Assembly (NCBI GenBank): GCA_014728145.1
Contig: WJMC01000141.1
Span: forward strand, 1 to 50,727
Length of the DNA: 50,727 nucleotides
Direction: 5' to 3'
Source of the DNA: Candidatus Zixiibacteriota bacterium
GTDB taxonomy: Bacteria > Zixibacteria > MSB-5A5 > JAABVY01
This document shows positions 1-50,727 of this stretch, one piece after another. Both the position numbers and the translations under genes were made by a program. Below the pieces are notes generated by a model. That model searched no databases. It was not told the DNA's origin and saw only the letters and a list, made by a program, of their open reading frames with translations. Positions within the stretch are counted from its first letter, which is position 1. Every line of letters starts with the position of its first letter.

Positions 1-267
1 ATACTGAATAAATCCAATGCCGCCCGGATGATCTCCGGATTCGTGACTTTAAAACCTGGCGAAGAAGTCGGCATCCACAACACCGAGGACTACGAAGAGC
101 TGATTGTGGTACTGGAAGGCTCGGGCGTGGTCGTAACCGAGAGCGATGGTGAGCGCGCGGTCAGAATCGGCCAGGTGGCCTACAATCCTCCCCATTCCGA
201 ACACAATGTCAAAAATTCAGGTAAGAGCCTTTTGCGTTATATTTATATCGTTTCTAAAGCTGACTAG
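1..267 (+). CDS. cupin-fold protein, C-terminal part (ORF open to the left window edge; first in-window ATG at 28)
   Basis: Two cupin motifs are visible in the translation ('GEEVGIHNTEDYEELIVVLEG' and 'NPPHSEHNVKNSG'). Frame 1 has no stop between nt 1 and 28, so the gene may start outside the window. Confidence 0.6.
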   Translation: MLNKSNAARMISGFVTLKPGEEVGIHNTEDYEELIVVLEGSGVVVTESDGERAVRIGQVAYNPPHSEHNVKNSGKSLLRYIYIVSKAD

Positions 268-358
268 ATCGCCTACTTTATCTTCATCCTCATGATGAGT
301 TAAACTGTAAGCCAAGAAATCCTCCAATCCAAATATCATCAACATACCCAATGACTCC

Positions 359-862
359 ATGGAAATCAGCGATATGCCGATTGATCTGGATAAATTCAAC
401 ATCTACGGTCGAGATGAAAATGCTGAAACACCAATTCTTATTGGATTTACAGGAAAACAGGAAGACTTAGAAAGGCTCGGAATAAGATTAGACTGGATCT
501 CGGAGACTACTATATCGACATCTATTAAACTTAAGATGTTACCACTTTTATGTCAAGTTAAGGGAGTACAAAGAATCAAATCTCAACCTATACCAGACTT
601 GGAACTAAATTACAGCACAGACGATATCAATTGTGTTTATTCAAATGTACAGACGAATTTGAAAGTGAGTGGCGACAGTGTTATAGTTGGAATAATCGAT
701 GGCGGTCTGGATTGGCTGCATGAGGACTTCATAGATTCCAGCGGAAACACGAGAATACGCTATTTCTGGGATCAAAGCGACTCATCGGGACTAAATCCCA
801 TAAATCCCGCCTTCAATTTCTTCAGTAAACACTCAAATATACTCTTTCACAAACACTGTTAA
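359..862 (+). pseudogene. truncated N-terminal fragment of a subtilisin-like (S8) serine peptidase
   Basis: 'VIVGIIDGGLDWLHEDF' matches the S8 catalytic-Asp motif and 'IRYFWDQS' is typical of S8 enzymes. The ORF stops after 167 aa, before any His or Ser catalytic motif. Only about 120 nt remain before the next gene. The segment is visibly AT-richer than its neighbours. Confidence 0.5.
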
Positions 863-920
863 GCTATGATGTTTATCTAAATATCAATTAAATACTTTGT
901 CTACCCAACAGGTGGGATTA

Positions 921-946
921 TAAAAAACCGCCCTTTCGAGCGGTTT
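921..946 (-). terminator. rho-independent terminator downstream of pilT
   Basis: Minus strand reads AACCGC-tcgaaagg-GCGGTT followed by TTTTTATAAT. It lies 37 nt after the pilT stop. Confidence 0.5.
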
Positions 947-982
947 GCATTTTTATCAAATCTATGCGGATATGTATGCGAT

Positions 983-2098
983 TTATTCCGTCTGGCTGGG
1001 TTCCCAGTCGTTCCAGCCCCGGTCCGAAGCGGCCGTGATTCCCTTCAATCTCAAATCGAAATCATCAGGATTAGTCGCCTGGGTCATCGCCTCCTCATAG
1101 GAAATAACCCCGTTGCGATAGAGCTTCATAATCGACTGGTCAAACGACTGCATACCATATTGTACACCGCCCGACTCGATCAAATCCTGGATCTCCATCG
1201 TCCGATCCGGCTTGATCAGACATTCCCGGATCGACCCCGTCGAAACCATCACCTCCACCGCCGGAACTCGTCCCGGACGGTCAGCCCGTGACAACAGTCT
1301 CTGGCAGATGATCGATTTCAGGGTTCCCGCCAGAAGCAGGCGGATCTGCTGGTGCTGATGGGGCGGGAAAAACGAAATAATTCGCGAGACAGTCTCGATC
1401 ACATTCATGGTATGCAGAGTGGTCAGCACAAAGTGCCCGGTATCGGCCGCCGATAAAGCAGTCGACATCGTATCGGCATCACGAATCTCACCGATCAGGA
1501 TCGTATCCGGATCCTGGCGGAAAGCGTGGCGCAGAGCCGAAGTAAACGAAGGCGTGTCTCCGCCGACTTCACGTTGCGAGACGATACTTTCCTTATCCCG
1601 GTAAATATATTCAATCGGGTCCTCGATCGTCAGGATATTGTCCTTGCGGTTGCCGTTGATATGCTCAATCATCGAGGCCAGTGTAGTCGATTTACCCGAA
1701 CCGGTGGTCCCGGTAACGATCACCAATCCGCGGCGATTCTCGGCGATCTTCTTGATAATCGGCGGAAGATACAATTCCTCAAAAGTCGGTACAGTAGTGT
1801 TGACCGCGCGCAGGGCGATACCGATCGTGCCACGCTGGCGAAAGAGGTTGATCCTGAACCGTCCCAGCTTGGCTACCGACAACGCCAGATCCATCTCGTT
1901 TCTGGCCAGAAATCGCTTCTGCTGTTCTGGGGTTAATATCTGGTTGATGACCTCATTTAGATCATCCTTGGACATCGGCGCAGTATTGATCGGTGTCAAT
2001 ACACCATCGACACGCAAAGTGGGCCTGATTCCCACACGGATATGCAAATCGGAGGCGCCCTTGGAAAGCATCTCCACCAGCATCTGGCGCAGATTCAT
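983..2098 (-). CDS. pilT: type IV pilus retraction ATPase PilT
   Basis: Contains Walker A 'GTTGSGKST', Walker B 'ILIGEIRD', His box 'TGHFVLTTLHT' and the N-terminal 'ASDLHIRVG..P..RVDG' motif. The ATG at 2098 sits 7 nt after GGAGG. The track's start at 2104 is a TTG two codons upstream. Confidence 0.85.
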   Translation of the reverse strand: MNLRQMLVEMLSKGASDLHIRVGIRPTLRVDGVLTPINTAPMSKDDLNEVINQILTPEQQKRFLARNEMDLALSVAKLGRFRINLFRQRGTIGIALRAVNTTVPTFEELYLPPIIKKIAENRRGLVIVTGTTGSGKSTTLASMIEHINGNRKDNILTIEDPIEYIYRDKESIVSQREVGGDTPSFTSALRHAFRQDPDTILIGEIRDADTMSTALSAADTGHFVLTTLHTMNVIETVSRIISFFPPHQHQQIRLLLAGTLKSIICQRLLSRADRPGRVPAVEVMVSTGSIRECLIKPDRTMEIQDLIESGGVQYGMQSFDQSIMKLYRNGVISYEEAMTQATNPDDFDLRLKGITAASDRGWNDWEPSQTE

Positions 2099-2137
2099 AC
2101 ACAAACCTCCCCGGGATGTAAGCGATAGTTATTTAGA

Positions 2138-2674
2138 TCAGGTGGGATCGACCAGAAACAGGGTCTGCCCGAATTCCACCGGCTGACCATTTTCGACCAG
2201 CCGCTTGACAACTTTGCCCGATACCTCCGATTCGATCTCGTTCATCAGCTTCATAGCCTCGACAATACAGACGACTGTGCCCTTCTGGACATTGCCACCC
2301 ACTTCCACATACGGCGGAGCGCTCGGCTCCGGCGAGATGTAGAACGTGCCGACCATCGGAGATTTTACCGGTACATAATTATCATCGGCAGATTCGGTTT
2401 TCTCTGCAACCGGTGCGGGTTCTTTTTGTTGCGGAACCGCCGCGGGAGGAGGTGAGGAAACTTCGGATGGTGCTGAAACCGGTGCCGGTTCCATACGCTG
2501 AGAAACAGCCGGGACATTGATCTCGGTCGCGCCTCGATTCTTGCCATGGCCGTTCGAGCCCGACGCGAAACGCTTAATTATCTTAACCTTTCGTCCCCAG
2601 CGGGTTACCTCGAGTTGAGCGATATCGGATTCTTCAACCAACTTGACCAGTTTTCTTATCTGTGACTCAAACAT
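2138..2674 (-). CDS. accB: biotin carboxyl carrier protein of acetyl-CoA carboxylase
   Basis: C-terminal biotinyl-lysine motif 'CIVEAMKLMNEIESE', a Pro/Ala-rich linker, and N-terminal 'IRKLVKLVEESDI'. The ATG at 2674 is preferred over the GTG at 2683. Confidence 0.9.
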   Translation of the reverse strand: MFESQIRKLVKLVEESDIAQLEVTRWGRKVKIIKRFASGSNGHGKNRGATEINVPAVSQRMEPAPVSAPSEVSSPPPAAVPQQKEPAPVAEKTESADDNYVPVKSPMVGTFYISPEPSAPPYVEVGGNVQKGTVVCIVEAMKLMNEIESEVSGKVVKRLVENGQPVEFGQTLFLVDPT

Positions 2675-2690
2675 AGCAACCACCCATTTA

Positions 2691-3761
2691 TTACAGTTCG
2701 ATAAGTTCTTTTTCAGCCTTGTTCAAAATCAGGCTCTTGTTCTTCTTGATAACGACATCATCCTCGATCCGGACTCCTCCCCAGTCAGGAATATACACTC
2801 CCGGCTCGATCGTAATGACCATATTCGATTTCAGTTCCGTTTCGGAACGGTTTGAAACCGCGGGTTTGTCGTGAACCACCACCCCGAGGCCATGACCGAG
2901 GCCATGACCGAAATACTTACCATAGCCGGCCTTGTCGATCATCTTACGTACTTTTTCGTCCAGGTCTTTGGCCATAATCCCGGCTTTGGCATAACGGCAT
3001 CCAGCCTTCTGCGCCTTGAGCACGAGATTATACACCTTTTTCTGTTTCGAAGTTGCCTTGCCCAGAACGATAGTACGGGTCATGTCGGAATGATAACCAT
3101 TGTAAATCGCCCCGAAATCCATGGTGATGAAATCACCTTTCTCGACCTTCTTGTCGGAAGCTACTCCATGAGGCATGGCAGAACGATAGCCGGAAGCGAC
3201 GATTGTATCGAAAGCGGGATTGGAAGAACCCAGCATCTTCATCTGGTATTCCAGTTCGGCGGCAATTTCATTTTCACGAACACCCGGCTCGATTATATTT
3301 AGAATCCTCTCGAAGGCGGCGTCGGAAATCTTGACTGCCTCTTTGATATCATTGATTTCGCTTTGTGTCTTGGTGATCGATAATTCACCGACCAGATCTT
3401 CCGCGGGAATAAAAACCGTATGAGGCAACAGCTGGCGGAGCTGTTCCAGCATACCGAAAGTCAGGTCACCCGACTGGAAGCCGATCTTGATATTTTTCTT
3501 TTGAAGCGGTTTGAATTCCGGAAAATCCATTACCGGGTCTCGCTGACCGATCTCTATTTTGGCCCCTTTGACCTGTTGGGCAGATTGATCTTTGTAACGG
3601 AAATCTGTAAAGAAATAAGATTGAGTCGGAAATACCAGAACCTTTGCCGACGATCCGGAAAAACCAGTCAGGTACCTGATATCTGTAATCCGTGTAACCA
3701 GCAGGCAATCAAGATTGTCCCGCTTAACAAGTTTCTGTAGTTTTTTCAAATTCTGTACCAT
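2691..3761 (-). CDS. M24B Xaa-Pro aminopeptidase/dipeptidase
   Basis: Creatinase-like N domain plus metal-ligand motifs 'DFGAIYNGYHSDMTRT', 'HGLGHGLGVVVHD', 'ITIEPGVY' and 'GGVRIEDDV'. Confidence 0.85.
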   Translation of the reverse strand: MVQNLKKLQKLVKRDNLDCLLVTRITDIRYLTGFSGSSAKVLVFPTQSYFFTDFRYKDQSAQQVKGAKIEIGQRDPVMDFPEFKPLQKKNIKIGFQSGDLTFGMLEQLRQLLPHTVFIPAEDLVGELSITKTQSEINDIKEAVKISDAAFERILNIIEPGVRENEIAAELEYQMKMLGSSNPAFDTIVASGYRSAMPHGVASDKKVEKGDFITMDFGAIYNGYHSDMTRTIVLGKATSKQKKVYNLVLKAQKAGCRYAKAGIMAKDLDEKVRKMIDKAGYGKYFGHGLGHGLGVVVHDKPAVSNRSETELKSNMVITIEPGVYIPDWGGVRIEDDVVIKKNKSLILNKAEKELIEL

Positions 3762-3764
3762 GAT

Positions 3765-4370
3765 CTAATTCTCCAGTGATTCCAGCAATTCCTCAATCCG
3801 CTTGTTATCGGGTTGCCGTTGTAAAATCTGTTTGCACATCCTTTTAGCCTGGTTTTTATGTCCCTGGCGAATAAACAGCTTGACCATTGTCAGAGTCGCA
3901 AACTCTCCTTTTAAAGCAGTATCATCGGATTTCGTACTTTTAGGCCTCGCTTTGGGCTCAGGTTTCAGCTCGATTTTAGAAATTTCCCTGAAATCAACCT
4001 GACCCAGCGGATCAAGTTGACTTACCTGTTTTAAATACGACCTTGCCAGTGCATGTTCCCCGGTTTCCATATAAATCCTGCCAACCAGCTCAAGCGCGGC
4101 GGGATGTTCCGGGAGAATCTGCAGAGTCCGAAGCAGGTAATCTAAGGCCTTCTCCTTTTTATCGAGCGTATAATAGACTTTACCCAGCATCCAATACAGG
4201 GTTGGGTAACCGTCAAAATCGTTAAGATGTTCCTTTAATACATCTAAAGCCTTCTGGCACTCATCTCTCGACAGGTGTACATCAGCTAACCGGGCAAAAG
4301 CTTCCGGCAGTAACCGTTCGCATTCAGCTATATCCTCAACTCGTCCCCTGATAAATGTAAGCTTCGCCAC
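3765..4370 (-). CDS. TPR-repeat protein
   Basis: Repeated 34-aa A/L/Y-pattern helices ('YWMLGKVYYTLDKKEKALDYLLRTLQILPEHPAA', 'GRIYMETGEHALARSYLKQVSQLDP'). GTG start. Spaced 3 nt from the next gene. Confidence 0.6.
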   Translation of the reverse strand: MAKLTFIRGRVEDIAECERLLPEAFARLADVHLSRDECQKALDVLKEHLNDFDGYPTLYWMLGKVYYTLDKKEKALDYLLRTLQILPEHPAALELVGRIYMETGEHALARSYLKQVSQLDPLGQVDFREISKIELKPEPKARPKSTKSDDTALKGEFATLTMVKLFIRQGHKNQAKRMCKQILQRQPDNKRIEELLESLEN

Positions 4371-4426
4371 GACCTGCCTTTCCGGGTCAAAGTTAAGTTT
4401 ACGTTAGTTTAGTGTCAAGTAAAACT

Positions 4427-5899
4427 TTAGCTCTCGGAATTGGCCACGATCCGATTTATTATCTCGGTGGTAGACAATCCCGGCTGAAGTTTCACCCGTA
4501 CGACCTTTCCCCCGTTATTTTTGACCTGTTCCGCTCCGACTATTTCCGATATGGCGTAATCCGCACCCTTGGCGAGGATGTCCGGTTTGATATTTTTAAT
4601 CAATTCCAGCGGAGTTTCATCGTCAAAAGGGATCACGTAATCGACCGCCTCTAAAGCGGCCAGCACCCTGCTTCGGTCGGTATACGGTATAATCGGTCTT
4701 TCCGGTCCCTTGATCCGGTGGACCGAGCGGTCAGAATTCAAACCGACTATCAATATGTCGCCCAGCTTTTTACAATCGGTCAGAAGCTTTATATGACCGT
4801 AATGCAGGAGATCAAAAACTCCGTTTGTGAAAACAACTTTTTTGTCTTTCCATTGAGGTTTCAATGCCAGCAGTCTTTCCAGGCTGACAATTTTCCCGCT
4901 GGCCTCCCCTTTCAGGTAGCGCTTGATCTGGCTAAACAACTCAAACCTGCTGACCTGAGCTGTTCCCAGCTCCTCCACCACCATACCGGCCGCCTGGTTC
5001 GAAATAAACGCCGCCTCCGGCAGACTCGCCCCGGACGCGACCGCCGAGGTAAATGCGGCGATAACAGTGTCGCCGGCTCCGGTAACATCGAAAACCCTGC
5101 GTGCGACAGTATTGAGATAAGTCACCTGGCCCTCCTTTTCGAACAAAGCCATACCTTCGGCACCGCGTGTGATCAATATCGATTGGGCATTGAGTTCATC
5201 CAATAGCCCCCGGCCGACCTCCTGCAGATCATCGTCGGTGCGGATTTTTCTGCCGTAGGCAAACCCGGCTTCATGGTGGTTTGGCGTAATCACTGAAACA
5301 TCACGGTATGACCTGAAGTTGACGTCCTTGGGATCGACCGCCACGAAAATATCTTTTTTGCGACAGAGCCTGATGATTTCCTCCAGCAATCCGGGGGTGA
5401 TAACTCCCTTACCGTAATCGGATATTATAACACTGCTAATATCCGCCAGGCAGGCCTTGAAATTATCTATAAGCTTCTTTTCAACCTGCTCGGAAACCGG
5501 TCCGACCAGTTCATCATCAGCCCGTACAACCTGTTGATTTGAGGCGATTATCCGTGTTTTGACCGTTGTAGGTCGATTATCATCAACTACGATGTTAGAA
5601 AAGTCGATACCCCTGCTCTCCAAAAGCGAGTTGAACATGTTCGATTCAGAATCATGTCCGTAAACACCCAGCAAAACCGGCTCATCCCCCAGCCTCTTGA
5701 TATTCAACGCGACATTGGCCGCGCCGCCCAGACGCAATGTTTCATCGCGGATTTCCACAACAGGGACCGGCGCTTCGGGCGAAATCCTCTGCACATCACC
5801 GATCAGGTAGCGATCCAGCATCAGGTCGCCAATAATCACTATCTTACTGCGGCCGAAGTCAGCAAACAGCTGTTCTACGCGTAATTCGTCTATGTCCAT
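4427..5899 (-). CDS. hldE: bifunctional D-beta-D-heptose 7-phosphate kinase / D-beta-D-heptose 1-phosphate adenylyltransferase
   Basis: N-terminal PfkB-type kinase ('GGAANVA', 'DVTGAGDTV') fused to a C-terminal cytidylyltransferase ('VFTNGVFDLLHYGHIKLL'). Confidence 0.9.
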   Translation of the reverse strand: MDIDELRVEQLFADFGRSKIVIIGDLMLDRYLIGDVQRISPEAPVPVVEIRDETLRLGGAANVALNIKRLGDEPVLLGVYGHDSESNMFNSLLESRGIDFSNIVVDDNRPTTVKTRIIASNQQVVRADDELVGPVSEQVEKKLIDNFKACLADISSVIISDYGKGVITPGLLEEIIRLCRKKDIFVAVDPKDVNFRSYRDVSVITPNHHEAGFAYGRKIRTDDDLQEVGRGLLDELNAQSILITRGAEGMALFEKEGQVTYLNTVARRVFDVTGAGDTVIAAFTSAVASGASLPEAAFISNQAAGMVVEELGTAQVSRFELFSQIKRYLKGEASGKIVSLERLLALKPQWKDKKVVFTNGVFDLLHYGHIKLLTDCKKLGDILIVGLNSDRSVHRIKGPERPIIPYTDRSRVLAALEAVDYVIPFDDETPLELIKNIKPDILAKGADYAISEIVGAEQVKNNGGKVVRVKLQPGLSTTEIINRIVANSES

Positions 5900-5975
5900 C
5901 TCTTTATACCTTTTTTGAGGTTGACTTTGACTTAAATTGTAATACTTTTACCTCAAAACTTCAAGGAGGAAATCA

Positions 5976-6290
5976 ATGCAACAGCCTCAGGGCAGGCCGC
6001 AAAAGATTCAAGTCGAGATGGGGGATAAGCTTCCTGACGAGGTCTATTCCAACCTGCAATTTATAAATTTTTCCCCTGCGGAATTTATTGTTGACTTCGC
6101 GCGCTTCTCCCCGGGCCATACCAAAGCAAGGATTCATGCCCGGATTATAATCAACCCTACAACAGCTAAGGGACTTTTGAAAAACCTCGAGAACGCGGTT
6201 TCCAAATATGAAAACCAGTTCGGTGAAATAAAACTCTTTGGCCAGCAGGATAAAACCATCGGCTTCCAGTCACCTGACAAAGCCGAATGA
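5976..6290 (+). CDS. DUF3467-family small protein
   Basis: 'YSNLQFINFSPAEFIVDFARFSPG...ARIIINPTTAKGLLKNLENAVSKYENQFGEI' matches the DUF3467 pattern as I recall it. AGGAGG lies 7 nt upstream of the ATG. Confidence 0.6.
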   Translation: MQQPQGRPQKIQVEMGDKLPDEVYSNLQFINFSPAEFIVDFARFSPGHTKARIHARIIINPTTAKGLLKNLENAVSKYENQFGEIKLFGQQDKTIGFQSPDKAE

Positions 6291-6356
6291 TAATAATTTC
6301 TTGTAGCGAATATAAGTGATCTTATCTCGTGCATATATACGGAAAGGAAATTTAAT

Positions 6357-8105
6357 ATGGCAGAGGGCAAAATTGGCGCATTCACATTTGTTCTGCATTC
6401 CCATCTACCGTACGTGCTTTCGCATGGGCGCTGGCCGCATGGTACCGACTGGCTCAATGAGGCCTGTGCCGAAACCTATATTCCGATTCTGGATATGATC
6501 CATGAACTTGTCGACGAGGGCATTTCGCCTAAATTGACGATCGGGATTTCACCTGTTCTCTGCGAGCAACTGGGGCATAAATCATTCAAAAATGAATTTT
6601 GTGGTTACCTTGAAAACAAAATCCAGGCCGCCAATACGGACCGTGAAGTCTTCGACCGCCATGGCGACACGCATATGCTTCAGCTGGCCGAAATGTGGCA
6701 AAATTTCTATACCCGTACCAAAATTCACTTCGAAAAAAACTATCGCCATAACCTGCCCGAAGCGTTCAAAAAACTCCAGGACGACGGCCATATCGAAATT
6801 ATGACCTGCGGTGCAACTCATGGTTATATGCCGCTTTTGTCGCAGGACACGACGGTCCAGGCCCAGGTCAAACAGGCGGTGCAGTCCTATGAGAATTTCT
6901 TCGGATGTAAACCGCGCGGGATCTGGCTCCCCGAATGCGCTTACCGTCCACGCTATGAATGGGGTCCCCCGGTTGAAACCGACGCTCTCGGTAGCAGTCC
7001 CTATCTGCGTAAAGGTGTGGAGGAATTCCTGTCTGAAAACGGGATCGAATATTTCGTTATTGACAGCGCTCTGCTCAAAGGCGGGAAGGCAATCGGTGTC
7101 TATATCGATCGCTTCGATGCGCTCCAGAGACTCTGGGGCCAGTTCGAAAAAGGTTACAAACCCAGAAAAGAAAGCACCGAACGCTCCCCGCACGAGATCT
7201 ACCTGGTCTCCTCCGGGGACAGCAATAAAAAGCCGGTGGCGGTCTTCACGCGCGACCCTGATACCGGCCTGCAGGTCTGGTCGGGCGAACATGGTTATCC
7301 CGGCGACGGCAATTACCTCGATTTCCATAAAAAGCGGTTCCCCGGAGGCCATCGCTACTGGAGAGTAACTTCTCCCAAATCCGACCTGGCCGACAAGAAA
7401 GAATACAGTCCGGAAAAAGCCGCCCAGCGCATTCCGGAAAACGCCGGCCATTTCAAGTCACTTATTAAGGAAATCCTGACCCAGCACTACGGCAATTCCG
7501 TCAAACCCGGTTTCCTGTGTGCGCCGTTTGACTGCGAACTGTTCGGCCACTGGTGGTTCGAGGGTGTCAACTTCCTGAAACTGGTGGTTCAGTATGTTCA
7601 GCAGGATGAGAATATCGAGCTGGCAACCTGTAGTGAATACCTGGACCAGGCCAAACCGACCGATGTAATCTCGATTCCCGAGGGAAGCTGGGGCCAGGGA
7701 GGTTATCATTATATATGGCTGAACGAATGGACTGACTGGACCTGGAAACATATTTATCCCGATGAGCTCAAGATGAGTGAGCTGGCACGCAAATATGGTG
7801 ATTCAGACGACGATAAACTTCACAATATCCTCAAGCAGGCGGCGCGTGAATTGATGCTTCTGTGCGCCTCCGACTGGCAGTTTTTGATATCGACCTGGGC
7901 CGCACGTGATTACGCCGAAATGAGGCTGGCTGAACATCACGCCCACTTCAGGCGCCTGGCAAATATGGCTGAAGCCTACGCCGAAGGCCTAGATGTCGAC
8001 AAAGAAGACTGGACGTTTTTAGGCGACCTGGAATCGCAGGACAACATCTTTCCGAATATCGAACCAAAATGGTTCGCCGAAGTCGAATTCCCGGCTGATT
8101 CCTGA
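6357..8105 (+). CDS. GH57-family 1,4-alpha-glucan branching enzyme-like protein
   Basis: N-terminal 'FTFVLHSHLPYV..HGRWPHGTDWLNEACAETYIPILD', 'GIWLPECAY' (nucleophile-Glu region) and 'FDCELFGHWWFEG' are hallmarks of GH57 branching enzymes with the C-terminal helical (DUF1957-type) domain. Confidence 0.8.
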   Translation: MAEGKIGAFTFVLHSHLPYVLSHGRWPHGTDWLNEACAETYIPILDMIHELVDEGISPKLTIGISPVLCEQLGHKSFKNEFCGYLENKIQAANTDREVFDRHGDTHMLQLAEMWQNFYTRTKIHFEKNYRHNLPEAFKKLQDDGHIEIMTCGATHGYMPLLSQDTTVQAQVKQAVQSYENFFGCKPRGIWLPECAYRPRYEWGPPVETDALGSSPYLRKGVEEFLSENGIEYFVIDSALLKGGKAIGVYIDRFDALQRLWGQFEKGYKPRKESTERSPHEIYLVSSGDSNKKPVAVFTRDPDTGLQVWSGEHGYPGDGNYLDFHKKRFPGGHRYWRVTSPKSDLADKKEYSPEKAAQRIPENAGHFKSLIKEILTQHYGNSVKPGFLCAPFDCELFGHWWFEGVNFLKLVVQYVQQDENIELATCSEYLDQAKPTDVISIPEGSWGQGGYHYIWLNEWTDWTWKHIYPDELKMSELARKYGDSDDDKLHNILKQAARELMLLCASDWQFLISTWAARDYAEMRLAEHHAHFRRLANMAEAYAEGLDVDKEDWTFLGDLESQDNIFPNIEPKWFAEVEFPADS

Positions 8106-8132
8106 CATAAAACTAACAGAGTAATGATTTAC

Positions 8133-8171
8133 AGTTTCCGGTAAAAAATATCTTTACCGGAAACTTTTTTG
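8133..8171 (+). terminator. rho-independent terminator after the GH57 gene
   Basis: Perfect 13-bp stem AGTTTCCGGTAAA / TTTACCGGAAACT with a 7-nt loop, followed by TTTTTT. Confidence 0.8.
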
Positions 8172-8255
8172 TTGTGGTTTTCGTTAATACCAGACTATAA
8201 AGATCGTGTTTGCATATTATCGTTGTTAAAATCATACTATCTATCCGGAGGAAAG

Positions 8256-8828
8256 ATGAAGTATCTCGAATTATTGTTTGCTTTTTCGATGGTGTTCTGC
8301 GTGTTTGGCGCGATGGCTATCGCCGACAATCACCAGCAAGATGTGCAGCAACAGGCGGGTGCCATGGGTGCTCCGCCGGAGATGAAGGAATGCCGGATGC
8401 TGATCGGCGACTGGGATGTTGTGCAGAAATGGAAAATGGATCCGACTTCCGACGAATGGATGACCGAGGAGGGCACCAGCACTTTTGAATATGCCCTCGA
8501 CGGAGCAACCGTCATCCAGCATTTCGAGTCGCAGATGATGGGGATGCCGTTTGCAGGACTCGGTATGACCTGCTTCAACCGTGAAACCGGCATGTGGCAG
8601 ACAAGCTGGGTCGATAATATGGGTGCCCAGATTATGCTGATGGAAGGCGATATGCACGATGATAAGATGGTTTTGGATGGTACCGGTTTATGGAACGGCC
8701 AGAAGTACTGGGCCAGGGTTTCATTCTATAATATGACCGACGACCGCTTCGAGTGGAGTTATGAAATGTCTATGGACGGTAAAAACTTTGTCCAGACCGG
8801 CCACATGGTGTACTCGAAAAAGAAATAA
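8256..8828 (+). CDS. exported methionine-rich DUF1579-like protein
   Basis: The ATG at 8256 is preceded by GGAGGAAAG. Signal peptide 'MKYLELLFAFSMVFCVFGAMAIA'. The body ('MMGMPFAGLGMTCFNRETGMWQTSWVDNMG...RFEWSYEMSMDGKNF') resembles DUF1579. The track's start at 8169 is an unsupported upstream extension. Confidence 0.55.
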   Translation: MKYLELLFAFSMVFCVFGAMAIADNHQQDVQQQAGAMGAPPEMKECRMLIGDWDVVQKWKMDPTSDEWMTEEGTSTFEYALDGATVIQHFESQMMGMPFAGLGMTCFNRETGMWQTSWVDNMGAQIMLMEGDMHDDKMVLDGTGLWNGQKYWARVSFYNMTDDRFEWSYEMSMDGKNFVQTGHMVYSKKK

Positions 8829-8840
8829 GATTCCCGGAGT

Positions 8841-8875
8841 AAAAAAGGCGGGGTGGATCATCCCGCCTCTTTTAG
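8841..8875. terminator. bidirectional terminator between convergent genes
   Basis: AAAAAA-GGCGGG-gtggatcat-CCCGCC-TCTTTTA. The GC stem is flanked by an A-tract and a T-tract, between the stop at 8828 (+) and the stop at 8876 (-). Confidence 0.6.
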
Positions 8876-9244
8876 TTAATTCTGCGACCAGAGTCCGATA
8901 ATATTTCCTCCCGGGTCTTTAAATAATGCTATATATCCATGTTCGGGTGATATCTGGGTCTTGTCACTGAGGATTTCAGTTCCGGCATCTCTCAGCTTCG
9001 CCAGCATCGCTTCCATATCCTCCACCTTCAAATAGAAGTAGTTCTGGGTGGTGTTCGGCTCGCCGGCTGTTGAAAAACCTCCCGCTCCACCATGAGTATC
9101 CTGCCAGAGAGCATAGTCGGGCATCACACCAACATCAACTTTCCAGTTAAATATCTCGGTGTAGAACTTGGCGCTTTTCTCCAGATCGGGCGCATGAATC
9201 TCCAGGTGACAGATCATTCCGTCGGGCATTTTTTCCATAGACAT
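8876..9244 (-). CDS. VOC / glyoxalase-bleomycin resistance family protein
   Basis: 'ICHLEIHAPDLEKSAKFYTEIFNWKV' and 'GYIALFKDPGGNIIGLWS' are typical paired beta-alpha-beta-beta-beta VOC modules. AGGAG SD site. Confidence 0.75.
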   Translation of the reverse strand: MSMEKMPDGMICHLEIHAPDLEKSAKFYTEIFNWKVDVGVMPDYALWQDTHGGAGGFSTAGEPNTTQNYFYLKVEDMEAMLAKLRDAGTEILSDKTQISPEHGYIALFKDPGGNIIGLWSQN

Positions 9245-9264
9245 TTCAGCTCCTTGTTAAAACA

Positions 9265-9273
9265 ATTATACAC
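9265..9273 (-). promoter_or_regulatory. candidate -10 element for the VOC gene
   Basis: Minus strand reads GTG-TATAAT (perfect -10 hexamer) 20 nt upstream of the ATG, with the AGGAG SD in between. No convincing -35 element. Confidence 0.35.
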
Positions 9274-9331
9274 TTGGCACAGAGGAAAAAATACCGCCTG
9301 GTGCGATTTACACAATCATTTTCTGACCGAA

Positions 9332-9351
9332 TTACTAAATTTTACTAAATT
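9332..9351. repeat. perfect 10-nt tandem direct repeat (TTACTAAATT x2)
   Basis: Read directly from the sequence at 9332-9341 and 9342-9351. It lies about 60-85 nt upstream of the VOC -10 element, in the divergent intergenic region. Confidence 0.7.
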
Positions 9352-9376
9352 TGTCGAATATTGCTTGAAGTAAAAA

Positions 9377-9406
9377 GAAAAGCCTGCTATTGGCGAGCAG
9401 GCTTTC
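9377..9406 (-). terminator. orphan rho-independent terminator (minus orientation)
   Basis: 10-bp stem (AAAGCCTGCT / AGCAGGCTTT) with a 7-nt loop. On the minus strand it is followed by TTCTTTTTAC. No annotated minus-strand gene lies upstream of it. Confidence 0.5.
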
Positions 9407-9587
9407 AAGGTCAGAGCCTAATGGATTGGTCACGTAACTTAGGTATCTTGTCTTTTCATAATGGTATACACACACCCTCTTTATCGGTTCCAGAAATTAA
9501 TTGTAAAACTTTCACAAAAATTACAATTTGCAAATTTCCGGCTAACATGTATCTTCATCATCATTAGAATTTGGCGATAGATAGAAT

Positions 9588-11942
9588 ATGGATAAGCAGA
9601 CACTCGACAAACTGGAATTTTCCCGAATCCGTGAGAGCCTGTCCCAAAAATGCTACTCTCCTCCCGGGCTGGCATTTTCGGAAGCGCTGTATCCGCTGAC
9701 AGATCATGATAAGATCAGTGCTGAGCTGGATGAGACCGCCCAGATGACCGAAATCCTGCGATTCGAGGAACCATTTCCGCTGGAGACAGTCGATCCGGTC
9801 GATGATTACCTATACCGCCTGAAAATCGACAACACATACCTCGATCCTTCCGAATATCGTAAGATAGCGCACTTTATAAATGTCTGCGATCGGATCAAGC
9901 GCTACTTCAGGAACAAGTCCGAAAAGTATACACTGATAACAAGTTACATTAAAGAAATCGCTTCCGCCCCCGAGATCTGTCAGAAAGTCGAAAAAGCGAT
10001 CGACCGTGATGGTGAAATCAAGGACTCCGCCTCCTCCAAACTGCGCAAGATCAGGATCGACAAGCAGGTCGTCCGCAACCGCATCCTCGACCGCCTTGAA
10101 TCGATGTTGTCAAACCGGCGGTCATCGGGCGACCGCCAGGATGATCTGGTTACAATCCGCGACGGCCGTTATGTCATTCCGGTCTCATCATCAGATTTCA
10201 CTTCCAAATCGGGTGTGGTCCACGGCCGTTCTAAATCCGGGGCTACTTTCTTTGTAGAGCCGATGCAGACGGTGGAGATGAACAACCAGTTGCGCGGGCT
10301 GTACCTCGAGGAAGAGGCTGAAATCGAGAGGATTTTGATCGATATCGGTGATTCGATCCGCGAACGATCAGACGAACTCAAAGCTAATTACCAGATTATC
10401 GGGAGAATAGATTTCCTGCATGCCAAAGCACGGCTGGCCGTGCAACTCGACTGCAACAAACCGGAACTGGCCCATAAAGCGTTGTTAGAGCTGAATCAGG
10501 CTCGTCATCCCCTGCTGATTATGGCCCATGAGGACAAGCACAAAGTGGTCCCGCTCGACCTCAGCCTGGGAGTGGACTTTAACTGTCTTGTGATTACCGG
10601 TCCCAATATGGGCGGTAAGACAGTCGCGCTGAAAACTGCCGGGCTTTTGGCACTTATGGCGCAGTCGGGCCTGTTGATACCCGCCGGAGAAAACTGCAAA
10701 GTTGGAATCTTCGACCATGTTTTTGCGGATATCGGAGATGAGCAGTCGATCGAGCTTTCACTGTCCACTTTTTCAGCGCATATCTCGCGCATAATATCAG
10801 CCATAAAAGAATGCCGTCAGAGCAGTCTGATTTTGATCGATGAGCTCGGGGCCGGAACCGACCCGGTCGAGGGCTCAGCTTTGGGTGAAGCGATCTTAAA
10901 CGAGATCCTCAGATGCCGGGGCAAGGCTGTTGTAACGACCCATTATTCGGCCCTCAAAACACTGCCTGAAAAGGACCGGCGGATTCAAAACGCCAGCCTT
11001 GAATTCAACCAGAAGACTCTCGAACCGACCTACCGGCTGAAAATCGGACTGCCGGGATCATCTTACGCGATCGAAATGGCCAAACGACTGGGTATGCCGG
11101 AAAAAGTCGTTGCCGAAGCGGTCAAACTGGTCGGAAGCCAGGAACGCAACCTGGCCGAACTGATCTCGAAGCTCCAGTCGGCAACCCAAAAGGCGGAATT
11201 TGAACGTAAAGTCATGAATGAGCAAAAGGCCGCAATTGATGAAGCCAAAACATTTTACGAGAACAAGAAAGCTGAAATAGAAAAATCTGAAAAAGAACAC
11301 AAGAAAAACGCGGAAAAAGAGGCCCGGGTGCTGGTCGAAAAAACACGCGCTGATCTCGAACGCTTGATAAAAGAGATAAAAGAAAGCCAGGCCAGCAAAA
11401 AGAGCGTCAAAAAAAGCCACGAGTACATCGACCGAAAACGTGAAGAACTGCGCGAGAAGACGACAGACTTTAAAGCCAAACCCGAGCAGTCGCTTTCTCC
11501 GGGTGACCGTGTGCTGGTCGAAAACCTTCAGGCCGAGGGCGAGCTACTCGATAAAAACGCTAACACAGGCATCTGGCGCGTTCAGGTCGGTAATCTGGTA
11601 GTCAACACCTCTGACGGGCTTTTGAAAAAACTTAAATCAAAAGAAAAAGCTCCCAAACCTCCAGCCGGGGTAAACTATGCTCCCTTTTCTGATATATCGA
11701 TGCAGATATCACTGCGCGGGATGACCTCCGATGAAGCGGTCAGCGCGCTGGAAAAATATCTCGATTCGGTCGCCCTGGCAAACCTGGAAAAAGTATATAT
11801 CCTGCACGGCAAAGGCACCGGCGCATTGCGTAAAGCGGTCCATGATTACCTCAAAACTCATCCGGCGATCGAGGATTACAGGCTCGGCTATTTCGATGAA
11901 GGTGGATCGGGTGTGACAGTGGTAAGCATGAAACAGGTATAA
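9588..11942 (+). CDS. mutS2: endonuclease MutS2
   Basis: MutS ATPase core ('GPNMGGKT', 'LILIDELGAGTDP', 'TTHY'), a long Lys/Glu coiled coil, and a C-terminal Smr domain ('LRGMTSDEAVSALEKYLD...YILHGKGTGALRKAV'). Confidence 0.9.
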   Translation: MDKQTLDKLEFSRIRESLSQKCYSPPGLAFSEALYPLTDHDKISAELDETAQMTEILRFEEPFPLETVDPVDDYLYRLKIDNTYLDPSEYRKIAHFINVCDRIKRYFRNKSEKYTLITSYIKEIASAPEICQKVEKAIDRDGEIKDSASSKLRKIRIDKQVVRNRILDRLESMLSNRRSSGDRQDDLVTIRDGRYVIPVSSSDFTSKSGVVHGRSKSGATFFVEPMQTVEMNNQLRGLYLEEEAEIERILIDIGDSIRERSDELKANYQIIGRIDFLHAKARLAVQLDCNKPELAHKALLELNQARHPLLIMAHEDKHKVVPLDLSLGVDFNCLVITGPNMGGKTVALKTAGLLALMAQSGLLIPAGENCKVGIFDHVFADIGDEQSIELSLSTFSAHISRIISAIKECRQSSLILIDELGAGTDPVEGSALGEAILNEILRCRGKAVVTTHYSALKTLPEKDRRIQNASLEFNQKTLEPTYRLKIGLPGSSYAIEMAKRLGMPEKVVAEAVKLVGSQERNLAELISKLQSATQKAEFERKVMNEQKAAIDEAKTFYENKKAEIEKSEKEHKKNAEKEARVLVEKTRADLERLIKEIKESQASKKSVKKSHEYIDRKREELREKTTDFKAKPEQSLSPGDRVLVENLQAEGELLDKNANTGIWRVQVGNLVVNTSDGLLKKLKSKEKAPKPPAGVNYAPFSDISMQISLRGMTSDEAVSALEKYLDSVALANLEKVYILHGKGTGALRKAVHDYLKTHPAIEDYRLGYFDEGGSGVTVVSMKQV

Positions 11943-11948
11943 CCGCCC

Positions 11949-12905
11949 TCACAAAAGAGCTTTTAAATCACTGTAACTGACACGGATTATGTCGTTGTCT
12001 TCTATAATCCTGGAGAAATCATCCGAAACCAGAAACTGGTAATCCCAGATCCTGACAGCATTGTAATCAAGGTTTTTTCTTTCGCTGTACTGATGATTCA
12101 GTGCACGAAAATCATCGCTGTCGTAAGTTGGGTGAAAATAAAGCTCGGTCACCCCGGCCGGCAGGTTCTCGAGCATAAACTTGTATATCGCCAGCCTCTC
12201 ATTCTTTCTCGGGGTGAGCGACATCGGAATGTACACCAGGTTGTCGGTAAAGATAAGCCCCATTTGAAGAGCCCGTTTGAGTAGCTCTCCCGGAAGATTC
12301 ATGAGCTCGGCCAGAGCCATGGAACCAAGCCTCACAGGAAGCTTTAACTTATACGCCATATCCATATACAATTCAACAAGATCAGTGTGCAACTGAAGTG
12401 CGCCCATATGGGTGTCGAGATGATCTATCTCAAGTCCGGTTTCAGCAATTTTCTCGTATTGCGCAAGGCACTCCGACTTGACCTCAGCCAGCTTAAAACT
12501 GTCATACAAGTCGGTAATTTCATTATATAACCCCCCCTCGCCATTAAGAAGCGATGGGATCCGATCGATGGGCATAAGAGGGCGAATGATATCCCCTTCC
12601 CATTCCGAGGTCAGGCTGAAATGAACTCCGGTCGGTTTGTGTAGTCTTTTGAGTAACTCGACCGCGTGATCGAATTCCCGGGCTCCGGCAATCAGGGAGA
12701 CTGAATCGAGGCGTCCGGTTTCAAGCAGATTTGCAACTGCGCTGTTGGTCCCATGACAGATTCCCATGTCATCAGCATTGACTATAACAACTTTGCTACC
12801 CGGATCGAAACCGAGCATTTCAGTTAAAGTCACTGCCCGCTCGGATCCGCGCAGGGGTGGCGGTGAGTAGATCTTAAGCAAATCATCATGGCTTTCGAAT
12901 CGCAT
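11949..12905 (-). CDS. YdjC/ChbG-like carbohydrate deacetylase family protein
   Basis: 'VVIVNADDMGICHGTNSAV' (metal-binding Asp region) and 'HLDTHMG' fit the YdjC-like fold. Confidence 0.7.
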   Translation of the reverse strand: MRFESHDDLLKIYSPPPLRGSERAVTLTEMLGFDPGSKVVIVNADDMGICHGTNSAVANLLETGRLDSVSLIAGAREFDHAVELLKRLHKPTGVHFSLTSEWEGDIIRPLMPIDRIPSLLNGEGGLYNEITDLYDSFKLAEVKSECLAQYEKIAETGLEIDHLDTHMGALQLHTDLVELYMDMAYKLKLPVRLGSMALAELMNLPGELLKRALQMGLIFTDNLVYIPMSLTPRKNERLAIYKFMLENLPAGVTELYFHPTYDSDDFRALNHQYSERKNLDYNAVRIWDYQFLVSDDFSRIIEDNDIIRVSYSDLKALL

Positions 12906-12911
12906 TCAGAC

Positions 12912-12940
12912 AATTAGCTCAGTTCCCGACGTTCAGTCAA
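12912..12940 (-). promoter_or_regulatory. candidate sigma-70 promoter abutting the YdjC-like start codon
   Basis: Minus strand reads TTGACT-N17-CTAATT, then 6 nt, then ATG. There is no SD sequence, so the mRNA would be leaderless. The -10 element is weak. Confidence 0.3.
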
Positions 12941-12990
12941 CAACATCTTATGTGAACAGAATTTTTTAGATGATTTTGGATAAAAAAAGA

Positions 12991-13060
12991 TGGGAGTGGT
13001 GGAGGGGGGACGCCCGACTCTAACGTCAGGTGGCTGGTTACCCAGCACGCACCACTCCCA
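12991..13060. other. 70-nt structured element (11-bp closing stem enclosing two small hairpins), flanked by A7 and T5 tracts
   Basis: TGGGAGTGGTG (12991-13001) pairs perfectly with CACCACTCCCA (13050-13060). Inside are GAG-GGG..CCC-CTC and GCTGG-ttac-CCAGC hairpins. On the minus strand the element is followed by TCTTTTTTTAT, so it may be a terminator or attenuator. It could also be the 3' end of an unknown RNA. Confidence 0.35.
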
Positions 13061-13417
13061 AATTTTTCAGTAGGAGCTTTCGATCTTTCACAGTGAAACA
13101 TCGCAAATAGTATGCCTCAAACTCAGTTTAGTCTGGATTTTTAGGTTCGAGCTGGCGGTTCAGGGATGTATTTGTATCTTGTTCCAGGGCTTAAACTTAC
13201 AACCACAATTAAGCCCTTACATATAGATTCCCGGTAATTTATACGATTCTACTCATGAAATAAGTTGACAATCCGGCAGTAATTTTATAGAAAAGCGCAT
13301 AATTTTTCACATATCGTTAAGCCGTTCAGGGTTTCTGACTCGCAAACTAATCCGAAACAATAAAAACCCTCGTTACAGGTCGAATTTTATCGATTTAATC
13401 GAGTTTTACATGTTTTT

Positions 13418-14659
13418 TCAGCAATCTGCTTCTCCGTCGCCGTCGCTGTCACAGGGTTGATTACCACCCGCAAATGAGTAGTTGATAATATAGACCGCAT
13501 CGGAAACATCGACAGAACTGTCACAGTTAGCATCACCTGACTCAATCGGATCTGGCGGAGTTCCGCCCGCAAAAGCGAAATTGATGATATAGACGGCGTC
13601 GGAGACATCGACGCTCTCATCTGAGTTGGCATCACCGCAAACATAGTCAGGCTCAGGTTCGACGACATTGACCGCCATTGAAAGCGGACCGTCGCCGACC
13701 GGATAGGCATTGTAAATTGTCCCGGCCGAATCGAGCTCAGTGATATAATCGGCATAGAAATTAGCCGTAAAGATCGTGCTGTCTGTGGCGGGAACGACCG
13801 AGATAACTCCGGTTGAGGTCAGAAGCGGATTGTTCTCGTCATGCAGCATCTGGTTGGAGTGGGCATCGAATGTGAAGACCTGCCCGTTTCCGAACCATCC
13901 CCCCCCCGCCAGAAAACCGCTGTGACCGGAAACGACAGCGATATCATTGGGAGTGTTGGCGACAGAGGCGCAGTAAAATGAATCCACGACCGTGAGATTT
14001 GTGGAATCGACCACATAGATATAGGCAGGAATATCGACATAATTTCCCGAACAGAGGACATACAGTTCACCATCGGAATCGAGCGCCAGATCCTGCGGGT
14101 TTTTACCTATATTAACCTGGACCAAAATCGAATCGCCAGAATTATCCCATTTTGCCAGGCGCCCCTGACCATAAGTTGTATCAGCTGGATCAAACTCATT
14201 TAGCGTGATAAAACTGCTGTTTTCTGAGACCAGTATCCCCTGGGGCCTGAGACCGATCGGGTAACTTTCGAGAAGTACATGGTTTTTTGTATCGACTTTG
14301 CTCAGGGTATTGGCCACGAAGTTAGTAACCAGCATCAGGCTGTCGTCGATGAATGCGCCGTACCACGGATTAGTTCCGGAACCGAGGTCGATCTCGGCAA
14401 TCAGGCTGTCATTTTCAAGCGCTATGATATACAAATCAGCCGAGGTCGAATTGATCACGTAAGCGAAATTATCTCTGCAAATCACCTGGTTCGGCACAAG
14501 ACCGAGCTGGATGAAATCATTGTCGACCTGTCCGGTTTCGAGATCGATACGCGAAAGCGTTTCAGCAGTACCGTTTACTACGATCAACTCGTTGGCCGAA
14601 GAAGAAACCGAAACCAGCGATAACAATATTAGTGCCGTACATGAAATTTTAAGTATCAT
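13418..14659 (-). CDS. exported YVTN/YncE-like beta-propeller protein with two C-terminal dockerin-type repeats
   Basis: Signal peptide 'MILKISCTALILLSLVSVSSSA'. About 7 blade-like repeats ('LIVVNGTAETLSRIDLETGQV', 'AYVINSTSADLYIIALEND', 'LMLVTNFVANTLSKVDTKN', 'LYVLCSGN..YIYVVDSTNLTV'...). The C-terminal 'GDANxDxSVDVSDAVYIIN' motif occurs twice. The start overlaps the receptor stop (ATGA). Confidence 0.6.
   Translation of the reverse strand: MILKISCTALILLSLVSVSSSANELIVVNGTAETLSRIDLETGQVDNDFIQLGLVPNQVICRDNFAYVINSTSADLYIIALENDSLIAEIDLGSGTNPWYGAFIDDSLMLVTNFVANTLSKVDTKNHVLLESYPIGLRPQGILVSENSSFITLNEFDPADTTYGQGRLAKWDNSGDSILVQVNIGKNPQDLALDSDGELYVLCSGNYVDIPAYIYVVDSTNLTVVDSFYCASVANTPNDIAVVSGHSGFLAGGGWFGNGQVFTFDAHSNQMLHDENNPLLTSTGVISVVPATDSTIFTANFYADYITELDSAGTIYNAYPVGDGPLSMAVNVVEPEPDYVCGDANSDESVDVSDAVYIINFAFAGGTPPDPIESGDANCDSSVDVSDAVYIINYSFAGGNQPCDSDGDGEADC
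13463..13636 (-). repeat. in-frame duplicated dockerin-type Ca-binding module (2 x 25 aa, 8-aa linker)
   Basis: 'GDANSDESVDVSDAVYIINFAFAGG' (13562-13636) and 'GDANCDSSVDVSDAVYIINYSFAGG' (13463-13537), with a 96-nt period. Confidence 0.75.
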
Positions 14660-16887
14660 TGTTTTTCTCCCTTATTTAGATCACAGGTGAGATTGATTCC
14701 GAGCGAATAATTTCGGCCCGGAAGTGGATAGCGTTCGAGTAACTCGTAGCTTTCGGAGAAGACATTGTTCGCAGAAGCTTCGAACTGTATTGTAAAGATA
14801 TAGACTTCCTGCTTAATCCCGATTGTCAGATCGGTCAGATTGTATGGATCAAGCGATTTGGTGTTGGCACGACGGCTGTACCGTTTGGACACCCATCGAT
14901 TTTCGATTGACAAAAATATACTGCCCGGGGTCAGGGTGTAGCTTAAGTCAACCATCCGGCGCGGATAAAAGACCAGATCGTTGTCATGATAGTTCGATTC
15001 CCAACTGCGATCCTGAGGGTCACACATTGTCAACGCGAAACAGATCTGCCCCAGGTCGCTTAGAAGTTTCCAGCGCAGGTTGAAGCTGACATTTTCGACC
15101 ACGGCAGAGGAGAGGTTGCGCGGGAAGAATTTCCCGTCAAAGCGACGGGTCCAGTAGATCAGGTCGCGAATATAGCGATGTTCATACTCGATACCGAACC
15201 GCCATATCCCGCCCCACATGAAATCGTAATCGAGACCGCTTTTAAATATTTCCGCCTTCTCCGGTTTCAGGTTCGGGTTGCCGACTGAAAAGGCATCTTC
15301 TCCCCAGAATAGTGAAGCATAAGTCGGCGCGCGATAAGTATTGGAATAAGATGCGAACAGACTGAATCCACTTAATGCACCTCCATCCAGGCTGACCCTG
15401 CAAAACGGCGATGTCAGGGGCTGGTTCAGGCGGGAAACTGTCTGTGAAAGACCGAGATGAATGTGGATATCCTCGAAGACCTGATTGCGCGGTAAATCGA
15501 AACGGCTGTCGTAACCTAAACTTAAACTACCACGATTCTCTTCAACAGATAAGGGTGCCTGGTCGGTTTTAACCATATTGGTCTGCCGGAATCGATTGAA
15601 CTCACTTTCCATTCTTGTGTTGATCTGATGATCGACCGACAGAAGAAAACTGTTTTCCAGATAGACATTTACACGGCTGTCACGGTACTTGCTGTCGTAT
15701 GGAATAAATGAGTCATGGTCAGCATAATGCTGATGCGAAAGCAGGTAAGTGCCCCCGCCCATGATTTGCCAGCAGGGTTTGAGTTTGAAATTACCTGCAA
15801 GCATAAAGCGACGATCCGACTCCGATTTTCCGGCAGTCTCGGTCAATTCATAGACCGCACCCGGAAGACCCGCCTGCGAGGCAACTTCCGAAAAAGTCAG
15901 CCTCAGGTCACCACGGTTTTGGAGCATATAATCCAAATTAACGTAAAAAGCAGTGCTCTGGCGGTGATTATTCGAGCGTTTTACTTTCCCCTCTTTGGGA
16001 TCATCATAATTGAAATCATTGGAAGAGGTTGTTCGAGAAAAAAGCGCTTTTACTGACAGCGATGAATTGAAGCGATGTTCGAAATCCATGCCGGTCGAAG
16101 TGTAGGAATAACTGCCAAATTCCTGCCTCAACGAACTCTTTTCCGTATTTGAGTTCCGGCGTGTTATAATATTAACGGTACCCGCTAATCCCCCCGCTCC
16201 CATAGCTGAACCGGACCCATCGGTGTAAATCTCAATTTTTTCGACTATCTGCTTGGGGATTCTGTTTAGGTCGACCTCCCCGGTCAAGCGGGAATTGAGC
16301 GCTACACCATCGATAAAAACAGCGGTCTGTCTGGCAGGTGCTCCGCCGATTGAAATAGAGGCCGACTGACCGGAAGCCCCCGACGACAGCATCATAACGC
16401 CCGCAACATTATCGAGCAGGTCAGCAAGATTTCCCGCCTTTTTGAATTCGGGACTGTCCGAAGATAAAACTATTTTCCCGGCATGATCCGGATCGTAATC
16501 AGAAACAACAACCTGGTCTGACTGGGAATAGAGATGTTTAACGAGCACGACATGATGGCAGATGCTGTTTCCGGGCGAGAGCCTGATCTCATTCGACTCA
16601 TGGCTGTAATATCCCTCGGCGCGCACAATCAGGACAGCTTTCTCGATTCCCGATGTATGGAAACTGTACTGGCCGTTTTGGTCCGTAAACACACTTAACC
16701 CGTCGGGTGAAAGAATCACCTCGGCGGAGACAACCGGCTGGCCGCTTCCATGTTCGCTGACCCGGCCGTAGAGCGATATATCAGGATCCGCCATTACTGA
16801 AGCATACAAAATAAATAGAAACAATGCTGAAAAGGCCGGGATGCCGAATGGATTCGGGGAGCAGTAAGGTCGTTTGCAGGAGGACAT
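14656..16887 (-). CDS. TonB-dependent receptor, probable corrinoid (BtuB-like) transporter with an N-terminal carboxypeptidase-regulatory-like domain
   Basis: N-terminal 'GRVSEHGSGQPVVSAEVILSPDGLSVFTDQNGQYSF', plug domain 'LADLLDNVAGVMMLSSGASGQSASISIGG..ARQTAVFIDGVALN', and a long beta-barrel ending 'GRNYSLGINL'. It lies directly downstream of a cobalamin riboswitch. Confidence 0.8.
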   Translation of the reverse strand: MSSCKRPYCSPNPFGIPAFSALFLFILYASVMADPDISLYGRVSEHGSGQPVVSAEVILSPDGLSVFTDQNGQYSFHTSGIEKAVLIVRAEGYYSHESNEIRLSPGNSICHHVVLVKHLYSQSDQVVVSDYDPDHAGKIVLSSDSPEFKKAGNLADLLDNVAGVMMLSSGASGQSASISIGGAPARQTAVFIDGVALNSRLTGEVDLNRIPKQIVEKIEIYTDGSGSAMGAGGLAGTVNIITRRNSNTEKSSLRQEFGSYSYTSTGMDFEHRFNSSLSVKALFSRTTSSNDFNYDDPKEGKVKRSNNHRQSTAFYVNLDYMLQNRGDLRLTFSEVASQAGLPGAVYELTETAGKSESDRRFMLAGNFKLKPCWQIMGGGTYLLSHQHYADHDSFIPYDSKYRDSRVNVYLENSFLLSVDHQINTRMESEFNRFRQTNMVKTDQAPLSVEENRGSLSLGYDSRFDLPRNQVFEDIHIHLGLSQTVSRLNQPLTSPFCRVSLDGGALSGFSLFASYSNTYRAPTYASLFWGEDAFSVGNPNLKPEKAEIFKSGLDYDFMWGGIWRFGIEYEHRYIRDLIYWTRRFDGKFFPRNLSSAVVENVSFNLRWKLLSDLGQICFALTMCDPQDRSWESNYHDNDLVFYPRRMVDLSYTLTPGSIFLSIENRWVSKRYSRRANTKSLDPYNLTDLTIGIKQEVYIFTIQFEASANNVFSESYELLERYPLPGRNYSLGINLTCDLNKGEKQ

Positions 16888-16929
16888 GATTAAACTCTCC
16901 TCGCCCGCGCAAGGTTGAAGTTCAAACCA

Positions 16930-17097
16930 TCCGGCAGGTCTCCTGACTTCACGGTTTCGAACCCGAAACCCGACCTTCCCATCATATCTGACAGTGGTGT
17001 TATCACATTTTCGTGATAGCAGGTTTCAGTAACCGCATACAGTAGCGGGGCTGTGACGGATTCTCACCGCCTTCCCTGTTAGGCTGCATGCACCGGA
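16930..17097 (-). promoter_or_regulatory. cobalamin (B12) riboswitch aptamer
   Basis: The minus strand contains 'AACAGGGAAGGCGGTGAGAATCCGTCACAGCCCCGCTACTGTA', 'ACCACTGTCAGATATGATGGGAAGG' and the B12 box 'AAGTCAGGAGACCTGCCGG'. P1 is closed by TCCGG (17093-17097) pairing with CCGGA (16930-16934). The start codon lies 42 nt downstream. Confidence 0.85.
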
Positions 17098-17111
17098 CAA
17101 TTGTCGAATTT

Positions 17112-17145
17112 AATTTAAAGATATGGTTCATGAAGTCAAAGTCAA
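17112..17145 (-). promoter_or_regulatory. candidate sigma-70 promoter for the riboswitch-receptor operon
   Basis: Minus strand reads TTGACTTTGACT (tandem -35 hexamers), N16, then TAAATT. The predicted TSS is about 8 nt before the riboswitch P1. Confidence 0.35.
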
Positions 17146-17156
17146 GCAAAAACAAA

Positions 17157-18197
17157 TCATCCCCGGTCAGCGGCGAGTTGGCCGCAGGCGGCCTTGATAT
17201 CTGCCCCGCGCGAATTGCGCACCGTGACTGCCGGCGCACGCGGATAGAGGTAATCCCTGAATGCCAGGAGATCTTCGTTGGTGGAGGGCTTTAAGTCGGG
17301 AGGCATATCCTCTGCTGGATTGTAATTGATCAGGTTTATCTTGCAGGGTACTCCCTTGATGAATTCGGCCAGTTTCTGAGCCATTTCGAGCGTATCGGTA
17401 ATCCCGGACAGCATCAGGTATTCAAATGTCACACGCATACCGAACTTGTCGCAATAGTACTGTGCGGCGCGCTTGAGTTCCGGCAACGGGTACTTATTCG
17501 CAATCGGCATCAATTTTCGCCTCACATCCTGGTCAGCGCAGTTGAGCGAGATTGCCAGACGGATTTTGAGCAAATCGTCGCTGAGGCGGTAGATGCCGTC
17601 GACATGCCCGGAAGTCGAGATCGTGATCTTGCGGTAACCGATGCCAAAGCCTTTTTCAGAACGAAGTATTTCGACAGCCTTTTTGATATTTTCGTAGTTC
17701 AGAAACGGCTCACCCATCCCCATGAAAACCAGGTTGGTAATCCGTTCCTCAGATGACAGCCCGGCCCTGATAACAGCCACCTGAGCGAGAATCTCACCCA
17801 CCTCCAAATCACGCATGAATCCCATACCGGAAGTTCTGCAGAATTGACATCCCAGCGGACATCCGACCTGCGAGGAAATACACAAAGTCAGGCGGTCATA
17901 TTCGGGAATCTTGACTGCTTCGACACAATCGCCATCACCGAGACGAAAGAGATACTTGATCGTACCGTCCGCTGATCTTTGAACTTTTTCTACCACAGGC
18001 AGGCTGACATGGCAGTTGTTTTCCAGCTCGGACCTGAATCCCTTGGAGAGGTTGGTCATATCTGAGAAATCGTAACGGCCTTTCTGGTACATCCATTGAA
18101 ACAACTGTCTGCCGGCGAATTTTTTGTACCCTTTGTCGAGGACAAACTTTTCGAGTTCAGTCTCTGTCAAACCGAACAGGTTAGTCATTGCGGTCAC
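17157..18197 (-). CDS. rlmN: 23S rRNA/tRNA (adenine-C2)-methyltransferase RlmN (radical SAM)
   Basis: 'CISSQVGCPLGCQFC' radical-SAM cluster, 'GMGEPFLN', and C-terminal 'NSRGADIKAACGQL'. The track's start is the GTG at 18197. An ATG at 18188 is an alternative. Confidence 0.9.
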   Translation of the reverse strand: MTAMTNLFGLTETELEKFVLDKGYKKFAGRQLFQWMYQKGRYDFSDMTNLSKGFRSELENNCHVSLPVVEKVQRSADGTIKYLFRLGDGDCVEAVKIPEYDRLTLCISSQVGCPLGCQFCRTSGMGFMRDLEVGEILAQVAVIRAGLSSEERITNLVFMGMGEPFLNYENIKKAVEILRSEKGFGIGYRKITISTSGHVDGIYRLSDDLLKIRLAISLNCADQDVRRKLMPIANKYPLPELKRAAQYYCDKFGMRVTFEYLMLSGITDTLEMAQKLAEFIKGVPCKINLINYNPAEDMPPDLKPSTNEDLLAFRDYLYPRAPAVTVRNSRGADIKAACGQLAADRG

Positions 18198-19506
18198 TCT
18201 TTCTCAGTTTGAACATTATCTTGATCGGCACACCTTCGAACTTGAAGTGATCTCGAAGCTGATTCTCGAGGTATCGCTGATAATCATCTTTTATCAGCTT
18301 GGGGAAATTAGAGAAAATTATGAAACGCGGGGGTTTGATGTCGACCTGTGTTATGTAAAGCAGGCGGATATGCTTGCCCTGCACCGCCGGTGGATGTTTC
18401 CGGGCGACTGTCTTTTCCAAAAATTTGTTCAATTCGGAGGTCTTGATGCGTTTATTCTGTTCGTCATCGACATATTGCATAAACTTAAACATGCGCATGA
18501 CTTTCCTGCCGGTCAAAGCAGACATGAACATAATCGGTATAAACCTGTAGGTCGGAATCTTGTTGTAGATGGCCTGCCGATATCGATCGGCCATATCCTG
18601 ACCTGCATCAATCAGGTCCCACTTGTTAACACACAGCACAAGCGCTTTGCCCGCTTTCATGATCTGGTTGATAATCTGGACATCCTGGTTCAGGAGACCC
18701 TCCTGGGCTTCAATCAGGAGCATGGCCACATCACAGCGTTCGAGTGCCTTGATTGTCCTCAAGGTCATAAAGTACTCGAGGTTTTCCTTGATTCTCGATC
18801 TGCGCCTGAGCCCGGCCGTGTCGATCAGTATATATTCGCGGTCTTCGAAACGGACCGCAAGATCGACCGCGTCGCGGGTCGTGCCGGGAATATCTGTGAC
18901 TATCTGCCTCTGGCACCCGAGTAGAAAGTTAACCAGGGAGGATTTACCGACATTGGGACGGCCCAGTATCGCAATCTTGAGCTTGTCCGATTCAGGCTCG
19001 TCAACCTGTTCCGGCATTAATTCAGTCAGTCGATCGAGCATATCCGCCAGGTTGAGACCATTCGCGGCGGATATAGGCTGTGGCTCATCCAATCCGAGGT
19101 TCATGAACTCATAGACATCGATAGCCAGATCGGGATTATCGGCCTTGTTGGCAACGAGGAGAACCGGCTTGTCCTGCTTTAAGAGCCTGACAGCGATTTC
19201 ACGATCGAGATCGGTAGGTCCCACCCGGGCATCGACAATGAAGATTATCTGGTCGGCTTCCTCGATTGCGGCCTCGGCTTGCTCACGCACCATCGTCTCG
19301 ATCAGGTCCTCAGATTTGGGGACATATCCTCCCGTATCGATCAAGTTGAATTCGCGGCCGTTCCATTCGCCCTTGCTGTAGATACGGTCACGAGTCACAC
19401 CCGGCTGGTCATCCGTGATCGAGAGACGGTCGCGGATAATCCGGTTGAACATGGTCGACTTACCGACATTCGGTCGACCAACTATCGCCACCAGTGGTAA
19501 CGGCAT
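18181..19506 (-). CDS. der: ribosome-associated GTPase Der (EngA)
   Basis: Two tandem G domains ('GRPNVGKST', 'DTGG'; 'GRPNVGKSS', 'DTAG', 'NKWD') plus a KH-like C-terminus. The ATG at 19506 overlaps the upstream stop (ATGA). The track's 17-codon N-extension is rejected. Confidence 0.9.
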   Translation of the reverse strand: MPLPLVAIVGRPNVGKSTMFNRIIRDRLSITDDQPGVTRDRIYSKGEWNGREFNLIDTGGYVPKSEDLIETMVREQAEAAIEEADQIIFIVDARVGPTDLDREIAVRLLKQDKPVLLVANKADNPDLAIDVYEFMNLGLDEPQPISAANGLNLADMLDRLTELMPEQVDEPESDKLKIAILGRPNVGKSSLVNFLLGCQRQIVTDIPGTTRDAVDLAVRFEDREYILIDTAGLRRRSRIKENLEYFMTLRTIKALERCDVAMLLIEAQEGLLNQDVQIINQIMKAGKALVLCVNKWDLIDAGQDMADRYRQAIYNKIPTYRFIPIMFMSALTGRKVMRMFKFMQYVDDEQNKRIKTSELNKFLEKTVARKHPPAVQGKHIRLLYITQVDIKPPRFIIFSNFPKLIKDDYQRYLENQLRDHFKFEGVPIKIMFKLRKSDRND

Positions 19507-20783
19507 CAGCTGTACCTCCTCAGAATCGGCATGCAGGTAGTATACGGAGAATAGCACCCTGCCACCACCGGTATATTTAACTTGGCGGAAATATCTTCAG
19601 GAGTCCAGTCGTCCAGGAACTTCCCCTCGCTGTTGAGACAGTTTGGAGGCAACAGGATAACATCATAACAACATTTTTGCTTTTTGAGGTTGCGATAGAT
19701 ATCCTCACCTCCCAGAAGTCCTGACACAGTGATCGAATTCCCCAGAAGCTTGTTTTCGACCGCCGACACATCGATATCGAAGTTTTCGATTCGCTCGAGT
19801 TTTTGAGCCAAGACCTGAGGCAACAGTTTTTCCATGAGCATCCCCGTCACCACAACCGCGCGCAGTTTCCTGGTCAGGTGTATTGCCGGCAGTTTCCTGC
19901 TTGAAAGCAATTGCCTGAGCATCCCCACCCCGTCCTCGATCTGGGGAAAGCCATCGTAGTATCCTCTGGATGGGATCTCCCTTTTAGCCAGAATAAAGAA
20001 CTCATCGGCCGGATAAACAAAGCGACAGTCAAGACGCTTCTGAAAAGCAGATTGCATTTTTTCGATCTGGTCCAATGCTGAAACCGCTGTTGCAGGTGTT
20101 ACCGGATCCAGCTCGGGCAGATATTTCCTGTGAGCTGTCAGCCCGACAGGAACGACCGCGACTGAACTCAGATGGGGATACATCCGCGACAAATCCGTAA
20201 CCGTCCGCTCCAGGTGGATTTTGTCGTTGATTCCCGGGCACAACACCACCTGCGTATGCAAATCGATTCCGGCCGATATCAGCCTTGTAAGCTGAGGTCT
20301 GAGCGGGGGCAGATTCTTTTTTCCCAGCATATATTCGCGTAGTTTTTCGTCAGTGGAATGAACCGAAATATACAAAGGCGACAAATGCATCTCGATAATC
20401 CGCTCGAAATCGGCCTCGCTCAGATTTGTCAAGGTTATGTAGTTTCCATGAAGAAACGACTGACGATAATCCTCGTCTTTGAGATAGAGGCTTTTACGCA
20501 AACCTCCGGGTAACTGGTGGATAAAACAGAAGATACATTTATTGCGGCATTTTTTGATCGGATCCGGTTCAAATTCGAGTTCGAGAGGCCCGAACTCGGA
20601 AGCGTCATACTCAATCTCCTCCTCCGAACCATCGCGCTTACGAATCTGCAATTTCAGGAAATCATCTGTCGAATGATACTTGAAATCGAGCAGGTCATTT
20701 ATTGGATTACCGTTGATCGCAACCAGGCAATCGCCCGGTTCGAGCTGTGGTTCATATATTTCGCACTTGCTGATTTTCAACAT
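19506..20783 (-). CDS. DUF512-family radical-SAM-like protein with an N-terminal PDZ-like segment
   Basis: 'GDCLVAINGNPINDLLD' (PDZ-like) followed by 'CRNKCIFCFIHQLPGGLRKSLYLKDEDYRQSFLHGNYITLTNL', which is typical of DUF512. The der-adjacent position matches many other genomes. The start is set at the ATG at 20783 because the longer track ORF runs into the tRNA. Confidence 0.75.
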   Translation of the reverse strand: MLKISKCEIYEPQLEPGDCLVAINGNPINDLLDFKYHSTDDFLKLQIRKRDGSEEEIEYDASEFGPLELEFEPDPIKKCRNKCIFCFIHQLPGGLRKSLYLKDEDYRQSFLHGNYITLTNLSEADFERIIEMHLSPLYISVHSTDEKLREYMLGKKNLPPLRPQLTRLISAGIDLHTQVVLCPGINDKIHLERTVTDLSRMYPHLSSVAVVPVGLTAHRKYLPELDPVTPATAVSALDQIEKMQSAFQKRLDCRFVYPADEFFILAKREIPSRGYYDGFPQIEDGVGMLRQLLSSRKLPAIHLTRKLRAVVVTGMLMEKLLPQVLAQKLERIENFDIDVSAVENKLLGNSITVSGLLGGEDIYRNLKKQKCCYDVILLPPNCLNSEGKFLDDWTPEDISAKLNIPVVAGCYSPYTTCMPILRRYS

Positions 20784-20798
20784 ATCACAAAATAACAA

Positions 20799-20870
<72 letters not shown>

Positions 20871-20889
20871 AAACCGATAACAAAACACT

Positions 20890-20918
20890 AATATAAATAG
20901 AAATTGCCTGTCAGGCAA
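20890..20918 (-). promoter_or_regulatory. candidate sigma-70 promoter for tRNA-Gly (and possibly the genes downstream)
   Basis: Minus strand reads TTGCCT-N17-TATATT, ending 19 nt before the tRNA 5' end. The -35 element lies inside a small palindrome, TTGCCTGACAGGCAA. Confidence 0.4.
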
Positions 20919-21007
20919 CAGAATTGAGAAGACTCGAATAGGAATGATTAGACTATCCGGCCATGGATAGCATAGGATAAAATTAAGATTCCCAGGCTAA
21001 TATCTTA

Positions 21008-22528
21008 TCAAGCGGGAGCACTGCTCTTTTTGGCAGTTTCAGCCTGAGATTTTTCCTGCTCTTTTTTGGCTTCCTCGACGGCCTCTTTACGTTGCTGGGC
21101 TTCGAAAGTGGCCTTATCGTACGGCCCCGCCATGATGTTATCATCATAGTATTCGAACAGGGTCGGGCCTCGTTCGGACTGGAGTTCCTTGTACTTGATC
21201 CCGATATGGGCCTGGACTCCGGGAAAGGCCTGTAACTCGGCAACGATTTTGGCCTTGATCAGCGACTTGAATTTCTCCTTGAGTTCTATTTTGCGCTGTT
21301 TGAGAGCCTCGAGCTGTTGCGGAAGATTACGCTTGAAGGCGTCCAGTTTATTGAAGACTTCGACCTTACTCTTGGGAAGCTTATTCGACAGTTTAAGTTT
21401 ATAGAGATCGACTAATGCCTCCTTGACACGACTGCCATCGGCCTGCAAACGCTCCATCTCGCCGTCGATATCCTTGATTTCCTTCATGAGCTTGGCGTCA
21501 TAGGCGACCTTTAGAACGGTCTTGGTACCAGCATCTGCGCCCAGAACCGGTGCTTTTATCAGCTTGCGCGCCGTGCTCGTACCGCCGACAATTTTACCCT
21601 TCTGACCAAGCACATTAATCTCGTTTTTGGCATGAACATGGGCATTGACCGCTTCCCCGCCGATAGTGACATCGCCATCGGCATTGATAGTCTGATTGAG
21701 AATATACTTAATTGTGACATTGCCGGCAGAATTTATTACGCCGTCGCCACGGCCGATGAATCCGCCTCGTATGACAACTTCACCCTTACAATTGATCTCG
21801 GCATCCTCGACATTACCCTCGACCTCGAGATCACCCTCGACTTCGACCTTGAAATCGGATTTAATATCTTCAGTAACTTTCAACGTCCCCTTGCAGGTAA
21901 TGTTGCCGGTCGACTGATCAATTGAGCCGTTTATTGTAGTTACGGGCTGTACACTTACGACCGATCCGGTACTGACAATTGTTCCGGCCTCAGTGGCAGA
22001 CAGAGTCAGGCCATCGGCTGACAGTTCTGTGTTGGAGCCCTTCGAAATTTTGGAATCCTTCCCAGGCTTGGCGGCCAGCTCAGCGCCCAGGACAGATTTA
22101 CCCGGAGTTCCTTTTGTTGCAGGAGTCTTTTTGACCAGCACCTGGCCAGGTTCGGCGTTCTGCAGAAAATCCATGTCGCGGTAGTCGATACGACCGTCTT
22201 CACCCTCTTTGGGCGCGATCTTGCGGTCTTTTTCAAAGCAGTATTCGATCGTGGCATCGACTCCGTGCACCGGCGCCTTACCCTCGGCGACAACACGTTT
22301 TTCATCGTACTGTTTGGCCAATACCATCTCATCGATGGCTTCCTGCTTGATACCGAAATTCACATTTGCCGCCGTCAGCGCTCTCATGACATCACTCGAA
22401 TCAATCGTCAAATCAGCCAGTTCCGCTGAACGCAACTCTACTGTGGCCGAGAGCTTATCGGAAGCGACGGCTACTTTGATGCCCCTTTTTAGTCGTTCTT
22501 CCTTGGTCAGTTCTTCTGAATTACCCAT
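21008..22528 (-). CDS. FapA/DUF342-family protein
   Basis: About 500 aa. Central beta-helix-like repeats ('GDLEVEGNVEDAEINCKGEVVIRGGFIGRGDGVINSAGNVTIKY...'). Then 'GKIVGGTSTARKLIKAPVLGADAGTKTVLKVAYD' followed by a coiled coil, which is the usual DUF342 layout. Confidence 0.7.
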   Translation of the reverse strand: MGNSEELTKEERLKRGIKVAVASDKLSATVELRSAELADLTIDSSDVMRALTAANVNFGIKQEAIDEMVLAKQYDEKRVVAEGKAPVHGVDATIEYCFEKDRKIAPKEGEDGRIDYRDMDFLQNAEPGQVLVKKTPATKGTPGKSVLGAELAAKPGKDSKISKGSNTELSADGLTLSATEAGTIVSTGSVVSVQPVTTINGSIDQSTGNITCKGTLKVTEDIKSDFKVEVEGDLEVEGNVEDAEINCKGEVVIRGGFIGRGDGVINSAGNVTIKYILNQTINADGDVTIGGEAVNAHVHAKNEINVLGQKGKIVGGTSTARKLIKAPVLGADAGTKTVLKVAYDAKLMKEIKDIDGEMERLQADGSRVKEALVDLYKLKLSNKLPKSKVEVFNKLDAFKRNLPQQLEALKQRKIELKEKFKSLIKAKIVAELQAFPGVQAHIGIKYKELQSERGPTLFEYYDDNIMAGPYDKATFEAQQRKEAVEEAKKEQEKSQAETAKKSSAPA

Positions 22529-22532
22529 AACA

Positions 22533-22940
22533 TCACTTCACGGTTGATCCCTCGCGCGAACGCGAAGAAATGATTCTCCAGTATGCTCTTTCGACCACCA
22601 TAGTGATCTCAAAGCTCTTAAACGGTTTGGTTATGTATTCATCCGCGCCGAGTAAGAGAGCGTCTCTGACCGTGTAGGCGTCCCCGAAGGCTGTCATTAC
22701 AATGACTCCTATCTGGGGAGTTTTTTCCTTGATGTGTTTCAGCAGGTCAAAACCGTTCATCTCGGGCATTTTAACATCAGTTATTACTAAATCAACTTTG
22801 CCTTCATCGATTATCTTTAAAGCTTCAGCACCGGAAGACGCTGACAAAATCGAGTAGCCGTCCTTTTCAAGAATCTTGGACAGCAACCCGCGCATCATCT
22901 CCTCATCATCGACAACCAGTATGGTTACTTCCTCTTTCAT
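22533..22940 (-). CDS. single-domain response regulator (CheY-like receiver)
   Basis: 'ILVVDDEEMM', the phospho-acceptor region 'DLVITDVKMPEMNG', 'VIVMTAFGD' and 'EYITKPF'. GGAGG SD site. Confidence 0.85.
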   Translation of the reverse strand: MKEEVTILVVDDEEMMRGLLSKILEKDGYSILSASSGAEALKIIDEGKVDLVITDVKMPEMNGFDLLKHIKEKTPQIGVIVMTAFGDAYTVRDALLLGADEYITKPFKSFEITMVVERAYWRIISSRSREGSTVK

Positions 22941-22962
22941 CTAACCTCCGGAATTGTTGAAT

Positions 22963-23610
22963 CTACCCGTTTCGAAAATCTGGAATAGCTTCGGGTACCT
23001 GATATGGTGATGCCGAAAGCTTGTTTAAATAGCTGACTATCTGATCGATCTCCATCTCGAGGTAACCGGAAACCGGCGGTTTCTCGGACGAAAACGATCC
23101 TGAAACTTCCTGGGATTCACGGCAGTATACTATTGTGCCACCACTGTTTTGCAAAGATAGCAGGTCGTTTTTCAGCTCTTCGGTTTTCAACGCGGCATTG
23201 GTCAACATGATCAGAATCACCTGCCCGGCGAACACGTCTGCGCAGTTCTTGAAACAACTTCCCCATTGCAAGGACACATCGCCTTCCTGCCCGCATCTTT
23301 GCGAATGCGCGCTCAATAAATCTTCTTCGCGCTCAAACATCGGGCACATACCGTAAGGTATCACATAGGCTTCACCATTGTAAATGCTTCTCCTCTGTTG
23401 CAGGCGAACCGTCTTCAGAACCGAAGTTTTGCTCCAGGCCGCTGTCAGCGGTTCGGAGAAATCCGACTCCATCTGTTGTAGCACAACTACCGGCATAGAA
23501 AAATCTTTCACCAATCCCGAAAGGATATCATTTACCAGGGGCGGTCCCCCCAGGGAGGCCGCCAGTATCACAATTTTATCGATCAATGGACTTACTTCCT
23601 TTGACACCAT
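22963..23610 (-). CDS. receiver-less CheB-methylesterase-like protein with a degenerate catalytic triad
   Basis: 'KIVILAASLGGPPLVNDILSGL..PVVVLQQM' aligns by eye with the CheB pattern 'vvaIGaSTGGP.AL..vl..LP...P.vivQHM'. The Ser is kept and His is replaced by Gln. 'ILIMLTNAALKTEE' stands in place of 'viLTGMGnDGa', so the Asp is not conserved. There is no REC domain. Confidence 0.6.
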   Translation of the reverse strand: MVSKEVSPLIDKIVILAASLGGPPLVNDILSGLVKDFSMPVVVLQQMESDFSEPLTAAWSKTSVLKTVRLQQRRSIYNGEAYVIPYGMCPMFEREEDLLSAHSQRCGQEGDVSLQWGSCFKNCADVFAGQVILIMLTNAALKTEELKNDLLSLQNSGGTIVYCRESQEVSGSFSSEKPPVSGYLEMEIDQIVSYLNKLSASPYQVPEAIPDFRNG

Positions 23611-23621
23611 CTATGATTAAT

Positions 23622-23648
23622 TTATCGGCACATAAACCTTATTGCTTA
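23622..23648 (-). promoter_or_regulatory. sigma-28 (FliA) type promoter
   Basis: Minus strand reads TAAG-N15-GCCGATAA (consensus TAAA-N15-GCCGATAA). The -10 box ends 11 nt before the ATG at 23610 and there is no SD sequence. Confidence 0.6.
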
Positions 23649-23717
23649 GTCAACTTTGCCGAATAACTCGCCGATTTTGCATTTAGCGTTACGGGAGTAT
23701 TTACTATATCCAACAGT

Positions 23718-24071
23718 CTACTTTAAACCACGCGCCTGAAGAAAATTTTTGCTGATTCTCTGGACAAAATCAAGTATGTTTTTCAGGTTTTCTTCTAAAG
23801 CTTCATGGTCGACATCGTCGTCGCACGGTTCAGATTTTCGTTCCAGACCCACCAGTCCCAGAAATTTTGTTAACTGGTTGACAGATTCCAAAGAAGTCGT
23901 CACCAGCTCAGTAAGATCTTTCTTGGCGGCATCGAGACCGGGTGAATCGGGATGAAACTTGGCCGAGGCGATCGCCAGGTTAAGAGCGGTCATACGAATT
24001 TCCTCGACCAGTTCGACCAGGTCTTTCAACTGGCCTCTGGGCGGCGGCGCGGTTTTTCTTGTTTCTTCCAT
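23718..24071 (-). CDS. 117-aa helical protein, possibly related to the MCP signalling hairpin tip
   Basis: 'IRMTALNLAIASAKFHPDSPGLDAAKKDLTELVTTSLESVNQL' resembles 'I..qTNLLALNAAIEAARAGE.GRGFAVVADEVRKLAERS..at.eI' of methyl-accepting chemotaxis proteins. The start overlaps the upstream receiver's stop (ATGA). Confidence 0.4.
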   Translation of the reverse strand: MEETRKTAPPPRGQLKDLVELVEEIRMTALNLAIASAKFHPDSPGLDAAKKDLTELVTTSLESVNQLTKFLGLVGLERKSEPCDDDVDHEALEENLKNILDFVQRISKNFLQARGLK

Positions 24072-24424
24072 CAGAGCTTGAGGATCTCCCTTATCTTGTT
24101 TTTTAACTCACTCAGGTCAGCCGATTTGATTACATAGTCCTCTGCAAGCCAGGACTGGAAATTGTTCTTATAAGTGTTATAAGCCGTGTTCAGGATGACG
24201 GGCAGGTCGCTGTATTTCTGTTTTACCTGCGACAATGTCTCCAGGCCATCCTTGTCATCCATTTTAACATCCAAAACGATGATATCTGGAAGGCCCTCTT
24301 CGAGCCTCACCAGAGCCTGATCGCCGGAGGATGCCAGATCGACATCAAAACCCTCCGAAGTTAATTCCATTTTGTACAGTTTGAGGATATTTTCCTCGTC
24401 ATCGACAACCAGCACCCTGGCCAT
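24071..24424 (-). CDS. single-domain response regulator (CheY-like receiver)
   Basis: 'VLVVDDEENI', 'DIIVLDVKMDDKDG', 'VILNTAY' and 'DYVIKS'. Confidence 0.85.
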   Translation of the reverse strand: MARVLVVDDEENILKLYKMELTSEGFDVDLASSGDQALVRLEEGLPDIIVLDVKMDDKDGLETLSQVKQKYSDLPVILNTAYNTYKNNFQSWLAEDYVIKSADLSELKNKIREILKL

Positions 24425-24427
24425 TGT

Positions 24428-26182
24428 TCACCTCGCTTGCGGCAAAAGCAGAAACAGGCTGCTCATATCTGTATCACCCGATTCCACTCCGACCTGGCCG
24501 CCATTGTAATGTATGACTTCGATTGCCATGTTCAGTTTCAGTCCATGCCTGCCCACACGGGGATTGACCAAACCTGCCAGTACATCATTATTGCAGTTTT
24601 CCGTATCTTGTGGGCATATTACGGCTTTAATAGATTTATCGGCAGTATGAAATCCAATATTAACCGCTTGATCTGGATTAACTTTCTCTGAAAGTAGTGA
24701 CAAAATTGTGAACATCGCAAACTTGATCTGATCGCGCCGGGCATTCACCTTGAAATCATGTTCCATAAATGAACGATCTATTAGCGCGTTAAGGTTCAAT
24801 AAGCGCGCGTTCATCAATTCCAGCACTTCACGTATCAAAGCCGGGAGATTGAAATCAGACTTTTCCTGTGAAAATGATTTCGAGAAATCGAGCACCGTAT
24901 TGATGGCTTTTTCAAGTCTCTGGCATTCGGCAAAGATAATATCAGACTGTTCTCTAATATGTTCGGGCAGATCGTTTGATTTCTGCATGAGGGCAGCGAA
25001 CCCCCCGATTATCGAAGCCGGATTGCGCAGTTCATGAGCGATATCATAGGTCAATTCACTCCAGAGCGAGACTTTTTCGAGTTTCAACAATTCATCCTGG
25101 GCGTTGATCAGATTCTGGTTGGTAGCCTCGAGTTCGACTAAATTTGCCTCCAGGCTTTCGTACAGGCGGCTACGCTCAATTGCCACCGCGGCCTGGTCGG
25201 CAAATGTCTTCAGACGCGAGAGGTCCCCGCTTGAAATCGGACGGGCGGTGATCAGGTTGTCGGCAACGATCACACCCAGCACGTTGTCGCCGGTAACCAT
25301 AGGTACGGCCGCGAATTCACCTGCGTCATGAAGCAGGCATCCCCTGCAATCCAGCTCGCAGAGACAGTCAACGGCGCAGATGATTTCACCCCGTTTTTCG
25401 AACAGTACAGATTCGAGCAGTTTGCTGCCCGTCTTCAGTGGAATCTTCACGGAACGTATCTTTTTAGCCAGTCCTTCCGATGAATAACCGGGAATCCCGG
25501 CATATTGGTTGAGAATTTCTTCGAGACTTTTACCCTCGTCAGGCAATGATTCCCAGATCCTGCCGGCTTCGCTGGGTGTTGATGGTCCAATCGCGGAATG
25601 CCCCATCAGGCAGTTTTCCCGGTCGTCATACATAAACAGCATGGCACGATTGAATCCGAGCCCTTCTCTCGCTGTTACGGCCACAAGAATGATCTGCAGG
25701 ATTTCCTCGAAACTCGACTTCGACCCGAGGGCCGAGGCCACCTGGGATATCAAAGATATTTCATTATTCTTGCGGGTTAGCTGTTTCGAGAGACTGACTG
25801 TTTCACTCTGATCCTCGAAGAGATAGACACACAGGTTGTTTCCCCCGAGATCGAGCCGGTAGAATTTCAGACTGCAATGGCGTTTTTCACCTTTAAGGCT
25901 GGAGAACTGGAAATTGGCATCGGAGGCGATACTGCAGAGTCCACCCGTCCGATGAGAGGGCATTAGCTTAAATCCCAATACGGATTCTACCCGGCAGAGC
26001 TGATCGAATTGATCGTGATTATCTTCAGAGCCACCCAAAAAGCGAATAAACGCCGGGTTGTAATAGACACACTGCAGATCGTCATCCACGATCAGGCACG
26101 GTAATGAAATATTCTGTAGAAATCCGGTCAGAAGGCTGAGAGACTCCCTGCCGGTGCGAATTAGCGGAGTCAGTGACGGCAT
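24428..26182 (-). CDS. cytoplasmic PAS-like/GAF sensor histidine kinase with a divergent catalytic domain
   Basis: GAF-like 'ISQVASALGSKSSFEEILQIILVAVTAREGLGFNRAMLFMYDD', a coiled coil, and the H-box 'YDIAHELRNPASIIGGF'. The C-terminal HATPase-like region ('FTILSLLSEKV...VICPQDTEN...GRHGLKLNM') lacks a recognisable N-box Asn and the G1 DxGxG motif. Confidence 0.7.
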   Translation of the reverse strand: MPSLTPLIRTGRESLSLLTGFLQNISLPCLIVDDDLQCVYYNPAFIRFLGGSEDNHDQFDQLCRVESVLGFKLMPSHRTGGLCSIASDANFQFSSLKGEKRHCSLKFYRLDLGGNNLCVYLFEDQSETVSLSKQLTRKNNEISLISQVASALGSKSSFEEILQIILVAVTAREGLGFNRAMLFMYDDRENCLMGHSAIGPSTPSEAGRIWESLPDEGKSLEEILNQYAGIPGYSSEGLAKKIRSVKIPLKTGSKLLESVLFEKRGEIICAVDCLCELDCRGCLLHDAGEFAAVPMVTGDNVLGVIVADNLITARPISSGDLSRLKTFADQAAVAIERSRLYESLEANLVELEATNQNLINAQDELLKLEKVSLWSELTYDIAHELRNPASIIGGFAALMQKSNDLPEHIREQSDIIFAECQRLEKAINTVLDFSKSFSQEKSDFNLPALIREVLELMNARLLNLNALIDRSFMEHDFKVNARRDQIKFAMFTILSLLSEKVNPDQAVNIGFHTADKSIKAVICPQDTENCNNDVLAGLVNPRVGRHGLKLNMAIEVIHYNGGQVGVESGDTDMSSLFLLLPQAR

Positions 26183-26234
26183 CCGATGACCTCACTCTGA
26201 GTTCCGATTCTATGTTGTCATTCAGCCAGCGTAA

Positions 26235-34080: not shown

Positions 34081-34845
34081 CTACGTCAGTGCGAACTTCT
34101 CGCGAACCATGCCGCGCAGTTTCATAACCGCCTTGGTATGAATCTGCGAAACACGAGATTCGGAGATCGTCATGACCTCACCGATTTCCTTCAAAGTTAA
34201 CTCCTCGTAGTAGTACAAGGCGATGACCAGCTTCTCCTGCTCTGTCAAATTCGAAATCGCGATTGTCAGGTAAGCCCTGAGCTCATCTTTTTCGATCGCG
34301 TTCAGGATCGAATCCTTCGATTCAGCATGAATGGTTTCGACCCGGGGAATCTGGCGATTGTCCTCTTCCCGGAAGATCATCTCATCCAGTGACAACAGGA
34401 CGGTTGAATTGGAATCATCCATGGCCTTATGCAGATCTGCCAGGCTGATTTTGAGTTCGGTGGCCAGCTCGGTATCATTGGGTGACCGTCCGAGTTGTGC
34501 CTCCAGTTTAACCATTGCCCGTTCAATTACTCGAGTACGCGCGCGAGTTGAACGAGGCACCCAGTCCAGCGATCTCAATTCATCCAGTATCGCCCCCCTG
34601 ATTCTCGGGACAGCATAAGTCTCGAATTTGACTCCGCGCGAAGGATCGTAATTGGAGAAAGCCTCTATCAAGCCGATAACACCGGTATTGATCAGGTCTC
34701 CAATTTCGACTGATTTCGGAAAACCGACTGCCATCCGGCTGGCAACATTTCTCACTAGCGGAAGGTACTGTGAGATCAACTGGTCGCGCGCTTCCGGAGA
34801 GCCGGTTTGATTGTACGCCTCCCAAATTGCTTCCTTAGCTTTCAT
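34081..34845 (-). CDS. fliA: flagellar RNA polymerase sigma factor (sigma-28, FliA/WhiG/SigD)
   Basis: Region 2 'LISQYLPLVRNVASRM...DLINTGVIGLIEAFSNYDP..GVKFETYAVPRIRGAILDELR', and region 4 'LTEQEKLVIALYYYEELTLKEIGEVMTISESRVSQIHTKAV'. It follows flhF and flhG. Confidence 0.9.
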   Translation of the reverse strand: MKAKEAIWEAYNQTGSPEARDQLISQYLPLVRNVASRMAVGFPKSVEIGDLINTGVIGLIEAFSNYDPSRGVKFETYAVPRIRGAILDELRSLDWVPRSTRARTRVIERAMVKLEAQLGRSPNDTELATELKISLADLHKAMDDSNSTVLLSLDEMIFREEDNRQIPRVETIHAESKDSILNAIEKDELRAYLTIAISNLTEQEKLVIALYYYEELTLKEIGEVMTISESRVSQIHTKAVMKLRGMVREKFALT

Positions 34846-35783
34846 AAAGAATCGTTCCTTGATACTATGCGTGATGGATTGGTTACTCTATTACCAGGTT
34901 CCCCTGCATACTTTTTCACATTTCTTTTATCGGATTTGTGGGCCTGAGAGCTTAACATTAAATCGGAATTTATCTTATCCTCTTTAACCTCTGGCTTATT
35001 TTTTTCCGATGCCGGGGAATCTTCAAAAATACCCATAAGGGCGTTTTGCATATGTTTAAGAAATATACAGCTCTGGCCATCCTCCCGTAACAGGCTCTGT
35101 CTCATAAGGATAGACCGCAGGCTCTGATCATACGGGAGCCACAGGCTGTATTTTAGTTCAAGACCGAGAAAAGTATCTGCCATACGGCTGAATTTCTCGG
35201 CAGTGTTTTCACCTTCCTGCCCGGACTGGACCATATTTACCACCAGCACGAACTGCTGGATGGAGGTATTTTGGGCGGCGTTTTTCAAGACCGCGTAGCC
35301 GTCAGCCAGGGACGCCAGTTCAGGTGTCACTACAACCATAAACTCGTCGGCCAGAGAGGTAAAACTCTCGGTCCGGCTGGAAATACCGGCGGCGGTATCG
35401 AAAATGACCAGGTCGTAATCCTGGTGCAAACCGGAAAGTGCGAGTTTGAGATTGTTGTTTTCCGGATTATACTTGATTTGACTTTCGCTCAAGCCCGAGG
35501 CGGCTGGAAGAAGATCGAGGTTTTTTCCGACTTTAACCAGCACGTCGGCAAGAGCGCATTCTCCCGCCAGGAGATTTTCAACGGTGACTTCGGGAACAGA
35601 GTTGGTCAGAATATGCTGTGACCCGAGGCCCAGGTCGGTGTCGACCAGAAGCACCCTGCGGCCCGCAAAAGACAGCATATGCGCCATGCCCAGCGCTATG
35701 ACCGACTTGCCCACGCCCCCTTTGCCGGAGGAAACCGCCCAGACAGGAGGTAGATTGAACCTTCTGTTAACTGAGTTCGGCAT
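34842..35783 (-). CDS. flhG: MinD/ParA-type ATPase FlhG (YlxH/FleN)
   Basis: Deviant Walker A 'SGKGGVGKS' and 'VLLVDTDLGLG'. Position between flhF and fliA. ATGA overlap with fliA. Confidence 0.8.
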   Translation of the reverse strand: MPNSVNRRFNLPPVWAVSSGKGGVGKSVIALGMAHMLSFAGRRVLLVDTDLGLGSQHILTNSVPEVTVENLLAGECALADVLVKVGKNLDLLPAASGLSESQIKYNPENNNLKLALSGLHQDYDLVIFDTAAGISSRTESFTSLADEFMVVVTPELASLADGYAVLKNAAQNTSIQQFVLVVNMVQSGQEGENTAEKFSRMADTFLGLELKYSLWLPYDQSLRSILMRQSLLREDGQSCIFLKHMQNALMGIFEDSPASEKNKPEVKEDKINSDLMLSSQAHKSDKRNVKKYAGEPGNRVTNPSRIVSRNDSL

Positions 35784-36891
35784 TATGATCCTCCAGGTTT
35801 TCGAACAATTTCGCGGACAATTGAGTCAGGCTGGCAATCTGCAGATCACTGCTCAGGTTACGGCCCCATCCGAAGTACGACAGCTTCATCTTCAGGTAAG
35901 CCGCAATATTGAACGGCAGTCCATACGACTGGGTCTGATCCAGAAATGTGATCGCCACTTGAGTCGGTCCCAGCGGCTCATAGAAATCGAGCCAGTTGAC
36001 GACTTCCGACCAGCGGCTGTAGGCCGGCAGAACGAGGTGGATCTCATCCGGATTGAACAGGTCCAGCTTGGTGATCATCTTGTCCAGATCTTTATTGGAC
36101 CCGAATGGCAATCCCTTGGTATCGGCCAGGACGACATTAAATTCCTTTTCTTCTTCCTCATCCGGATCGAGCCAGTCGGCTTCCTCGATATGCTGAACCT
36201 TAAGAAGCCGGGCATAGATTTCCATATCCTGCGATGCGGTCGGTTTGTAGTCATCCAGGTTCACCAGTGTCGTCTTGACGTTTTGCTGAAACACCAGACG
36301 GGCACCTACTTTTGCCAGAAGCGAGCTCTTCCCGCATCCGGGAGGGCCGATAAAGGCTACCTTGTGGCAACCCGTAGCAAACATCCGTACCGGTTGCGGC
36401 TTTTCACACATTGACAGGAGTTTGACGCGCAGAAGCTCGAGGTTGCGAATGTAATTGCGCTGTTCCTCTTCAGTGGCTTCGGCAAACAAACGCGCGATCA
36501 GGTCCTGCTCCAGATCCTGACGTGACAGGTAAGAACAGACCGGTTTGGCCTCGGTCGGCGCTTGTAGAAGCGTCTTGATCTCTTTCTGGGATTCGATCAG
36601 GTAAGAGATATCTTTTTCAAATCTCCTGATCACCAGACCGACATCGGACAAAAGCCTGCGATCCTCACTGGTCAGCCTGTGCGCCTTTTTGTCTTCTTCC
36701 GCTTTGGTGCGGCTCTTCAGGGGCACATCGCGACCAGCGGTGATCTCAAACCTTTTGATTGGTCTTGAACCCGGTATGCCCTTGTCCTCGAATACTCGCG
36801 TATTGAGTATTACGGCATCGGTACCGAGTTCCTTTTTCACCTGTTGCATGGCTTCCTGCATGGAGCCAGCTTGAAAGTTTTTAATCTGCAT
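35767..36891 (-). CDS. flhF: flagellar biosynthesis SRP-type GTPase FlhF
   Basis: N-terminal 'MQIKNFQAGSMQEAMQQVKKELGTDAVILNTR', G1 'GPPGCGKSSLLAKV', G3-like 'LADTKG', and 'ITFLDQT'. Position after flhA. Confidence 0.8.
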   Translation of the reverse strand: MQIKNFQAGSMQEAMQQVKKELGTDAVILNTRVFEDKGIPGSRPIKRFEITAGRDVPLKSRTKAEEDKKAHRLTSEDRRLLSDVGLVIRRFEKDISYLIESQKEIKTLLQAPTEAKPVCSYLSRQDLEQDLIARLFAEATEEEQRNYIRNLELLRVKLLSMCEKPQPVRMFATGCHKVAFIGPPGCGKSSLLAKVGARLVFQQNVKTTLVNLDDYKPTASQDMEIYARLLKVQHIEEADWLDPDEEEEKEFNVVLADTKGLPFGSNKDLDKMITKLDLFNPDEIHLVLPAYSRWSEVVNWLDFYEPLGPTQVAITFLDQTQSYGLPFNIAAYLKMKLSYFGWGRNLSSDLQIASLTQLSAKLFENLEDHNAELS

Positions 36892-38965
36892 TCTCTATCT
36901 CCACTACTCCGATTGAATGAACTTCTACTTCAGGTAAGATTTCGTTATAAGAGAGCACCACTAACTGTCGCAGGCTGGGACTCAGGAACTTCCACAGGGC
37001 AAGCCTGAGATTGGCGGCCACCAAAAAGATCGGAGGTTCGCCCAATGAGGTGAATTTCTCCGCCTGCTTGACACAGGAGTTGATGACCTTTTCGCCCAGC
37101 TCGGGCGGAAGGATCAGGCTCAGACCGGATTTCTGGATATTGACAGAATCAGCCAATATCTTTTCCAGACCTGGATCGAGTGTCAACACCTTCAGGTTGC
37201 CGTCCAGGCTTAGATACTGGTCTGTTATAATCCGGCGCATCGAGAAACGGCAGTACTCGGCCAAAAGATCAGCATCCTTGGACTGCGGTCCGTAGTCGTT
37301 TAATGTCTCCAGGATGCTCTGCAGATCCTTGATCGGAATCCTTTCGCGCAGAAGATTCTGGAGGACTTTCTGGAGCACGCCCAGGCTGACAATTTCCGGG
37401 ATCGTTTCCGTAACCACCGCGGGATAGTCTTTCTTAGCGATCTCGAGCAGGTTCTGCACATCCTGGCGCGACATGATTTCAGCCGCATGTTGCTTAATTA
37501 TTTCAGTCAGGTGCGTGGCGATGACTGAGGAAGTCTCCACTACAGTATAGCCCTTCATCTCGGCCATTTCCTTGTAGTTCGGGATGATCCACTTGGATTT
37601 CAGTCCGAAGGCCGGATCGACAGTCTTGAAGCCTTCGAGATCATCCTCAGCGGAGCCAGAATTGATCGCCAAGAGGTGATCCATCATCAATTCATAGCCG
37701 TCTATCTTTACACCTTTGAGCTTGATTATATACTGGTTCGGTTTGAGTTGGATATTGTCACGGATTCTGATCGGCGGTACGATCATCCCCATATCGGATG
37801 CGATCTGCCTGCGGATCATGCCCACCCTCTCGAGCAGGTCACCGCCCTGCGAGCTGTCTACCAGAGGAATCAGGCCATAGCCTATTTCGATCTCGAGCGT
37901 ATCGAGTCGCAGGAAATCTTCCGCCTGAGCCTGCGGTTCCGAATCATCTTCAGGCTTGTGGATCTCTTCCTCTGCCGCCCTCTCGGCCTTATCAGCTTTT
38001 TGTGTGCGCAGAAGCAGGAATCCGAACAAGCCAATCAGCACTCCCAGAAATCCGAACGGCAAAGTCGGCAGGCCCGGCATGACAGCGAATAAAAACAAGA
38101 TTCCGGAGGTAGTCAAAATCGCACGCGGTCGATTGGAAAGCTGACTCAGGAGATCCTCGCCGAGGTTTGCCTTGGCCGCCGCCCGTGTCACCAGGATGCC
38201 GGCCGAGGTCGATACGATCAAAGCCGGGATCTGGGTCACCAGACCATCACCCACAGTCAGCAATGTGTATGTCGTCAGAGCTTCGCTCAGGTCCATCCCG
38301 CGCTGGAGTGCGCCGATAATCAAACCACCGACGATATTGATCGTTGTAATAATGATACCAGCTACGGCGTCACCGCGCACGAACTTCGAGGCACCGTCCA
38401 TAGCCCCGTAAAAGTCTGCTTCATTAGTGATCTGTTCCCGCCGTTTAAGGGCTTCACGCTCATCAATAAGACCGGCATTCAAGTCGGCATCGATCGCCAT
38501 CTGCTTACCAGGCATGGCATCCAGGGTGAAACGAGCCGCTACCTCTGAAATTCGCGTGGCACCTTTGGTAATCACCACGAACTGGATGATGACCAGGATC
38601 AGGAAGATGATCAATCCGACAACATAGTTGCCCTTGACGACGAAATTCCCGAAGGCGTAGATCACCTCACCGGCGTACGCATCGCCCAAAATCAGCCTCG
38701 TGGAGGCGACATTCAAGGCCAACCGCAACAGGGTTACAACCAGAAGCAGTCCCGGAAATACCGAGAGTTCCATCGGTTTATTGATGAACATGGTGGTCAA
38801 AAGGATTACCAGCGCGAAGGCGATATTGAAACTCAGGAGGACATCCAGCATCCCCGGCGCGGTCGGTATAACCAGTATCAATACAATACCGATTACCGCC
38901 ACACCCATGACTATATCAGCCTGGGAAGACAACTGCGACAGTATGCCTTTACGTTTTTTCGCCAT
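36881..38965 (-). CDS. flhA: flagellar type III export gate protein FlhA
   Basis: 694 aa, FHIPEP family. N-terminal TM region with 'FPGLLLVVTLLRLALNVASTRLIL', 'GAMDGASKFVRGDA', and a large cytoplasmic C-domain. Confidence 0.95.
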   Translation of the reverse strand: MAKKRKGILSQLSSQADIVMGVAVIGIVLILVIPTAPGMLDVLLSFNIAFALVILLTTMFINKPMELSVFPGLLLVVTLLRLALNVASTRLILGDAYAGEVIYAFGNFVVKGNYVVGLIIFLILVIIQFVVITKGATRISEVAARFTLDAMPGKQMAIDADLNAGLIDEREALKRREQITNEADFYGAMDGASKFVRGDAVAGIIITTINIVGGLIIGALQRGMDLSEALTTYTLLTVGDGLVTQIPALIVSTSAGILVTRAAAKANLGEDLLSQLSNRPRAILTTSGILFLFAVMPGLPTLPFGFLGVLIGLFGFLLLRTQKADKAERAAEEEIHKPEDDSEPQAQAEDFLRLDTLEIEIGYGLIPLVDSSQGGDLLERVGMIRRQIASDMGMIVPPIRIRDNIQLKPNQYIIKLKGVKIDGYELMMDHLLAINSGSAEDDLEGFKTVDPAFGLKSKWIIPNYKEMAEMKGYTVVETSSVIATHLTEIIKQHAAEIMSRQDVQNLLEIAKKDYPAVVTETIPEIVSLGVLQKVLQNLLRERIPIKDLQSILETLNDYGPQSKDADLLAEYCRFSMRRIITDQYLSLDGNLKVLTLDPGLEKILADSVNIQKSGLSLILPPELGEKVINSCVKQAEKFTSLGEPPIFLVAANLRLALWKFLSPSLRQLVVLSYNEILPEVEVHSIGVVEIENAD

Positions 38966-38967
38966 TC

Positions 38968-40032
38968 TTAAGCCTTACCTTTCAACCTGTAAACATAGGC
39001 CAGCACCTCGGCCACCGCCTTGTAGAGATTGGCGGGGACAGTCATGCCGACTTCCACAGCTTCATAGAGGGAGCGCGCCAGCGGTTTATTTTCGACTACA
39101 GGGACATCGTTTTCTTTCGCGATTGCCTTTATCTTATCAGCGATCAGGCGTTTACCCTTGGCAACCACGGTCGGAGCATCCATCTCTTCAGCATCGTACT
39201 TAAGGGCAACCGCAATATGTGTCGGGTTGGTTACTATCACGTCAGCGTCAGGCACAGCACCCATCATGCGTGCGTTAGCCATCTCGCGCTGAACTTTGCG
39301 GATACGATTTTTAGTATCGGGGGAGCCCTCGTATTTTTTCATCTCATCTTTGACATCCTGCTTGGACATCCGGAGTTCTTTTTCGTAATCATATTTTTGG
39401 AAAGCGTAATCGGCGGCGGCGATGACGATAAATGCCAGGCAGAGCTTGAGTACTACCCTGAAAGCGGCAGAACCGATAAAAGTGAGGATACTGCCGACCT
39501 CCGAATCGGCCAGTGGAACAACGTTTTTGAATTCGTGAGTGATAGCTAAGTATCCGATCAGTCCGATCGCGGCCAGTTTCAGAAAATCGCGCGCCAGATG
39601 AAACAGTGTGCGACCTGAAAAGAGCCGTTTGAAGCCCTTGGCCAGATTCAACCGCTCGAACTTGGGCTCGATCGCCTTGGTGGACAACATCGGCCCCACC
39701 TGCAAAAGAGATATTCCCGCCGCCATCACAGCCACGGTTATAAAGATCGGCAACAGCACCATGGCGTACTGGGCCAGTATCTGCGTAAAAAATTTAGTGA
39801 AACTGTCGGCGGACATGCTGAATGACGGCGCATTGGAAAAGAGATGCTTCTGCAAATTAGTAAGCCGGGCGAAACCGCTCGGTATAAAGAAAAACAACGC
39901 CACCGCTCCGGACATGAGGATCACCAGAGAAGAGGTCTCCTGACTACGGCAGACCTTGCCTTCTTTGCGCGCCTCCTGTCGCTTTCGTGGAGTTGCTGGT
40001 TCTGTTTTCTCCTGAAAACTCTCTTCCGCCAC
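38968..40032 (-). CDS. flhB: flagellar export switch protein FlhB
   Basis: 'EEKTEPATPRKRQEARKEGKV' N-terminus, 'MSKQDVKDEMKKYEGSPDTKNRIR', and the NPTH autocleavage site 'VIVTNPTHIAVAL'. GTG start. Confidence 0.95.
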   Translation of the reverse strand: MAEESFQEKTEPATPRKRQEARKEGKVCRSQETSSLVILMSGAVALFFFIPSGFARLTNLQKHLFSNAPSFSMSADSFTKFFTQILAQYAMVLLPIFITVAVMAAGISLLQVGPMLSTKAIEPKFERLNLAKGFKRLFSGRTLFHLARDFLKLAAIGLIGYLAITHEFKNVVPLADSEVGSILTFIGSAAFRVVLKLCLAFIVIAAADYAFQKYDYEKELRMSKQDVKDEMKKYEGSPDTKNRIRKVQREMANARMMGAVPDADVIVTNPTHIAVALKYDAEEMDAPTVVAKGKRLIADKIKAIAKENDVPVVENKPLARSLYEAVEVGMTVPANLYKAVAEVLAYVYRLKGKA

Positions 40033-40035
40033 CTT

Positions 40036-40815
40036 TTACCTCGCCAGATAGCTGATAAGTTTCAATGACTCGGTGTTGATCATCCCCAGCGCCTTGCGGA
40101 ATACCAGGGCAAAAATCGGCACAGATGCGCCGGTAAAAAACAATCCCAGAGCAATCTTGATAGGAAAACCGACGATGAAGATGTTCATCTGGGGCACCGT
40201 CCGGGATATCACCCCCAGGGCGACATCGGTCAAAATCAGAGCCGCCATTACCGGTGAAGCGATCTTTATGCCGATCACGAATATTCCCGTTATGATTGAG
40301 GCCAGTTCGGTGGTGACGGCAAATCGAAATACCGCTTCGTTGAGCGGTACCAGCTTGTAGCTCATCACCAAAGCCTGCAGTATCATGTGATGACCGTTCA
40401 GAATAAAGAACATCAAAGTCGCCAGGATATACTTGAATTGTGACATAATCGAAACCTGGTCCTGGGTAACCGGATCGATAACATTGACGATCATGAAACC
40501 CATCTGGAAACCGATAAAAGCTCCTGCCATCTGAACCCCGATAAACAGGCTGGCAAAGACGAATCCGATCAGCATACCGAGAGCGACTTCACGCAGTCCC
40601 AGGGCCACAAGGTCAAGAAGGTTAGTTGGCGCTGTATAGCCACCGAGAGTGACCAGCGGGCTGATCATAGCCGCCAGAATCAGCGCGAACATAATCTTCA
40701 TGTGAGGAGGCATGCCTCTTTGCGAGAATACCGGTGCGATAAAAAACAGTCCGGATATCCTGAAAAAGACGAATAAAACCGTCTCCAGATTATATTGTAA
40801 CAGGTCCAGTATCAA
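40036..40815 (-). CDS. fliR: flagellar export apparatus protein FliR
   Basis: 259-aa polytopic membrane protein ('VFFRISGLFFIAPVFS', 'FIVGFPIKIALGL'), immediately upstream of flhB. TTG start with GGAG 5 nt upstream. Confidence 0.85.
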   Translation of the reverse strand: MILDLLQYNLETVLFVFFRISGLFFIAPVFSQRGMPPHMKIMFALILAAMISPLVTLGGYTAPTNLLDLVALGLREVALGMLIGFVFASLFIGVQMAGAFIGFQMGFMIVNVIDPVTQDQVSIMSQFKYILATLMFFILNGHHMILQALVMSYKLVPLNEAVFRFAVTTELASIITGIFVIGIKIASPVMAALILTDVALGVISRTVPQMNIFIVGFPIKIALGLFFTGASVPIFALVFRKALGMINTESLKLISYLAR

Positions 40816-40855
40816 GTTAACTCCAGGCTACGAGTTTTTTCCTATTCTGCTTTTT

Positions 40856-40871
40856 AGCAAGCACAGTGCCA
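40856..40871 (-). promoter_or_regulatory. sigma-54 (RpoN) -24/-12 promoter upstream of fliR
   Basis: Minus strand reads TGGCAC-TGTGC-TTGCT (consensus TGGCAC-N5-TTGCW), 40 nt upstream of the fliR start. It lies in an otherwise unexplained 181-nt gap between fliQ and fliR. Confidence 0.7.
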
Positions 40872-40996
40872 TTTTGATACAGATATGCTAAGTTATTGCG
40901 AATAAACCAGTTAAAGTGCGCGGGGCTAATTTTGAAGCGCTTTGAGACGATTCGTTTTGGAAATATTTTCTTTTATATAAGGAAAAGAATACCCCC

Positions 40997-41266
40997 CTAA
41001 CCGGTAACCGTCGGAATTGACATGAAGAGATTACGGGTAAAGTCTACCACAACTGTAATGATCCAGGGGAGAAAAACCGCCAGAGCTATCGCAACTGCCA
41101 CGATCTTCGGAATGAAGGTCAAAGTCATCTCGTGGACCTGGGTGACGGCCTGTAACACCGATATAAAAAGTCCGACTATCAATCCAAAAAGCAACATCGG
41201 CGCGGCCACCATCAGGGTTACCGATACGGCCTCTCTTCCGAGCGCCAGGACGAATTCCATAGTCAT
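40997..41266 (-). CDS. fliQ: flagellar export apparatus protein FliQ
   Basis: 89 aa with two TM helices ('LGREAVSVTLMVAAPMLL..LIVGLFISVLQAVTQVHEMTLTFIPK'). GGAGG SD site. Follows fliP. Confidence 0.9.
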   Translation of the reverse strand: MTMEFVLALGREAVSVTLMVAAPMLLFGLIVGLFISVLQAVTQVHEMTLTFIPKIVAVAIALAVFLPWIITVVVDFTRNLFMSIPTVTG

Positions 41267-41277
41267 AGCTTACCTCC

Positions 41278-42036
41278 TCAATAAAATGATCCCACCAGCG
41301 ATTGAATGATCAGGTACCATCCATCTACCAGGACAAACAGCAGTATCTTGAACGGCAAAGCCACCATGATCGGCGGTAACATCATCATCCCCATAGACAT
41401 CAAAACCGAGGCAACCACCATATCGATCACCAGAAACGGCACAAATATTATAAATGAGATCTGAAACGCAGTACGCAGTTCCGAGATAAGAAAACTCGGA
41501 ATCAGGATATAGGTCGGCAGGTCGTCGCGATTCTGTGGCTTGGGCAAATTGGCAAAGGATGCAAACAACTCAATATCCTGTTCACGGGTCTGCTTGAACA
41601 TGAAATCGCGAATCGGCTGGATACCGACATCGTAGGCATCCTCGCGCGTCATTTCACCGTCGATATATGGCTTGACGGCATCACTGTAAACCTGGTTAAA
41701 AACCGGCGCCATCACAAAAATCGTCAGTATCAGGGCGATACCCATCAGGACCTGAGCGGGGGGCATTTGAGGTGTCCCCATCGCCTGCCGGGTCATCATG
41801 ATTACCACCACGATCCTCACGAATGAAGTGACCATGACCAGGATAGTCGGCACCAGAGCCAGGACCGTCAGGGCGATCAGTATTTTGAGGGTGGTCGAAA
41901 AATCCTGAGGGGAATCGGATTCATCCAGGGACAATGACAGCTTAGGCACACCCTGGGCTTGAAGATCGACCGGCACAATTGACAGGACCAGGAGCACTAA
42001 TACCAGCACTCCTACAAGTTTTGGTTTCTGCATCAT
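41278..42036 (-). CDS. fliP: flagellar export apparatus protein FliP
   Basis: Signal-like N-terminus 'MMQKPKLVGVLVLVLLVLS', plus 'TSFVRIVVVIMMTRQAMGTPQMPP' and 'FLVIDMVVASVLMSMGMMMLPP'. The start is set at the ATG at 42036, just after the fliO stop. The track's 59-codon extension overlaps fliO and is rejected. Confidence 0.9.
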   Translation of the reverse strand: MMQKPKLVGVLVLVLLVLSIVPVDLQAQGVPKLSLSLDESDSPQDFSTTLKILIALTVLALVPTILVMVTSFVRIVVVIMMTRQAMGTPQMPPAQVLMGIALILTIFVMAPVFNQVYSDAVKPYIDGEMTREDAYDVGIQPIRDFMFKQTREQDIELFASFANLPKPQNRDDLPTYILIPSFLISELRTAFQISFIIFVPFLVIDMVVASVLMSMGMMMLPPIMVALPFKILLFVLVDGWYLIIQSLVGSFY

Positions 42037-42037
42037 T

Positions 42038-42544
42038 TTAATTCTCTTGCGGATTTTCAACCTGATGGTTGAACATGGGCAAATGTTGCCTGGCATCGTT
42101 AAAAAATGTCTTGAAGCTGAACCCCTTGCTCTCGGGACTTGAAGCTGTCTGGGGCTTGATAAACTCCTGATCGGAGACATCGGCCACCAGGTTGACCGCC
42201 TGTTCGGTGACACCCACCAGCAGGTATTTCTTCTCCACCTTTAAAAGGCAGACCTGCTTTTTGGGTGAGATAAAATGACGGTCGACAACTTCAATAGCTC
42301 CGGACAGCGACTGCCTGCCCATTCTCGCTGTGGAAAGCCGCTTGAGCACAAAAACCGACAGGTAGATCAAGGCAATGATCAGAAGCAAAGCCAGCCCCAT
42401 TTTCAGAAGCGTAGATCCAATCTCACCGCTGAATTCGGGCGAAAACGGCTGAGCACCGGCCTCGGTTGTATCTGCCTGAGAGAACGCGGCTTTATACCAG
42501 CACAATCCGATTGTTACTGTTAAAAAGACCGTTAGTTTTTTCAT
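42038..42544 (-). CDS. fliO: flagellar biosynthesis protein FliO (FliZ)
   Basis: Small protein with one strongly hydrophobic helix ('LLKMGLALLLIIALIYLSVFVLKRL'), between fliN and fliP. ATGA overlap with fliN. Confidence 0.65.
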   Translation of the reverse strand: MKKLTVFLTVTIGLCWYKAAFSQADTTEAGAQPFSPEFSGEIGSTLLKMGLALLLIIALIYLSVFVLKRLSTARMGRQSLSGAIEVVDRHFISPKKQVCLLKVEKKYLLVGVTEQAVNLVADVSDQEFIKPQTASSPESKGFSFKTFFNDARQHLPMFNHQVENPQEN

Positions 42545-43218
42545 TCGAGCATCTTCAATCTTTCTTCGGGCGAAAGTAAACTGGTTATGCGCAGTCCGAA
42601 GTTTTCATCCACGACAACCACTTCTCCGCGAGCCACTATCTTGTTGTTGACGAGGAGGTCGACCGGCTCGCCTGCCAGTTTCTGAAGCTCCACGACCGCT
42701 CCGGGGCCGAGGTTCAAGATATCCTTAATTCTCATCGATGTACGGCCGAGTTCGATCGAAATCGGCAAATTGACATCCAGCAGAAGCTCGAGGTTCTTTC
42801 CCTCTTTTGGGGATGCCGATTCCGAGAAAGTCGGAAAATCAGGTCTCTGTACGCTGGTATCCGATCCGGACGCGGAGACCGCAGTTTCCGCCGGGTCACC
42901 AGCAGAGGCATCACCTTCATTTTCGAGCTTTTCGAGTTCAGCCAGCATCTGCTGTTCGACCATATCGTCGATAGAATCATCTTCGCCTTCCGCTTCCGCG
43001 GCCTCGCCTTCGGGCTCTGGTTCTGACTCTGACTCAGCCTGGGCCGCCTCTTCGGCCTCTGGCTCTTCCTCTTCCGGCTGAGCCGTATCTACATCGACTT
43101 TCTGCCCTGCTTCAGGCTCATCAGCCTCAGATTTTGGCGGAGATTCAGGCGTTTCCTGACCCGATTCTTCGGGCTTTTCCTCTTGTCCTTCGCCTTCCAG
43201 CAATTCATCATCTGCCAT
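42541..43218 (-). CDS. fliN: flagellar motor switch protein FliN with a long acidic N-terminal extension
   Basis: C-terminal SpoA domain 'LELLLDVNLPISIELGRTSMRIKDILNLGPGAVVELQKLAGEPVDLLVNNKIVARGEVVVVDENFGLRITS'. Confidence 0.9.
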   Translation of the reverse strand: MADDELLEGEGQEEKPEESGQETPESPPKSEADEPEAGQKVDVDTAQPEEEEPEAEEAAQAESESEPEPEGEAAEAEGEDDSIDDMVEQQMLAELEKLENEGDASAGDPAETAVSASGSDTSVQRPDFPTFSESASPKEGKNLELLLDVNLPISIELGRTSMRIKDILNLGPGAVVELQKLAGEPVDLLVNNKIVARGEVVVVDENFGLRITSLLSPEERLKMLE

Positions 43219-43229
43219 TTAGCAATCTC

Positions 43230-44213
43230 CTATTTAGGGGTATAATCCGATGTTATCTGGATCGCCGCCAGGTTATTACTCGTCCCGGGTTTGGCGTTGA
43301 ATTTAATCTGGTTTCCCACCTTCACCGGGATATCCTGATTGATTTTATTGTCCATTGCGATAACATCGCCGGCTTTCAATTTTAAAAAGTCCCGTATCCG
43401 AATGTTTGTCATGCCCAATAGAGCCGTCAGGTCAACATTGATCTCGCGCAGGGATTTAGAGTTAGTAGCGTAATCCTCTTCATGCGAACGCTTCTTGGAG
43501 GAATCCACCCAGTGTTGCGCACTCAATTTTTCAACCGCGGGTTCCAAAGTCACATACGGGTAACAGATCGTCAGAAGTCCCGACGCGCCCAGAATTTTGA
43601 GATTGAACGATATCACGATCACCGTTTCACCGGGCGGGATAATCTGCAGGAACTGGGGGTTTGTTTCGAAACCGACCTGCTTGATATTCAGGTTTATTAT
43701 CTGTTCCCACGCGATTTCAAGTTCGGCGTAAACACGGTTGGCAACCCTGCTCATAACTGATTTTTCGATCCCTGTCAGTTCACGGTCAGTCTCCAGCACC
43801 TTTCCCATCCCGCCGAATGTCCGGTCAATGAACAAAAAGCAAACGGTCGGGCTGAAATCGATGATGGCCGCGCCTTCCAGTGGCTCCATCGAGATCGTAT
43901 ATGTACAGCTCGGGCTCAACAGCGACATGATGAACTCGCTGTATGTGATCTGGTCAACCGAGACCAGCTCGACATCCACCATGGCGCGCAGGATGGTCGA
44001 GAGAGATGATCCCAGGTGCCCCGCAAAAGTGTCGTGAATATTTTCCAGCGTACGGATCTGATCCTTGGAAACTCGATTCGGATGCTTGAAGTCATAGGCC
44101 ACTACCGACCTGACTATCTCTTCATCCTCCTGCTCTACATCCCCGGACTCCTCACCCGGCGCAACGCTGGTCAATAGAGCATCAATTTCGTCCTGTGATA
44201 ATATTTTAGCCAT
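43230..44213 (-). CDS. fliM: flagellar motor switch protein FliM
   Basis: N-terminal CheY-P-binding-type motif 'ILSQDEIDALL', a middle domain, and a C-terminal SpoA-like domain. Confidence 0.9.
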   Translation of the reverse strand: MAKILSQDEIDALLTSVAPGEESGDVEQEDEEIVRSVVAYDFKHPNRVSKDQIRTLENIHDTFAGHLGSSLSTILRAMVDVELVSVDQITYSEFIMSLLSPSCTYTISMEPLEGAAIIDFSPTVCFLFIDRTFGGMGKVLETDRELTGIEKSVMSRVANRVYAELEIAWEQIINLNIKQVGFETNPQFLQIIPPGETVIVISFNLKILGASGLLTICYPYVTLEPAVEKLSAQHWVDSSKKRSHEEDYATNSKSLREINVDLTALLGMTNIRIRDFLKLKAGDVIAMDNKINQDIPVKVGNQIKFNAKPGTSNNLAAIQITSDYTPK

Positions 44214-44219
44214 AAGTCT

Positions 44220-44807
44220 CTACTGTAATACAAAATCCACAAAATAAATCGCTTCAGCTTTAGCCGGTTTACAGATATGATTGACCAGCTTTAGTATCTG
44301 TTTACGGATGTGTTCACGGGTTTCGATATCCGCCAGTTCTGTAACTGTCTTTGAGGACAGAATCGAAATCAACGCGTCACGAATCTTGACCTGTTTTTCC
44401 TTGAACGTACTGTAACTGTCATGTGAATCCAGCTCGAAACCGATGGTCGTGGTCAGAAATCGTGATCCACCGGTCGAGGCGGGATTTACAACGATGCCCT
44501 CGATATTAAATATCTTGGACTGCGGTTCGCCTTCTTCCCCATGACCACCACCGTGACCACCATGGCCATCGTCTTTTTTCGAATGACTGTCATTTTTCTT
44601 GACCGCTTCGGTCTTGCCCCCTCCGCCGCCAAGCATCGGCTTGAGCACCGTGCCTGCCACGAAATAGGCCGCCAGAAGCGCAACCACGATAACCGCGGCA
44701 GTCATCACCACCGGCGGTATACCGCCTTTCGCAGGGGTCTTTTCTTCTTCCTGAGATTCCTCTTCTTCAGGCTCCAGACCTTCTTCCAATTCATCTGGCA
44801 TACTCAT
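44220..44807 (-). CDS. fliL: flagellar basal-body-associated protein FliL
   Basis: One TM helix, then 'IFNIEGIVVNPASTGGSRFLTTTIGFEL...KIRDALISILSSKTVTEL', typical of FliL. Position upstream of fliM. Confidence 0.8.
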   Translation of the reverse strand: MSMPDELEEGLEPEEEESQEEEKTPAKGGIPPVVMTAAVIVVALLAAYFVAGTVLKPMLGGGGGKTEAVKKNDSHSKKDDGHGGHGGGHGEEGEPQSKIFNIEGIVVNPASTGGSRFLTTTIGFELDSHDSYSTFKEKQVKIRDALISILSSKTVTELADIETREHIRKQILKLVNHICKPAKAEAIYFVDFVLQ

Positions 44808-44813
44808 TCTCCT

Positions 44814-45023
44814 CTAAGCTTGTGGTGCCAGTTCCGCAGGACGCCATGAAGACATCCTGCGAAACTCAGCTACTTTCTCTATGATTTCTTCGACATTTTC
44901 CTGAACCATTATCTTTTTGCCGGTCGTGAGTGAAATGATCGTATCCGGAATCTCCTCCACAAACTCAATCAGGTCAGCGTTGATTACCAGTTGCGAGTCG
45001 TTCAGTCTTGTCACTTTAATCAT
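44814..45023 (-). CDS. flbD: flagellar protein FlbD (SwrD family)
   Basis: 'MIKVTRLNDSQLVINADLIEFVEEIPDTIISLTTGKKIMVQENVEEIIEKV' matches the FlbD family. Position between flgE and fliL, as in Firmicutes and spirochaetes. Confidence 0.8.
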   Translation of the reverse strand: MIKVTRLNDSQLVINADLIEFVEEIPDTIISLTTGKKIMVQENVEEIIEKVAEFRRMSSWRPAELAPQA

Positions 45024-45028
45024 TCAGA

Positions 45029-46972
45029 TTACCTCTTCAGGTTGACCAATTCGTCGAGCATGGTATCCGATGTCGTAATCACACGCGCATTGGCCTGAAA
45101 ACCGCGCTGAGCGGTAATCATACCGGTGAACTCAGCCGCCAGGTCAATGTTCGAAGTCTCCAGTGCGCCTGAACTGATCGTGGCGGAGATAGTCTCGCCG
45201 GCGGTGCCGATGATCGGATCACCGGAGTTGGCCGAAGTCACATACATCGACTGCCCCTGCTTCATCAGACCTGATTCGTTATTGAATCCGGCCAGCTGAA
45301 CCTGGGCCAGTTCGCGCGAGATACCATTTGTGAATATTCCATAGATCATTCCGGTATCATCAACCGTAATGCTGTCCAGAATTCCCATTCCGTAACCATC
45401 CTGGTTGACGATCGCGGCAGTCGAGTTCGATGAGAACCCGGTCAGTCCATCGAACATACCGGTCGAACCCGGATTGAGATCCATGACTACATCTTCACCG
45501 CCGTTATTCGGATCGAACGAGAACTCCGGTGTACCGCTGTCGGACGAGAAATTCAACAGGGAACCGTCCGGATTGAAAGTTACCGAACCGGTATCGCCGT
45601 ACCTGACAACCTCATCACCATTCAAGGTGATCTGCCAATTCCACTTATTGTCCGTATTGGTCTTGGTAAACGTTGTCACCAGGGTATGTTTACCGCCCTG
45701 GGAGTCATAGACAGTGGTCGACATGGCATGCTGGGTATCCTCAGTCTCAATCTTGAGAGTACCAGCATCCAGGCCAGCCGTCGCACGACAGGTGATTCCA
45801 CCACCGCCGATTTCGCTAATGCCGTTGGGAAGGCCGGTCACCGGGTCAACTTCGATACCGAGGTTCACTGCGGCCTGCGGGGCTCCGCCGGTCGGAGTGA
45901 AGACATCCGTGGCAGTGAAGTCATGATCGACACCATCATTGGCATCGAATGTGGCGGTGGCATCCAGAAGTACACCGCAAACAGTCTCACCTGCCGGAGC
46001 GACTGCTGTGGTCGATACAGCCTGGACATTATAGGATGCGCCATCGCCGGCAAAATCACGTTCGACAACTATATACTCGTTGACATTATCCCAGTATGCA
46101 GTCACACCATCGACCGCGTTGATCTGTGTGATCACATCTCCGATGGTCGAGTTGACGGTTAAACCGGTCAGGTTAACCGATGAGGTACCATTATCGACCG
46201 AGATCGTAGTGGTCTCTCCCAGTCCCGCGGCAGTAACACCCAGTGAGCCAATGGTTGTGCTCTCCGTAGCACCACCCAGTACGATACCTGTATTGTCAGA
46301 CTTTTCAGCCTGCTGAGTAAATGCGACCGTGATCTCATGCACACCACCGGCACCATCGGAAGCCTTACCGGTTACGGTATCCACTTTTGTGGTTCCGGCA
46401 GACTGCAGGCTGGCGGTCGAATCGGTGGCATTGGAATCGAGATTGTTAGCATAAGTGACACTTGATGTGGCATTGGGCGGATCCTGCTGACCGAACGGCA
46501 CGGTGATATTACCGAGTTGCGCGGTAGCGGGAATTTCGCCGGTGCTATCGGCCATCTTACCCTGCACGAACATTCCATTGGCAGGATTAATCATGGTACC
46601 GTTGGCATCGAAACCGAAGTTGCCGGCACGAGTGAAATACTGCCCGCCGGAACCATCAGCCAGGATAAAGTATCCAGAACCCTGGATTGCCATGTCACTG
46701 ATTTTTCCTGTCGATTCCAAACCACCCTGCGAATGGATATTATCGATACTGGCAACGCTCATTCCCAGTCCGAGCTGGACGGCATTGGTACCGCCCCTGT
46801 TATCAGTCGGTCGCCCGGCACCCTGCATGGTCTGGACAAGCGACTCCTGGAAAGTGGCACGACTGCCTTTGAATCCGATCGTGTTGACATTGGCGATGTT
46901 GTTACCCAGAACATCCATGCGCGTCTGGTGGTTGCGCAGTCCGGATACACCTGAGAACAGTGAACTAATCAT
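45029..46972 (-). CDS. flgE: flagellar hook protein FlgE (647 aa, enlarged central region)
   Basis: N-terminal 'SLFSGVSGLRNHQTRMDVLGNNIANVNTIGFK' and C-terminal 'ALETSNIDLAAEFTGMITAQRGFQANARVITTSDTMLDELVNLKR'. The ATG at 46972 is preceded by AGGAGG and GGAGG. Confidence 0.9.
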   Translation of the reverse strand: MISSLFSGVSGLRNHQTRMDVLGNNIANVNTIGFKGSRATFQESLVQTMQGAGRPTDNRGGTNAVQLGLGMSVASIDNIHSQGGLESTGKISDMAIQGSGYFILADGSGGQYFTRAGNFGFDANGTMINPANGMFVQGKMADSTGEIPATAQLGNITVPFGQQDPPNATSSVTYANNLDSNATDSTASLQSAGTTKVDTVTGKASDGAGGVHEITVAFTQQAEKSDNTGIVLGGATESTTIGSLGVTAAGLGETTTISVDNGTSSVNLTGLTVNSTIGDVITQINAVDGVTAYWDNVNEYIVVERDFAGDGASYNVQAVSTTAVAPAGETVCGVLLDATATFDANDGVDHDFTATDVFTPTGGAPQAAVNLGIEVDPVTGLPNGISEIGGGGITCRATAGLDAGTLKIETEDTQHAMSTTVYDSQGGKHTLVTTFTKTNTDNKWNWQITLNGDEVVRYGDTGSVTFNPDGSLLNFSSDSGTPEFSFDPNNGGEDVVMDLNPGSTGMFDGLTGFSSNSTAAIVNQDGYGMGILDSITVDDTGMIYGIFTNGISRELAQVQLAGFNNESGLMKQGQSMYVTSANSGDPIIGTAGETISATISSGALETSNIDLAAEFTGMITAQRGFQANARVITTSDTMLDELVNLKR

Positions 46973-47035
46973 CCTCCAAATCCTCCTTACATCAGGCTTC
47001 CTCAATGGAGGGCCGGCCTGAGTGTTATGTTTCCA

Positions 47036-47389
47036 TTACAAAATAATTGCGCTGTCGATATTGGTGAACACACCTTCGTTCATGTTTTGTTTTTCGATGG
47101 CCGTCACCACTTTACGGTTCTGCACATTGACTATAAATGCCAGGTCATTTAGCAAAACCAGCGAATCCCTGGATCCTTTTTCCTGAGCCTTGTCGAGCGC
47201 CTGGTTGAGCCGGGCAGTTTCCTGAGGTCCAATTTCAAGCTGGCGACGTTTAATCCGATCCATCAGATGGCGGGAAAAATCCAGGCCGTCCGCCGTAGTC
47301 TGCTGGGCACGTCGTACCTGATTTGGCTGTGTCGGGTTGACCCTATCGATGGCAGCCGACTGTAACTGTACAGGATTTATTTTAGCCAT
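47036..47389 (-). CDS. small flagellar operon protein of the type found between flgD and flgE (TIGR02530 'flg_new'-like, from memory)
   Basis: 'SRDSLVLLNDLAFIVNVQNRKVVTAIEKQNMNEGVFTNIDSAIIL' matches the conserved C-terminus of that family. The synteny also matches. Confidence 0.6.
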   Translation of the reverse strand: MAKINPVQLQSAAIDRVNPTQPNQVRRAQQTTADGLDFSRHLMDRIKRRQLEIGPQETARLNQALDKAQEKGSRDSLVLLNDLAFIVNVQNRKVVTAIEKQNMNEGVFTNIDSAIIL

Positions 47390-47398
47390 GGCTCTACC

Positions 47399-48076
47399 TC
47401 AGCCCTCTTTAACGCCCACTTCGGACACATCACCCAGGGTGACCGTAGTGCCGTCGACGATCAGGTAAGCGGCGCCTTCCATATACTGCACACGCTCAAC
47501 CGTACCGACCAGAAGCGGACTAACTGTAAGCCTCTCGCCGGAAGCGTCTTTGGCTTCGACACTGATCGAATAATGACCCTCGGGCAGTTCAACTCCATCA
47601 CTGGATTTTCCATCCCATTTGACCGAATTGATCCCGCCCTCGCTGTGATCTTCATAGACCACATCCACGAGTTCTCCGAGTTCATTGTAGATCGAGATCT
47701 TGACCTCATGAGCCGGGCCATTGAGCTGGTATGATAGATTAGCTTCGCCCGAATCATCCAGGTAGATCATGTTGGATTCAGCGGTCACTTCTCTACCCAG
47801 AAGCGAGGTCGCCATGCTGTTGGCAATCGACTGCGAGGTGACATAATCCATATTCATCGCTTCAGTCATGTTGTTGTTCATGTTCACTAACTGTTCGAGT
47901 GAACTAAACTGCGACATCTGGGCGATGAAATCAGTGTCGTCCATCGGTTCCAATGGATCCTGGTTACGCAACTGTGTCACCAGAAGCTGAAGGAATTCAT
48001 CCTTGCCCATGTCATCGGGCCGCTTGGCGACATTTCCAGCCGAGTAATCTAATCCCATGGAAATCGGATCGATCAT
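47399..48076 (-). CDS. flgD: flagellar hook assembly/capping protein FlgD
   Basis: 'MGKDEFLQLLVTQLRNQDPLEPMDDTDFIAQMSQFSSLEQ' plus a C-terminal FlgD Ig-like region ('VKWDGKSSDGVELPEGHYS'). Confidence 0.9.
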   Translation of the reverse strand: MIDPISMGLDYSAGNVAKRPDDMGKDEFLQLLVTQLRNQDPLEPMDDTDFIAQMSQFSSLEQLVNMNNNMTEAMNMDYVTSQSIANSMATSLLGREVTAESNMIYLDDSGEANLSYQLNGPAHEVKISIYNELGELVDVVYEDHSEGGINSVKWDGKSSDGVELPEGHYSISVEAKDASGERLTVSPLLVGTVERVQYMEGAAYLIVDGTTVTLGDVSEVGVKEG

Positions 48077-48089
48077 AAGCGTTCTCCTG

Positions 48090-49997
48090 TTACGCGAATA
48101 AGTTTATTCGTCCTCTGAGATTTTGCGCGCCCATGGTCCTGTTCTGATTCTCAGGCATCGATTCAGGTGAGTGCGCAAAATTTCCACGATTTGCAAACCC
48201 GGAGCGACCACCGTTTTGATTGGCGGCCTGTCCGGAATTATCCTGTCCCTGATTTCCACCGGAGACGTCTACCGAGAAACTGTCCACCTTGATTCCCTGG
48301 GTGGCCAGAGTCTCTCGCAACTGCGGGAGATTCGATTCGACCATATGGCGCGCCAGATGAGAACTGACCTCCAGGCGGGCATTCATCTGGTCACCGACCA
48401 CACGCAGTTGAACGTCGATTTTACCCAATGATTCAGGTTCCATCTTGATGCGGAATGTTCCACCCTCGGCAAGAGTTTTACCCGACGGAGGAGCATCCAT
48501 CTTAAACGTTACCTGGCGCGGTTGTGTAGACTGCAGAGTCTTTTGAGTCGACTCGAGCGCAGGCGCGGTTTTGGCTTCGGTCATATTCTGCTGAGAGTTC
48601 TGCTCCAGCGGAATTTCCGCGGACATCTTTGTGTTCGTTCCAGAGGCAGTTTTAACCGCCTGCTGTTCGGTCGTCTTACTACCCTCGAGGTTGGCCTTGA
48701 ATACACGGCCCTCCAATGCGCTCGATTGGGCTTCTTTTTCGGCGACGACCTGACGGCCCAAGCCTTCGGCAAACCGGTTAGGGTTGCCCTCTGACTTTTG
48801 ATTCTGATTAAGGTTCAGATTGTTCTTCTGTCGATCGACAGATTTTTCGATCCCGACTGTTTTCTCAGATTTATCATCCAATGTCGGGGTTTCGTGCAGG
48901 TCAAGCGTTGGCCGGGTAATGCTCTTCTGGTTGACGGGAGCCCGCTCGAGTTTCAGATCTTCGCTTGCGGGGCGATAGATCGGAGCAGTCGGCGTCTTCG
49001 AATCCCGCATCGGAGAAAACAGATCATCCGCGGGTCTATCGAGTTTTGCTTCCTGCTGTAAAGCGGTCACCTGTGGCTGAGCGCCTGGTTTCTGAGCAAC
49101 ATGTTTGTCCGGAATAAACAGGACCAGGCGGGCTTTGCCTTTGGCCTCATTTTTCTCGATCAATTTGCCCAGATCGTTGAGATCAGCCGCTTTTTCGCCA
49201 TTATCATTTTGCTTGACCAGAACAGCATCGAATTCAGCCGGTTTCTGCGCACCTTCCGCCTGCACCTTGAAGGCTGTCAGACTTTTGTCCTCGGCCATCC
49301 GTGTTTCGGAGGTACGCGTCAGCACGAGGGTCGCTAACTCCCTCGAACCGTCGTCGGTTTTAGCCTCGCCCGCCGGGGCCACCAGCTTGAGACTTTCGCC
49401 GACTTTGAGCTGTTCCAGATCAAAGACATCAGCCAGTTCTGACAGAGCCGACAGCTTCAGCGGAACATCCGCCAGCTGTCCGGACTGTTGCTGGCCGTTG
49501 ACATCTTCGTTAATCTGCGGGAGACTGCTGTGAGCAGATGCCTGCAAGGATTTCTCGCTTGATTGAAGGGCAGTCTCACTGCCTGAACGGATAATTTCGA
49601 CCTCGATCTCCGGCATAACCTTCTCTGCCGATGCTTTGATGCCCGACAGGTCAGGTCCCTGCAGAGATTTTTGAAGCGAGGCAAATTGCTTATCCGCCAT
49701 CATGGTATCAGGCGATTTGCCATCGGACAACGGCAGAACAACCGGTAACGCGTTGTGCGCCTTGCCCTCCGGAATCATCGCAAGCAGTTTATCCAACTCC
49801 TGCGGAGTGAATTCGAGTTGGGGCCCGGACTCGTTCATCTGCGGATCAGCCTGGTTCAAAAAGAACAGCAGTTTTTCCGCGAAGTCCTCAGGCGCGATCG
49901 AATTCTTTCCGAGCCAAAGTTCGGAACCCGCGTTGGGAGCGGATAATCGCCCGCTGAAGATCTGGAGCAGGTTAAGTGGATTGGAAACAGCTTGCAT
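48090..49997 (-). CDS. fliK: flagellar hook-length control protein FliK
   Basis: Long Q/S/P/K-rich region, then the FliK C-terminal domain 'FRIKMEPESLGKIDVQLRVVGDQMNARLEVSSHLARHMVESNLPQLRETLATQGIKVDSFSV'. The ATG at 49997 shares one nt with the upstream stop (TGATG). Confidence 0.8.
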   Translation of the reverse strand: MQAVSNPLNLLQIFSGRLSAPNAGSELWLGKNSIAPEDFAEKLLFFLNQADPQMNESGPQLEFTPQELDKLLAMIPEGKAHNALPVVLPLSDGKSPDTMMADKQFASLQKSLQGPDLSGIKASAEKVMPEIEVEIIRSGSETALQSSEKSLQASAHSSLPQINEDVNGQQQSGQLADVPLKLSALSELADVFDLEQLKVGESLKLVAPAGEAKTDDGSRELATLVLTRTSETRMAEDKSLTAFKVQAEGAQKPAEFDAVLVKQNDNGEKAADLNDLGKLIEKNEAKGKARLVLFIPDKHVAQKPGAQPQVTALQQEAKLDRPADDLFSPMRDSKTPTAPIYRPASEDLKLERAPVNQKSITRPTLDLHETPTLDDKSEKTVGIEKSVDRQKNNLNLNQNQKSEGNPNRFAEGLGRQVVAEKEAQSSALEGRVFKANLEGSKTTEQQAVKTASGTNTKMSAEIPLEQNSQQNMTEAKTAPALESTQKTLQSTQPRQVTFKMDAPPSGKTLAEGGTFRIKMEPESLGKIDVQLRVVGDQMNARLEVSSHLARHMVESNLPQLRETLATQGIKVDSFSVDVSGGNQGQDNSGQAANQNGGRSGFANRGNFAHSPESMPENQNRTMGAQNLRGRINLFA

Positions 49998-50629
49998 CAA
50001 TCTACTCCATCCAGATCAATCATAAACATGGTGATTTGTGCCGCGCGCTCCGACGGTAATTCCGCCATCACCTCGGCACCGTTTTGTTTCCGCATCCTCT
50101 GCAGAATCAGCCCCACTTTGGCATCGGAGATGTTTTCCATGATCGCGGCTACTTCTTCCGGTTTCATGGTATCGAACAGTTTGGCGAGGTTGGCGATATT
50201 GGTCTGTTCCAGGTTACGGCGCTGTTCAATCAACGCCTTGGTCTGAGCCCTCAGATTTTCGAGCTTGGCGCGTTCGGCCTGGACACGCAGCCACTCCCGT
50301 TCGATCTCCTCTTTCTGGGCCTCATACCACTTCACCTGTTCAACCGAATCCTCTTCTGACAGAGTAGAATCCTTCTTCTCCTCTTTCTTCTTGGGGTGAT
50401 CCTCAGAATCACCTTTCGCCAGCGGTGAGTACTCGCCATGCCAGTCGCCGCTGAGGTACTCATAGTCCTCCGCGATTTCTTCCGGCAGTTCCTCCTCAAC
50501 CACTTCCTCACCACTTTCAGATGAGAACATCCCCATGGTCAGGACAAATACGACCAGAAAGATCGCAAACGCCCCGGCGCCGATGAAGATGAACATCTTG
50601 AGTGGAACAGGTCCCTGTGCATTCGCCAC
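49997..50629 (-). CDS. MgtE-N/MotE-like flagellar protein (YlxF/FlbB type)
   Basis: N-terminal TM helix, a charged coiled coil, and C-terminal 'LAKLFDTMKPEEVAAIMENISDAKVGLILQRMRKQNGAEVMAELPSERAAQI' (MgtE-N-like). Position upstream of fliK, as in Bacillus. GTG start with AAGGAG. Confidence 0.6.
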   Translation of the reverse strand: MANAQGPVPLKMFIFIGAGAFAIFLVVFVLTMGMFSSESGEEVVEEELPEEIAEDYEYLSGDWHGEYSPLAKGDSEDHPKKKEEKKDSTLSEEDSVEQVKWYEAQKEEIEREWLRVQAERAKLENLRAQTKALIEQRRNLEQTNIANLAKLFDTMKPEEVAAIMENISDAKVGLILQRMRKQNGAEVMAELPSERAAQITMFMIDLDGVD

Positions 50630-50672
50630 GACTGTTATCTCCTTTGCATCATCCTATTATCTTCAATTCCAT

Positions 50673-50688
50673 TGCATATAATTAGCCA
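50673..50688 (-). promoter_or_regulatory. possible second sigma-54-type -24/-12 element upstream of the ylxF-like gene
   Basis: Minus strand reads TGGCTA-ATTAT-ATGCA, with correct GG-N10-GC spacing and about 9 of 12 consensus positions. It lies 44 nt upstream of the GTG, a distance similar to the fliR promoter. It is close to the window edge, and an upstream ORF could still be running through it. Confidence 0.3.
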
Positions 50689-50727
50689 TGCAAAAATAGT
50701 TTTGCTCGTACTCCTTCTGAGCAATGA

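Follow-up and report, generated by a model that had tools for sequence, protein, structure and literature searches.

What separates fliQ from fliR in the flagellar gene cluster of a Candidatus Zixiibacteriota bacterium, and what might the DNA between them do? The window analyzed here, 50.7 kb (50,727 nucleotides), is the entire contig C46 of a 3.12-Mb, 255-contig MAG (G000). Pfam assignments on its minus strand give the gene order fliK, flgD, flgE, flbD, fliL, fliM, fliN, fliO, fliP, fliQ, gap, fliR, flhB, flhA, flhF, flhG, and fliA; the remaining flagellar genes of this genome lie on other contigs. fliP (41278-42213) is followed by fliQ (40997-41266; 89 amino acids; Bac_export_3, E 6.8e-27), the final gene ahead of the gap. 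The initial annotation had described a 181-nt separation of fliQ and fliR, and this is what we found (40816-40996, coding strand minus). On its far side is fliR (40036-40815, minus strand; 259 amino acids; Bac_export_1, E 3.1e-65), which begins with TTG. A Shine-Dalgarno sequence, GGAG, was read from the sequence 5 nt ahead of this start (40821-40824, minus strand), and the FliR proteins of relatives align to that of the window from residue 2. flhB (38968-40032), flhA (36881-38965), flhF (35767-36891), flhG (34842-35783), and fliA (34081-34845), all on the minus strand and assigned by Pfam, are packed tightly after fliR over 34081-40032, their open reading frames (ORFs) overlapping or only a few bases apart, and are presumed to form the rest of the fliR transcription unit.

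The gap very probably contains a real sigma-54 promoter together with activator-binding sites. A -24/-12 element, TGGCAC-TGTGC-TTGC-T, occupies 40856-40871 on the minus strand, with TGGCAC-N5-TTGC proper at 40857-40871. Its GG (40870-40869) and GC (40858-40857) are exactly 10 nt apart, and it matches the consensus TGGCAC-N5-TTGCW at 10/10 positions and has T at the W position as well. This is the only exact match to TGGCAC-N5-TTGC in the window, where 0.10 is expected from shuffled sequence; with one mismatch allowed there are three matches against 2.75 expected, so the loose motif is uninformative. The initial annotation had placed the element 40 nt before fliR, and the measured distance from the C of TTGC to the TTG start agrees well, at 41 nt, with the Shine-Dalgarno sequence lying in between. 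Intergenic, co-oriented with the gene, and a short distance from it, the motif has the geometry of the other exact sites in this genome. Transcription is predicted to start at about 40845.

The genome contains rpoN, which the initial annotation had named for a genome-wide search, as two tandem genes on contig C61 (Sigma54_DBD E 5e-56 and 3e-50; ORFs of ~475 amino acids), along with 21 proteins with strong Sigma54_activat matches. Of the 41 class genomes that were sampled, 39 were found to have rpoN, the two without it being 83% and 52% complete. Exact TGGCAC-N5-TTGC occurs 11 times in the genome, where ~6 would be expected from length alone. Eight of these 11 matches are intergenic, i.e., they fall in the ~9% of the genome that is free of long ORFs, with calls outside the window resting on a crude map of long ORFs, which take up 91% of the genome; six of the eight, the fliR site among them, lie 34 to 61 nt before a co-oriented ORF. 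On this placement, the exact matches in the genome behave like real promoters.

The tandem arrangement of rpoN is an observation in its own right. The two copies (C61:3657-5084 and 5115-6545, both minus strand; locus L138) are ~50% identical and lie downstream of an lptB-like gene. Among the 40 other class genomes, 37 have a single Sigma54_DBD match, one (G021) has two fragments, and two incomplete genomes have none; from this comparison the pair looks specific to the lineage of G000. A sigma-28-like element, TAAA-N15-GCCGATAA, is found at C61:6591-6617, within the 64-nt gap that precedes the first copy. It is unlikely that the two copies are specialized for promoters ending in TTGC and TTGA, respectively, because relatives with a single rpoN show both variants.

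The long gap and its promoter are conserved among relatives. FliR was detected in 26 of the 41 class genomes, and in all 26 of these it is separated from fliQ by 168 to 311 nt. A GGCA-type GG-N10-GC motif is present in 24 of the 26 gaps, and the other two (L049 and L054) contain TGGCAC-N5-TTGT or TTGA. When one genome per GTDB species was scanned, 80 FliR loci were obtained; all 20 of those titled Zixibacteria and possessing both fliQ and fliR keep the long gap and have the promoter, which was scored by eye in one of them (L093). These counts take in genomes that, being related, are not independent of one another. The relaxed pattern GG[CAT]A-N6-TTG[CAT], with a per-gap chance of ~0.03 by our own calculation from equal base frequencies, matches 47/47 distinct gaps compared with ~1.3 by chance; this set of 47 was partly assembled by gap length, and the unbiased counts are those of the 26 class genomes and of the 20 loci chosen by title. 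The resulting consensus, GGCA(C/T)-N5-TTGC(T/A), lies 32 to 63 nt before the estimated fliR start, and the spacing of GG and TTG is exact in every lineage. One Zixibacteria clade reads TTGA at -12, as does the flgB promoter of G000. Compared with the canonical TTGC, TTGA at this position is unusual for sigma-54 promoters.

Outgroups, including KSB1, Gemmatimonadota, Eisenbacteria, Syntrophales/Smithella, and Bacillota, have estimated gaps of -17 to ~126 nt, mostly of at most 67 nt, so that the earlier premise of fliQ and fliR being normally contiguous is roughly correct. The only outgroup matches to the relaxed pattern are in three short-gap loci (L086, L114, and L116), which are weak exceptions, and in L125, where the two genes are an aberrant 2.7 kb apart. 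Genome content, the intergenic placement of exact motifs genome-wide, and phylum-wide conservation at the same position strongly support the initial proposal of a sigma-54 promoter splitting fliPQ from fliR-flhBAFG-fliA.

Another Zixibacteria clade has a further sequence feature in its fliQ-fliR gaps, one that the window lacks. In 10 loci (L085, L093, L095, L097, L099, L105, L109, L118, L123, and L131), a nearly invariant block of ~35 nt, with a consensus of roughly TTAAAGTCTTGACGAATAACCCGTACTGTAGGTA, directly follows the TTGA-type promoter and extends to the fliR start. Possible roles are those of a leader element or of a second binding site.

A sigma-54 promoter of this kind raises the matter of where an activator would bind. 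The initial annotation had pointed to an 8-bp palindrome, AAGCGCTT, as a possible enhancer-binding-protein site. The palindrome is indeed present (40935-40942), with 64 nt between it and the motif downstream, and occurs four times in the window compared with 0.96 expected, but it is not conserved: in an alignment with the three closest, family-level relatives (L030 to L032) it sits in an indel and is absent from all three. We therefore rejected it as an enhancer. The conserved parts of that alignment are the promoter and a block beside the fliQ stop.

When the gaps were anchored on the -24 GG, a different element emerged, the 13-mer GGAAA-N3-TTTCC, which recurs usually as two copies 20 to 22 bp apart. 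In the window, box 1 (GGTATTCTTTTCC; 40981-40993, minus strand) is a degenerate copy centered 116 nt upstream of the GG, and box 2 (AGAAAATATTTCC; 40959-40971, minus strand), with one mismatch, is centered 94 nt upstream of it and 22 bp from box 1. Scored with at most two mismatches over the interval from -50 to -170, at least one box is found in 45 of the 47 Zixibacteria gaps, against 1.7 expected from mononucleotide shuffles, and two or more are found in 35. Counted upstream from the GG, the box centers cluster near 84, 95, 104, 116, and 125 nt, in steps of ~10.5 bp, approximately one helical turn. Enhancer-binding-protein sites classically consist of tandem inverted repeats ~100 bp upstream of a promoter and in phase with it. 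With inverted repeats in tandem at 94 and 116 nt, helical phasing, and occurrence at both the fliR and the flgB promoter, the GGAAA-N3-TTTCC pair is a candidate upstream activator sequence to which an enhancer-binding protein may bind.

The flgB copy of this module is on contig C2. There, flgB, the first gene of the flagellar operon, comes after rpoA-rplQ; a terminator is followed by two boxes and, 94 nt on, by TGGCAC-N5-TTGA just before flgB. A strict combined pattern (half-box, 80 to 100 nt, TGGCAY-N5-TTGM) hits only the fliR and flgB sites in G000 and nothing in the reversed control. It has no matches in nonflagellate relatives, nor in the flagellate G001, and is thus uninformative in these genomes. 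Boxes at the same phased distances are found in 20 of 23 upstream regions of relatives' flgB genes with a detectable promoter (0.96 expected); three flgB regions were scored without a promoter, which was cut off by or at the end of the extracted stretch. A third site with boxes (~5915-5942) and TGGCAC-N5-TTGC at the same spacing was found at C156:5811-5826 on the minus strand (locus L135), upstream of a polysaccharide cluster encoding Wzz-like, UDP-GlcNAc 2-epimerase, and heparinase-II/III-like proteins. The shared spacing suggests that surface polysaccharide may be coregulated with flagella.

Promoter-like elements were also observed at other motility genes. A flagellin-like gene of 255 to 262 amino acids on C233 (locus L137:2898-2946) carries a sigma-54-type promoter of its own, GGCAT-N5-TTGCT, ~31 nt ahead of an AAGGAG-ATG start and without GGAAA-N3-TTTCC boxes. 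The large flagellin gene on C100 has GCCGATTA, which resembles a sigma-28 -10 element, at the contig edge. Taken together, these two elements suggest that control of the flagellins may be divided between sigma-54 and sigma-28, the situation in Campylobacter and Vibrio. The initial annotation had held that the window carries sigma-28 promoters as well, and sigma-28-like sites are indeed present downstream of fliA. Two of them, 23622-23648 and 24636-24662 on the minus strand, are of the TAA-N-GCCGATAA type with two mismatches to the full consensus; the former is just upstream of a CheB-like gene, the latter is inside the 3' end of a GAF histidine kinase gene, and both belong to the signaling block downstream of fliA.

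Which of the 21 activators would read the boxes? A FleQ/FlrA-type activator had been suggested at the outset, but it appears unlikely, because none of the 21 carries the FleQ N-terminal domain (PF06490) above the cut-off. The sole PF06490 match at the cut-off, with 22 bits (C43:16242), is in a 275-amino-acid frame that is not a sigma-54 activator. Phylogenetic profiling made use of G004 and G005 (94% and 83% complete), members of the sister genus to G000 in which fliR and flgB were not found. Their congeners G001 to G003 have both genes, a distribution consistent with the recent loss of flagella within a genus. Comparing the activator sets of G000, flagellate G001, and nonflagellate G004 left two activators that are present in G001 and have no close orthologue in G004, a REC-AAA protein on C42 and an AAA-HTH protein on C3; neither type tracks flagella across the class. 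The C42 activator, with its adjacent 748-amino-acid histidine kinase, was rejected, since flagellate G003 and most flagellate families lack close orthologues of it, and the C3 activator was rejected as well, being found in only 8 of the 41 class genomes.

The C3 activator (C3:2652-4139; locus L212) has an unassigned 175-amino-acid N terminus and is encoded between a PAS-HisKA-REC-GGDEF protein and a pair of TPR and TPR-HD (HD_5) proteins, and an exact TGGCAC-N5-TTGC is found just downstream, at C3:4329-4343. This locus may be a c-di-GMP-linked sigma-54 module.

Gene order points to another candidate. In three relatives (G017, G034, and G015), the stretch directly upstream of motA-motB, the boxes and promoter, and flgB encodes a PAS-HisKA kinase together with a REC-AAA-HTH_8 activator. 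The G000 orthologue of this pair is on C191, a 3-kb contig, with 56% identity compared with 46% for the next paralogue. As the C191-type orthologue is present in all 41 class genomes, flagellate or not, the pair is a weak candidate, and we are doubtful that it is the activator system of the module.

From these observations we infer, with a probability of roughly 0.85, that the gap serves as a complete sigma-54 control region, dependent on an activator, from which transcription of fliR-flhBAFG-fliA is re-initiated, most likely as an internal booster. In the proposed mechanism, sigma-54 RNA polymerase would bind the -24/-12 element at 40856-40871, and a dimeric or oligomeric AAA+ enhancer-binding protein would occupy the two boxes, which lie ~95 and 116 bp upstream and share one face of the helix. 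Through DNA looping, the activator would touch the closed complex and use ATP for its opening, and transcription would proceed from ~40845 through fliR, flhB, flhA, flhF, flhG, and fliA. The output of the promoter would most likely be added to read-through from upstream, because there is no conserved terminator after fliQ, and such a booster would set the dose of the export-gate proteins, the placement proteins FlhF and FlhG, and sigma-28. Since the flgB operon begins with the same module of boxes plus promoter, the two units are probably turned on by a single activator.

The closest competitor retains the promoter and changes its rank: fliR would head a separate operon, upstream transcription would end after fliQ, and the sigma-54 promoter would be primary, the sole source of fliR-fliA mRNA. 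The length and conservation of the gap agree with this, as do terminator-like hairpins after fliQ in 6 of the 47 gaps and, in the window, the ability of the AT-rich region of boxes 1 and 2 to form a 7-bp hairpin. However, most of the hairpin matches are the boxes themselves, a G+C-rich hairpin plus T-run was not found in the remaining 41 gaps, the terminator scan of the window gap found none, and the RNA of the gap folds no better than shuffled sequences (z = 0.46). No conserved terminator was thus detected by either the scan of the window gap or the hairpin survey of the 47 gaps. Rho-dependent or weak termination after fliQ is possible, and we regard a separate operon as improbable, though it is the alternative to be taken most seriously.

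Factors other than sigma-54 and its activator might read the elements, for instance at a promoter of the housekeeping or FCB type that has an operator for a repressor, or at a nucleoid-protein site, in which case the resemblance to -24/-12 would be coincidental. Variation at -12 among clades (TTGC, TTGA, and TTGT) and the strongly conserved block just 3' of the motif in one clade could be understood in this way; what makes it very unlikely is the invariant GG/TTG spacing, an extended consensus (GGCAY-N5-TTGCW) that is the canonical one for sigma-54, the overwhelmingly promoter-like positions of the exact matches in G000, and the near-universal occurrence of rpoN in the class (39/41). That the gap encodes a small RNA or a small peptide is more improbable still. 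There is a 59-amino-acid antisense ORF (40712-40891, plus strand), as well as a sense ORF of 14 codons that begins at the A preceding TGGCAC, but neither is positive evidence, and the sense ATG is not conserved, relatives reading CGGCAC. An RNA element was rejected, since the gap has no noteworthy Rfam match and, by the folding score given above, no excess structure. Least probable of all is a chance match in a nonfunctional spacer. The one-mismatch count in the window, which barely exceeds expectation, would fit it, but the exact-match expectation is low and the position and orientation of the motif and its upstream boxes are conserved phylum-wide; the comparative data effectively refute it.

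The preferred reading, an internal sigma-54 booster, would give the conserved 170- to 310-nt interruption of the otherwise compact fliPQR unit a regulatory cause. It also defines a testable cis-regulatory module, a promoter plus a 13-bp box with phased spacing, and since this module is kept across a candidate phylum, it offers a means of predicting the flagellar regulon and of seeking its activator. A broader scenario, which we advance tentatively and rate slightly below even odds, is that Zixibacteria run a flagellar superoperon of Firmicute/spirochaete gene order under sigma-54 logic of the proteobacterial style. One NtrC-type activator acting through phased boxes would fire both flgB and the lineage-specific re-initiation at fliQ/fliR, would set the dosage of FlhF, FlhG, and FliA independently of the rod, hook, and C-ring genes, and may also control the C156 polysaccharide cluster. 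If true, the FCB group would possess a sigma-54 flagellar hierarchy that evolved separately and has a newly defined activator-binding site.

In Proteobacteria and Campylobacterota, flagellar genes are well known to be under sigma-54 control, and our literature search found no paper on flagellar regulation in Zixibacteria. The fliQ-fliR gap adds a new, well-supported case to this known type of control. The fliQ/fliR junction is not known to have a promoter in Pseudomonas or Vibrio, where fliLMNOPQR-flhB is one unit; nor is GGAAA-N3-TTTCC known as a FleQ or FlrA site, or flhA, flhF, or flhG as sigma-54 dependent in Campylobacter. The parallel that the initial annotation had drawn with all three genera is thus loose for Campylobacter and holds for Pseudomonas and Vibrio, PflhA and PflhF of Pseudomonas putida being both FleQ and sigma-54 dependent (bioRxiv 10.1101/2021.08.29.457346). 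The class II promoters of Pseudomonas and Vibrio (PflhA, PflhF, PfliL, and PflgB, among others), which depend on sigma-54 and on FleQ or FlrA, likewise place a -24/-12 element before genes for the export gate, flhF/flhG, and fliA. Also shared are internal promoters within long flagellar units and a sigma-28 gene encoded downstream, which gives a sigma-54-to-sigma-28 cascade (10.1101/2021.08.29.457346). In contrast, the Zixibacteria promoter is at the fliQ/fliR junction, within the gene order of the Bacillus/spirochaete fla operon, an activator with the FleQ domain was not found in G000, and the box sequence differs as well. FliQ, FliR, and FlhB are among the genes that a recent survey associates with sigma-54, mainly in Proteobacteria and Desulfobacteria; Zixibacteria go unmentioned there (PMC12316311).

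In polar flagellates that encode FlhF and FlhG, the two-component systems FlrBC, FleSR, and FlgSR, which have NtrC-type activators, drive the rod and hook genes, from flgB onward, with sigma-54 and a response-regulator activator (PMC7064773). The kinase and REC-AAA-HTH pair directly upstream of motAB-flgB in three Zixibacteria resembles this arrangement. A difference is that expression of the export-gate genes comes earlier there and does not depend on the two-component regulators, whereas the Zixibacteria module also precedes fliR-flhBA; the candidate pair is also present in nonflagellate relatives and is therefore not flagellum specific. In layout, the fliR boxes, ~95 to 125 bp upstream of -24 and phased on one face of the helix, are similar to the NtrC-type sites ~100 to 140 bp upstream of glnAp2-like promoters, which likewise consist of two inverted repeats two helical turns apart; the sequence of the repeats differs.

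The gene order itself is that of the Bacillus subtilis fla/che operon, which also has the sigma-28 gene at its far 3' end. The B. subtilis operon has sigma-A and sigma-D promoters rather than sigma-54 promoters, and is not known to have a promoter at fliQ/fliR. Cozy and Kearns reportedly described, in 2010, a position effect in this 27-kb operon as well as minor internal promoters. In an operon of this order, an internal promoter would raise the dose of that distal gene, and the fliQ-fliR gap of Zixibacteria would be an example of how very long fla-type operons are re-primed upstream of the sigma-28 gene.
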